Below are positions 1-64,000 of a stretch of DNA of 64,000 nucleotides, one piece after another; the first letter of the stretch is position 1; each line of letters begins with the position of its first letter. The notes under the pieces are model-generated. The model saw only the letters and a list, made by a program, of their open reading frames with translations. It was not told where the DNA came from and ran no database searches. A program made the position numbers and the translations under genes. Source of the stretch: Octopus sinensis. Lineage: Eukaryota. The stretch covers positions 66,588,001 to 66,652,000 of the forward strand of contig NC_042998.1 of assembly GCF_006345805.1 (NCBI RefSeq), in the 5' to 3' direction.

Positions 1-2481
1 AGTCTGCTTTTTGCAAGTGTAAGCCTGCCTTTTGCAAAGGAATAGTCAATACGGAATATTTTAATGATTGAGCAACTGCTCCGCAAAAACTGCGCATTTG
101 TCTGGCTCAATTCTTAGTTCAGATACGAGAAATTATATAGGCAGTGTACATGCTGTTGTGAATATATCAAGGTCTTTGAGTGTTCCCGAATAAAGCTCTA
201 AAATCTTTGAATACGAAGGAGAGATTATATACTGCACAATGCTTTAATTCTAGGTTGTAAAATGTGTGGAGATATTCCTGGGCAGAAGGGATACAGCAAT
301 ATTTTTAGCGAAGGAATACGAGATTTACCTTCAAGGTTATGGCTGACAACATTGACCGATGGTTGTTGATCATTTTTATAACGCAATATGGGCGAGTGAA
401 CGAACGCATGTGGCCAAGTGACTATATGATTGCACTCACGATCGTAATACCGATTCGCAAACAGAGAAACGCTTTGTGTTCTGAAACAAAACGATTCATT
501 TCATGTTCACCCACCTGTAGCGTCCCCTTCAGCAGGGATTGCTCTAACCACAGTCACTGATACTTTACGGGATCCGTGTTAAACTCCGATGTTGTAATTA
601 TGTGGCTTCAGTTTATTTTTATAGAAACAGGTGACCGGTTTGGTAAGATTTTTGCTTTCATGGGATTGGGCTATGGTTGTCGTGCAAAATCACATGTCAT
701 ATATCGATGGCAATTAAAGTCATTTACTTACTCTGTACCCAGAAGACAGGGTAAAATAATAACCGTAAAAGTTGCGGTCAAATACACAGGCTGTTGTTTT
801 AAAGAAAACAATTCGTACATTGTATCTACCTTGAAGGAGACGGCTGGAAAAAAGGCTATCTTCTATTAAGCATAAATAGGTATGGCAAAACAACAACAAA
901 TATGATATTCACTCACTGATTACTTCTCTACAAGTGCAACGATTGTAACAGCAGCATCAAAACATTAGTAGCGTAACCCAATATGTATCAGTCGTTTCTT
1001 TTATGCAACACCTGAAGTAAGAGGGGAAATGGAAGTAGTGGTTACACGACTTGGTCTTATAGGAGGGCAGTGAAAATCAGTTTCTAGGAAGTTACACCTA
1101 CATTTATGGTATTTTTATGTCAAAGTTTACGACACTTCCACTGATATGGTACATCCGTGACATGTGCCTCTGCTTCATTTTAAGATTGTTGCAGATGAAT
1201 CTTATAAATTCTAACTCATTATTGCTGTTTTAGCTTGATAGCGATTTTCACTGAATGATGAATAATTCTCAATACACAGCTTCAGTATCCAAGCAGGATG
1301 GAAATATAAAGTTAACGTATGTGGGTGGATTTAACAATTAATGAAGCCTAACGTGAAGATCATCATCCTTTAACTGGACATTGGCGGTTGCTTAGTGACA
1401 CTAACGTCAAACCATTTATGGTGGGTGATAATGAATTTAAGGTTGAAAGAAATTTTCCATCTCTGTGAGATGCTGCCGTTTTAATGGTCCACTTGGAGAA
1501 GAAGGTTAAAGAAGAACAGAACATTTTGTTAAGTATTGCACCAAGATCTATATGTCTCTAACTAAGACATGTTTGGAATGACTTTATTTTAATTTTGAAA
1601 AGTCGAATTAGAACTTAAGACATACCATGACGGGGATATTGAATGAAAACAGATTTCTTTATTTACTTTGCACTTTACACACACAATTATCTACCTTTGA
1701 TCGTTTACATTTGGGTTGAAATAAACACTCTTAAAGGACATTGCACGATATTACTATAAAGAATTTATTTGTTTTCTTTTCTTCACATAAGTTTCCTTGC
1801 AGTGTGTTTGATGTAGTTACTATATATTGCCCTGTTTGTCGAGCAATTTTCCTTAACAGTTATCGGTGATAAATCTTATGCCAAACGGCGTGCAGTTTCT
1901 GTTCATTTCAAAAAGCTGTACATAATAATAGCTTCGAATGGTAAAATATGGTTTTCAGATGTTTCTGGAGACGTGATATTAATATATATGAAGACAGACA
2001 TGCAGGTACACAATATACATATAACTAGACAAAAATACTGACTCTATGAAATGCACAAAGGCACACACATGTGCACACACAGTCAAACTTACAGGTATAC
2101 TATATCGATATAACCAGAAAAAATACAGACTCGATGAAATGCACAGACACACACACAGCTGTACACAATCAAACATACAATCAGGCAAGTGCGTTACCAT
2201 TATATGACTTATTATTTTGTTAGCGTCTATTCCATCATAGTGAAGTTTGATAGATGTTTGGTCTTATATATAATTCTATTTCTTTAGCTAATGCAGTACT
2301 TAGATATTGACAGGCTTGGTAAATTGTATGTATAAGTAAATATAAGTAAATTCATAAAACAAGCGTTTTACATTCTTCGATATCAATATATTACATAAAC
2401 ACGCGACAATGAGAAACAAACGCATACAGATTGTCGTTTCACCTGCACATTATAATTTATACTCCACTCTATCTCTTTATT

Positions 2482-2787
<306 letters not shown>

Positions 2788-3656
2788 GTATTTAAGTGCG
2801 TGTACGTGTATGAATGTGTGAATATATATGGACATGCACATATTTCCACAGATATACACAAACAGACAGATAACAAAAATGAAGAAGGAGGACGGGAAGA
2901 GAGAGAAAGCTTGCAGTTGATTGTGGGATTAAGTGATAGAAATGCATTCACAGAAAAAAAGATTAAAAAACATGAAAGACGCAAGTAATGATCTAGAAGT
3001 AGGAATTTTTCACACTCCGCTTAAAATACTCTGTAATCACAAAATTTCCATCCGAACAACTCTAATTGTTCACAAGTTTTCGTTTACACACACACACACA
3101 CACACTCACGTTTCTGTCACAATTTTTATGTATGTTTTCTGTTTGAAATATTTTCTTTGATACATATTCGTGTTGTTACCTCATTAATTTTTCGTGATGT
3201 TGTGCAATAAATTCACAAGAACAAAAACAATTTTAAGATATATATTGTTCTAATTTCTAGTTTTCGTACATGCAGAACGTACAAAATGAAGTGTGATTAT
3301 CCTCTCTTCGGTGTATTGAAGGGCAATATAGATGCATAAAATATCCGATAAAGATGTGTAATAACATACTGTTGGATATGCTGAGATGCAATATATATTC
3401 AGTTTGTAGCAGAATAAATTGCTAGAAATGATATATCAGAACCGATGGATGATACGAACATTGTTTATCTTGTGTATGTTTGACAGAGGGTTTATGTTTT
3501 TCATATTATATATGTTTGTGTGTATGTGTATGTGTGTGGGTGCGTTTGTGTCTGTCTGCATGCATGTATTTCTTTATGCATATACGTATGTATGATATGA
3601 ATATATATAGATATTTCTATATGAATGTAGTATACTTATGTACATAATATATACAC

Positions 3657-4030
3657 AAGGCGGCGAGCTAGCAGAAACGTTTGCACGTTGGGCGAAATGC
3701 TTAGCGGTATTTCGTTTGTCGTTACGTTGTGAGATCATCCTTTTGGGGTCGATAAATTAAGTACCAATTACACACTGGGGTCGATGTAATCGACTTATAC
3801 CAATGTCTGTCCTTGTTTGTCCCCTCTGTGTTTAGCCCCTTGTGGGTAATAATGAAATAGGTATTTCGTGTCTTTTTGTTTTGAGTTCAAATCCCGCCGA
3901 TGTCGACTTTGCCCTTCAGCCTTTTCGGGGTCGAAAAATTAAGTAGCAGTTGCGTACTGGGATCGATCTAATCGACTGGTCCCCTCCCCACAAATTTCCT
4001 GCCTTGTGCCTAGAGTAGAAAATGATATTA
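3657..4030 (+). mobile_element. SINE, family 1 (head GGCGGCGAGCTGGCAGAA), partly dimeric
   Basis: Head aaggcggcgagctagcagaaacg, B-box-like gagttcaaatccc, repeated ggggtcgat core; related copies recur across the window. Confidence 0.75.
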
Positions 4031-4785
4031 TATATACATATAGATAGTGACATACGTATATAAAGACATGCACGTGTATGTACATAAATATTCACATATA
4101 TATGCGTAAATCATTAATTTCAGATATTTCCTTTTGGCTTAATCCAAAGATAACGACAAGACATGTAACCAGCGAATCTTTACCCGCATATGAATTCAAA
4201 TGTAAATCATATAATCTATATATATATAAAACTGAGAATGTCTGTCTGGGTGAATCCCTAAAACTTGAGAACTGCACAACCAATTTCATTCAAATGTTAC
4301 ATATGCATTACTTAGGGTCCAAGGAGTGTTATGGGCAAAATAATTTTTAACTTCTTGCTTTGGGCGAGGCCATAACAATATCATATCTTTTCCACTATGA
4401 ATCCTTAAAACTACACAACCAATTTCATTCAAATTTTACACATGCCTCAATTAGGGTCCACGTAGTGTCAAGGGCAAAAAATGTTTAACTTCTTACCTAG
4501 GGCTAGTCCACAGCAATATCACATCTTCTCCACTATTTCAGTATTACGTGTTAAAAGTGAAACAAAGGCATCTCTCTATTGTATATATATATATATATAT
4601 ATACATGTATATATACATGTATAAGTATACATGTATATATATAGATGTATATATACATGTATATGTAAACATGTATGTCTAGATGTATATATAGATGTAC
4701 ATGTAATATGTACACATATATATATACACATATGTATACCCATACACACATACAAACACACCGATACACCACCACACACATACAT

Positions 4786-5175
4786 AGGTGCAGGTGTGGC
4801 TGTGTGGTAACAAACTTGGTTCCAAAACACATGGTTCTCAGTTTAGTCCCACTGTGTGGTAACTTGGCATGTGTCTTCTGCTATAGCCTCAGACCAACCA
4901 AAGCCTTGTCAGTGGATTTTGTAGACAGAAACTGAAAGAAATCAATTGTATGTATATGCATGAATATATGTAAGTCTATGTGTGGGTCCTTGTGTTTCTC
5001 CCTCATAACTGCTTCACAACTGGTGTTCGTTTATTTACATCCCCATAACTTACTGGTTTCACAAGAAGAAACTGGTAGAATAAGTAACAGGCTTATCAAA
5101 ATATAAAAAGCACTACGCAGTGTCTCATACTTTTGTTTGCCCACTCAGTTGTATCTATCAATTTATCTTTGTGTG
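4786..5175 (+). mobile_element. SINE, family 2 (head GGCGCAGGAGTGGCTGTGTGGTAA)
   Basis: tRNA-like head and core tgtcttctgctatagcc...gtggattttgtagacagaaactgaaag; matches the copy at 12310. Confidence 0.8.
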
Positions 5176-5206
5176 TGTGTATATATACATATACCTATAT
5201 ACATAC

Positions 5207-5239
<33 letters not shown>

Positions 5240-5312
5240 ATATATATATATGGATTTCGTGGACAGGATCTGACACAAATATATATATATGTATATATGT
5301 AAGTGTATGTGT

Positions 5313-8021
5313 TTTGGTATTGGCAACATGAATAACAATGGTCATAGACTACTTGAATTTTGCACATACCATAACCTGTGCTTCACCAACACACTCTTTG
5401 CCAACAAGACATCCCACAAGGCATCTTGGAGACATCCACGATCTCACCTCTGGCATCAGCTGGATCTCATCATTACACAAAGATACTTTCTGAATTCTGT
5501 TCAACTGGCCCGTAGTTACCACAGCGCGGATTGTGACACAGATCATTCACTAATAAGAAGCAGGGTGTGGATTCTGCCTAAAAAAGTCCATCTCTCCAAG
5601 AAAATGGGCCGACCACGCATTAATACTGGCAGAACCTCGGACCCTACACTGCGACAACGTTTTGCTGTTTTTATCAAAGTTGCCCAACCTCCTCTGTTGA
5701 AAGTAGGTGGAATTATATCAGGGAAGCTTTGCATACCACATCAATAGATACTGTCTGCATGAGAAGAAGACAAAACCCAGTTTTTGTTCAGTGCTGGGCT
5801 CTCATAGCTGGAAACTATTATCGAAACAAAGCGTGCAGCTCTGATGCAATACAAGAGGGATTCTTCTACAAAGTCACTCGAAGAACTCAAAAAGATAACA
5901 AATAAAACCCAACTGACTGTCAGAAGCTGTGCAAATAGGAATTGGCAGGAAATCTGTCAGAGTTTCCAGTCAGCTGCTGACAGTGGCGACACCCGTGGGA
6001 TGTATGCCGGTTTGAAGAATGCCCTCGGTCCATCCGCAACCAAGTCAGATCCTCTGAAATGAACTACTGGGGATCTAATCAAGGACCAAAGCAAGCAAAT
6101 GGATAGATGGATGGAGTACAGGATCAGTACTCACGGTGGACCACGGTAGCTGAGGCTGCAATCGAGGGTGACAAGATTTTGCCAGTCATGTGTGAACTTG
6201 ACAGTCTGCCATCTATAGCAGAGCTCACCAAGGGTATTGACTCCCTAGCAAGTAACAAGACTCCGGGAAAAGACGACATCCCCTTAGAGATCATCAAAAC
6301 AGGCAAAAACACCATCCTGCTTCGGCACCTTCATGAGATTCTGTGTCAGTGCAGGTAAGAGGGTACAGTCCCTCGGGATATGCGGGATGCTAACATCATT
6401 ACGCTTTACAAAAACAAAGGTGACCGTAGTGATTGTAATAATTACCGTGGAATATCTCTTCTAAGCACTGTTAGGAAGATCTTTGTTCACATTATCCTGT
6501 CCAGGCTACAACTGCTTGCTTCTCTACTTTATCAAGAATCGCAGTGTGGCTATAGAAAAAGCAGATTAACAATTGACATGATATTTTCCATACGCCAACT
6601 TCAGGAGAAGTCCAGAGAGCAGAAAATGCCATTATATATAGCGTTCATTGGTCAGACAAAGGCCTTTGACTTGGTAAGTAGAAAAGGCCTCTTCATCCTG
6701 TTCCCAAAACTCGGATATCCACCAAAGCTGCTGAAGATCATCAAATCTTTCCATGACGATATGCAAGACACTATACAGCACAATGGTTCAACATCAGCCG
6801 GCTTCCAAATAAGAAACGAGGTAAAGCAAGGTTGTGTCCTTGCTCCTATATTATTTGGCATCTTCTCGCTGCTGCTGTCACATGCCTTTGAGACATCAGA
6901 TGATGGAGTGTTTCTGCACAGTAGAAGTGATGGGAAACTGTTCAATCTCTCGCGTCTGCGTGCCAAGACCAAAATCGGAAGCATCCTGATCAAGAAGTGC
7001 TATTTGCTGATGATGCCGCTCTGGTATCACACACAGAAGATGCCCTACAAAGGCTCATCAACTGTTTTGAGCAAGCAAGTGGCAACTTTGGCTTAGTTAT
7101 CAGCCTCAAGAAGACCAACATCATGGGTCAGGCTACATCGGACATCCCAAACATACATATTGGAAACTACAGACTACAGGAGTAGACAAGTTTACCTATC
7201 TTGGCTCTACCGTCACCTAAAACCTATCCCTTGATGCTGAGCTCAATATAAGCATTGGCAAGACAGCTGCTGTGATGGCCCAACTCTCCAAACGGGCATG
7301 GGACAACAATAAGCTGACCAAGACCACAAAAATGAAGATTTACCAGGCATGTGTACTTAGCACTCTACTGTATGGAAGTGAGACTTGGACACCATACACA
7401 CGCCATACGACGCCATACGTCGCCTAAATATCTTTCACCTGCATTGCCTCCGGAAAATCCTTCGCATCAAATGGCAGAATCATGTGCCGAACAAAGATGT
7501 CCTCACGCAAGCAGGAATACCAGGCATGTTTGCATTCCTCACACAAAGACGTATGAGATGGCTTGAACATACTAGCCGTATGGAAGATGGCAGAATCTCC
7601 AATGATATACTCAACGGAGCACTAGGGGCACTAGGTCTGTGGGAAGACCGTTCTTACGATACAATGATGTTTGCAAAAGGGACATGAATACCTGCAACAT
7701 CATTATTACCAACTGGGAAGCAGTTGCCAGCAACCGTGGAGATTGGCGACGTACCGTAAAGGAGGGAACACAAAGGAGTGACATAGAGAGACGGGAGAAA
7801 TGGAAATACAAGAAAAGACGTCAACAAGAAACTATGACATTACAACCAGCCAAGCAAAGTCTTCGCTACATTTGCGGCACCTGCCAGAGGGAGTGTTTAT
7901 CCAGGATAGGACTACACAGCCACAGCAGGAGATATATTAGGACATGAAATGTAAAAACCGGACTAAATTATTTTATGCGCAACTCCATTGTCTCCCGAGA
8001 CAAAAAGGATGCCAACAACAA
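5313..8021 (+). mobile_element. RTE-BovB-type LINE, 5'-truncated and frameshifted (APE C-terminus, RT, C-terminal C2H2 finger)
   Basis: ORF pieces: NGHRLLEFC..SWRHPRSHLWHQLDLI..ADCDTDHSL (APE); DANIITLYKNKGDRSDCNNYRGISLLS, KQGCVLAP, LFADD (RT); CGTCQRECLSRIGLHSH. RTE-type 3' end ccattgtctcccgagac...(caa)n. Confidence 0.92.
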
Positions 8022-8300
8022 TATATATAGATTTCGTAGACAGGAACTGAAACAAATCAATCATATATATATGCATGTATATATGTAAGTGCATGTGTGT
8101 GTCTTTGTCTCTATGTTTCGTCCTCATCACTGCTTCACATCTGCTGTTCATTTATTTACCTCCACATAGCTTACTGGTTTCACAAGAACAAACTAATAGA
8201 ATAAGTACTAGGTTTATCAACATAAATAAGCACTAGGCTGTGTCTCATATTTTTGTTTGCCCACTCAGTTGTATCTACCAATTTATCTTTGTATGTGTGT
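8022..8300 (+). mobile_element. 3' half of a family-2 SINE (duplicate of ~4912-5180)
   Basis: Close match to 4912-5180, including the tail gtgtctcata..ttttgtttgcccactcagttgtatcta. Confidence 0.75.
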
Positions 8301-8307
8301 GTATCTA

Positions 8308-8404
<97 letters not shown>

Positions 8405-8410
8405 GTCTAT

Positions 8411-9521
8411 TGGCACCGCGAGTGTCGCGTTGCTCTCAAGCAACTCTGCCGTCCTGGGTCGACCTTAAGTGACTTCAACACAACCAAAGCATTCTATAGG
8501 GGTTTAGTGGAGGGGAGGTACGACGACGAGCTCGGGGCGAACCTGGACGTCGACGAGGAGTACCTGACCCGCCTGTTCGGGACGACTTTCGGGCCAGGGC
8601 CCATGGACAACTTCCAGAGATCCCTGGCCTGGCAGTGCTACCGAGAAGCGCTACCCGTTCGGGATAAGCTCTACAGACACGGCTCGAGAAACACGGGGCC
8701 GACCTGCCCGAGATGCGGTCAGAGCGACGAAACCGTTCTGCACGCACTCGTTCAGTGTCCAACAATTTCCGACCTGTGGGCTTATGTCGAACAACTGCTG
8801 TCACGTGTGGGACGAGTCGGTTTATCAGCTGAGTCTATCGTCAATATTGTCACGCCTCCTTCCTTCAAACGGGAAGGAAGAGCTATTTTCATCATCCTTG
8901 TGGCTATGGCGAAAGAATGTATCTGGTGGACGCGTCTGAAAGGATTGGAGACAAACACTTTCCTCTCTGGTCAATCTCTCATCAACTTCTTCAAGTACCA
9001 CTTGAAAAGGAAAGTGAGAGTAGAGAGGCAAGTTTTGTCTAGCGAATGTTTTAAAAAAAGATGGGTGAATGTAGCAAGAATGGCACGTATGAATGACGAA
9101 GCCACCTTGAGCATAGTCCTATGAACCCAGAAATCGAAAACAGAGAGTTGCTTATTTGCAAAAAAAAAAAAAAAAAAAAAAGAAATATAAAATGTGACTT
9201 CATTGACCGAGGTTACCGTGGTCTTTTCCGCAGGCTTTTCTTCCCACGGGTAAACCTCACCTGTCCTCCCCTTTACACTGCATATTGACATTTCTGTGAT
9301 AACGATCCCTATTGATCATTTTTTTTTCCTCTCCCCCCCCCCTTTTTTTTTTTTTTACCCCCCCTTATTTTTGTCCTCTTTCTCTCCTTTTACGATCCCT
9401 TTTGATCGAACCTCCCCCTTCCTTTTTTTTTTTTTTTTTTTTTTTAATACCTTCAAAAGAAAAGCTCTACCTTGTAATTTGTTCTATCTGTGTGCAGCCC
9501 TGTGTGGCTAATAAAGAAACA
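8411..9521 (+). mobile_element. 3' fragment of an L1/Tx1-clade LINE (zf-RVT C-terminus and 3' UTR) inside a (TCTA)n tract
   Basis: Open frame to 9124 with LAWQCYREALPVRDKL..CPRCGQSDETVLHALVQC..IWWTR (zf-RVT). Pyrimidine-rich 3' UTR, AATAAA at 9510, (TCTA)n on both sides. Confidence 0.85.
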
Positions 9522-9611
<90 letters not shown>

Positions 9612-11410
9612 ATATATATATATATATTTATATATATATAAAACACCCTAATTGGAGCCTTAACCCCCTAATTTTAGGCATTTCTTTTATGATCTATGCA
9701 TAAGGGCCATAACCCCCATGACAATCCATATATTTTTGCTGTTGAGGAAATTTTAACCATAGATATTAGACACAAATAAAGTAATATTTATAAAATTTCA
9801 CCTTCTTACAAAGTTAGAAAGACCCCTCCATTGGGACTTAACACCCACAATTTTGTCATTTTATCTAACCAAAAACGAATACACTTATGCTCTTGGAAGC
9901 TGTAGGGTTAACCGAGCATAAAAGTTGCGCATTATTTCTAATTCAATGGTACAACAGTGTAACAGTTTGCGTTGACACACACTTATATTGTGATTTCTGC
10001 AATGTGGTGCATAAATTGTCAAGTAAATGAGAAGCATCTTTGCCTCCACTGATTCAGTTGCAAAGTGTTGAGTAAAGTTATTTGATTGCAAACCTCCTTT
10101 CAGTCTTTTTATTATCACGCGGTCACACAGAGTCCCCGATGGTAACGTTGATTTCAAGCCCTTCCCAGATGAGAGACTGGTTATTCAAAGACATTTATAG
10201 ATTTTAAATTTATTCTGTCCAGTTACGTATCAGTATAGTGGTCATTTTCAAACTCCAGAGGTGACACTTTAATTTCTCCTTAGCCCTCAGGTCACACAGT
10301 TGTTAATGTTGATTTCAGTTGGGTCACGCTCTTCCAATTGCTATAGATTCGTAATGCATCTTACGGCTGTGCCTGACACCTGGATGGTGAGGAATCCTAC
10401 ATTGTGAGTGATAACGACTAGGGTAACTGACTGCTTATTGTGATCATTCGTCTTTTGGTTTCCTGTAGCTTTGCTCTCTTTTACAAACCCAGTGAACATA
10501 TATTTCCTATTTCAAAGAAATTCAGACAATAGATACAAGACTCAAGTTTTAAAAATTCTCAACAATTCAACTTCTCTGGTTGACATTGGTATGCCCACAC
10601 CCAACGGGGTCTTTAAGTCTCACAATTTAGAGCTCCATGACCTTCATTTTTCAGGAGCAAATTCTTTTTAACAGGTTCATTAAGACTGGAATTTTGGAAT
10701 ATGCGCAAAAAAATCAGTAGTATAGGATACATGTGGTACGATTACAATTTTTTTAGGGTGTGTAAAAAATGAAATAACCCTCATCTGCAATTTTGATGAA
10801 ATTTTAAACATAGATATTCCAGTTCATTACAGAAAATATAACAGAATAGTCTAATTCTTCAATTGAATGTAACCGGGCAACGCCGGGTATCTCTGTTAGT
10901 ACCTTAATAGCATCTATTCTTTCATTATTGTAGATGAATGCACACGGAAGATTTAGATGTATTTGTTCTTTAGCGATCAGCGATATACAAATTTATTTTA
11001 TATTTCTGAAATTTTCGCATGCAAACAGATAAGCAGACCTTAAAATTTTATATCTTGCTCGCAATGAAAGGAAATGCCGACACATTTAATTGCTATGTCA
11101 TGTCTGCAACATCACATATATATTTACGTAGTTAAAAATACTAAGACATTACAATTCAAGGAAACAAGTTGGAGTCTAGACAATGCAAGGCAAAATAGCT
11201 ATCATTTAATTTTTAAATTGCTTATCACCCAATATGCAAATTTTGTGCAAATATGATTGTTACTGTTCTCTATGACGTTTCTGAATGTATGAAAATATGT
11301 ATCAGATATACTTTCGTCTAAAGAAATGGGAGGGTATAATACGGATGGTATGAAAGGTCATACAATAACCATTTCTAGCCCAACTCACTGAAAGCGAAAT
11401 TAATAATGCA

Positions 11411-11850
11411 TACTTTCAACGAGATGGAGCTACAGCACCTACTTCGCGCATCACCATGGCGCCACTTCAAGAGTTTTTCGGTGAACGGATTATTTCTAGG
11501 GGAATTTGGCGACCATTATTACTTGATTTTACACCGCCAAACTTTTTTTTCTGGGGAGCAAGTAAAGGATCAGTGTACAAGAATTGACCGAAAACCATTA
11601 ATGAGATAAAAGACGCAATCATAACCTTCACACGTCCCATAACGCGTCAGACTCTCCAAGCTGTATTTCAAAACGTGTAGAAGAGTCAACTTATGTATTG
11701 AAAATGAAGGACGACACTTTCAACACGTCTTATAAAATTTTTACAGTCTTGCAAAGTCTAATATTTTCTTTTGTAGTCTTATACCATGTTAAAAATATAT
11801 ATTTTGCAATAGGATACTTACTGCAAAGAAAATTTTTGAACACCTCAAAT
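11411..11850 (+). mobile_element. Degenerate Tc1/mariner-superfamily transposase 3' half
   Basis: Hand translation YFQRDGATAPTS..ERIISRGIW..DFTPPNFFFWG..SVYKN*PKTINEIK..CIENEGRHFQHVL* matches the FQQDGA/WPPRSPDLTPxDFFLWG motifs; possible TIR remnant tttttgaacacc. Confidence 0.75.
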
Positions 11851-12309
11851 ATTGCTATACAAGCCGAAAATGACTTAACTGTAACTCAGCGTTTCACACC
11901 ATCGTTCATCAGACAACTTCTTAACTTGTATTTTCACTCCTGTTTTATGAAGAATCATCTGAAACTCTGCGTAAGAGTCAAAGATGTTTTTTCGGGATTA
12001 ATAAAGTGATATTTTACGGTGATTTTCGTATTCAAAAAACTGTTTTTTTATGCTTTATATCCAATATTGTTTTAGGACAGCTACTACCTACTATCAGCTA
12101 CGAAGCCTTCACAAGAGTAAAAGGGAGAGACAAACAGACAGAAAAAAAGAAAATGTTCGTTGCATTTCAAAACTACGGAAATGTTTCAAAAAATTTCATT
12201 TCAATTTTCCACAATTTTATTGTTTTTCATGCTTTACTCTTAGTTGAAAATGTCGCATAGACTGAAACAGTTACTAAAATGTACTTCATGATAAAAGTAT
12301 TTTATACAT

Positions 12310-12685
12310 AGGCGCAGGAGTAGCTGTGTGGCAAGTAGCTTGCTTACCAACCACATGGTTCCGGGTGAGGTCCCACTGCGTGGCGCCTTGGGCAAGTGTC
12401 TTCTACTATAGCCACGGGCCGACCAATGCCTTGGGAGTGGATTTGGTAGACGGAAATTGAAAAAAGCCTGTCGTATATATGTATATATATATATGTGTGT
12501 GTATGTTTGTGTGTCTGCGTTTGTCCCTCTAGCATTGCTTGACAACCGATGCTGGTGTGTTTACATCTCCGTCACTTAGCGGTTCGGCAAAAGAGACCGA
12601 TAGAATAAGTACTGGGCTTAGAAAGAATAAGTCCCGGGGTCGATTTGCTCCAGCATGGCCGCAGTCAAATGACTGAAACAAGTAG
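12310..12685 (+). mobile_element. SINE, family 2, near full length
   Basis: Head ggcgcaggagtagctgtgtgg, core ccttgggcaagtgtcttctactatagcc, tail ccagcatggccgcagtcaaatgactgaaacaag. Confidence 0.85.
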
Positions 12686-12810
12686 TATATCAACTCGTGT
12701 GTTTCTTTGCGCCCTTCTACACACACACACACATATATATATATAATATATATATATATATAATATATATATATATTATATATATATATATATATATATT
12801 CATATATACG

Positions 12811-13370
12811 TTACCTTTGTTTATGTGTGTTGTGTGTGTATGAGTTTTGCGTATGCACGAATGTATGTATATATCGTCTGTGTTCATGTATTATGTGCTT
12901 CTGTGGTTTTGGGAGTGTGGATGACGATGTGTGGTGGGTGGGTGTAAAAGGAGTGATGAGTTGAACAGTGTGTATGGGTGTGTGTTTAGTGGTGCATGTG
13001 GATGTGGGTACCAAGGTGGGAGTTCTGCATGTGTGTAGGTGGAGGATATGGGAGGTGAATGGGTATCTGTGTGAGATTGGTGTCAAATGAAGAGAGGAGG
13101 TGAGGTTGGTGTCAGATGAAGTGAGGAGGAGAGTCTAGCCCATGTGGGGCACAGGAAGTAAGTCAGAAGTTTAATTCCTGATCACGGCGAAGTTAAGAGT
13201 CTGGGTGGCCCCTGAGCAGAGACTGTAATAACTCAGATGGATGTTGTAACGAATGACTGGTAGTGCGAAAATGGCACGGGACAGGGGTGTCATTGCCGAG
13301 ACTGATGTCTTGGAGGTGCTACACGAACGGATCAGTCAAGCGGCTTCCTGTTTGATCAATGTAGAAGGAA
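12811..13370 (-). mobile_element. Penelope-like element 3' remnant (GIY-YIG C-terminus and UTR)
   Basis: Minus-strand hand translation FYIDQTGSRLTDPFV*HLQDI..NDTPVPCHF..SHS..APHGLD matches the YIGQTGRxL..RF.EH..PVARHF..PxGLN pattern. Confidence 0.7.
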
Positions 13371-14294
13371 GGATGTGCAAATATAAAGAAAGATTTCAAA
13401 GCAATTTATTTTTCTGAATATATGCCGTACATACTGTTTTCCACGAAAGCTGTTGATGGGTTCATTTCGCGTAATTACTCAGAGAATTATTCTTTCTCTC
13501 CTGTAATGCTCTTACGCTTGGTTGTAATTTTCTTGGATGTCATGTTGTATTAGTAGGCAACCTGTTTTGATAATCCAAAGCTCTTCATTATCATTAAATC
13601 ATACTTTCGACGAACATCTGTAATATATATGCAAATTTCACAGAAATATCCGAATTAAATTTTAAGTATAGGCATGATATATAAGTGTTTGTGTATGTGT
13701 GTGTGTGTTTGTGTGTTTGAGTGTCTTTATACGTACATAAACATGTATACATACACACAGACGCACATATATATGTATATACATGTCGTTTGTAGGAATT
13801 TCATCACTTATTCTTCTTGGAGTGTAGATCTATTTATTACATTCCCATATCCATTCTAAATCTAAAATCATACATTCTTAAAATGAATTTACTGTTCTAA
13901 GTTCTGAATTATTGCATCTACAGACGTCGATGATAACATTTCATCTATTATATCCGGAGGATATAATAGTTTTATTGATACTAATTTCGTTTTATCCGTT
14001 GAGTCACACGTTATCTGAAGTCATCCAGTTCTATCTTTACTGGTGGTACTTATATTTCTATTATTATTGTGTTTGTTCCTTTACATATAGGCTTTCTTCC
14101 TTCATATGTAACTACAAATGTTGCATAAGCAATATATCTGTAAATGACAACTTCATAGTAGTCAGTCAAATGATACCACTCTTTTTCTGCTTGCATTTGT
14201 TGAATGCAAGGAATGCGTTACTTTCATACCCACCCCTGTGTGGCAATAATCTAAAGCGGTCATCTATTGCTCAATATAATTAACATGGATAATG

Positions 14295-14508
14295 CGGCGA
14301 CCTGGCAGGCTCATCAGCACGTTGAGCAAAATGCTTAGCGATATTTCGTCCGTCTTTACCTTCTGATTTCACATTAACACATACGTAGACGTTGTATTGT
14401 ATCCTTTTGGATTCGTTGAAGTCAAGCACTGGATTCGATGCAATAGAATCGCCTCCTCGTCAAGAATTTTGGGACTTCTGGTGTCTGTAGTAGAAAGGAA
14501 TATCATTA
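14295..14508 (+). mobile_element. Degenerate SINE, family 1
   Basis: gcggcgacctggcag...aaaatgcttagcgatatttcgtccgtcttta, similar to the 3657 copy. Confidence 0.6.
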
Positions 14509-14621
14509 TTATAAATATGTTCAATTTGCTCGTCAAAAGGTGTATGCTTGTTTTTATTTTTTGATTTCTTTAGTGTGTGAAATGGATAGATACTATTATA
14601 CATTAATTTAATCTCTAAATA

Positions 14622-14883
14622 TTTTCATGGGTGAAGCCATATTCTGTCAGCAAAAATGTCAAGTTCAAAATACAGGGTTCCCGACTGTTTGACAAGTGAT
14701 TTTATCTGTGGAAGATCGGAGCCTTGTCATCGAAAGTTCTTTTCAAGTGGTTGCCTGAACTACATTGCGAAGCACTACAGATGCATATGGGTAGATTTTT
14801 TTAATCCTTATATCGTTCGATATCATTTAAATATTGGATATTTACAGGGTATTGCATGTTGCTACAATAGTCTTAACTTGGTT
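14622..14883 (+). repeat. 262-bp direct repeat, copy 1 (copy 2 at 18024-18285)
   Basis: Base-by-base comparison shows two mismatches; the near-identical ORFs at 14656 and 18058 reflect it. Confidence 0.95.
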
Positions 14884-15023
14884 TCCGCCTAAGATTAAAC
14901 TTATGGACAGCAATAGTTTAATTTAGATATAAACTCATACATATACATGAATAAGAGAATATATACGTATCAGTGTGTATGCATACATATATGCGTGTGT
15001 GTCTGTGAGAGGGAGTGTGTCAG

Positions 15024-15054
<31 letters not shown>

Positions 15055-15244
15055 GAGAGAATATATGCATGTATATTTGTATGTGTGTTAGTATATGTAT
15101 ATATATACATATATATGTATATATATGTATATATATACATATATATGTATATATATATATATACATATATATGTATATATATATATTATATATATATATG
15201 TGTGTGTGTGTGTGTATATATATATGTATAGATATATATATATA

Positions 15245-18023
15245 TGATTGATTGATTGATTGATTGATTCCAGTTTCAGCTTATGAGCTGTGGCCATGCT
15301 GGGGCACCGCCATTTGGTGTTACTACTTGGTTTCACTTCATGGAGGCTTTCTAGAAACTGCTATTTGGCGCATGAGAGAGTTCGATGCAGCTGCCCTCAT
15401 CTGCCCCTCCTGCCGTGAAGTTGGTTCATCTGGGACACCTGACAGGAAGAGATCCAGCTCCATTTTAAAGACATCTGTATCCACCCCATGCAGGTCTCTC
15501 AGGTTCATCGGGAGGATATTGAAGAGCTGTGGGCCTCGGAAGCCCAGGCTATCACAGAATCTTGTCCTACATCTTGATGGCAAGTTTGGAGTCCTAGGCA
15601 CCACGCAGTGGCGCCCAGTTCTGGCGTTTGCGTAAGTTCAGGACACTTCCCTCCAGGATCTTCCAGATGTATATTATGGCATATCTTTCCCGCCTACGCT
15701 CCAGGGAATATAATTTTAATCTCTTGAGTCTTTCCCAGTAGCTTACATTCTGCATAGAGGCTATCTTCTTCGTGTAGCTTCGTTGGATCGCCTCAAGTTC
15801 TGTGATCAACTTGACACTGGATGGTGATCATAGCTGAGAGCAATAGTCAAAGTGACTTAGGACAAGTGTCTTCCAGAGGACCATCATGGTTTCTTGTTCT
15901 CTTGTTCTAAAGGTTCTAAGAATCCATCCAGCCAGCCGTCTGCATTTCATTGTCAGTTTAGCAACATGTACATGAAAGGTCGCGTCATCACTCATGTGAA
16001 TACCCAGGTCACGCACTGATTGTGCCTCTGGGGTGCAATCCCTCCGGGTCCAGTGTATTCCTTGGGTATTGCATTCAGTTTTGCATGCTGATAGTATAAA
16101 GCTTGAAACTTTTCAGCATTGAACTGCATGCTATTCTTTTCAGCCCACTTGTATATTTCGTCCAGCTCATATTTCAGGTGCCTAGTGTCTTCAGGGTTCT
16201 GTATTGCCTGTGAAACGTTTGTATCATCTGCATAACTTGTGATCGTGGCTCTCCGCGTGGCTGAGGGCATGTCTGAGAGGGCAATTATGAACATTAGTGG
16301 TCCCAAAACAGTGCCCTGTGGAACACCGCTCACTATTTGCGTGCTAATGGAAGTGGCCCCATTGGCTACTACCACCTGACTTCTATTCTTCAGAAAGTCG
16401 TGAAGCCATTCTCCTAGTTTTCCAACTATACCAAGATCACGCAGTTTGTGACATATCATTCCATGATCGACTTTATCGAAGGCCTTTGCGAAGTCGAGAT
16501 ATATGACTTCCACATTTGAGTGGTTGAGCAGTTGTTTCAGCACCCAGTCATAGTGCTGCAGGAGCTGAGTTAAGCAGCTTCTTCCTGGTCGGAAACCATG
16601 TTGGGTGTCAGGCAGCAAGTCATTTTCTTCAAGGAAGGTGATTAGTTCCCTTCTGACTATTCGTTCCATGACCTTGCTGATGTGTGAGGTCAGAGAGATA
16701 GGTCTGTAGTTCTTGGCCTCCGCTCTGCTACCTCCTTTATGAATAGGGCATATTTTACCTTCCTTCATTTTCTTGGAAGTTTGCCAGCTGCAAGGAAGCT
16801 CTGAAAGAGGAACTGCAGTGGTCTTGCTAAGACTCTCTTACATACTTTTAGGAGGATTGCCGGGAATCCATCGGGGCCAATAGCTGAGTCTATTTTCATT
16901 TCATCTATAGCCTTTATTACATCGTCTTCCTTTATATCGATGTAATTTAACGTCGCCGCCTCTGATTCTATATCTGCAGTGGTAAAAAAGTCAGTTGGAT
17001 TGCTGATTTGGAAATGCCCAAGGGGTGGAGTGAAAACACTCTTGAATTGTTCATTCAGTATTTCACTTACCCTCATTGGTTTTCCTGTGAGTGTGCCATC
17101 CTTTTCAAGAAGTGGCCCTATCCTACAGTGCACCGTAGCAGTTTCTTTGGCATACCTGTAGAAAGCTCTGGGGTTAGTTTTTATGTTGTCTATAGCCCAG
17201 GCTTCTTTGTCTGCTCTTTCCTTCTCATGGGAGAGTTGCAGACAATTTTCAATTTCCAACAGTTTTATTTTCAGGCGGGACTTTTCACTGCTTTCAATTT
17301 GTTTGTTTAGGCGATTTGAGATTTTTGTGCGCCGTCTCATTAAAATTTTTCTCTCTCTGGGGATTTTGTTCTTGTGTACAGTGGCCTTTCTCTCTGGGAC
17401 ACATTTGTAGCATATGGCTTGCATTACAGACATGAATTGTTGAAGTATCATGTCGATGTCCGGCGAGGAGAGACATTCAGGCCAGTTTTGTTTGAGGATC
17501 TCTTTCTCAATTTGTTTCCAGTTTGCCTTATTGAAGTTCAAGCTGGAAAGATTCTGAGGGTTTCTTGTAGGCTGCATGTCCGTGCTCTCTTTTGGCCCGT
17601 ACATGGTCAGCTCTACCATGTTGTGATCCGAGAGTAGTGTCGGTGTCACTTTCACATTATGGATGAGATCCATATTATTTGTGAAGCAGAGATCCAGTGT
17701 GTTACCCGCTCTGGTTGGTTGGAGTATTACTTGCTCCATGTACAGGGTGTTGGTGAGGTTCAGGAGGGACCTCTCCTGTCCTCGTTCACATCTTGTCATT
17801 CCTGGGAGAGAAAGGCCCTCGGGCCATCTGACATTCGGTAGATTGAAGTCTCCCATGAGAAGTACACTTATGTGTTGTTCTAATGTGGTTAGAACTTCTT
17901 CTATTTTTAAAAGGCAGTCCTCAAACTTGCCCATATGACTTGGGGCATCTGGAGGGCGATATGTAGCACACACAACTACATCAAGTTGCCTTATGTGTAC
18001 AATTAGTGTGTCACACACCGAGT
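15245..18023 (-). mobile_element. CR1-group LINE, 5'-truncated, with (CAAT)n tail
   Basis: ORF 16765-18042 (YRPP, GDFN, PTRAGNTLDL, SDH: APE); ORF 15992-16768 (NYRPISLT, QHGFRPGRSC, YLDFAKAFDKV, GVPQGTVLGP, YADD: RT); C-terminal YSLERRRERY; few frameshifts. Confidence 0.93.
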
Positions 18024-18283
18024 TTTTCATGGGTGAAGCCATATTCTGTCAGCAAAAATGTCAAGTTCAAAATACAGGGTTCCCGACTGTTTGACAAGTG
18101 ATTTTATCTGTGGAAGATCGGAGCCTTGTCATCGAAAGTTCTTTTCAAGTGGTTGCCTGAACTACATTGCGAAGCACTACAGATGCATATGGGTAGATTT
18201 TTTTAATCCTTATCTCGTTCGATATCATTTAAATATTGGATATGTACAGGGTATTGCATGTTGCTACAATAGTCTTAACTTGG

Positions 18284-18285
<2 letters not shown>
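18024..18285 (+). repeat. 262-bp direct repeat, copy 2, fused to the truncated 5' end of the CR1-like LINE
   Basis: Matches 14622-14883 apart from two substitutions. Confidence 0.95.
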
Positions 18286-18325
<40 letters not shown>

Positions 18326-18364
18326 TATATATAAATATTTGTGTATCTTTGTGTATAGATAGTC

Positions 18365-18509
18365 TCTTTTACTCTTTTTTACTTGTTTCATTACTTTGAC
18401 TGTGGCCATGCTGGAGCACTGCCTTTACGAGTACGTAAAAACACCAGCATCGATTTCAGCTATGTTGAGACACACACACACACAAAAACATGGGCACACA
18501 TACACACAC

Positions 18510-18573
<64 letters not shown>

Positions 18574-18772
18574 TATAATATATATTATATATATATATAT
18601 ATATTATATATATATATATATACATATATATACATAGACGACGGTCATATTTCAGTTTCCGTGTACCAAATTCACTCGCATTTGTCGTCTCGAGGCTATA
18701 GTAGATGACACTTGCCCAAGGTGCCACGCAGTGGGACTAAACCCGGAACCATGTGGTTGGTAAGCAAGCTAC
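18365..18772 (-). mobile_element. SINE, family 2, interrupted by (CA)/(TA) repeats and clipped at the 5' end
   Basis: Reverse complement of the family-2 tail (gactgtggccatgctggagcac) and head (acttgcccaaggtgccacgcagtgggact). Confidence 0.75.
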
Positions 18773-19770
18773 TTTATTTCATCGAATTGGCCTTGAAGGT
18801 CGAACACAGATAAAGGTAACTGCGGGCTGGACAGAGACATTAATTTGTATGAAAACGACAAAGATGGAAAAAATGGGAGGGGCACCGGTGGTGGCCGCCG
18901 ACCAATAACCGCTCGATACCACTGTTTAAATTTAAATCAATATAAATCAATATTATAATAAAAAAAAATTCAAAAATTACAATTACAAATTACAAAAGTA
19001 TATTTTTCATTTTTCTCCGTCTTCCTCATCCGGACCCCCAAGTAAGTTTTCTGCCGCCTGCAACGGCAGGCCCGGACCGAGGAAAACAAAATCTTCTTTG
19101 TTACAGGTCTTCCTGAGCTCAATCAGTTCTTTCTGATTTATGACCTTCGCAGCCACCTGCGGAGGCCATCTTGGACACGTCAAGTTATATCGCTTTCGGT
19201 CAAGAAGACTGTCCAAGTATAACTCAACAGGCCATCTCTTGAGATAGAAAATAACAACCTCTTCCTCACAGAGAGAGGTCACTGCCTCCTCTGTCAGTGG
19301 CACAATTCCCACAGACAAAGCTTCTGGCTCCGGTGGCGTAGTCCCCACCGGAGGAACATCGGGTTCGGTCGGCGGTTTCAGCGACATCCATCGACCGACT
19401 CCCGTTTCTCCTCCTTTTGTTTTTTCTTCTTCTTTCGGTTGCAGGAGTCGAGGCCTCCGTTGGCACACCCGAAGGGTCCTCCTTCTCTCCCGCAACCAGC
19501 ACGGATCCTGGTGAGTAACCACCTTTGCGCACGTTTCTCTTCCTTCTCATTGAGTTCGACAACTCAACGACTTCCTCCGTTTCTCCCTGCAATGGGAGAG
19601 CGGAGGGCACCTTCCCTTTTTCCTGCTCCGGAGCCTTATCACAGCCCGGGGGCAGTCCTTCCTCCCATCGCCTGGCAAAAATGAGTAACGTTGCGATGGA
19701 CTGGCGTCCCATCCAGCTGGGGAACACATACGCCATGGAAACCGGGAAATCGGGCCCATGAGCCTGGCTA
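18772..19770 (-). mobile_element. Unclassified GC-rich insert with frameshifted ORF remnants, probably a retroelement fragment
   Basis: Sharp GC rise; overlapping minus-strand ORFs 19266-19736 and 19007-19522; T-rich UTR ending in AATAAA near 18772. No domain recognised. Confidence 0.45.
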
Positions 19771-19804
19771 GGCTTTAAAATGGCTCATTTATTTTATATG
19801 TATA

Positions 19805-19864
<60 letters not shown>

Positions 19865-21971
19865 TTCTAACTTCCTATTATTAGAGAGAGAGAGAGGGAG
19901 AGAAAGTCAGAAAGTGAAAGTAATAATAAAGGTAGAGAAGAAGTAGTAGAAGAAGAAGAAGAAGAAGAAGAAGAAGAAGAAGAGAAGAAGAAGAAGAAGA
20001 AGAAGAAGAAGAAAATATCTATGTACTTCAGGAGGAAAGAAACACTTTTTCCCTAGTTTTAAGTTCGAAAGTCCTTGTTTTCTCTCGGTCGAAGAAAAGC
20101 GAGAACAGCATCCATTTGCTATCATAAGATTCTTTACTATTACCAGAATATCCGTGGATGATCTTATTTCAGATTTATTAAGCCTCGCCAGCACAGATTA
20201 ATCCAAGATATTAATTTTTTTTTCCTATATCTTTAAACATGTCCGACTAAATTCGTTCTTAATACTTATTATATATTGATCATTCATTTTTATACTTTTT
20301 GAGATCTAGTTATATGTTTTATAAATTTTTTTTATTTGTTATTTATGTTTCGTTTTATGTCTATCACTGTTTGAGTTGTATAATAGTGGTTTTATCTCTA
20401 ACTTATATTATATATATAAATATAGATATAGATATAGATATATGATCATTAGGGTGGCTAGACGCAATTTAAAATCAAATAGGAAATAATTGATGGGCAC
20501 TAAAGTGGGTAAGTGTGCTGGGAACACCAGCATTGCTAGAAATAAGAGTCAAAATACTCTTTAGTGACAAAAAGCACATGTTCTGTGTACTGACAAGGAA
20601 AATAAAATTCCCCACAGCAAGCGAAGATATCAGATTAGCGCGCTAATTTCGTATGAATTTAATGTTCATCAGTAATACTTACTCCATTGCTGCATACATA
20701 CATGTTGTATATATAAACTACTATCAACACAAAGGATACGGGAAAAACATTCGCATCAGAACATGTATTGTTTCTGACTGACAAGTAAATCTGTGAAGTC
20801 ATAGAAGTCATCTAACCTGTTCATATGAATAGCTCGTTAAAAATCTAACAGAAGGAAGATAATTATGAAGAACTGCTCGAGATCTCCAGTTTCTATATCC
20901 AAATTATCAATTCACATTTATACCAATAATAATCGGTGCGTTTCGTTTTGAAAGTAAATACCTGTCAGGATAAGCTTGGATTTTCCGAAAGAAAAATCAA
21001 CCAACTGACTCGTGCTTTACAAATACAATTTGATGGTAACAATATGCAAGACTTTTCTCGGGTTTGAAATGTGACATTGTTTTCGTTATCTATATTTTTT
21101 GGAATGTAGATGGAGCTTGTATCTTTGTTAGAAACCAGTTCCTTCTTTTGAGGAAGAATTTAAATAGGTAAAAACAGAAGAGAACACAGTACATACAAGC
21201 ACACATTCATACATAGACACGCGCATATACGTGAATACATACACACATACACGAATATAGACATACACACACATAAATATATACATAAGTATCTATGTAC
21301 GTACGTACATACCTCAATACAACTAAATGCATGAGAGTACATTCATAAAGCAAAACATACAAATCGACAATTATACATACATATATAAAAATAAAAATAC
21401 CCTGCTTTTTATGTTGAAATTGAAATGACGGAATTTTGGATCTAGGATGGAAAGTGACTCTTTCTCTATTGGTAAGACATCTTGAAATAAAACCATATAT
21501 ACATGCATGCAGACATTCATCTAAGCATACATATAAAAATTCCGTCTACCAATATATTACCAGCATGCCGAGATTTCGAAATATTCCGTTTATGGTATGA
21601 TACGACGTTCCAAAAACTGTATTCACCTGCATAGAAAACTCATTACTCAGCATCAATAACTGAATCTCCATGTTTTTACCAAAACATAGAGCGTAACTGA
21701 AAGTGTTATCAACGGCTACATAGAAACTAAACATTAAACGAGGTAATGTATCAAAAACTTATACAAAATACCGAGGAAAAAATTAAAACTTACTTTACAA
21801 AATTTGAAAAAAAAAACAGCTCTTATGGTAAGAAGATTAAAAAGATAACGCTTCTGAAGAGGGATTAAAACAACATACATACGAAAACATATATTTACAT
21901 ACATAAAGAAATATAGGTAGCCAGAGAGACAGACAGATAGATATACAGACAGAGAGGTTGATAGCTGGATC

Positions 21972-22048
<77 letters not shown>

Positions 22049-22049
22049 C

Positions 22050-22132
<83 letters not shown>
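21972..22132. repeat. (GATA)n/(GACA)n microsatellite
   Basis: Directly visible. Confidence 0.95.
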
Positions 22133-24629
22133 TACCATCATACATGAAAGTTATGATTTTTAGTTTCTTTTTGAATAAAACCATGCAATACATTTTTCGC
22201 ATCTGAAATATTCAAATACATTTATAAACTATATAAATTACACAGTGTATGTAACAGCTAGCATAATTCCGGATAAAACCAAATATATCAGATAAAGAAC
22301 GTATCAGAGAATAAAGACAAAAAATAACGCATATAATATGAGAAACATGAGAGAATAAAACATTAACCAAGCAGACAGAAATTATCGCTATTAACAGAAA
22401 TACAATATTAGCATAACCAAATAAACAAGTTCGATGATATAATGACATATAATAAACATAGAGTAATGAATAAATCAAAAGTACAGGAAATTAAGTAAAC
22501 ATAACCAAAACGGATCAGACGAATCATAGATAAATAACGAACGTAGAATAAAATGTTTACTGAAAGTAGAAAGATATCCTGCTAGGTGGTAAATCGTAGA
22601 AAAATATAGAAATAAACCAGATTTTCGAATATGAGAAATAACGGATTATATAAGGTGAAATATGTTACGAGAGAAAGGACATTAAAAGGGGTATTTTCCC
22701 ACCAGATACCCGGAAACAAAGAGAAGTAATATTTCAGAACAAAGGATAACAGAAACATATTATGTGAAAAATCGCGGTCATACAATAGAAGTATGAAGCT
22801 GCTGGATGCGGCAAAACAATAAGATGACTTGAAAAAATGCGTTGCGCTGACTTATATCTTTTCTCTCTTCTCTGTTACTTTTTATAGGGTTTGGACCTCA
22901 GCCACGCTGCGGACCTCCTTATTTAATGGGTTTTGTCAAGTAAATCGTCCCCATTATTTTCTAAAGTTACTATTCATTCTACCACTATTATGCCAAATAA
23001 TTAAGCTACGGGAACATAATCAAAGCCATACCGATTTTCAAGCGGTGAACGGGAAAAAGACGGCAGGATACGCACAGAAACATATATATGTTTGTGTGTA
23101 TGTGTACGTATATGTGAGTACGTATGTATACGTGTTTCTTTCAGTTTTTATCTATCAAATTCATTCGTAAGGCACTGATCTGCACGGGGTTATATTAAAA
23201 GACCCTCGTGCGCGCTGTATGGCTCAATCCGATATCAAGTTTCTTAACCCCATAGACTGTCTAAAATTATTTACCATTCACAATTTGAGTATTCGACTTT
23301 CCACGTATGTTTGAAAATTCAAAGCTCACTGGGTTGAACGGATAATAAAATAGATGCTTTTAAAATAAACAAAAGGTTTATTTCCATATTCCTTTTAACC
23401 TTTCGTTTTCAGAGCCAGCATTATTATTTTGTGAATGTAATTGTTTCGCAAGTGATTTCATGTGAGACTGTGTTTTGACACTGAAGCAATTACGTATTGA
23501 ACCGGCGAACTAAAAACAACCAAATTATTAAACTCATTTTTGAATTAGTTATAGTTGAAATGTTGTAATGACGAGTTCTCTGTGGTTCGATGAAAATTTT
23601 GGCACCTCAAGGAATAAATAAACAGAAAACTTTACATTGATTTGTGTTTTTGTTGAGGTTGTTTTGATATTGTTGATGTACTTTAGACAAAGTCAGCAAT
23701 GGCCGGCTAGTTCCATGATCGAAGTCTTTTCAGTCGTAATCATCATAGTTCAGTTTAAGAATATATTGTTTAATGTGCCCATTCTTCGCATTTTGGAAAA
23801 CTAGGCAAGGATTTCATTAAAAGTTCAGTCCAATTCCCAGTCCAGTTCTCTATTTAATTGTAACAGTATTCAGAACAGAATGGGTGATTATTGTAGTTTA
23901 CTCATACTGTGCCCTGACTCAAGAGACGTATGGTCAAATCAGATCAAACTTCACTGTTGTGCCCTCTCTCCATATACAGGGAACTGAAGACCACGTTATT
24001 TAACACAAATGTTTCTGAGAATTGTTTCAACATTTTGGAAGTGAAAGCTTATTTTCATTTAGGTCAACACTAAATCCCAGAAGACTTTTATATTCATATA
24101 TATTCCAGCCGTCACCAATTCAGAGTATGTACCGCTACATAAAATGTTCTTTCTCTGCTTACGAAGTAAACCTGTATTTCCAGGGAAATTTTGCTTTTAT
24201 TTCTAAGAGTTAGAATTACAGCATTATGTTAATTCATTGCGGCCTCTTCAGAGATTCATGAATAAAGAGAAGATTTAGTGGAATGTCCGGCAGAAGTACA
24301 CATATAGCCTCTATGCAGGCGCAAGTCCTGATTGAAAATGAAAGGTTCTTCTACTTGAAGCAGCTGCAAATGAGATGTGTTACACAATGATACGCTAAAT
24401 ATGTCTATTTTACTTTAGCTTTCATAGAACCTGAGTTTCATTAGGTGCTTCCGTGCCATTAACAGCTAAATAGTTTAGTGGTGTTATTCCTCAAGTAAGA
24501 GTACATTAGTTCATCATCAGGTTAATGATCAGACATATTTCCCTGCCTTGAGCAATATTTGTAAAGATAAGTGAAGTATAGTAGAATGTGCCCATAAACG
24601 TCTATTTTATTTATTTCGATTATGTCCAA

Positions 24630-24882
24630 AACTGCGTGTACTCCATCCCATGCAGCTGTGGTAGTTTATACAGTGGCGAAACATGCTGCCCCCTCAAAAT
24701 AAAGGTAGAGGGAACATCGTAAAGCTGTAACACGAGGAGATATAAATCGGTTATAGCTGATCATGCATGGAAAAATGGAGATCATCTTCCCCTGTGGGAT
24801 GAAGTTTGAATAATAGACAGAGAACACCCCTGGAAAATACGAAAACTAAATGAAGCAGCAAATATGCTAAGACACAACAACC
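24630..24882 (+). mobile_element. Penelope-like GIY-YIG C-terminal remnant
   Basis: Hand translation across frameshifts: VYSIPCSCGSLYSGETCCPLKIKV.EHRKAVTRG..IADHAWKNGDHLPLWDEV*IIDREHPWKIRKLNEA. Confidence 0.8.
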
Positions 24883-24975
<93 letters not shown>

Positions 24976-25150
24976 GGAGAAGGCGGCTGGACGTGACGGA
25001 GAAGGCGGCTGGACGTGACGGAGAAGGCGGCTGGACGTGACGGAGAAGGCGGCTGGACGTGACCGAGAAGGCGGCTGGACGTGACGAGAAGGCGGCTGGA
25101 CGTGACGGAGAAGGCGGCTGGACGTGACGGAGAAGGCGGCTGGACGTGAC
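24976..25150 (+). repeat. GC-rich minisatellite, 8 x 22 bp (GGAGAAGGCGGCTGGACGTGAC)
   Basis: Eight near-perfect units (one is 21 bp) starting directly after an (AAT)n tract. Confidence 0.95.
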
Positions 25151-26089
25151 AGAGGATGGACGTATTTTTACGATGCTCTGAACTGGCAACAGCGAACCCA
25201 GCAGGTCAACTGTAGAAAACTGGAAGATCTACTGTTTACTGTAAGTAATTTGAATTACCCTCAAAATAAGTAAAAAAAAAAAACTTACATATCTACAGCT
25301 CATACAAACGTACACCTAACAAGAAAAATTAGAAACATAATATCTCCAATTCTGTGTGAACATTTACATTTAGTCGTCTCTCATGACTATAAGAATGTGT
25401 AAAATTGCCTTTTAAATTACCTTTTATTGTAACAACACAATTAAATGCACGATAAAAAGTTATGGAATTAAGCACCTACTACTATATACATACAACTGAA
25501 TTCAGAAATTTGAAAATATATACATAACATTGAACTCAGAAAGTTATTTAAAAAAAGAAAAAAAAATCTTCGACGAAAACATCAGATATGTGTGAGTGAA
25601 TATACATATATATACATATACATATGCATGTGGTGAAGAAGAAAAGAGAAAGGAAAAAAAATAAATAAATAAATAAATAAACGTAAACAGGTTTGACCTT
25701 TTACTGACCATTAACGTCCTTTGTCTCCACCATCTACCGTAGCTATTTATAGACCCAAAGAACATGAATTCTTTAACCACCCATTCTCCAACACAATGGA
25801 GTGTTGATGGTGGCTGTGGGTACACATAAAACAATGTCATTGAAGATGATGATGGTGATGGTGATGTTGCTGATGATGGTGATGGTGGTGAAGATGATAG
25901 TAATAACAATAATAACTGACAGATCCCGTCTTTTTCCCTTTCTTTTCGTTTCCTCCTCCGTATTTTATTCTCATTATTTCGAACTAATACAGACACAGTA
26001 AGCCTTGAAGAAAGGAAGAGGAGGAAAGGAAAAAAAAAAAAAATGTCCGGAGATAAAACTATCAACAAAAAAAATACAGACGAATATAG

Positions 26090-28993
26090 GGTTAATATAG
26101 GGCGTGACAAATATCGGAAAATCAAAAAAAAAATGTGTGTAATAGGTGTAAAACAACTTCCTATGAACGAATATGAAAAAAAAAATTCGCGCACGCGAAA
26201 GGGGGGTGGGGGAGAGTCCTCGGAAAATTCACATCGGGAAGTTCCGAAAGCGTCTGAGGGGCTGACCCGGGCACCAAAACAAAAAAAAAATTGTGTAATA
26301 TGTGTAAAACAACTTGCTCTAAACGAATATGAAAAAAAAAATTCGCTCTCGAGAAAGAGGGGTGGGGGAGAGGCCTCGGAAAATTTATGTCGGGAATTTC
26401 CGAAAGCGTCTGAACCGGGCACAAAAACAAAAACAAAAACAGCGTAATAGGTGTAAAAAAAATTGCTCTAAACGACTATCATGAAAAAAATGCGCGCTCG
26501 CGAAAGGGGGGTGGGGGAGAGGCTTCGGAAATTCACACATGAATCATAAACTCCGTATGTTTGTACATATTTCGCAAAAAAAAAAAATAATAAAGAGAAG
26601 AAATTCTGGAAAAAGTGAAGAAATGTTGGATCTCTGCCATGTGAATCAAAATACGTGTCAGAAACATCTTGAAATACTACAGAAATTATGTTACGAAAAT
26701 GATAATGTATACATACCTCTTTGAGTGGTCCATCGACAGTGTTGATAAAGAAATGAGATGGGTTGCGTTTGGAGGAAAAAATTATCGCGGGCCAGGATAA
26801 AGACTTGCTGCTGCCAATAAGAATACGTGTATTCTCTGGCAGCAGGTCTGATGCTGTCCAAAAAAAGGAACTTCGCCATGTATTGTTTTAGGTAACAGGC
26901 ACGAATGCCTGGGCGAACAACCGATTTCTTCACTGACCCCCACAATCTCTCTATTGTCTGCGTGTGCACCGACGTGTTTGTCGGATCCACAAAGTTTTCG
27001 CTGTGGTTGACGCGGAAGTGAGTATACCCGATATTTCCAAGAGAGTTATAAGCACCCCAAGAATCACTATATACTACCGACCCTTGGCGTATATATCGGG
27101 TAATTAAGGGGATCAGTGTGGCGGCATCTCGCCTTTCCTCTTCACCACACTCAGATGAAAGAGGTATCAAAAATTTCTTTTTGGCTACCCGCTCGATTCC
27201 ACCGAAGAGCCAGATAGTTTTTGTCAGTCTTCCTCGATTGTATTTCCTCCTTACAATAACAGATTCGTCGATCTCCACTTCAACTCCTGGTCCACCGATT
27301 TGGTCCTGGTAATTCTCTACCCAATGTTGACAAACCTCGGAGCAGAAGGATCGCCAATCGATTGAGGTCGAATACGAAATTTTCAAATTTTCAACGGCTA
27401 ATGAGTGCGACCAACCGTCTATGAGGAAGTAATTTACAAATAACAAGATTTGACCTGGTGATAGCTGGCTCTTCCCCAAAAATGTATTGCTGTATAGGGA
27501 TATTGAATATCGACATTGTGTTGGCCGTTGCCTTCGACGGCGAACAGTCCTTCCACATCGGAAGATGTTTGTATTTCCTTGCAATGTACATGGTAAATTG
27601 CATCTAGGGCAGTCAACTGTGCGGGGAATGATATTATGTTTTCGAAAAAAATCCAATGCCTCAATGTCATTAGTAAATCGGCGAATCCCATCCTGTAATG
27701 TTAATTCACATGAATTGCAAAGGGCCACTCTCTATCATAAACTTAACGCTTGTGTATCTACGACTGAAATGAATATATGAACTTGTTCTGTACCAAGGAG
27801 CGGGAAATCCTCCACACCAGAAGAATGGATGAGTAAACACTGGTCAATGAAAGGTCAGTCTTTTGTCTAAGAACAGTTGTTTACAAGACGATAGTTGGTA
27901 CCAAGTTCTATTCAAGAAAGGTCAGTCTTTTGTCTAAGAACAGTTGTTTACAAGACGATAGTTGGTAACAAGTTCTATTCAAGACAAAAGACTGACCTTT
28001 CATTGACCAGTGTTTACTCATCCATTCTTCTGGTGTGGAGGATTTCCCGCTCCTTGGTACAGAACAAGTTCATATATTCATTTCAGTCGTAGATACACAA
28101 GCGTTAAGTTTTATCCTGGCCCGCGATAATTTTTTCCTCCAAACGCAACCCATCTCATTTCTTTATCAACACTGTCGATGGACCACTCAAAGAGGTATGT
28201 ATACATTATCATTTTCGTAACATAATTTCTGTAGTATTTCAAGATGTTTCTGACACGTATTTTGATTCACATGGCAGAGATCCAACATTTCTTCACTTTT
28301 TCCAGAATTTCTTCTCTTTATTTTTTTTTTTTTTTGCGAAATATGTACAAAAATACGGAGTTTATGATTCATGTATGAATTTCCGAAGCCTCTCCCCCAC
28401 CCCTCTTTCTCGAGAGCGCATTTTTTTTTCATATTCGTTTAGAGCAAGTTGTTTTACACATATTACACTATTTCAGAATTTCTTCTCTTTATTATTTTTT
28501 TTTTTTTTGCGAAATATGTACAAAAATACGGAGTTTATGATTCATGTGTGAATTTCCGAAGCCTCTCCCCCACCCCCCTTTCGCGAGCGCGCATTTTTTT
28601 CATGATAGTCGTTTAGAGCAATTTTTTTACACCTATTACGCTGTTTTTGTTTTTGTTTTTGTGCCCGGTTCAGACGCTTTCGGAAATTCCCGACATAAAT
28701 TTTCCGAGGCCTCTCCCCCACCCCTCTTTCTCGAGAGCGAATTTTTTTTTTCATATTCGTTTAGAGCAAGTTGTTTTACACATATTACACAATTTTTTTT
28801 TTGTTTTGGTGCCCGGGTCAGCCCCTCAGACGCTTTCGGAACTTCCCGATGTGAATTTTCCGAGGCCTCTCCCCCACCCCCCTTTCGCGTGCGCGAATTT
28901 TTTTTTTCATATTCGTTCATAGGAAGTTGTTTTACACCTATTACACACATTTTTTTTTTGATTTTCCGATATTTGTCACGCCCTATATTAACC
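26090..28993 (-). mobile_element. Merlin-superfamily DNA transposon with fold-back (palindromic) structure
   Basis: Ends GGTTAATATAGGGCGTGAC...GTCACGCCCTATATTAACC; 8-bp TSD GAATATAG at 26082-26089 and 28994-29001; inverted repeats over 700 bp with three ~160-bp subterminal units; ISXO2-type transposase inside. Confidence 0.95.
26782..27728 (-). CDS. Merlin/ISXO2-like (IS1595 family) DDE transposase; GTG start and one probable -1 frameshift near the C-terminus
   Basis: N-terminal CPRC..C..C zinc ribbon; IGGPGVEVEIDES, KYNRGR, WLFGGIER, SDSWGAY, VNHSENFVDP, HTQTIERLW motifs. An alternate frame gives the Merlin-like end RIHVFLLAAASLYPGPR* with the stop at 26782-26784. Confidence 0.88.
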
Positions 28994-31900
28994 GAATATA
29001 GTTCTGCTAGTCTTAAGAAGCGGCGCTATGAGCAATGCTTACATGTAGTGAACCCTAAACTGACAGATCCATCTCCTAATATAAGAATGGATGCTCGTCA
29101 TGCTTCAAGGTCAACAAATCAAACAATAAACCGCATTGGTCATTGCGCGGATTACAAAAGACCACGTACCCGAAAATTGAACCAAATCCTGATTGAAAAA
29201 TCAGTTACTGGATCAAATCTTCCCAACACACAGGAGCTGGACGAACCCCACAACCGGAATATTCCAACAGATGGCCATCCATGCTCATCACCAAATAATC
29301 AAAAGAAAAAGAAGGAAAAATGGTCTAGGAAGATAATAAAGAAGTTCTTGAGGCCTTCTACCATGCCATATATTTCCCCACAGATAAGTCTAGCACTGTA
29401 CAAGCATACTTAAACTGGAGACAGAAACACCCTGAAGTAAGACCCTACATAGACAGTAACAAGCTTGCCAATGTTAGAAGAACATTATAAAAAAGAAATT
29501 ACTGACTGAAGTAGAGATTGATCAGGTTAGACAAGCAATATCGGATAAAATGAACGAAGCTGCAGCTAGAGAAGATAATACAGAGGAAATGATTATAGAC
29601 CAGCCCAGGGCGGATAAAAACGAAGAGAGGATTGAAAGAGTTAGTATAAGTGATAGGCAAAGTGAAATACGCCCTGAACCAATCATAAACACTAAGACAG
29701 ATGAGCATCAAATAGATAAGAAAGTCACACAAATATTGACCCAACAGAACTACATGAGCTAAAAAATCAAATCATGATTGAATGGCTGAAAATTAAAGAA
29801 ACCAGCATGGATGAGCGTGATACACTTCCTAAAATCCGCAACTCTAACCAAAACATGAAAATAATTGGTAAAATCCGGCTTGCACTTAAGGATATAATTT
29901 CAGTTAATGATGTTGATATCACAAACCTCAACCACCTATACTATGCATCCGCGAAAATCTCAACGATCCTATGTGGTGTAAAGATTAGAAAACGGCAACA
30001 GTCCCACAAAAAGCCTTCTTGGCAAGAGCGTCTGCAACAACAAATTAAAATATTTAGATCTGACATTGAATATTTGAAAAACCTTAAGGCTCACAAGATT
30101 ACCAAACCTACAAAAACCCAAAAATTACTGAAAAAATACAATATGAAAACTATACTTGATATTGATGCCACCATAGAAACCATCAAACAAAAGGTATCTG
30201 CCAAAGCTGCCCGCATAGCGAGGTATGAAAAGCGTGTTAGATTTTTCAAGGACAACAACATGTTCAAAATAACACCAAGAATTTTTACAGGAAGATAAGA
30301 AAAACAGCGTTTACTGCAGGGTCTGTACCATCAAAAGAAGAAGTGCAGAGATTTTGGAATAAAATCTGGGCAGAAGAAAAAACACACAACGAAAAGGCCC
30401 CCTGGATTGACAGAATATCTACAGAACTGGACCCCTTAGAAGAGCAAAAGTGGGAGGGTGTCAAGGTAGAAGATATAAGATCTGCTCTCAGGAGGTCAAG
30501 CAAATGGAAGTCTCCAGGAAAGGATAAAATTCCTAACTTCTGGCTGAATGCCTTCCCAGAGAGCCATGAACTGCTAACAGAACTGTACAATGATGTTTTG
30601 CAACACCCTAGTAGGATGCCTCCTTGGCTAGTTAATGGGTTAACATTCCTGCTTCCAAAAAGTGAAGAAACAAATGAACCAAAAAACTATAGACCCATAA
30701 CCTGCTTAACAACTATGTACAAAACACTAACATCTGTCCTGACGGAATATACCTATAGTTTTTTAACAGACAGCAGCATATTCCCTACTGAACAGAAAGG
30801 ATGTAAACGTGGATCCTACGGCTGTAAAGACCAACTACTCATCAATAAGATGATCTTAGAAGATTGTCACAAACGACACAAAAACTTATCAATAGCCTGG
30901 ATAGACTATAAAAGGCTTTTGATAGCCTACCACATAGCTGGATTAGGAAATGCCTTGAAATGTATAAGATAGCACCAACTCTGCGAAACTTCTTGACTGT
31001 AAGTATGAGATCATGGAGAACCACACTAACTCTGAACAGTGACAGTGAATCCCTAAATGCTGGTGATGTAAAAATTTCGTGTGGCATTTTCCAGGGTGAC
31101 TCACTGTCACCACTCCTCTTTTGTTTATCCTTAATACCTCTCTCAAAGCTGCTCAATGATGCGCAGTACGGGTATAAAATGTTTGATAAAAATATAAATC
31201 ATCTCGTTTACATGGATGATTTAAAGCTTTTTGCAAAAAATAATCAACAACTCAAGGGCTTACTAGCGATAGTCAAACAATTCAGTGACGACATCAGAAT
31301 GCAATTCGGCCTCGATAAATGTGCAAAGGCTACCTTTATCAAAGGAAAAATGACAGAAACATCTAACGTTAACCTTGACCAACAGAATGTCATAAAAGAA
31401 CTAGACCCAGCGGAGAGCTACAAGTACCTAGGGATAATTGAAGGGAACGGAATAAGGCTTCAGAGATGAAGGAAAGGATCAGGAGAGAATGCTATCGAAG
31501 AGTGAGAGCAATACTCAAGACAGAGCTGAATGCAAGAAACAGGATCGAAGCAATCAATGCATTAGCTATACCAGTCGTGACTTACAGTTTCAATATTGTT
31601 AACTGGTCAATTACTGAAATATGTCAGCTCGACAGAAAAATAAGGAAACTGTTGACAATGCATAGAATGCACCACCCTAAGGCAGATACAGAACGACTCT
31701 ATCTGCCAAGAAAAGAGGGAGGCCGTGGTCTTTTGCAACTGGCAATAACAATGAAGATTGCTACAATTGGCCTAGACACACACCTACCTGAAAAACTCTG
31801 AGGACTGGATGCTAAAACTTATCTCAAAACATGAAAACAAGAAAGCATCATACTCAGTCACAAAACAGGCAAAGGAATATCTAAGTGAATTCCGAATACA

Positions 31901-33038
31901 ACCAATTTCGGAATTAGAGATAGATATACAAGAAACAAGCACAGAAAAAGCTAGGCGCATGAAAACCCGTGCCAAAACTGCGGCCTTAGATATTCTGAAT
32001 AATAAATGGCAAGAAAAACCTCTCTATGGCAAATACCCAAAGAGAGCGAATAATGCGGATATCGACAAAGCCCTGACCCATCAATGGCTAATGGCCTCTG
32101 GCTTAAAATCTGAAACAGAGGGGTTTATCATAGCAGCTCAAGATCAATGCCTACCAACAAGAAACTACCAGGCCAACATATTAAATATCAGAAGCAGTCC
32201 AACGTGTCGTGTATGCAAGCAACAAACCATTGACCATGTGGTCTCCAAGTGCAGTCTTCTAGCGCCTACAGAGTATCTCAACAGGCACGATAGAGCTGCA
32301 CAATATATTCACTGGGTAATCTGTAAAAACCTGGATTTGCCCTATGAAAAAAACTGGTGGGAACACAAACCACCCCCAGTGCTTGAAAATGACCACATCT
32401 CACTCCTCTGGAACTTCACCATTCAAACTGACAGGAAGATAGATGCAAATAGGCCAGACATCATATTGAAAAACTTCAAACAAAGAACATGCCTCCTCAT
32501 TGATATGACTGTCCCAATCGATATAAACGTATCTGTCAAGACCTACCAAAAACTGAGCAAATATAAAGATCTTGAAATAGAAATCAGCAAAATGTGGAAG
32601 CTGAAGACTAAAACAATACCTGTTGTCATAGGTGCCCTGGGAATGATAGCAAAAGGGGCTGATAGCTACCTAACTCAGATACCAGGAAACCCAAAAATGG
32701 CAGAAGTTCAAAAGATAGTGCTCATGGGAACTGCTCATATCCTACGCAAAATACTCTCTATGTAATCTCAAGGTTTAAAACAAACATAATTTTCGGTTTA
32801 AAAAAAAACAAAAAAAACCCCCTTTTTTTTTTAGACATTCATTAGTACAACATCCCCACCCCCCAAATATATGGCACACTAGGCATAACAACAACATGAA
32901 CTTCCAACCCTGTTGTCTCTTGAGGTCTCTGGGTGAGACTTGGAGCCAACTTGTACAAATATAAAGCAAAAGTCAAACATAGAATAATAATAATAATATA
33001 ATAATAATAATAATAATCATAATAATAATAATATTAAT

Positions 33039-34373
33039 AAAATAATGACAGGATCTAGGATGCATCACCCAAAATCTGACATAGAAAGACTATATATACA
33101 AAGTATAGAAGGTGGTAGAGGCCTTATACAGCTGGAAAACTACTATAAAATAACCACCATAGGACTGCAAAAATATCTACTTCAGAAGGAAGGAAAACTG
33201 ATCCAGATAGCGGCAAAACACGAGCAAAACAAAAAACTGTTCTCAGTATTTAAGGAAGCTGACACATACAAACAAGAAATCATACCACCTAATAAACATG
33301 AAGAAGAAGAAGAAGAAGAAGAAGAAGGAGAAGAAGAAGAAGAAGAAGAAGAAGAAGAAGAAGAAGAAGAAGAGAAGAGAAGAAGAAGAAGAAGAAGAAG
33401 AGAAGAAGAAGAAGAAGAAGAGAAGAAGAAGAAGATAAAGAAACAACAAAAGCTATAAAACAAATGAAATCCAAACTAAAAATAGAATAGCAACGAACCA
33501 TGATAAAACGATGGCAAGAAAAGCCCCTTCATGGTAAATACTGGACTAAGCTAAACGCAAAAGAAATAGACAAAGAAAAATCCCAGTAATGGTTGAGAAG
33601 CTCAGGACTCAAAGCAGAGACAGAGGGATTTTTAATTGCAGCACAAGACCAAAGCCTCCCCACCAGAAATTACCAAAAACATGTAATGAAAAGAAATATA
33701 ACAAGTAACTGCAGAATATGTGGAGATGGACAAGAAACAATAAATCATATTATCTCTAGCTGCCCAGTCCTGGCTAAGAAGGAAAAAATTCACAGACATG
33801 AGAGAGTTGGAACCTACATACATTGGAAGCTATGCCAAGATTATGGAATAACAACAGAAAAAAGATGGTATAGGCACACACCAGAAGAGGTCACAGAAAA
33901 CGAGAAAGCAACCATACTCTGGGATATGCCGATACACACAGATAGAGAAATTAAGGCCAACAGACCAGATATAGTTGTCAGAGATCATGAAGAAAAAAAT
34001 GCTTTCTAATTGATGTATCAATACCGGCAGATGACAACGTGTCTCTAAAAGAAATGGAGAAACTCTCAAAATACAAAGACCTGGAAATAGAGGTAACTAG
34101 AATGTGGAATCTGAAAACAGAAACAATTCCTATCATAGTAGGTGCACTAGGCATGATAAAAAATTCAGAAAAATACATAACAAAAACACCAGGACTTACA
34201 AACACATATAACATAAAGAAAATTGCACTACTAGGCACTGCACACATTCTACACAGAACACTTTCCATACAATAACCATCAGAGCATCACAACAAATCAC
34301 AGCACATACCTAAGGCACACAGAGCTACGCTCGGTAGTGAAGTGAAAGCACGCTATAAAAATAAAACTACCGA
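33039..34373 (+). mobile_element. Dong/R4-clade LINE, family B, 5'-truncated, with an expanded (GAA)n inside the ORF
   Basis: MHHPKSDIERLY..EGGRGL, GLKAETEGFLIAAQDQ, CRIC..H...C, RPDIVV, KLSKYKDLEIE; (AAT)n upstream and (AAT)/(GAT)n downstream. Confidence 0.9.
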
Positions 34374-34382
34374 ATAATAATA

Positions 34383-34494
<112 letters not shown>

Positions 34495-34496
34495 CA

Positions 34497-34685
34497 ATAA
34501 TAACAGCGAAAGATATCTTAGGAATGAAAACCCAGGTTCGAAATTTCCCCAAGACACCTTTTGAAGGCTGGAGTGTATATAAACCGAAACGTTGTGTTAA
34601 CAACACAAGATGAAGACAAATATTCGTCAAGTGTAAATAATGTAAATAATCTACATAATTCCTCATCTCTTATATTTAGAACTCT
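34497..34685 (+). mobile_element. Penelope-like 3' end/pLTR with a decayed hammerhead motif
   Basis: acac-cttttga-aggctggagtgtatataaacc-gaaa-cgttgtgt resembles CTGATGA..GAAA with a mutated core; same orientation as the 24630 fragment. Confidence 0.55.
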
Positions 34686-36599
34686 ATTATCTTTTCTTTC
34701 ACGGAATATTTTGCAAACTCATGGGGATTTTAGCGAATCTTTCATTTAGTCAATCTTGAACCGTACAAGGAGCTAGAAGTAAGACTAAAAAAAATGAAGG
34801 ATTAAGAACTCAATAACTTCTACAATAATTGCAACCATGTTCTCTCCTGGACAGCTCTTATGGAACATGCCAGCAACAAAAACTTGTGGGAGAAAATACT
34901 GACCAGTATTTAAAGATCTGCATTTCTCAATTTAGATTGTTGCTGAGTGATTCAGAGCTATGCAACATCAATCATGTCAACTAATCTTTCTCCACACACA
35001 TAAATGCAGATAACTTGTCAATCTACATTGTTCCATTCACCAGAAGGAAACTTCCAAAATATCTTTAAAGGTTAAATAAAGCGAGGAACTGTATCCATAT
35101 ATCAGCAATGCCAGAATCTGGAAGAGCCGACTTTCAACAAACATGTGCTAGATTTCTGTATTTTTAATCCCGAATTTTTTTAACAACGGTGCACTCACTT
35201 TCAGAAAATAATATGAAAATTCGTTGCTTAATCTCATTTCAGATTTCCTTGGGCAAACGCCTACTCGTCTACCGTCGAGCTGTTACAGTATCTCCACCAT
35301 GCTGTTCTCATGTTAATGGGTACTACAACCACATAATTCAACGTGAAGTTTTCCAAACTCATAAAATATTTCTAGTAGAAAATATATGCTTCAATCCTAG
35401 AAGTAAAATATTATCTTCGTTTAGCACCAGATTACCACTGGCCTCCAGAATATCTGCTCTCGAAAATATTCCAGTCACCCCTGACTATTTCGGTTTTTAG
35501 AATCATCAGAGCAAGTTTCAACTGGCTAATCGCTCATTAACTTCATTTTCTATGGGGAAATCGCAGATATTATCGCTACTGATTTCGATCGAGAGGGATT
35601 CCTGGAAAATATGTGCAAAAAAATAATAAAAAGGTGAAAATGTTTGGAAGAACTTATCACTCGCTGAGATGCGAAACTCTCGAGTTTATTGAGAACGAGA
35701 ACTGTTTAATTTTGATGAATGAACCAAGCTACTCAACCAAAAATAACGTAAACTGTAAGATGAAGCAGGGTACAAAAGTTGTTAAGAAACAATAAATTGT
35801 TACCTGGAAGGCTGGAAAGATTCGCAGAGCTCCATGACATTAAGATCCAGAATAAACAATATATGGACAAGAAAAGGGGCATATACAACAAACACATCCT
35901 GCGCCATATGCTACCACAAAGTAACACACACTAAGGCGCATACACACTCAAACACAGATACTCATGCGTACGCAGACATATACATTTACACTCGTATACT
36001 AGCATGTGCATGAGCTGACACGACAGCAGAACACTTACAATACAAGATGCTTTTACATCAAAAGTATACGAATTTAATGAAATACATTTTTCATATACTC
36101 CTTAATCAGAGATTTATGTGCTTTACTATACTACGCGAAAAATTAAACAAGTAAAAAAATAAATTATATCAGAAATGTAAATATTTAGCCAAGTACGCAA
36201 ACAAACACACAAAACATTCTACGATGCAATTTACTTCGTCACCAACCTAATATGAAATGCCATATTGCAACACATGCTTCAATGACATGTTGAAGTAACT
36301 ATTCCACTCCAAAGCAATAAAAATCATTACGTACGTTTCCAAATTTAAACAACTGCACCAAAACAAAAATACGAAATGCAAGATACATGATTTTAAACTA
36401 AACAACAATCCGTTGGAAACCTCAACAACTACATAGATTACCTGAAACTCAACCGCTTTATGGCCTGAGGAAATAATAAACATAAGCAAGGAACTCCTAT
36501 CGCTGGAAGGGATAATTCAAATTTTTAACAGATGCAGCATCACAGAATAACACTATTTAGGTATATATTCAAAAGTCCTAGAATAAGCCATTCGAGGTA

Positions 36600-37000
36600 T
36601 CGGTTTCAAATTTAGACACAGAGCCAGTAAGTTCGGAGATGGTTACGTTTATCCCAGTATTCAACTTATTTGATCGACCCCGAAAGAATGAAAGGAATCA
36701 GAACTCAGAACCTAAAGACGGACGAAAAGCCGTTAAGCATTTCGCCTGTAGCGCTAGCGATTCTCTCAGCTCGCCACCTTATCTCATCCTAGATATTGAT
36801 TTCAAATTTTGGCACAAGGCTACCAATTTGTGCGATGTGTATATCGATTACATTGACCCCAATAATCAACGGGTACTTATTTTATCATTGCACAAATATG
36901 AGAGGCAAAAACGACATCGCTGTAATTTGAACTCAGAGCTCAGTGAACGAAATGCCGCAATGAATTTTACTGGCTAACGATTCAACCAGCTCGCCACCTT
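36600..37000 (-). mobile_element. Two degenerate family-1 SINEs in tandem
   Basis: Reverse-complement heads gattc..cagctcgccacctt near 36760 and 36980; ttaagcatttcgcc. Confidence 0.55.
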
Positions 37001-38330
37001 GCTCCAGCACACCGAAGCATTCTCATAAATTTCAGCAATTATACTAACCATACGATAACCTCAGAATGTTTTTGACATAAAAGGATTACTTCATCCACCA
37101 TCGACATTAGAAAAGCCGTTTATTCTTACACGATTTATTGTGACTCAATACAAAATACATCATTTAGTATGACAAACAAACTGCATGCTACGAATTACCG
37201 AAGGTCACAGTCTCTATAATTGTACTATAGAATAAACCAAGATGAAAGTCAATTTATTTCAGGCTTTAATTCATTGAAAGATCTGCTGACGTCTACTTTT
37301 AGACAGCAGAGATAATAGTATACAAGGCTATTTTTAGTTTTGCGTCTGTATTTCGTAGAGATTAATCTATTTCTATTGTTATTGCAACATAGCATATTTA
37401 CATATTATTACAGTTTATCATTGCATTTTACATTCACCAAACAAATGTTAAATTGCATTCGAACAATATTACCAGAAGAATGATGACTTTATATAACTTA
37501 AAGTGCAAATTATACGATGTAAAACATGCCATTGATTTTGATTTTTATTATGAGAATTGTTTGGAAGACATAGCTTTTCCCTTGACTTCGCAAGGTAATG
37601 CGATAACAATGTCGCTCAACACGTGCATGCCGACAGCGGCGGGCAAAATATTACAGCAATGGAAATACTGGTCTGGAAAATAATAGAAAAGCACAGTGAT
37701 ATGTGTTGCGAAGGTATTTATTGCAATGGATAATGAGAGGATAATTTATGACAAAGTAAAGATTGGCTGATAGTGGTGCACTGAAAAAGCTATGTCAGAT
37801 CAGATTTTCCGATTATACCATACGAAAAATACATTGAGGGATAAGGCATACAGAGTAAGCAAGATTCTTCTTGGTATATTTGAATTATAGATATGATGGA
37901 AATCGATTTAGTAGTAAATAAGGATTGCACATGGAGCAGATTACGATCCAATATATGAAATCAGCAGTGGATTGACTCAGCTACACAAAGAATTAAAAAT
38001 AAAGACTGGCGCATAATAAGAATTAACAGTATCAATGCAAGACTTTTTATAAAGGCTTAGAACTGTATTTCCTCTTTTTTTCGTAGTTCTTCTATTACTC
38101 GAAAATACGTTTTTCGAAAGGACACGTATATTTTGTTATTTTTACTTTCTGTTATTCTTTTCTAACACCTTACTTCGTTGAATAATAAATAATCCGAAGC
38201 ACTTAATACGTCATTCTTTTACTCACTGAATATCACACTGACACAAATTGCCAATACTGCGTTTTTATTATTATCATATATAGGTACACAAAAACACAGA
38301 CACACACACAAATACATATGTGTATGTATG

Positions 38331-38391
<61 letters not shown>

Positions 38392-38814
38392 CTTTTTCTA
38401 TTCCTGAGCGTTATACTAATACTTCTGTTTGTTTTGTATGCCACCTGTCTTCGTCTTTTGTATTTTTCGTAAACTTTCCCTATATATATATATATACCTT
38501 GTAACTGTTATACGTTTCGTACATTAGTGTGAGGCCATACTGGGGCAACGTTTTAAAGAATTTTATTCAGACGAATCGACTGAGGTAATATTTTTCTTTA
38601 CGCCTGGTGCTTGTTCTATCCGTTTCTTTTGACGAACGCAAAGTTAACGTGGCCTAAACATATGAACACTAGTTGTCAAGGAGTGATACGATGGTGCGGG
38701 ACAAAACACACACACACACACACACACATACTCATGAACACATCCACACACATGCACACATACATACACACACGCACACACACTCGCAAACACACACACC
38801 ATGCTGATCATGTA

Positions 38815-39276
38815 ATGGGAAAATCCGACATTACTTGAAGTAGAACACAGAATGAGTGTTAGGTTCATGAGCTGGAGTGAGAGACGAAGAGGCAATCTAT
38901 GCCGAGGAAACACCCCCTCTTCATCTGTTCTAAAGTATGACAAGAGGATTTCATCTGCGGAGATGGCTTCAGTTTTAGGGGCAAATGAGTATTGCGCTCA
39001 TTGTCCTATCTTTAAAGGACCCACATTATCATTAGAAAGTACTATGTCAACTTGCTGAGACGAAAGGCTAACAAATCTGAACACCGAAGAAATCTGCTCC
39101 AGCACACAAGTCCCTCGTTTCAATGGCTGCTGTGCCTGACTATGTCGTTTAACTGGTTGGTCAATCTCCTTATTCCCCTAATTTGGTCGCATTCGACTAT
39201 AGTCTATACTAGCATGAAAAAAAACACATAGTTAGAAGCTAGTATCACAGTGATAATGATGTCATATCTACTGTTA
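38815..39276 (+). mobile_element. Degenerate mariner (DD34D-type) transposase fragments
   Basis: Hand translation APAHKSLVSMAAV..PYSPNLVAFDY..MKK..QYHSDNDVISTV matches NAPAH/HPPYSPDLAPSDY; the N-terminal EHRMSVRF piece is weak. Confidence 0.7.
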
Positions 39277-39480
39277 CTCTTTTACTCTTTTACTTGTTTC
39301 AGTCATTTGACTGTGGCCAAGCTGGATCACCGCCTTTTAGTCGAGCAAATCGAACCCAGGACTTATTCTTTGTAAGCCTAGTACTTATTCTATCGCTCTT
39401 TTTCGCCGAAACGCTAAGTTATGGGGACAAACCTGCATCGGTTGTCAAGCGATGCTTGGGGTCAAAAACAGACACACAAA
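39277..39480 (-). mobile_element. SINE, family 2, 3' part
   Basis: cttgtttcagtcatttgactgtggcc..tacttattctatcg..gccgaaacgctaagt. Confidence 0.75.
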
Positions 39481-39494
39481 CATATGCACACACG

Positions 39495-39607
<113 letters not shown>

Positions 39608-40223
39608 TACTGTTTAAATTGGTACTTATATTTCTATCGTATCACTCCAAAACATAACCCCGTAGCTATTTACGTCACTTTCACCCATATATTACATTTA
39701 TTGTAGTTAGCTATTTCTGGCATCCTATGTGTTGATATGCCACCCTTCGTCACATCTAGTTACATACTATACATATTTTTAACACTTACAAGATTTTTAT
39801 ACATTGCGTAACATTTCAATGTTATATTTTAAAATTATACAAAGTTACATTAATATTTATAGTTTTAATGTGGCATATTTCAACTTCAATTTTTTTTTTT
39901 TTTGAATTCATAATTATACCTTTCACCCAATTTTCTAATATTTCGTACTTTGCCAGATATTTTAATTTAAATGATTGAAAATTTCATTATTTCATTTATT
40001 GTACATTAATATCTATTATGCTACTGCAAACTTGTGGTTTGATGTCAAGTCTCCTCAAATCTCAAGAATCTTTCTTCAGATTTTTCCAGAATAAAGGCCG
40101 GTCGACAATCCAAGTTTCAATTCCAATTACTTGCAGTCAGTCAGGTAATATTTCTGGTGTTGTACCAGGCGTATCTATTACTACACTGATAATTGTAGTG
40201 TTGGTCTCCCATAGATTCATCAG

Positions 40224-40318
<95 letters not shown>

Positions 40319-42982
40319 CGCGTGTATATATATGTGTGTGTGTGTTAAGCATTATTATTATTGTTATTATTAGAATTATCAATCGCATTTTTATTATTTG
40401 GCCATACTTCTAATTTCTATATTTCACTTATGTATGCTCCTATCAGTATATTTTTCCGACAGCTGTGTTTCATCCAATTAATAGGGAAAACAAACACAAA
40501 CTGACATTCTGAGTACAAGGAAAACTAAATAGCACACTTATCTATCTGAACTGTAAATCAAAATACGTTTAGATTCAAATAGTCATAAGGATTTTCACTT
40601 GATCTTTTGTTACAGAATGAATGTAATTCTATATTTAACAACAGTCCATGTATACTCTCCTTTATAAATATTTTATTACCCTGTCTCTTAAAGATAAAAA
40701 AAAAGGATGTATTCAGATTAAATGATATTGGCGTGCTTTGAATTCAGAATTTATTTACACTTGACTGAGCATTCTAACCATTTCCTAAAGTCAGTTTTTA
40801 CAAGGAAATAATTTGATGCAAAGATTCATTAGATTCTTATAGGAAATATACAGCTATTGAAACGAAAGATACTGGCAAATTTCCTTGTTTACTCGCTATC
40901 TGTTTTTTAAAGAGAGTAAATGATGGGATATGTAGGGTGTTTTATTGGCAATACCCAGATGAAAAATTAGATTATTCTTGGTGGAAAAGGTTGATGTAGC
41001 ACTGGAATACACTAATCATTGCACCATCGTTTAAACGGACACTTGTGTTTTAACTTTATCAATAAAGCAAGTTGCATGTTGATAACGATTTATAAAGCGA
41101 TTAAATTAACTCCATTATGTCTCTGTAGCATTATGTCTCTGTAGCATTGCCTAGGACAAATAAAAGACGTAGCTAAAATCGGTAGGATTTCTGCAGGAAA
41201 TATAAAGACTAGTCACTAGTTCAAGTAATTTTTTCACACTCTCTAACGATTCTGTCGACCCACCACGCTAAATAAACAGTTTGATGCATTTACGCTAATT
41301 ACATTCATCATTTTTAAGATTGAGGCAAAATTGTTAGCACGTTGGACAAAGTGGTGAGAGTTGTTTTGTTCGTCTTTGCTGTCTAAACTCAAATTCCACC
41401 GAGTTTAACGTTGCCCTTCATCCTTTTGGAGTCAGCAAAACAAATACCGGTCACATACTGGAGTCGATGTAATCGACTCATTCTTCCGCTCAACAGCTAT
41501 TTCCCTGTGCCAAAATTTTAAACCATTATCACTTTTTACGTTGTTGTTGTTGCTGTTTTATTTTTGTTGCTGTTGTTGTTGTTGTCGTCGTCGGTCCTTA
41601 TCTGTTGTTTATCAGACATGTGGCGAGCTGGAAGAATATTTTGCGTGAAGGTTGAATTGTCACGCGTTGCTTCTGGAATTTCTATCTTGTGAATTCAAAT
41701 CACGCTGATCAGATGGCCTCATCACGTTTCCAAGAAAGAACTGAGTCCAAACACGCAAAAGCCCACTGCATCCCACCTCATAGATATCCTCAGCATGCAA
41801 TGGTATGGATATGACGTCTGATTACCCCACGTCGTCCTAACAGAGCCTTACTCTCATTCCATAAAAGCAGGCCTAGCACCAGACGGCTAGACGTGATTGG
41901 GGTAGATTTCCAGAGGTTCAGTGTCATCTTGGAGGATGCACAGAACCGCTAGTGATGGAAAAAAAATCGATGGACACGGTCGATGATTTATATGGACATC
42001 TAAGCTTGAATGACCTAATCTCATCAAACTGGAGCATGAAGAAGCAGAAGGGGAAGTAGCAAGAATCACACAAGATCACCATTGCTTCTGACCTTTCAAG
42101 CGGATATAATAAAACACCAGTCCAAGGCTCTCCTCTCGCCAAATTTACATGCAAGTATTTTTACAATATGAAAAGTGGTTGAGACTCTCGGACCAACCTT
42201 TAAAGTAAATCAAAATTTCTCGCGTTATCGTTTCGACCCCATAAGTTTGGAATCCGAACCCCACATAGTTGACATTGCTTTTCATCCTCCCGGACTACAT
42301 AGATTAGATTACAGACAAATACAGATTTCGATTTGATCGATTACCACCTCAACACAAATTTCTGCTCATGTGCCCATGTTAAATGTCATTACTACTTCAA
42401 TACTAATTTTGAGACATCTGTAGATTTCAATATAAGACGAGTTTGATGGGTGTATATACCAACACAAATACAAATCATTCGATAGTGAAGATAAATTGGA
42501 AATAAAATTGTGAAGGAAATCGTTAAACGGATGAAGTAAGGATAAAATTAGATTATTGAACACTAATATTCTATATTAAATAAGGTGATGGAGGAGATTG
42601 AGTCAAACTTACAATAAACTTATGGCCATATCTAAATATTTTCAATAGTTAGACACAATTTAATACTTAATATTATAGTAGAAGTCGGCTAAGTTTCAAA
42701 ATGATGGGTTGTATAATATGTTCTTATTTGCATAACATATATGTGTGTGTAAATGTGTGTGTGTGTGTGTGTGTGTGTGTTTGTGTATGTATGTGTCTGT
42801 GCATGCCTTTATGTGTCTGTGTATGACTTTATGTGTCTTTGTGTGCGTTTTCATGCTTCAATAAATATATGTTTATATATCTATATACCTATGCACATAT
42901 GTACACGTATATATTTTTATACTCGCACACACACGCACACACATACACACACATACACACACACATATATATATGTATGTAT

Positions 42983-43450
42983 GCCTGGTGAGCACTGGAG
43001 TGAAAGCATTTGAAGAGGCCAGGATATCGCATGCAAGATTCAAGTAAGATTTAAAGAATAGTGTTACGATCGAGAAGATGAATCACAATGAAGCTTTTAT
43101 GTGCAGTTTGTGTCAGACCATACCTTTATTTTCCTGGGCTCAATTCTCATCTGCGAATCCATGGAATCGATCCTCCACCAACTATTGTGCCTATATGTCC
43201 CTGCATATCTTTCATTGCAATGTATCTCAGAAGGTCTGCAAATCTAACGAAGGCTTCAAAAGATATTGCAAGATCCACAAAGAATTTAACTGCAGCTCTT
43301 CGTGATCCATATCGGGTATGCAACCTATGTGGGCATCTTTTTAAAACATTGTCTCGTTGAAATGGAAAAAGCCAGATCAAATGCTATGATGGTTCTAAGA
43401 CTCAGGTGCAGTAAGTGGTCAAACTGTGCATGAGGGGTAGAAAACAACCA
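42983..43450 (+). mobile_element. Degenerate RTE-type 3' end with C2H2-like fingers
   Basis: LVSTGVKAFEEAR, FMCSLC..GLNSHLRIH and VCNLCGHLFKT across frames. Confidence 0.55.
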
Positions 43451-43467
43451 GACATATGTATACATGT

Positions 43468-43559
<92 letters not shown>

Positions 43560-43720
43560 ATATATATATATATAATATATATATATAATTTATTATATAG
43601 AAGGAGCTTCTACAGGACTAGAACTGTTTCATTCAAGAGAAATCATCATAATAAATTAATTTTACTCTGCTATGTATTGAGTACCTTATTTACTGTGGTT
43701 AACCCCGAATCAACCCGGGA

Positions 43721-43777
<57 letters not shown>

Positions 43778-43784
43778 GTTGTTT

Positions 43785-44350
43785 TGTAGTAAGAAACTTG
43801 GTTCCAAAGCACATGATCCTAGGGTCAGTACCATACTGTGGTAACTTGGCATGTGTTCTCTGTTACAGTCTCAGACCAACCAAACACTTGTGAGTGGATT
43901 TGGTAGACAGAAACTAAAAGAAAGACGTTGTATATATATAGTTAATCCAAGCATGAAAACACCAAGAGAAAACACAACAACGCGAGGACGTGGAACAAAT
44001 ATAGTATTATTGGACGCTCAGGAAGGAAGGGAAAAAGGAGGGTTTTACGTTTCGAGCGGAGCTCTTCGTCAGAAATATAGGAAAAGGAAAGATCCAGAAA
44101 AGGGAAGACGGAAGAAAAAAATCTCCATCGATACACACGCGGTGTGTGTTTCTGTCTGTGCTCTTCTCTCATCACTGCTTGAGAACTGGTGTTGGTTTAT
44201 TTACTTCCCCTTAACTTACTGGTTTGACAAGAAGAGACGGATAGAATAAGTACCAGGCTTATCAAAATAAAAAAATGCGTTGGGGTCGATTCATTTGACA
44301 AAAACTTTTTCAAAGCAGTGTCTCATATTTTTTTGTTTGCCCCTCAATTG
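43785..44350 (+). mobile_element. Family-2 SINE interrupted by a ~200-bp Penelope-type pLTR fragment (about 43942-44140)
   Basis: SINE core before 43930 resumes near 44143; the insert contains a minus-strand hammerhead motif. Confidence 0.7.
44043..44075 (-). ncRNA. Minimal type I hammerhead ribozyme motif (Penelope-type)
   Basis: Minus strand ttt-CTGACGA-a-GAGC-tcc-GCTC-GAAA-cg-TA-aaa: intact core, 4-bp stem II, palindromic ACGT stem III. Confidence 0.7.
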
Positions 44351-44387
44351 TATTTACTACTCTATCTTTCTGCGTACACACACACAC

Positions 44388-44454
<67 letters not shown>

Positions 44455-44600
44455 GTGAAATAGAAAGATGAATAATCTTGTAGTAGATTAATCAAAAGTT
44501 TAACCGATACCTTAGTAGCAAAAATCACAGCAGTAAACAGCACGGTTGGAGGTACAACCATCTGGCGTTGCAACCGTGCGTTGGTGCGGATAATTGAAAT

Positions 44601-44867
<267 letters not shown>

Positions 44868-47800
44868 ATACATATTTACACATGTATGTATATGTGCATA
44901 TATATGTATATATATACATACACACACACACATATATATAATATATATATATATATTATATAAATGCCAATGTCTTTATGCGTGTTCGTGTGTTACTTAT
45001 AGACTAAAAAAAATTGCAGCGGCCCTAATGAAATTTGAAACGCAAAATCGAAGCCTAGGGAGAAGAGTAATACCGTATATTTCATACAGTTTGGCGTACC
45101 ATAATTACTGAATGGATACTTATCATATTTGGAACTTAAATTCAATGCATAAGGGCGGGTATAATGCAGTATGTTTGGTTTGAGGTGGCTTAAAGTGGGC
45201 AGAAACCCCATGAGAATTCATCAATTTCCGATCTTGATGAAATTTAAACTATAGGTTATTGACACACTCCAAGAAGTATTTCCAAAGTTCCTGCTCCTCA
45301 TGAGGATTCAAAGATCTCCTAATGCGGGCTTTAACTCTCAAATTGTATTCATTTTTTATGGTCCAAAACTAGGTTCAACAGTAGTGAATGGATCTTTATA
45401 AAATTTGGAAGTTATATTCTATGCATATGGTTATTCATAGTCGCGAATATGTTTCATGTTTCCATGAACCATAATATGCAATCAGTAGGTGTATCAAGGT
45501 GTTTGGCTCTCTCTTCTCTGTAGCTCATCCAAAGTTGTAATTGTTTTCTTTCATACCACTTATGTGTCGGTATGGCTTTGTTAATATCAATGTTAAAATA
45601 AATGTTTTGGATTACTTGTCTACTTTCTAGAGGCATACTCTCATTGGGCCTTCTACTGTTTACGAAATGTATTTTTGTGGCCAGATCACTATATATTTAT
45701 ATTTGCATTCCGAGCCAATTGGCTTTTATCCTAGTCATCGTTGTTCTTCCTTGCACGCTCCATTTATGAATCTTGTACAACCAACATTTATGAAAATTGT
45801 GTGTACTCTGATGTCATATTTGTCTGGATTTTCAGAAAATTTTTATTGATACAAGAGAGGAAGCATTTTCTTAGTGCATGAGCATAAATTCGATTTAAGG
45901 GTGCATAGTAAAATTATTTTGTACATAGCAATATAGAGTAAAATATTGAATTTATGTATAATATGACACGGAAATACGCATAGAAACGCATTATCTTTCA
46001 CAGATATACAGAAAATATTTACTAATCTTGTGTTTATACGCTATTCTCCCAGATGATTGTAGTGTTTTAATCATCTCTTCCAAATTCTCAAAATTTTCTT
46101 AACTTTTCCGCTTTTATCTTTGCATGTAATAATTGTTTCTACTGATTGTTTCTATGTATGATGCCACCACACAGCTGAATTCAATGATTATACGACAAAA
46201 TATTATGAACTAAAGCAGAAGTGGTAGAAAATGTATTCCTGAAATGAAAACAAATATATGTATGCATATGTTTGTATATTTATATGGTGAAAAATAGATA
46301 ACGACAAAGTCACGTACGAAGGTTTATACGTAGACATATGTATTTGAGGATGAGAAAATGTTGGTCAATCTTCACCAAATGACTTTAGTTTTATTTTGGA
46401 AAACACCAAAATCTTCCAGTAAAAGAAACATTAACATATTTTCCAAATATGTTATTCCAAAGTCATTTGTATTGCCTATGCTGAAAATCTATACATGTAA
46501 CCAACCTAAACCTCGTACATCGTTTATTATGCTACATTCGTAGATAGAGTTGTGTTTTAATATAGTAAGACTATAACACTTGAGCACAGAAATATGGCTG
46601 TGAATATTGAAATAAAGAAAAAGAGATCTATTAACAGATTCTAAGAATGTGACAAATTCAAACATTTTCGTTTGGATTTCATTTTTTTTAATTATATATA
46701 TTGGAAGCGACAATTTTATTTATGCTATTTTATTTGTCAATTTTGTTCAGCTGTATACGATAAGAATTTGTTACATTTTGTCTCCTGCCAATAAATTCTA
46801 TCATATCAGTTATACGTTTATTCCACGAGCAAGAACAAACAAAAATATTCCTCTCCTCTCTTCCTAATAGCATTGGCATAAAAAACACGATTTGGTTAAA
46901 CAATTCCTTGCAGAGCCCGATCACAAACACACATCCACACATAGAAACACACAGGCACGTTCGCACACGCAGACACACATACACTCATACGTATATACAT
47001 GCAAATGAGTATGTGGATGTATGCGTGTATATGTGTTTGTGCAATGTGTTTGTATTTATGTGTATGTGTATATATGCCCTGGATTGCATGTATATATTGA
47101 AATTCAGGATTGCATGTGCATCTTTCTTTTTATATTTCTTGTCAAATTCTTTGTTCATTTTTCTTTATTCATTTCCATTTTTATTTTCTCCTTCAACGAC
47201 GACCACTCTTAATATCTTCATCTCATTATTAATATTGCCATTCTGCTTATTGTTAATGTTGAAGTTGCTGATGTTTGATGATTTTATTTTTATTGTACAT
47301 TTATATTTTCGTTCAGACGTCATGTTAAAATGTCACGTAATTACTAAAGAAGAGATGTTCTATTTGAATGAAAGGCGTATGAAATTTAAGGTTGTACATT
47401 ATATTCTCTTGTTTATTCATTCTAATTCAAAAGTCACTCACACCAGAAAGTTGACTTCATCGTGTGATGTATTTGTCTTGCATTTATTATTGCTTGTCTT
47501 TTCCGTTTATTCTTAAAGAAAAATGCTTCAAACTTTATGTTCTATTCCACTTTCATAACTGTCAGGTCACATTATTTACACAAGCATGAATTTGTCACTT
47601 GCAAAAGAATATTTTCAAAGGAAAAATAAAAGCCAGTACAAAATTTATTGAAATATTTTACTGATTTTTCCAATTTCCACAACTTACTTAAGAAATATGT
47701 ATAATCTAGACAATGTGTCTCAAACTATAAACATTTTTTGAAATCTAAATATTCTGGTTTGTAACGTATTCGCGAACACAATATTCTTCTTCTTTTACAA

Positions 47801-48125
47801 ACGTAATTACACTTTTTTTTAGAACTTATTTCTAAAAATTTTCTATTAGTGAACATTAAGCATCTGGTATTCTTTTTACAATTATTCTACTTTTGATATC
47901 GTATCGTAAGATTTATTTTAACTATAAAATCAACTTGTTATTTACCAATCGCATTCTATATAATTTACACTTTCCTTGACTCTATATTCAAATATTATTC
48001 TCATATCTGTCACGCCAGAGTTCATGTGTTTTCTAATTATTCTGATGCTTATTTTACAACAATATTCATTGTACCTGGGGTAATGTTATAATTATTCTGA
48101 AAACACTAGGAGCAACAGAAGCAGT

Positions 48126-48310
48126 GGAGGTGCAATAGCCCAGTGATTACGGCAGCGGACTCGCGGTCGTATGAACGCGGTTTCGATTCCCAGACCGAGC
48201 ATTGTGAGTGTTTATTGAGCAAAAACACCTAAGCTCCACGAGGCTCCAGCGGGGGAGGGGAACTCCGCTGTATTCTTTCACCACAACTTTCTCTCACTCT
48301 TCCTTCCTAT
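48126..48310 (+). mobile_element. tRNA-derived SINE head, third family
   Basis: A-box-like tagcccagtgattacgg and B-box-like ggtttcgattccc followed by non-tRNA sequence. Confidence 0.6.
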
Positions 48311-49080
48311 TTCTGCCACAAAGCAATGGAATCATGGTGTTACACGTTATTGTTTGGTAAACTTTCAGATCCTAGTCTAGATTGTGAATCCTCTGTGCCC
48401 CAGGATGGTTAAGCTCTCCAGCCGTTAAAAGCTACGGTTTACGGAATGAGGATAACGTAGCTTTCGCGCATGTACAACCGCCAGTCTATCGCGTGTGGTG
48501 AGTGGATCTTCAAGTTGCTACACGCATTCTTATTAGCTTAGAGGAGGCTCGAATTAGAGATTATTCTATGTGGATAATGGTGTGAGTCCTGATTGGAAGA
48601 AGAAGAAGAAGAAGAAGAGAAGAAGAAGCAACAGCTGCAACTTCAACATTAACACCATCGTTGTAAATGCTATCATTTTTAAGGCAGTAATCTATTAGGA
48701 AGGCAATCACGCGGGATAAAATACTTAACGGCATTTCGTCCGTCTTTACGTTTTGAGTTCAATTTCCGCTGAAGTCGACTTACTCCTTCATCATGTCGGT
48801 GTCGGTAAAACAATCACCAGTTGATTACTGGAGCCGATGGGATTGACTAGATTACTGCTAGTGATCAGAGATGCACATATTGTCAACTACTAAGGGACAT
48901 GCTCAAGTGGTTAAGGTCAAACAACTGACAAGCTAATATGTGATATTGAGCAGAATATTTGCTGTAGCCCATCTTTTATACCAAGACAAAACAATGTACA
49001 TGATAACATTTCCAATCAGTTAAGATCAGCAGCCATGAGAGCCACTGCCTGATACTGCATCAGGGCATTCATTATTATTA

Positions 49081-49130
<50 letters not shown>

Positions 49131-49132
<2 letters not shown>

Positions 49133-50462
49133 ATAGTTTTATTTTTATAGCGTGCTTTCACTTCACTACCGAGCGCAGCTCTGTGTGCTTTAGGTATGTA
49201 CTGTGATGTGTTGTGATGCTCTGATGGTTATTGTATGGAAAGTGTTCTGCGTAGGATGTGTGCAGTGCCTAGTAGTGCAATTTTCTGTATGTTATATGTG
49301 TTTGTAAGTCCTGGTGTTTTTGTTATGTATTTGTCTGAATAATTTTTCATCATGCCTAATTGATGGGAATTGTTTCTGTTTTTAGATTCCACATTCTGGT
49401 TACATCTATTTCAATGTCTTTGTATTTTGAGAGTTTCTCCATTTCTTTTAGAGACACGTTGTCATCTGCCGGTATTGATACATCAATTAGAAAGCATTTT
49501 TTCTTCATTTGTGTGTGTTGTGTCTTATTTAGTTCATGCATTCCTAAGTATTTGTAAGTTTGGCTTTGGTCCAATTCTTTTATTTCATTGGTTTTATCTA
49601 GTGTGATGTTGCTACTCTTAACTAGTTTTCCTCTTTTCATGGTTACTTTGGCGCAATTTTCTAATCCAAATTTCATATCTATTTCTTTGGTAAATCCATG
49701 AACTATCTTTAATAGTGTTTCCAGCTGTTTGTCATTTGCAGCGTATAGTTTTAGGTCATCCATATATAAAAGGTGGCTGATAGTTTCGCCGTAACATTTA
49801 TATCCGCATCCAGTTCTATTTAGCATATCAGATAGAGGTGTCAGTGCCAAGAAGAAAAGGAGTGGAGAGAGCGTGTCTCCCTGGAATATTCCTCTTCTAA
49901 TGGGGATGGCTTTGGTTTTCATGAGTCCTTCTTTTGTTTGGAGCTGTAGCACTGTTTGCCATTTATTCATAGAGTGCCCTATGAATTTTATAATTGTTGG
50001 TGATACTTTGTTAATGGCTAGTGTTTCGAGGATTCATGTGTGGGGGATGCTATCAAACGCCTTTTTGTAGTCGATCCAGGCCATACTGAGGCCTTTCTTC
50101 TTTCTGTGGCTGTCTTCAGTAATGGTTTTATTAATCATTAGTTGATCTTTACCGCCATATGAGCCTTTGCGGTATCCTTTCTGCTCTTCTGGAAACAGGT
50201 TGTTTTCGTCCAGGTGCTTGTTCAGACTTTGCGATATTGTAGGGAGACAGGTTATTGGGCTGTAATTTTCTGATTTTGCTGTCTCATTTGATTTGGGAAT
50301 TAAGATGGTTTTCCCTTCGTGAGCCATTCAGGCATTGTCTCTGGCTCTGCTAGTATGTTGTTAAAATTTTCAACCCGCTTTTTGTGCATTCCTGTTAGAT
50401 ATTTCAACCAGAAGTTGGGGATCTTGTCATGCCCAGGTGCCTTCCAGTTGCTTAGTCTTTGC
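49131..50462 (-). mobile_element. Dong/R4 family B copy, 5'-truncated with an internal deletion
   Basis: RT motifs (EQKGY, GIFQGDTLSPLLF, YMDDLKL) joined directly to the endonuclease end; 3' UTR matches 34275-34373; (ATT)n on both sides. Confidence 0.9.
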
Positions 50463-50536
<74 letters not shown>

Positions 50537-50553
50537 GCTGCTGCTGCTGCTGC

Positions 50554-50585
<32 letters not shown>

Positions 50586-50617
50586 TTGTTGTTGTTGTTG
50601 TTGTTGTTATTGTTGTT

Positions 50618-50670
<53 letters not shown>

Positions 50671-50742
50671 TATTATTATTATATTATTATTATTACTATA
50701 TTATTATTATTACTATTATTATTATTACTATTATTATATTAC

Positions 50743-50777
<35 letters not shown>

Positions 50778-50790
50778 TATTATTATTATT
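50463..50790. repeat. Compound (ATT)n/(GTT)n/(GCT)n microsatellite
   Basis: Directly visible between the two Dong copies. Confidence 0.95.
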
Positions 50791-53700
50791 CTATGTTTGA
50801 CTTTTGCTTTATGTCTGTACAAGTTGGCTCCAAGTCTCACCCAGAGACCTCAAGAGACAACAGGTTGGAAGTTCTGTGCCATATATTTAGGGGGCTTTTT
50901 GGGGGGTTTTTTTCGTGTTGTACTCGTGAATGTCTAATACATAAAAATAAAAAATAAATAAATATTAAAAAAAACCTTGGGATTACATAGAGAGTATTTT
51001 GGGTAGGATATGAGCAGTTCCCATGAGCACTATCTTTTGAATTTCTGCCATTTTGGGGTTTCCTGGTATCTGAGTTAGGTAGCAATCAGTCCCTTTCGCT
51101 ATCATTCCCAGGGCACCTATGACAACAGGCATTATTTTAGTCTTCAGCTTCCACATTTTGCTGATTTCTATTTCAAGATCTTTATATTTGCTCAGTTTTT
51201 GGTAGGTCTTGACAGATACGTTTATATCGATTGGGACAGTCATATCAATGAGGAGGCATGTTCTTTGTCTGAAGTCTTTCAATATAATGTCTGGCCTATT
51301 TGCATCTATCTTCCTGTCAGTTTGAATGGTGAAGTTGCAGAGGAGTGAGATGTGGTCATTTTCAAGCACAGGAGGTGGATTGTGTTCCCACCAGTTTTTT
51401 TCATGCGGCAAATCCAGGTTTTTGCAAATTACCCTGTGAATATATTGTGCAGCTCTATCATGCCTGTTGAGGTACTCTGTAGGCGCTAGAAGACTGAATT
51501 TGGAGACAACATGGTCAATGGTTTCATTTTGTTGTCGGCATACACGACATGTTGGGCTACTGCCGTTCTTTAATATGTTGGCCTGGTAGTTTCTTGTTGG
51601 TAGGCATTGATCTTGAGCTGCTATGATAAATCCCTCTGTTTCAGATTTTAAGCCAGAGGCCATTAGCCATTGATGGGTCAGGGCTTTGTCGATATCTGCA
51701 CTATTCGCTCTCTTTGGGTATTTGCCATAGAGAGGTTTTTCTTGCCATTTATTATTCAGAATATCTAAGGCCGCAGTTATTGGCACGGGTTTTCATGCGC
51801 CTAGCTTTTTCTGTGCTTGTTTCTTGTATATCTATCTCTAATTCCGAAATTGGTTGTATTCGGAATTCACTTAGATATTCCTTTGCCTGTTTTGTGACTG
51901 AGTATGATACTTTCTTGTTTTCATGTTTTGAGACAAGTTTTAACATCCAGTCCTCAGAGTTTTTCAGGTAGGTGTCTAGGCCAATTGTAGCAATCTTCAT
52001 TGTTATTGCCAGTTGCAAAAGACAACGGCCTCCCTCTTTTCTTCGCAGATAGAGTCGTTCTGTATCTGCCTTAGTGTGGTGTATTCTATGCATTGTCAAC
52101 AGTTTCCTTATTTTTCTGTCGAGCTGACATATTTCAGTAATTGACCAGTTAACAATATTGAAACTGTAAGTCACGACTGGTATGGCTAATGCATTGATCG
52201 CTTCGATCCTGTTTTTTGGCATTCAGCTCTGTCTTGAGTATTGCTCTCACTCTTCGATAGCATTCTCTCCTGATCCTTTCCTTCATCTCTGAATGTCTTA
52301 TTCCGTTCCCTTCAATTACCCCTAGGTACTTGTAGCTCTCCGCTGGGTCTAATTCTTTTATGACATTCTGCTGGTCAAGGTTAACGTTAGATGTTTCTGT
52401 CATTTTTCCTTTGATAAAGGTAGCCTTTGCACATTTATCGAGGCCGAATTGCATTCTGATGTCGTCACTGAATTGTTTGACTATCGCTAGTAAGCCCTTG
52501 AGTTGTTGGTCATTTTTTGCAAAAAGCTTCAAATCATCCATGTAAATGAGATGATTTATATTTTTATCAAACATTTTATACCCGTACTGCGCGTCATTGA
52601 GCAGCTTTGAGAGAGGTATTAAGGATAAACAAAAGAGGAGTGGTGACAGTGAGTCACCCTGGAAAATGCCACACGAAATTTTTACATCACCAGCATTTAG
52701 GGATTCATTGTCACTGTTCAGAGTTAGTGTGGTTTTCCATGACCTCATACTTACAGTCAAGAAGTTTCGCAGAGTAGGTGCTATCTTATACATTTCCAGG
52801 CATTTTCTAATCCAGCTATGTGGTAGGCTATCAAAAGCCTTTTTATAGTCTAACCAGGCTACTGATAAGTTTTTGTGTCGTTTGTGACAATCTTCTAAGA
52901 TCATCTTATTGATGAGTAGTTGGTCTTTACAGCCGTAGGATCCACGTTTACATCCTTTCTGTTCATTAGGGAATATGCTGCTGTCTGTTAAAAAACTATA
53001 GGTATATTCCGTCAGGACAGATGTTAGTGTTTTGTACATAGTTGTTAAGCAGGTTATGGGTCTATAGTTTTTTGGTTCATTTGTTTCTTCACTTTTTGGA
53101 AGAAGGAATGTTAACCCATTAACTAGCCAAGGAGGCATCCTACTAGGGTGTTGCAAAACATCATTGTACAGTTCTGTTAGCAGTTCATGGCTCTCTGGGA
53201 AGGCATTCAGCCAGAAGTTAGGAATTTTATCCTTTCCTGGAGACTTCCATTTGCTTGACCTCCTGAGAGCAGATCTTATATCTTCTACCTTGACACCCTC
53301 CCACTTTTGCTTTTCTAAGGAGTCCAGTTCTGTAGATATTCTGTCAATCCAGGGGGCCTTTTCGTTGTGTTTTTTTTTTCTTCTGCCCAGATTTTATTCC
53401 AAAATCCCTGCACTTCTTCTTTTGATGGTACAGACCTTGCAGTAAACGCTGCTTTTCCTATCTTCCTATAAAAATTCTTGGTGTTATTTTTGAACATGTT
53501 GTTGTCCTTGAAAAATCTAACACGCTTTTCATACCTCGCTATGCGGGCAGCTTTGGCAGATACCTTTTGTTTGATGGTTTCTATGGTGGCATCAATATCA
53601 AGTATAGTTTTCATATTGTATTTTTTCAGTAATTTTTGGGTTTTTGTAGGTTTGGCAGTCTTGTGAGCCTTAAGGTTTTTCAAATATTCAATGTCAGATC

Positions 53701-54263
53701 TAAATATTTTAATTTGTTGTTGCAGACGCTCTTGCCAAGAAGGCTTTTTGTGGGAATGTTGCCGTTTTCTAATCTTTACACCACAGTAGATTGTTGAGAT
53801 TTTCGCGGATGCATAGTATAGGTGGTTGAGGTTTGTGATATCAACATCATTAGCTGAAATTATATCCTTAAGTGCAAGCCGGATTTTACCAATTATTTTC
53901 ATGTTTTGGTTAGAGTTGCGGATTTTAGGAAGTGTATCACGTTCATCCATGCTGGTTTCTTTAATTTTCAGCCATTCAATCATGATTTGATTTTTTAGCT
54001 CATGTAGTTCTGTTGGGTCAATATTTGTGTGACTTTCTTTATCTATTTGATGCTCATCTTTCTTAGTGTTTATGATTGGTTCAGGGAGTATTTCACTTTG
54101 CCTATCACTTATACTAACTCTTTCAATCCTCACTTCGTTTTTATCAGCCCTGGGCTGGTCTATAATTATTTCCTCTGTATTATCTTCTCTAGCTGCAGCT
54201 TCGTTCATTTTATCCGATATTGCTTGTCTAACCTGATCAATCTCTACTTCAGTCAGTAATTTT
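50791..54263 (-). mobile_element. Dong/R4 family A copy, 5'-truncated
   Basis: ORFs 53315-54208, 52149-53156, 51752-52222 and 50983-51786 are nearly identical in protein sequence to the copy at 29500-32765. Confidence 0.93.
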
Positions 54264-54305
54264 TTTTCAGTAATTACTTAGTAATTCAGTAATTTATTCT
54301 TATTC

Positions 54306-54364
<59 letters not shown>

Positions 54365-54405
54365 ATCATCATTATTATTATTATTATTATCATTATTATT
54401 ATTAT

Positions 54406-54733
<328 letters not shown>

Positions 54734-54944
54734 CATACATGAGATGGTAGAATCGATAGCGCGCCGGAGAAAATGTCTAGTAGCATTTTTCCATTGTTAC
54801 ACTCTCCCTTGAAATTCCACTGGAGTCGACATTGCTTTTCATTCTTCAGAATTGATAAGATAAGTATCAGTGGTGCAGTGGGGTCGATTTAACTGCCTTA
54901 CACCATAACGTCAATTTAGTGATCGTGTGCTAAAATCTGAAACC

Positions 54945-54983
54945 ATTACCATTACTACTACTATTACTACTACTACTACTACA

Positions 54984-55029
<46 letters not shown>

Positions 55030-55065
55030 TTACTACCACTACTACTACTACTACCACTACTACTA

Positions 55066-55105
<40 letters not shown>

Positions 55106-55113
55106 TACTACTA
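54945..55113. repeat. (ACT)n microsatellite
   Basis: Directly visible. Confidence 0.95.
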
Positions 55114-55114
55114 T

Positions 55115-57730
55115 TCTCAGCAACTCGGAAACACCCACGAGAGGCCTACGTAAGCTCATGCAGCGCACGAGAAAGGGAGAGGTGGTATGCCTACGCACAG
55201 CTAAGTCCGGCAGGATTTCGATAGATAGCTTGCCAAACTATATCCAGACCATGCAACCTCGCATCGCCAATATGAAAGTAACAACTTTACAGACACATAA
55301 AGTGAGAGAAAAGGACTCAACACCCACATGACGATGTGGACAATTGTTCTTTAACTTCAGTAACGCATGGCCAACATTTTCCCAGGTCTGAAACAACGAT
55401 ATCCCGATGCTGTATGTACTCCGCAAGGACCACAAAATAACCACCAATCTAGTGGCAGGATCACCAACCAGACTAACCTGTGGAGCGATTATCGCTAGCA
55501 ACGAGACGATCTCCTATTTACTCTCAATGATCATGCGCCTCATAATCCAGATACCACCAGATGTTTGTGACAGCACGGAAGATTACCTCAGCAGGATCAA
55601 CTACTGTAACAACACCTGCGACCTGACAAGATGTATAGTGGATAGCATGGATGTAGTATCCCTATACCCCTCCATCGACATAGATTTTGCAGAAGAGAAG
55701 TGCATGGAGATGATCACCGAGAGCGAAGCAGAGTTCCGCAGTATCAACACAGAGGAACTGGGCCTCCTACTTAGCTTGACATATGACAATGAATATGTAG
55801 ACAAATATGACCTTAGAAGCTTCTACCCTAGTAGATGTTTAAGGGGTAGACCTCCTACAATTACATCTCTGGCTAGGAAGAGCCTTATAGAGAGATGGAA
55901 CTGATCAATCAGAGCCATACGGATACCCGAAAACCAATATGAAGTAAGGAAAATAATTGCACATGCACTAGAAGCTAGTATAAGTGTTACTCTAAAAGGC
56001 CGCACGTTTAAGTTTAATAACAAAATATACGCCCAGGATGAGGTGGGTGTGACCATCGAGGTTAGCATCCCGGTGATGTGGCCAAAAGTTTCATGGTGTG
56101 GTGAGACACGAAGCTTAAAGAACGCTTGGCACAGAACTCCGTGCTCATGCACATGTACTCTCGTTATGTCGATGATATTAACACAGTGGTAAAGGAAATC
56201 CCCCACAATAGAGTAACCTTGAAATAGAAAGAGAAACTAATACTATGGAGAGCATCCAGCAAATAGCTAATTCCATCCCCCAAAGTATTAAGGTGACGAT
56301 TGACTACACTACAAAGCACGCTAACCATAGACTACCAGTACTAGATATAGAACTCTGGCTGGAAATAGTGAATAGTAAAACCTAAATCCGCTATTCACTC
56401 TATGTCAAACCTATGGCCTCCAAATACCTGATCCACCGGAACTTAGGTTCGGGAACAATGGCAAATTCAATATATTGATGGCAGACCTCATCGGAGTAAT
56501 GAGATATGTGTCGCGCATGTGTGATCCTACAGAGTTAAATAGACACATACAACACTTCGTTCACCGCATGCAGTTATCAGGATACTGTCATAGAGAAAGG
56601 ATTACAGTATATAAAAGAGTCATGAGGAGATTTGAAGCCAACATACATAATGATAGGAATGGGATTTGCTCATTGTATAGGAGCAAGTCCTGAAATACTA
56701 TTGAAAAGACTAAGAAGAAAACAGAGAAGTCCAACTCATGTTATAATACCCACAAATAAAAAGGGTCATGTTCGTCGAAACAACCCCTACAGGCGAACCA
56801 GCGTACCGCTTTAGAAGGGCCCTAGACAAGCTTAGGCTAAGAGTTAAGGTTGTAGAAAAGCCAGGTAACCCTATCACATCGCTAATCGGTAGAACCTACC
56901 CTTTTAATAGAAACCCCTGTACTGATAAGAACTGTATTGTATGTAGATTTAGCCCACAAACAAACTATAAAGCTCGGAGTGTAGTCTATAGTATAAGATG
57001 TACAGAGGGACGGTGCAGGAACAAGACAATGAAGTACGCAGGGAAGACAGCACGGAGCATAGGAGAACGTGTAAATGAGCATTGGAGGGAACTTAAGGAA
57101 GAGAAGATCTCAGCTGTTCTATACCAACGCGCCGAGCTGGAATGAGGGCTCAACAACAGAATTCAAAATTTTGTCCACACATAGTACGGACGCAACGCTA
57201 AGAAAATTTACGGAAGCTACACACATAATAAAAGAAAAACATAGACTAAATAGAAAAACTAGAATGGAACACTATCACACACCCCCACACACACCACAAC
57301 CTATGACAGAATAAGATCCCCATAAACTAATAATAATATGAAACTAATACAATAATAGACAGATAAATATATAGCATTAAATAATTATATACATAAACAA
57401 AATATAATAAATTAAATTAAATTAATAAAAAAAGAAAGAAATGAAAATTTAAGTAGATAAAATCTAATGAATATAACAAATAAAAGTAAATTAATGGGAC
57501 GTGAATAAACAGGAGATACTGATCATGCAAGTACCATACACCCCACCACACACACTTATATATAGACATATACAGGGATATACGCATGCGCAAATAAAGT
57601 CAAAAACAACAGGAATGCAAAATGGCAAATTGTTAGGAAAGAAAGGCACAAAAGAAAGAAGAAAGCAAAGGACCACTGATGAGGTCACAGAAATGCGACG
57701 AAAGAACTCCGGCCGAAATACAATAAATAT
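55115..57730 (+). mobile_element. Penelope-like retroelement, degenerate RT plus GIY-YIG endonuclease
   Basis: SMDVVSLYPSI, TFKFNNKIY, RYVDDI, LPVLDIELW (RT); SVVYSIRC..C..KYAGKTARSIGERVNEH (GIY-YIG); 3' hammerhead-like motif and AATAAA. Confidence 0.88.
57671..57714 (+). ncRNA. Decayed minimal hammerhead ribozyme motif at the Penelope 3' end
   Basis: gacca-CTGATGA-g-gtcac-agaaat-gcgac-GAAA-gaac-TC-cggcc: intact core, mismatched stems. Confidence 0.55.
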
Positions 57731-59246
57731 GAAATAAAGCTGAAACAGTGCGTGTGTCTACGTTGTATAAACTGGCAGCATGACCGCCCCCAAATACAAC
57801 AATATTGGTTTCAACATACGAATTCACATCAAGAATCCTGGAAAATTAACATATAAACGTAAATTACTTATCGTTAGAGAAATAAGGAAAGTTTTTTAAT
57901 GAACGCTTTTATAAGTTTATACGTCAATACTTACCAAAACAAATTTATAGATAAATTACAACAGAGTAGAAGTAAGATTATTCTGTGGAAATAATTCAGC
58001 TTGGTAGAAGTCCCGTCCACCTCCAACATATTGTAAATGATGTGTATGCAGGTGTTGGAAATCTTTAATATGAATATTCCCAGATTTTGTGCTGATGAAG
58101 TTATCTGGTATGACTTTTCGCAATCTCGTCTACAATGTAACTGAAATTCTGGGTCAAATTAAAATCAAGATGAGGCGTTTGGAATCAAAGTTATTTTCAT
58201 GCGGGCCTTGTTTTTTACATTTTAGTTACTGCTGCTTTGTTGGTACTTCAATCTTTGCATTTCTAGAAAAAGTTATTGGTGGGCAGCAAGTTGACTTTAT
58301 CGATGTGAATGTACACATTCGATATTTACCAAAAGAATTCCTTTTTAAAGTTTTTTCATACAAATCTATGCCCGGTTTCTATCATATTAGTCCTAGTAAT
58401 TAAACAGTAGCTATTCTCTTTCGAGATCAAATCTGTAGCAAGCAAATTCCTTCGAGTAACATAGTCTGAAATCTTCCCCAAGTATGCAGAGTTGTGGAGT
58501 TTTATCGAATATGTTGTCACGTTGACGACTAATTTGGTTGTTTTAATATGCGTATGTCTCCTTTCTTGTTTGTATATTTCTCTCACGTTATATTTTATTA
58601 TTTCTTATGACGGTTTTGCGAAAATGAAAACAGTTTACAATATATGGAACAAGAAGTTCTCACATGAATCCCAAAGACCACCTGCCTTATAAATGTACAA
58701 AGTGTATATAAATTTGTTGGTTGTATAAACGTCAGAAGCAAAAGATTTTTACAAATTATATTTCTATTCAATGAAAATAACATTGAAAGATGTATTTTAA
58801 CTAAGTAGTTATTTTAATGGATTGGTAATCCGCTTGAGATTTTCCGTTGGAATTAGTGTTTCCTCAGTCGTAAGTAATCTGGTAATTATTCATCTTCTAT
58901 TTTAAAAGTGTTATTTATCTGTGGTCATGCTGGGATACCCCCTTGAAGGGGTCTGGGGAAAAATCAGTCCAAGTATTTATTTTTAAGTCTGATACTTATC
59001 CTATTCATCACAAAAGAGATGGATAGGATAAAAAAGTTAAAACCGATTGTCAGGCAGCGGTGAGGACAAACAAAAATACACATACATACACGCGTACATA
59101 TAAGAAGGCACTTCACCAAGGTGTCCTACGGTAGGACTGAACACAAAACCACGTGGTTCAAAGCAATTATAACAGACTCAAAGAAAGTTATTTATCCTGG
59201 TAATGTCGAAGTTGTACGAGGCTCTCGAAATCTGGAAAACATATTC

Positions 59247-59458
59247 ATTTTAAATTTGGCACAAGATCAGCGATTCCGGGGAAGGATAAAAGTCGATTAC
59301 ATCGACCCCAGGGTGCAGCTAGTATTTATTTTATTGACCCCGAAAATATGAAAGGCAAAGTTGACCTCAGCGGAATTTGAACTAGGACCGTAAACACGGA
59401 CGACATTCCGCTAAGTATTTTTCACAGAGCGCTAACGATTCTGCCAGCTCGCCGCCTT
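59247..59458 (-). mobile_element. SINE, family 1
   Basis: Ends gctaacgattctgccagctcgccgcctt, the reverse complement of the family head. Confidence 0.75.
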
Positions 59459-60137
59459 CAGATCTGGAAAACATAATAGCATATCCAAGCCTCTCACCAG
59501 ACTTCTACCCCTATCTAATAATACCGATTACGTTAAAATTTGCATCACTGCAATAACATTAAACAACATGAATGCTATAACAGTTTAATATATTTCATCT
59601 CACACGTGATTCACGAAAGGAAACTTATTTTTCATCAAGTAATTTCTGTGCAATTTCCCCTTCCTAAACCACGTAACGTAATGTCGACCTTCAACTTGAT
59701 ATATATATCAACATCCTTTTCCTGTGTGAGCCGTGATATCTCGTACCTTCAAAGAGATATCGGAAATATTTTACTCAAGTTACGATAAGCCAAATCTATT
59801 GAACACTGTTATGGCTTATCAATTCTCTCTCTTTTGTGCTTTCTCTCCTTTTATGTGTATCAGAAAATACACGTTCTTTCCTTTTCTATCAATCCACTGA
59901 ACACTTCCGTGCCTCTATTATGGATTAATTCTATTTCTCTAAAATTCAAAGGAAAGATACCGAAGCCGTCTCTTTCCGTATTGCACAAATTCTTACGGTT
60001 TGTCTATGTATCTTGTAATCTGCGTTATTATTATTCTCGCACTTGACGGATAATAAGATTCTCTCGTCTAACACTTCGGTATTTGCCTCTTTTTTCTTTT
60101 TTCAAAATAAAGTTGATAAAAATCCAACTATTGAACA

Positions 60138-60187
<50 letters not shown>

Positions 60188-60208
60188 ATGGTGTTGGTGT
60201 TGGTAGTG

Positions 60209-60242
<34 letters not shown>

Positions 60243-60425
60243 CAGCAACAGTAGCAGCAGCAGTAGTACTAGTAGTAGTAGTAGTATTAGTAGCAGTAGC
60301 AGTAGTAGTAGTAGTAGTAGTAGTATCTGCAGCAATGATGGTGATGGTATTAGCAGTGGTAGAAGTAGCAGCAGCAGTGGTGGTGGTAGTAGTAGTGGTA
60401 ACAGCAGCAGCAGTAGCAGCAGCAT

Positions 60426-60460
<35 letters not shown>
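60138..60460. repeat. Compound (AGT)n/(AGC)n/(GGT)n microsatellite
   Basis: Directly visible; explains the poly-S/V/L ORFs. Confidence 0.95.
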
Positions 60461-61730
60461 TATGCTGGTCAGTTATTCTACCAACATGAAGGTTACCATA
60501 ATTTCGGCTATTTCAGACACATTCGTTCTCTTCAATGACGTTTTTACACACCCACCTCTTGTATCTGCAGAACAGACGAAAACTTTTCACAACTTACTTT
60601 GTTTCTCTACTTGATTAGAATTCATTCATCAAACCTTTTACTGAGCTTTCTTTTACTCATGCCACTGCTTCATTCAAACTAAATGCTTTCCTTTTTCTTC
60701 CGCAGCTTAAACACAGACTGCAATATTATCTAAGTACAACACCTGCTTCGTTATACTTTATATTTTATGTATAATTAGAACCCCCATGACAGCTATATTA
60801 TGCAATATATAGAGGGAGAGTTTAGAAAAATTGAAAAGATGAAGACAGGTAGTGTACAAAACAAACAGATGTATTAGTATAACGCTCAGGAATAGAAAAA
60901 GTATTTTACGTTTTGATCATACGCTCTTCTACAGAAAGGGACGCAGAAAAAACAAGAAGAGAAAAAATGTGTGTAGTGGCTAACGATCTATCATACGGCC
61001 ATATAATATTCTCACATGAATGTTTTATGTCTCATATATTAAGATTTTCTTTGTAATTGGCGAATTTCACTAAGCGTTAGCAGTAGCAATTTTCAAGATA
61101 TTTTTCTTATCACTCCACGTCGTAATGTTTGTAATTTTGTGTGGCCAAAAAAACTGATCTTTCAAATGTACGTGCATCTTAGAAGCATGTACACCATTCA
61201 CATCTCTCGACCTTCACTTACTATCTATTTCCTACCTCCATTGTATTTTTAAGCTTTACAGGCATAATGTTCTAATTTTTCTTGCATTAATATTTATGAA
61301 ATAGTGACACTACTAAGAAACTTTTTCCAGAGATGTTTCGTTTCTGAAATCTCGAAATCGCCATGAATGTTACTTTTAGGTTTCGGGAGCATCAATACAA
61401 ATTGTTTGGTTATGTTTCTTGATTTTCTAGAGTTTGATCCTGTATACCGTGTTCACTGACCCGAGGATCGGCTGCAGTGACGGCTTGTGTAGGTCAGCCG
61501 CAGAAAACTTCGTAGCGATGAGGCCTAATTGGGACACTACTCGAAGGGTTACATGGGGAAACCCAAGCAAATACCTGCAAAATGGTGGGTATATTGTCGC
61601 GCGGCAATGGCGGGTGCCCCCATATGTAACCTAACCTAATATTAATGTAGCACTTAGTTTACTCTGCTCATAATAATGGGATAATTAATTTACCTTTGTA
61701 GAAACGGACGTAGGTTGTGCGAATAACATG

Positions 61731-62145
61731 TGGCCGCTATTTGAGGCTTCGACTGTAATATATACTACAAATATCTACCATAAGTGACCGCTGATTGAGG
61801 CATCACTGGAATAATATATGCTGCAAATATGTGCTATTAGCTGACATTGTTTAAAACTTCTATAATTTATGCTATAAGTATGTTCTATTTATGGCCGATA
61901 TTTAAATGTTCACCTGTAACATACGTTACAAGTATACTCTATTTCTGACCCTATTTGAGATTTCATTTGTAAAATGCGGCACAATTATTTGATATTTTGA
62001 CTACCATTCGCTATTTCATCTGTAATATATGCAACAAATATATTCTATTTTTGGTCACTACTTTCACCAATAATATGTGCTTCAAAATGTGCTAATAGTG
62101 ACCGCTATCTGAGACTTGACCTGTAATATGTGCCATAAATATGAA
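61731..62145. repeat. Diverged tandem repeat, ~52-54 bp x ~8
   Basis: Recurring gtgaccgctatttgag...ctgtaatatatgc.acaaatat.t.ctatt pattern. Confidence 0.7.
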
Positions 62146-63329
62146 ACTAACCATGGCAAACGGAGAAAATTACAACTATGAAATAACAATATGCACTGCT
62201 CCACAACGATTCAGGCAACTTATTTCTAAAAAAAGTTGTATATTTTTTAACTATTGGTTGCTATATTTGCTGTTTCTTTCTTCTTTTTTTTCATAACAAA
62301 TTGACTAGAAATTTCTGCATCACTGCAATTTTTACAATATTGATTCGAATATTTCTTACAATATTGATATTTGTTGTCAGCATCGATGTGTGTCCTGTTG
62401 CCTCCTTGTAAAATTTATATCGTCTGATGGTTATAATTCTTAGTCGAATTTGTATCACATTAACTTTACTGTGAATACTCTTGACAAAAATTGGAAGATC
62501 GGAATATCTTATTTATCTTCCTTTAAATATTAAATGTATTGTGCCTTGTCACAATTAAGTATTATGTTCATTATCTATTTCTTTATTACTATCATTATGA
62601 ACTGCTACTCTGAATATATAATATCTCTTTCAGAATAGCAAATATTGAATTTACCCTGCTGACGTCGTTCAGTAGCGTACATAGTTCAGCCCTGGTGCAT
62701 TTGAGACAGTGTAACTTCTGTTCATAGAACGTTTATTCCCCCGGGAATCTTCCTCCATGTTTTTGCAAAATACGACAAACCAACGCTAAATATTTTGTTG
62801 GTATACATCTTCCGTGAGCAACATAGAGAAGACCGACAATAATAACTAGAGAAAAGCGGTTCGCTATCACAGCTACATATTGATTTCAATCCATTGCTAT
62901 AATTGCAAGTTCATAATGAGAGATATGAAAAATTCAACTCTTAGTCGATAGATTTTTCACGTGACAGACTTCAGCCAGTCGTATTTATACCTGTCAAGAA
63001 AAAGTGTACTATCCAAGCGCTATTTTAAGTAACGAATCTTCAGGTACGAGATTTTTGTAAACTGATAAAAGCCTAAGACTACTGAGTCTCCTTCCACCTT
63101 CTTTTCCACATCTTATCTAGTAACTGAAGTGGTAGATTATGCATACTAGAACGAGAAACAAAACTTGTATTCACTACAAACACTTCAACCACGTTCTCCG
63201 TTCTTTTCATTTTCCACTTTGTATTTCGCACTCTCTCTAACCCAAACCGTTTACCTTCCTATTTCTACTTGTATATGTTGCAATGTATGGATATCCTGAC
63301 AGTAAATAGTTTCCTGACGATGTAAACTC

Positions 63330-63800
63330 GCGACTATTGCTTTAATATCAAATATTTCATTAATGATAATAACATTAGCAACCTTAGATTTCAGGCTCTT
63401 TCTTGTTGAGAATAATTCTATTCTGTCACACAAAGATGTTTCCACTGTTAATAGAATGTGTTATCACTACCCTGCGTGCTGTTGATTGGAGTTTGCGACA
63501 ACATTCTATTTAATTAAAGCAAGTGATTGCGTGGTTTTCAGGGAAGATATCTTAGACCATAACACTGCGCATGTTGATTCAGTCCGTTTTAAACTAATTT
63601 CCTTTTTTAAATTTAGTATTAAATATTTTCTTAGTGAGACAAGAGTGAGTTCATTGACATATTGGGATCTAGCTAACCCATCATCTCTATATAAGCGGAA
63701 ATCAATAAGGGGAATATTCTCATTAAATTCTGCTACAATATAAAGGTCAATAAACTCGCACTTTATGGCGTTATATCCGTCGTATCACTACACACATATG
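63330..63800 (-). mobile_element. Old Penelope-like RT fragment (LYRDDG type)
   Basis: Minus-strand hand translation LYIVAEFNENIPLIDFRLYRDDGLA..TLVSLRKYLI matches the GLYRDDGL motif of some Penelope-like RTs; the boundaries are uncertain. Confidence 0.55.
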
Positions 63801-64000
63801 CCGAAAGATTATTTTGGATGTAGTTTGATTCGATAGAGTATGTTCGAGCGTGTGTGTGTACGCGCGTGTGTGTATGTGTGTATTATTCTTAGGCATTACT
63901 TTAAGCTGGACTCGAGTGTGGGGTTATTATTTAAGAGTTCCAGAATTTCGAAGACTACGGGACTACATCTTGGCCAGTACTGTTCCCGACTATACTGCGA

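Follow-up and report, generated by a model that had tools for sequence, protein, structure and literature searches.

A mobile Merlin transposon of Octopus sinensis with two copies of one end, probably derived from a palindromic two-gene element

Results

Structure of the window element

The window analysed here, a 64,000-nucleotide stretch of Octopus sinensis contig NC_042998.1, contains a fold-back element at 26090–28993 that, judged by its domain and termini, is a Merlin/IS1595 transposon. Its minus-strand reading frame carries DDE_Tnp_IS1595 (Pfam PF12762; E 4.6e-15, above cut-off in a profile search), and the IDES, SDSW and TIERLW blocks (D, D and E motifs) align across four Merlin families. 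The element has GG..CC termini and is flanked by an 8-bp direct repeat, GAATATAG. These ends and the target-site duplication (TSD) had led the first-pass annotation, made from the letters of the window alone, to the same assignment, to which the domain now adds. The features of the locus are as follows:

25131–32763, plus strand: host non-LTR retrotransposon, high-copy; right limit approximate; the element sits near its 5' end
26082–26089, plus strand: left TSD GAATATAG; direct repeat, single copy at the empty site
26090–26801, unstranded: left terminal arm, corresponding to the gene-downstream end; begins GG; holds about 2.8 subterminal units of ~156 bp (26118–26537), the 3' untranslated region and the last codons
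26782–27728, minus strand: Merlin/IS1595 DDE transposase, PF12762
27739–27868, minus strand: leader upstream of the transposase, forming the left inner arm; inverted repeat
27849–27982, unstranded: 2 x 67-bp tandem core; junction-specific duplication replacing the ~55-nt loop of older copies
27982–28111, plus strand: mirror leader, forming the right inner arm; 100% identical to the left inner arm
28110–28114, plus strand: TTTAT microhomology junction at which ~940 bp of mirror coding sequence are gone; same in L031 and L032
28110–28993, unstranded: right terminal arm, mirror of the left plus a 173-bp segment (28375–28547); CC terminus
28994–29001, plus strand: right TSD GAATATAG; direct repeat

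Alignment bears out the outer and inner inverted repeats, the tandem core, the TTTAT join and the short coding remnant described in the first pass. The left arm (26090–26799) and the reverse complement of 28112–28993 differ by three substitutions and one 1-bp gap, and by the additional 173-bp segment found in the right arm only, where a tandem array of period 173 spans 28294–28646. The inner arms are 130 nt long and 100% complementary, and the two units of the core differ by one mismatch. In the right arm, the leader is fused to the terminal arm at a 5-nt microhomology (ATAAA/TTTAT), leaving YPGPR* as the only codons of the coding sequence. The transposase had been placed at 26802–27739; it does lie between the left repeats, but the minus-strand coding sequence runs from 27728 to a stop at 26782, so that its last codons fall within the outer repeat. 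The gene reads outward from the centre, and both ends of the element therefore correspond to the end downstream of the gene.

This structure lies far beyond chance expectation: the centre folds at z = −33 relative to shuffles, and the terminal 16-mer has 605 exact genomic matches compared with 0 for the reversed control. The 130-bp inner stem contains a 113-bp spacer, and the outer stem a 1.3-kb asymmetry.

On the minus strand at 26716–26606, and likewise in the right-arm mirror, a donor-like GTATGT and an acceptor-like TTTTTCCAG delimit a candidate 111-nt intron beginning ~65 nt past the transposase stop; contigs of the public runs contain no corresponding joint. Reverse-transcriptase pieces of the host retrotransposon lie at 30241–31466, and a 22-bp tandem array of eight copies (window 24976–25154) lies at its 5' boundary.

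Mobility and coding state

A search of the genome with the centre of the window element, in which 40 of 327 candidates were scored, yielded three full-length 2,904-bp copies on two chromosome-scale contigs. All three have both junctions and the 173-bp segment in common and differ pairwise by 2–3 substitutions plus single-base indels. Each is flanked by a different 8-bp TSD (GAATATAG, CCAATGTC and GAATTTTC), and a single GAATATAG marks the empty site in 14/14 other copies of the host retrotransposon fetched (of 39 listed). Since three loci carry three different TSDs, the fold-back unit itself has moved as a unit, as the first-pass annotation had suggested, and the palindromic form recurs with the same coding-sequence deletion. 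It had also been considered that all other copies might have two different ends; the DNA searches for the window's family (40 of 74 and 40 of 327 candidates scored) yielded none with a different 5' end. A one-off local rearrangement is ruled out by the three loci, their distinct TSDs and the empty site.

Palindromes are prone to fold-back artefacts in long-read assembly, and the window copy has single-base indels absent from its sister copies. Against a mirror arm of that origin, three loci with unrelated flanks contain the same two junctions, the same 173-bp segment and the same arm-specific differences, each copy has a direct TSD and flanks that are not mirrored, and the empty site is documented in host copies. 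As an assembly fold-back would mirror the flanks and not yield three TSDs, we reject an artefact, the probability of which we consider negligible. Contigs of four public runs over 26600–27915 contain no joints, nor a piece spanning that stretch, and speak neither for nor against the window-specific junctions. The TTAA flanks of the inner hairpin could be taken for a separate TTAA-type insertion; this was ruled out because the inner arm is the transposase leader, which adjoins the gene in most relatives.

In the sister copies, the frame is open over 315 codons and ends in YPGPR*. A single T, at 26836, is missing from the window copy only, a loss that frameshifts its last ~17 codons; this T is present in the two sister copies and in contigs of all four public runs, so its loss is either a private change or a sequencing error. 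Position 27728, the likely start codon, reads GTG in 3/3 copies and ATG in twelve older loci and in L033, a one-armed relative with 98.5–99.6% identity and an intact frame. Contigs of all four public runs likewise read ATG, with GTG unseen in them (contigs drop rare variants). Because the likely start reads GTG in all three, an intact frame with a start codon is found in none of these copies, and they are probably non-autonomous and mobilised in trans, although near-cognate initiation at GTG may be conceivable. The window element is real and mobile, with 8-bp TSDs in 3/3 copies, and adds a new structural variant to Merlin; the copy in the window is a remnant.

In other species, the transposase has 813 homologues, the best at 67% identity. 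Two Merlin-like proteins of Elysia chlorotica, P0006 and P0107, have near-consecutive gene numbers on the same 135-kb contig and may point to a twin-gene element in that species.

Variation within the window's family

Forty loci of the window's family were fetched for coding or centre matches. Two complete arms, and hence a twin-gene palindrome, were found in 0/40, which counts against a palindromic parent. Instead, the mirror arm ends at a range of positions: 26786 (L038, L058, L059), 26807 (L036), 26900 (L052), 27019 (L040), 27044 (L065), 27063 (L035) and 27387 (L048), and inside the subterminal repeats in L037, L041, L062 and L063. Inverted stretches of the leader or of the gene's 5' portion occur at 27636–27591 (L039) and 27874–27795 (L049). 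The three loci with the common breakpoint at 26786 can be read as an ordinary long-TIR (terminal inverted repeat) element, and this too counts against a palindromic parent.

The 21 loci that keep the core contain no conserved non-mirror 5' region: after the core, at most ~60 nt of loop-derived sequence are followed by the mirror arm or by flank. The loop points one way in L037, L041, L052 and L065 and the other way in L043, L062 and L070; the second orientation also appears as a loose end in public run X1. In older copies, a single core is followed by a ~55-nt loop, and the 2 x 67 core is therefore not the ancestral centre. Small inversions and templated duplications crowd the centre, this core being one such duplication, and the central junction differs in nearly every copy. 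Divergence between the arms is mixed and concerns short stretches: in L035, the two arms are mutual nearest neighbours in their coding part (0.7%), whereas those of L048 differ by 3.0% in the coding overlap and each has a different nearest neighbour.

By terminus count, the family has ~300 non-coding members. Twenty paired termini (L086–L105), drawn from the first among the matches listed, delimit non-coding elements of 1.1–2.1 kb, mostly ~1.9 kb, in which arms of mostly ~620 bp surround unrelated, captured AT-rich filler. A perfect 8-bp TSD flanks 14/20. Whole palindromes among them are limited to two (L094 and L099, 1.1–1.2 kb); the commonest members, with ~620-bp TIRs around unrelated filler, are not palindromes, which counts against the palindromic-parent reading. 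Separately, clusters of tandem, same-orientation Merlin transposase fragments extend over 10–20 kb at L121, L122 and L047.

Further Merlin families of the octopus genome

A protein search of the genome, with 126 of 1,405 candidates scored, added 40 further loci. Family B (65% protein identity to the window's family) has arms of 0.9–1.0 kb; in its member L114, which has an 8-bp TSD, the mirror arm extends into the last ~34 codons. Family C (34% identity) includes a 3,307-bp element (L124:2148-5454) with a 9-bp TSD and 1.44-kb arms that differ at 6 positions; one arm contains a 295-codon frame, 220 codons of which are mirrored in the other. The loop of this element is inverted in L134. The arms of L123, L135 and L136, also of family C, hold a ~316-bp unit, with the transposase 3' end in it, in tandem arrays that reach ten or more units, a satellite growing inside TIRs.

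Whole palindromes with divergent transposase genes were found in family D (31% identity). They make up 4/27 loci examined, are 3,336–3,463 bp long and consist of two ~301-codon genes reading away from a spacer of a few bases:

L137:2882-6217 (G000:C18, about 28.004–28.008 Mb), TSD of 8 bp
L146:722-4092, TSD of 8 bp
L147:683-4145, TSD of 9 bp
L148:779-4145, TSD of 8 bp

The four TSDs are distinct. Most remaining family D loci stop at the same centre and join the mirror arm or flank at varied points, and the 311-bp centre is matched in full on both strands in 6 of 40 scored loci. Over the inner 1.1 kb, the arms of the four palindromes differ by 0, 0, 2 and 6 substitutions, and in 3/4 they are nearer each other than any other copy's arm, which, on small numbers, hints at homogenisation of the arms. 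The picture is not simple: only 1/8 arms contains an unbroken 301-codon frame. Older loci (L130, L131, L162 and L163) have a common short, asymmetric 5' end that is 87–88% like their own 3' end, suggesting that the ordinary form may be ancestral in family D. At a further family D locus (L151:880-5333), a single pair of ends flanked by an 8-bp TSD encloses a head-to-tail dimer.

At several other Merlin loci (e.g. L125, L127, L128 and L132), a long inverted repeat was not found, which likewise counts against the palindromic-parent reading. A strict search for GG..CC ends with a TSD recovered elements in 3/22 other Merlin loci. The Merlin-like frame of L125, L127 and L128 lies within a repeat spanning 6.5 kb or more, with 99% identity among the three loci; the termini of this repeat were not located.

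Discussion

Origin of the fold-back form

Together, the structure of the window element, its three insertions with distinct TSDs, the spectrum of breakpoints, the two loop orientations, the twin-gene palindromes of family D and the partial mirrors of families B and C are best read as the history of a cut-and-paste Merlin in which both ends are copies of the gene-downstream end, which moved as a unit and which likely descends from a whole-element palindrome with two outward-reading genes, one arm having then been partly deleted. We consider this account probable. The first-pass annotation had proposed a head-to-head palindromic ancestor; such palindromes are directly present in family D, another Merlin family. 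In this account, a break upstream of the gene would have been followed by fold-back priming at a short inverted repeat and by replication to an inverted dimer, which a transposase accepting two identical ends would then have moved. After insertion, the nearly spacerless centre would break repeatedly, and end joining at microhomologies would remove variable parts of either arm, leaving templated scars such as the 2 x 67 core. PMC7999016 describes fold-back priming at 5–9-bp repeats and how fragile short-spacer palindromes are, and PMC3300023 names centre-break revision. With its longer, asymmetric centre (the 113-bp spacer and the 1.3-kb asymmetry), the window derivative would be more stable, enough so for at least two copyings, its transposase probably being supplied in trans given the GTG at the likely start codon.

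Alternatively, the window's family may never have contained a twin-gene palindrome, and the mirror arm may have arisen by template switching during gap repair of an ordinary long-TIR Merlin. At a gap left by excision, the new strand would switch to the opposite arm, copy inward, slip across the gene at ATAAA, copy the leader and rejoin at the core, with each older mirror-arm copy representing a separate event. A model of this kind has been published for the Goblin MITE (PMC3814204), and extension of TIRs by internal sequence is documented in Galileo (PMC3573991, PMC4168063). The lack of a two-gene copy among the 40 loci fetched and the close pairing of the L035 arms are in its favour, and the junction microhomology is compatible with either model. 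However, it would need some dozen switches to have occurred independently and each to have stopped at one and the same centre, and it is at odds with the absence of a conserved ordinary 5' region. Neither does it predict both loop orientations, whereas from a symmetric parent either arm can be lost, so that the loop would be found both ways and each insertion would have its own junction. The arms of L048, 3.0% apart with different nearest neighbours, are unexpected from a fresh copy of one arm, and family D displays the same breakpoint spectrum beside complete palindromes. We therefore regard template switching as unlikely and favour descent from a palindromic parent.

A wider generalisation is tentative, and we hold it to be possible rather than probable: two-gene palindromes could be a recurrent active form of Merlin that several unrelated lineages have reached in this genome, with fold-back re-synthesis or conversion between arms preserving the similarity of the two arms. 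Scars of central breaks would then account for the long-TIR, Foldback-like and hairpin-MITE forms, and the palindromes themselves would be hidden in short-read assemblies.

Self-silencing

The empty right arm had also been interpreted as a possible built-in self-silencing design, in which read-through would form a long hairpin RNA. In a selected device of this kind, as with Mu killer and Ac killer, the hairpin would be diced into small RNAs directed against the family. The arms are ~99% identical, the centre folds strongly, and in the window a plus-strand retrotransposon, interrupted in its 5' part by the element, could drive read-through. In maize, killer loci act via transcribed inverted duplications and small RNAs, and such duplications silence Ac/Ds (bioRxiv 10.1101/2020.01.07.897926) and MuDR (PMC3440606). 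The arms of the window element, however, read outward: transcripts started at the centre hold one arm only, so that a long hairpin RNA requires read-through from outside, and the resulting stem would contain almost no coding sequence. Junctions that vary in nearly every copy resemble repair scars and not a conserved design, and the derivative went on transposing. We consider a selected silencing device very improbable, while the host retrotransposon could, by chance of insertion, supply read-through at the window locus.

Implications

The whole palindromes of family D are a stronger result than the window copy. Parent-like palindromes occur here alongside intermediates and end products within a single genome and thereby offer a view of how an ordinary DDE transposon may turn into Foldback-type elements and hairpin MITEs. 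The arrangement of the ends indicates that two identical downstream ends are acceptable to a Merlin transposase. Palindromes of 3 kb that are mobile and nearly spacerless would constitute fragile sites changing position in the germ line, and the central junctions, dozens of them different, form a natural record of how palindrome breaks are repaired in an animal. Should such palindromes be common, transposable-element libraries built from short reads would misdescribe these families.

Comparison with known systems

With ~156-bp tandem units in both arms and variable middles, the window element has a Foldback-type architecture. Tc4 and Tc4v of C. elegans are fold-back elements with long inverted arms, including a variant with an ORF in one arm only, and have a transposase of a type other than Merlin's. 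A palindromic Merlin with two transposases was not found by searches of open full-text literature (subscription papers, Repbase entries and supplements lie outside this scope), and the main text of the Merlin account PMC8101967 does not contain "palindrom".

According to that account, Merlin/IS1595-IS1016 elements encode DDE_Tnp_IS1595, have 5'-GG ends, 8–9-bp TSDs, internal tandem repeats and TIRs of 24–462 bp (PMC8101967). The window element agrees with this description in domain, ends, TSD and internal repeats and differs in its terminal arms of 712/885 bp, which lie outside the described range, and in its mirrored leader, the 130-bp inner mirror. The arm length marks the window element as a variant and does not speak against its placement in Merlin. 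In family D, the difference is greater, a single two-gene inverted repeat making up the entire 3.3-kb element.

Galileo, a Foldback-like element of Drosophila, has similarly long, internally repetitive TIRs and many structural variants, and its TIRs grow by internal sequence; one copy has in this way taken in the end of the transposase segment (PMC3573991, PMC4168063). It belongs to another superfamily (P), and its extended copies are described there without two whole divergent genes around a spacerless centre. The Goblin MITE of Aedes aegypti, derived from the Tc1/mariner element Ozma, resembles the window element in that both subterminal regions stem from the 3' end, in its junction microhomology and in being multi-copy (PMC3814204). 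Goblin differs in being 213 bp long and non-coding and in being explained by template switching, a palindromic parent being unreported in the part of PMC3814204 that describes it.

Mu killer and Ac killer of maize are likewise inverted duplications bounded by two copies of one end (PMC3440606; bioRxiv 10.1101/2020.01.07.897926). In Mu killer, the TIRA end and part of the gene are duplicated and read through as a hairpin (PMC3440606). The mirror arm of the window element, in contrast, is not an inverted duplication of transcribed coding sequence but consists of the leader, YPGPR* and the 3' region; the downstream ends lie outside, the genes read outward, silencing is only hypothetical, and the unit is present in multiple copies.
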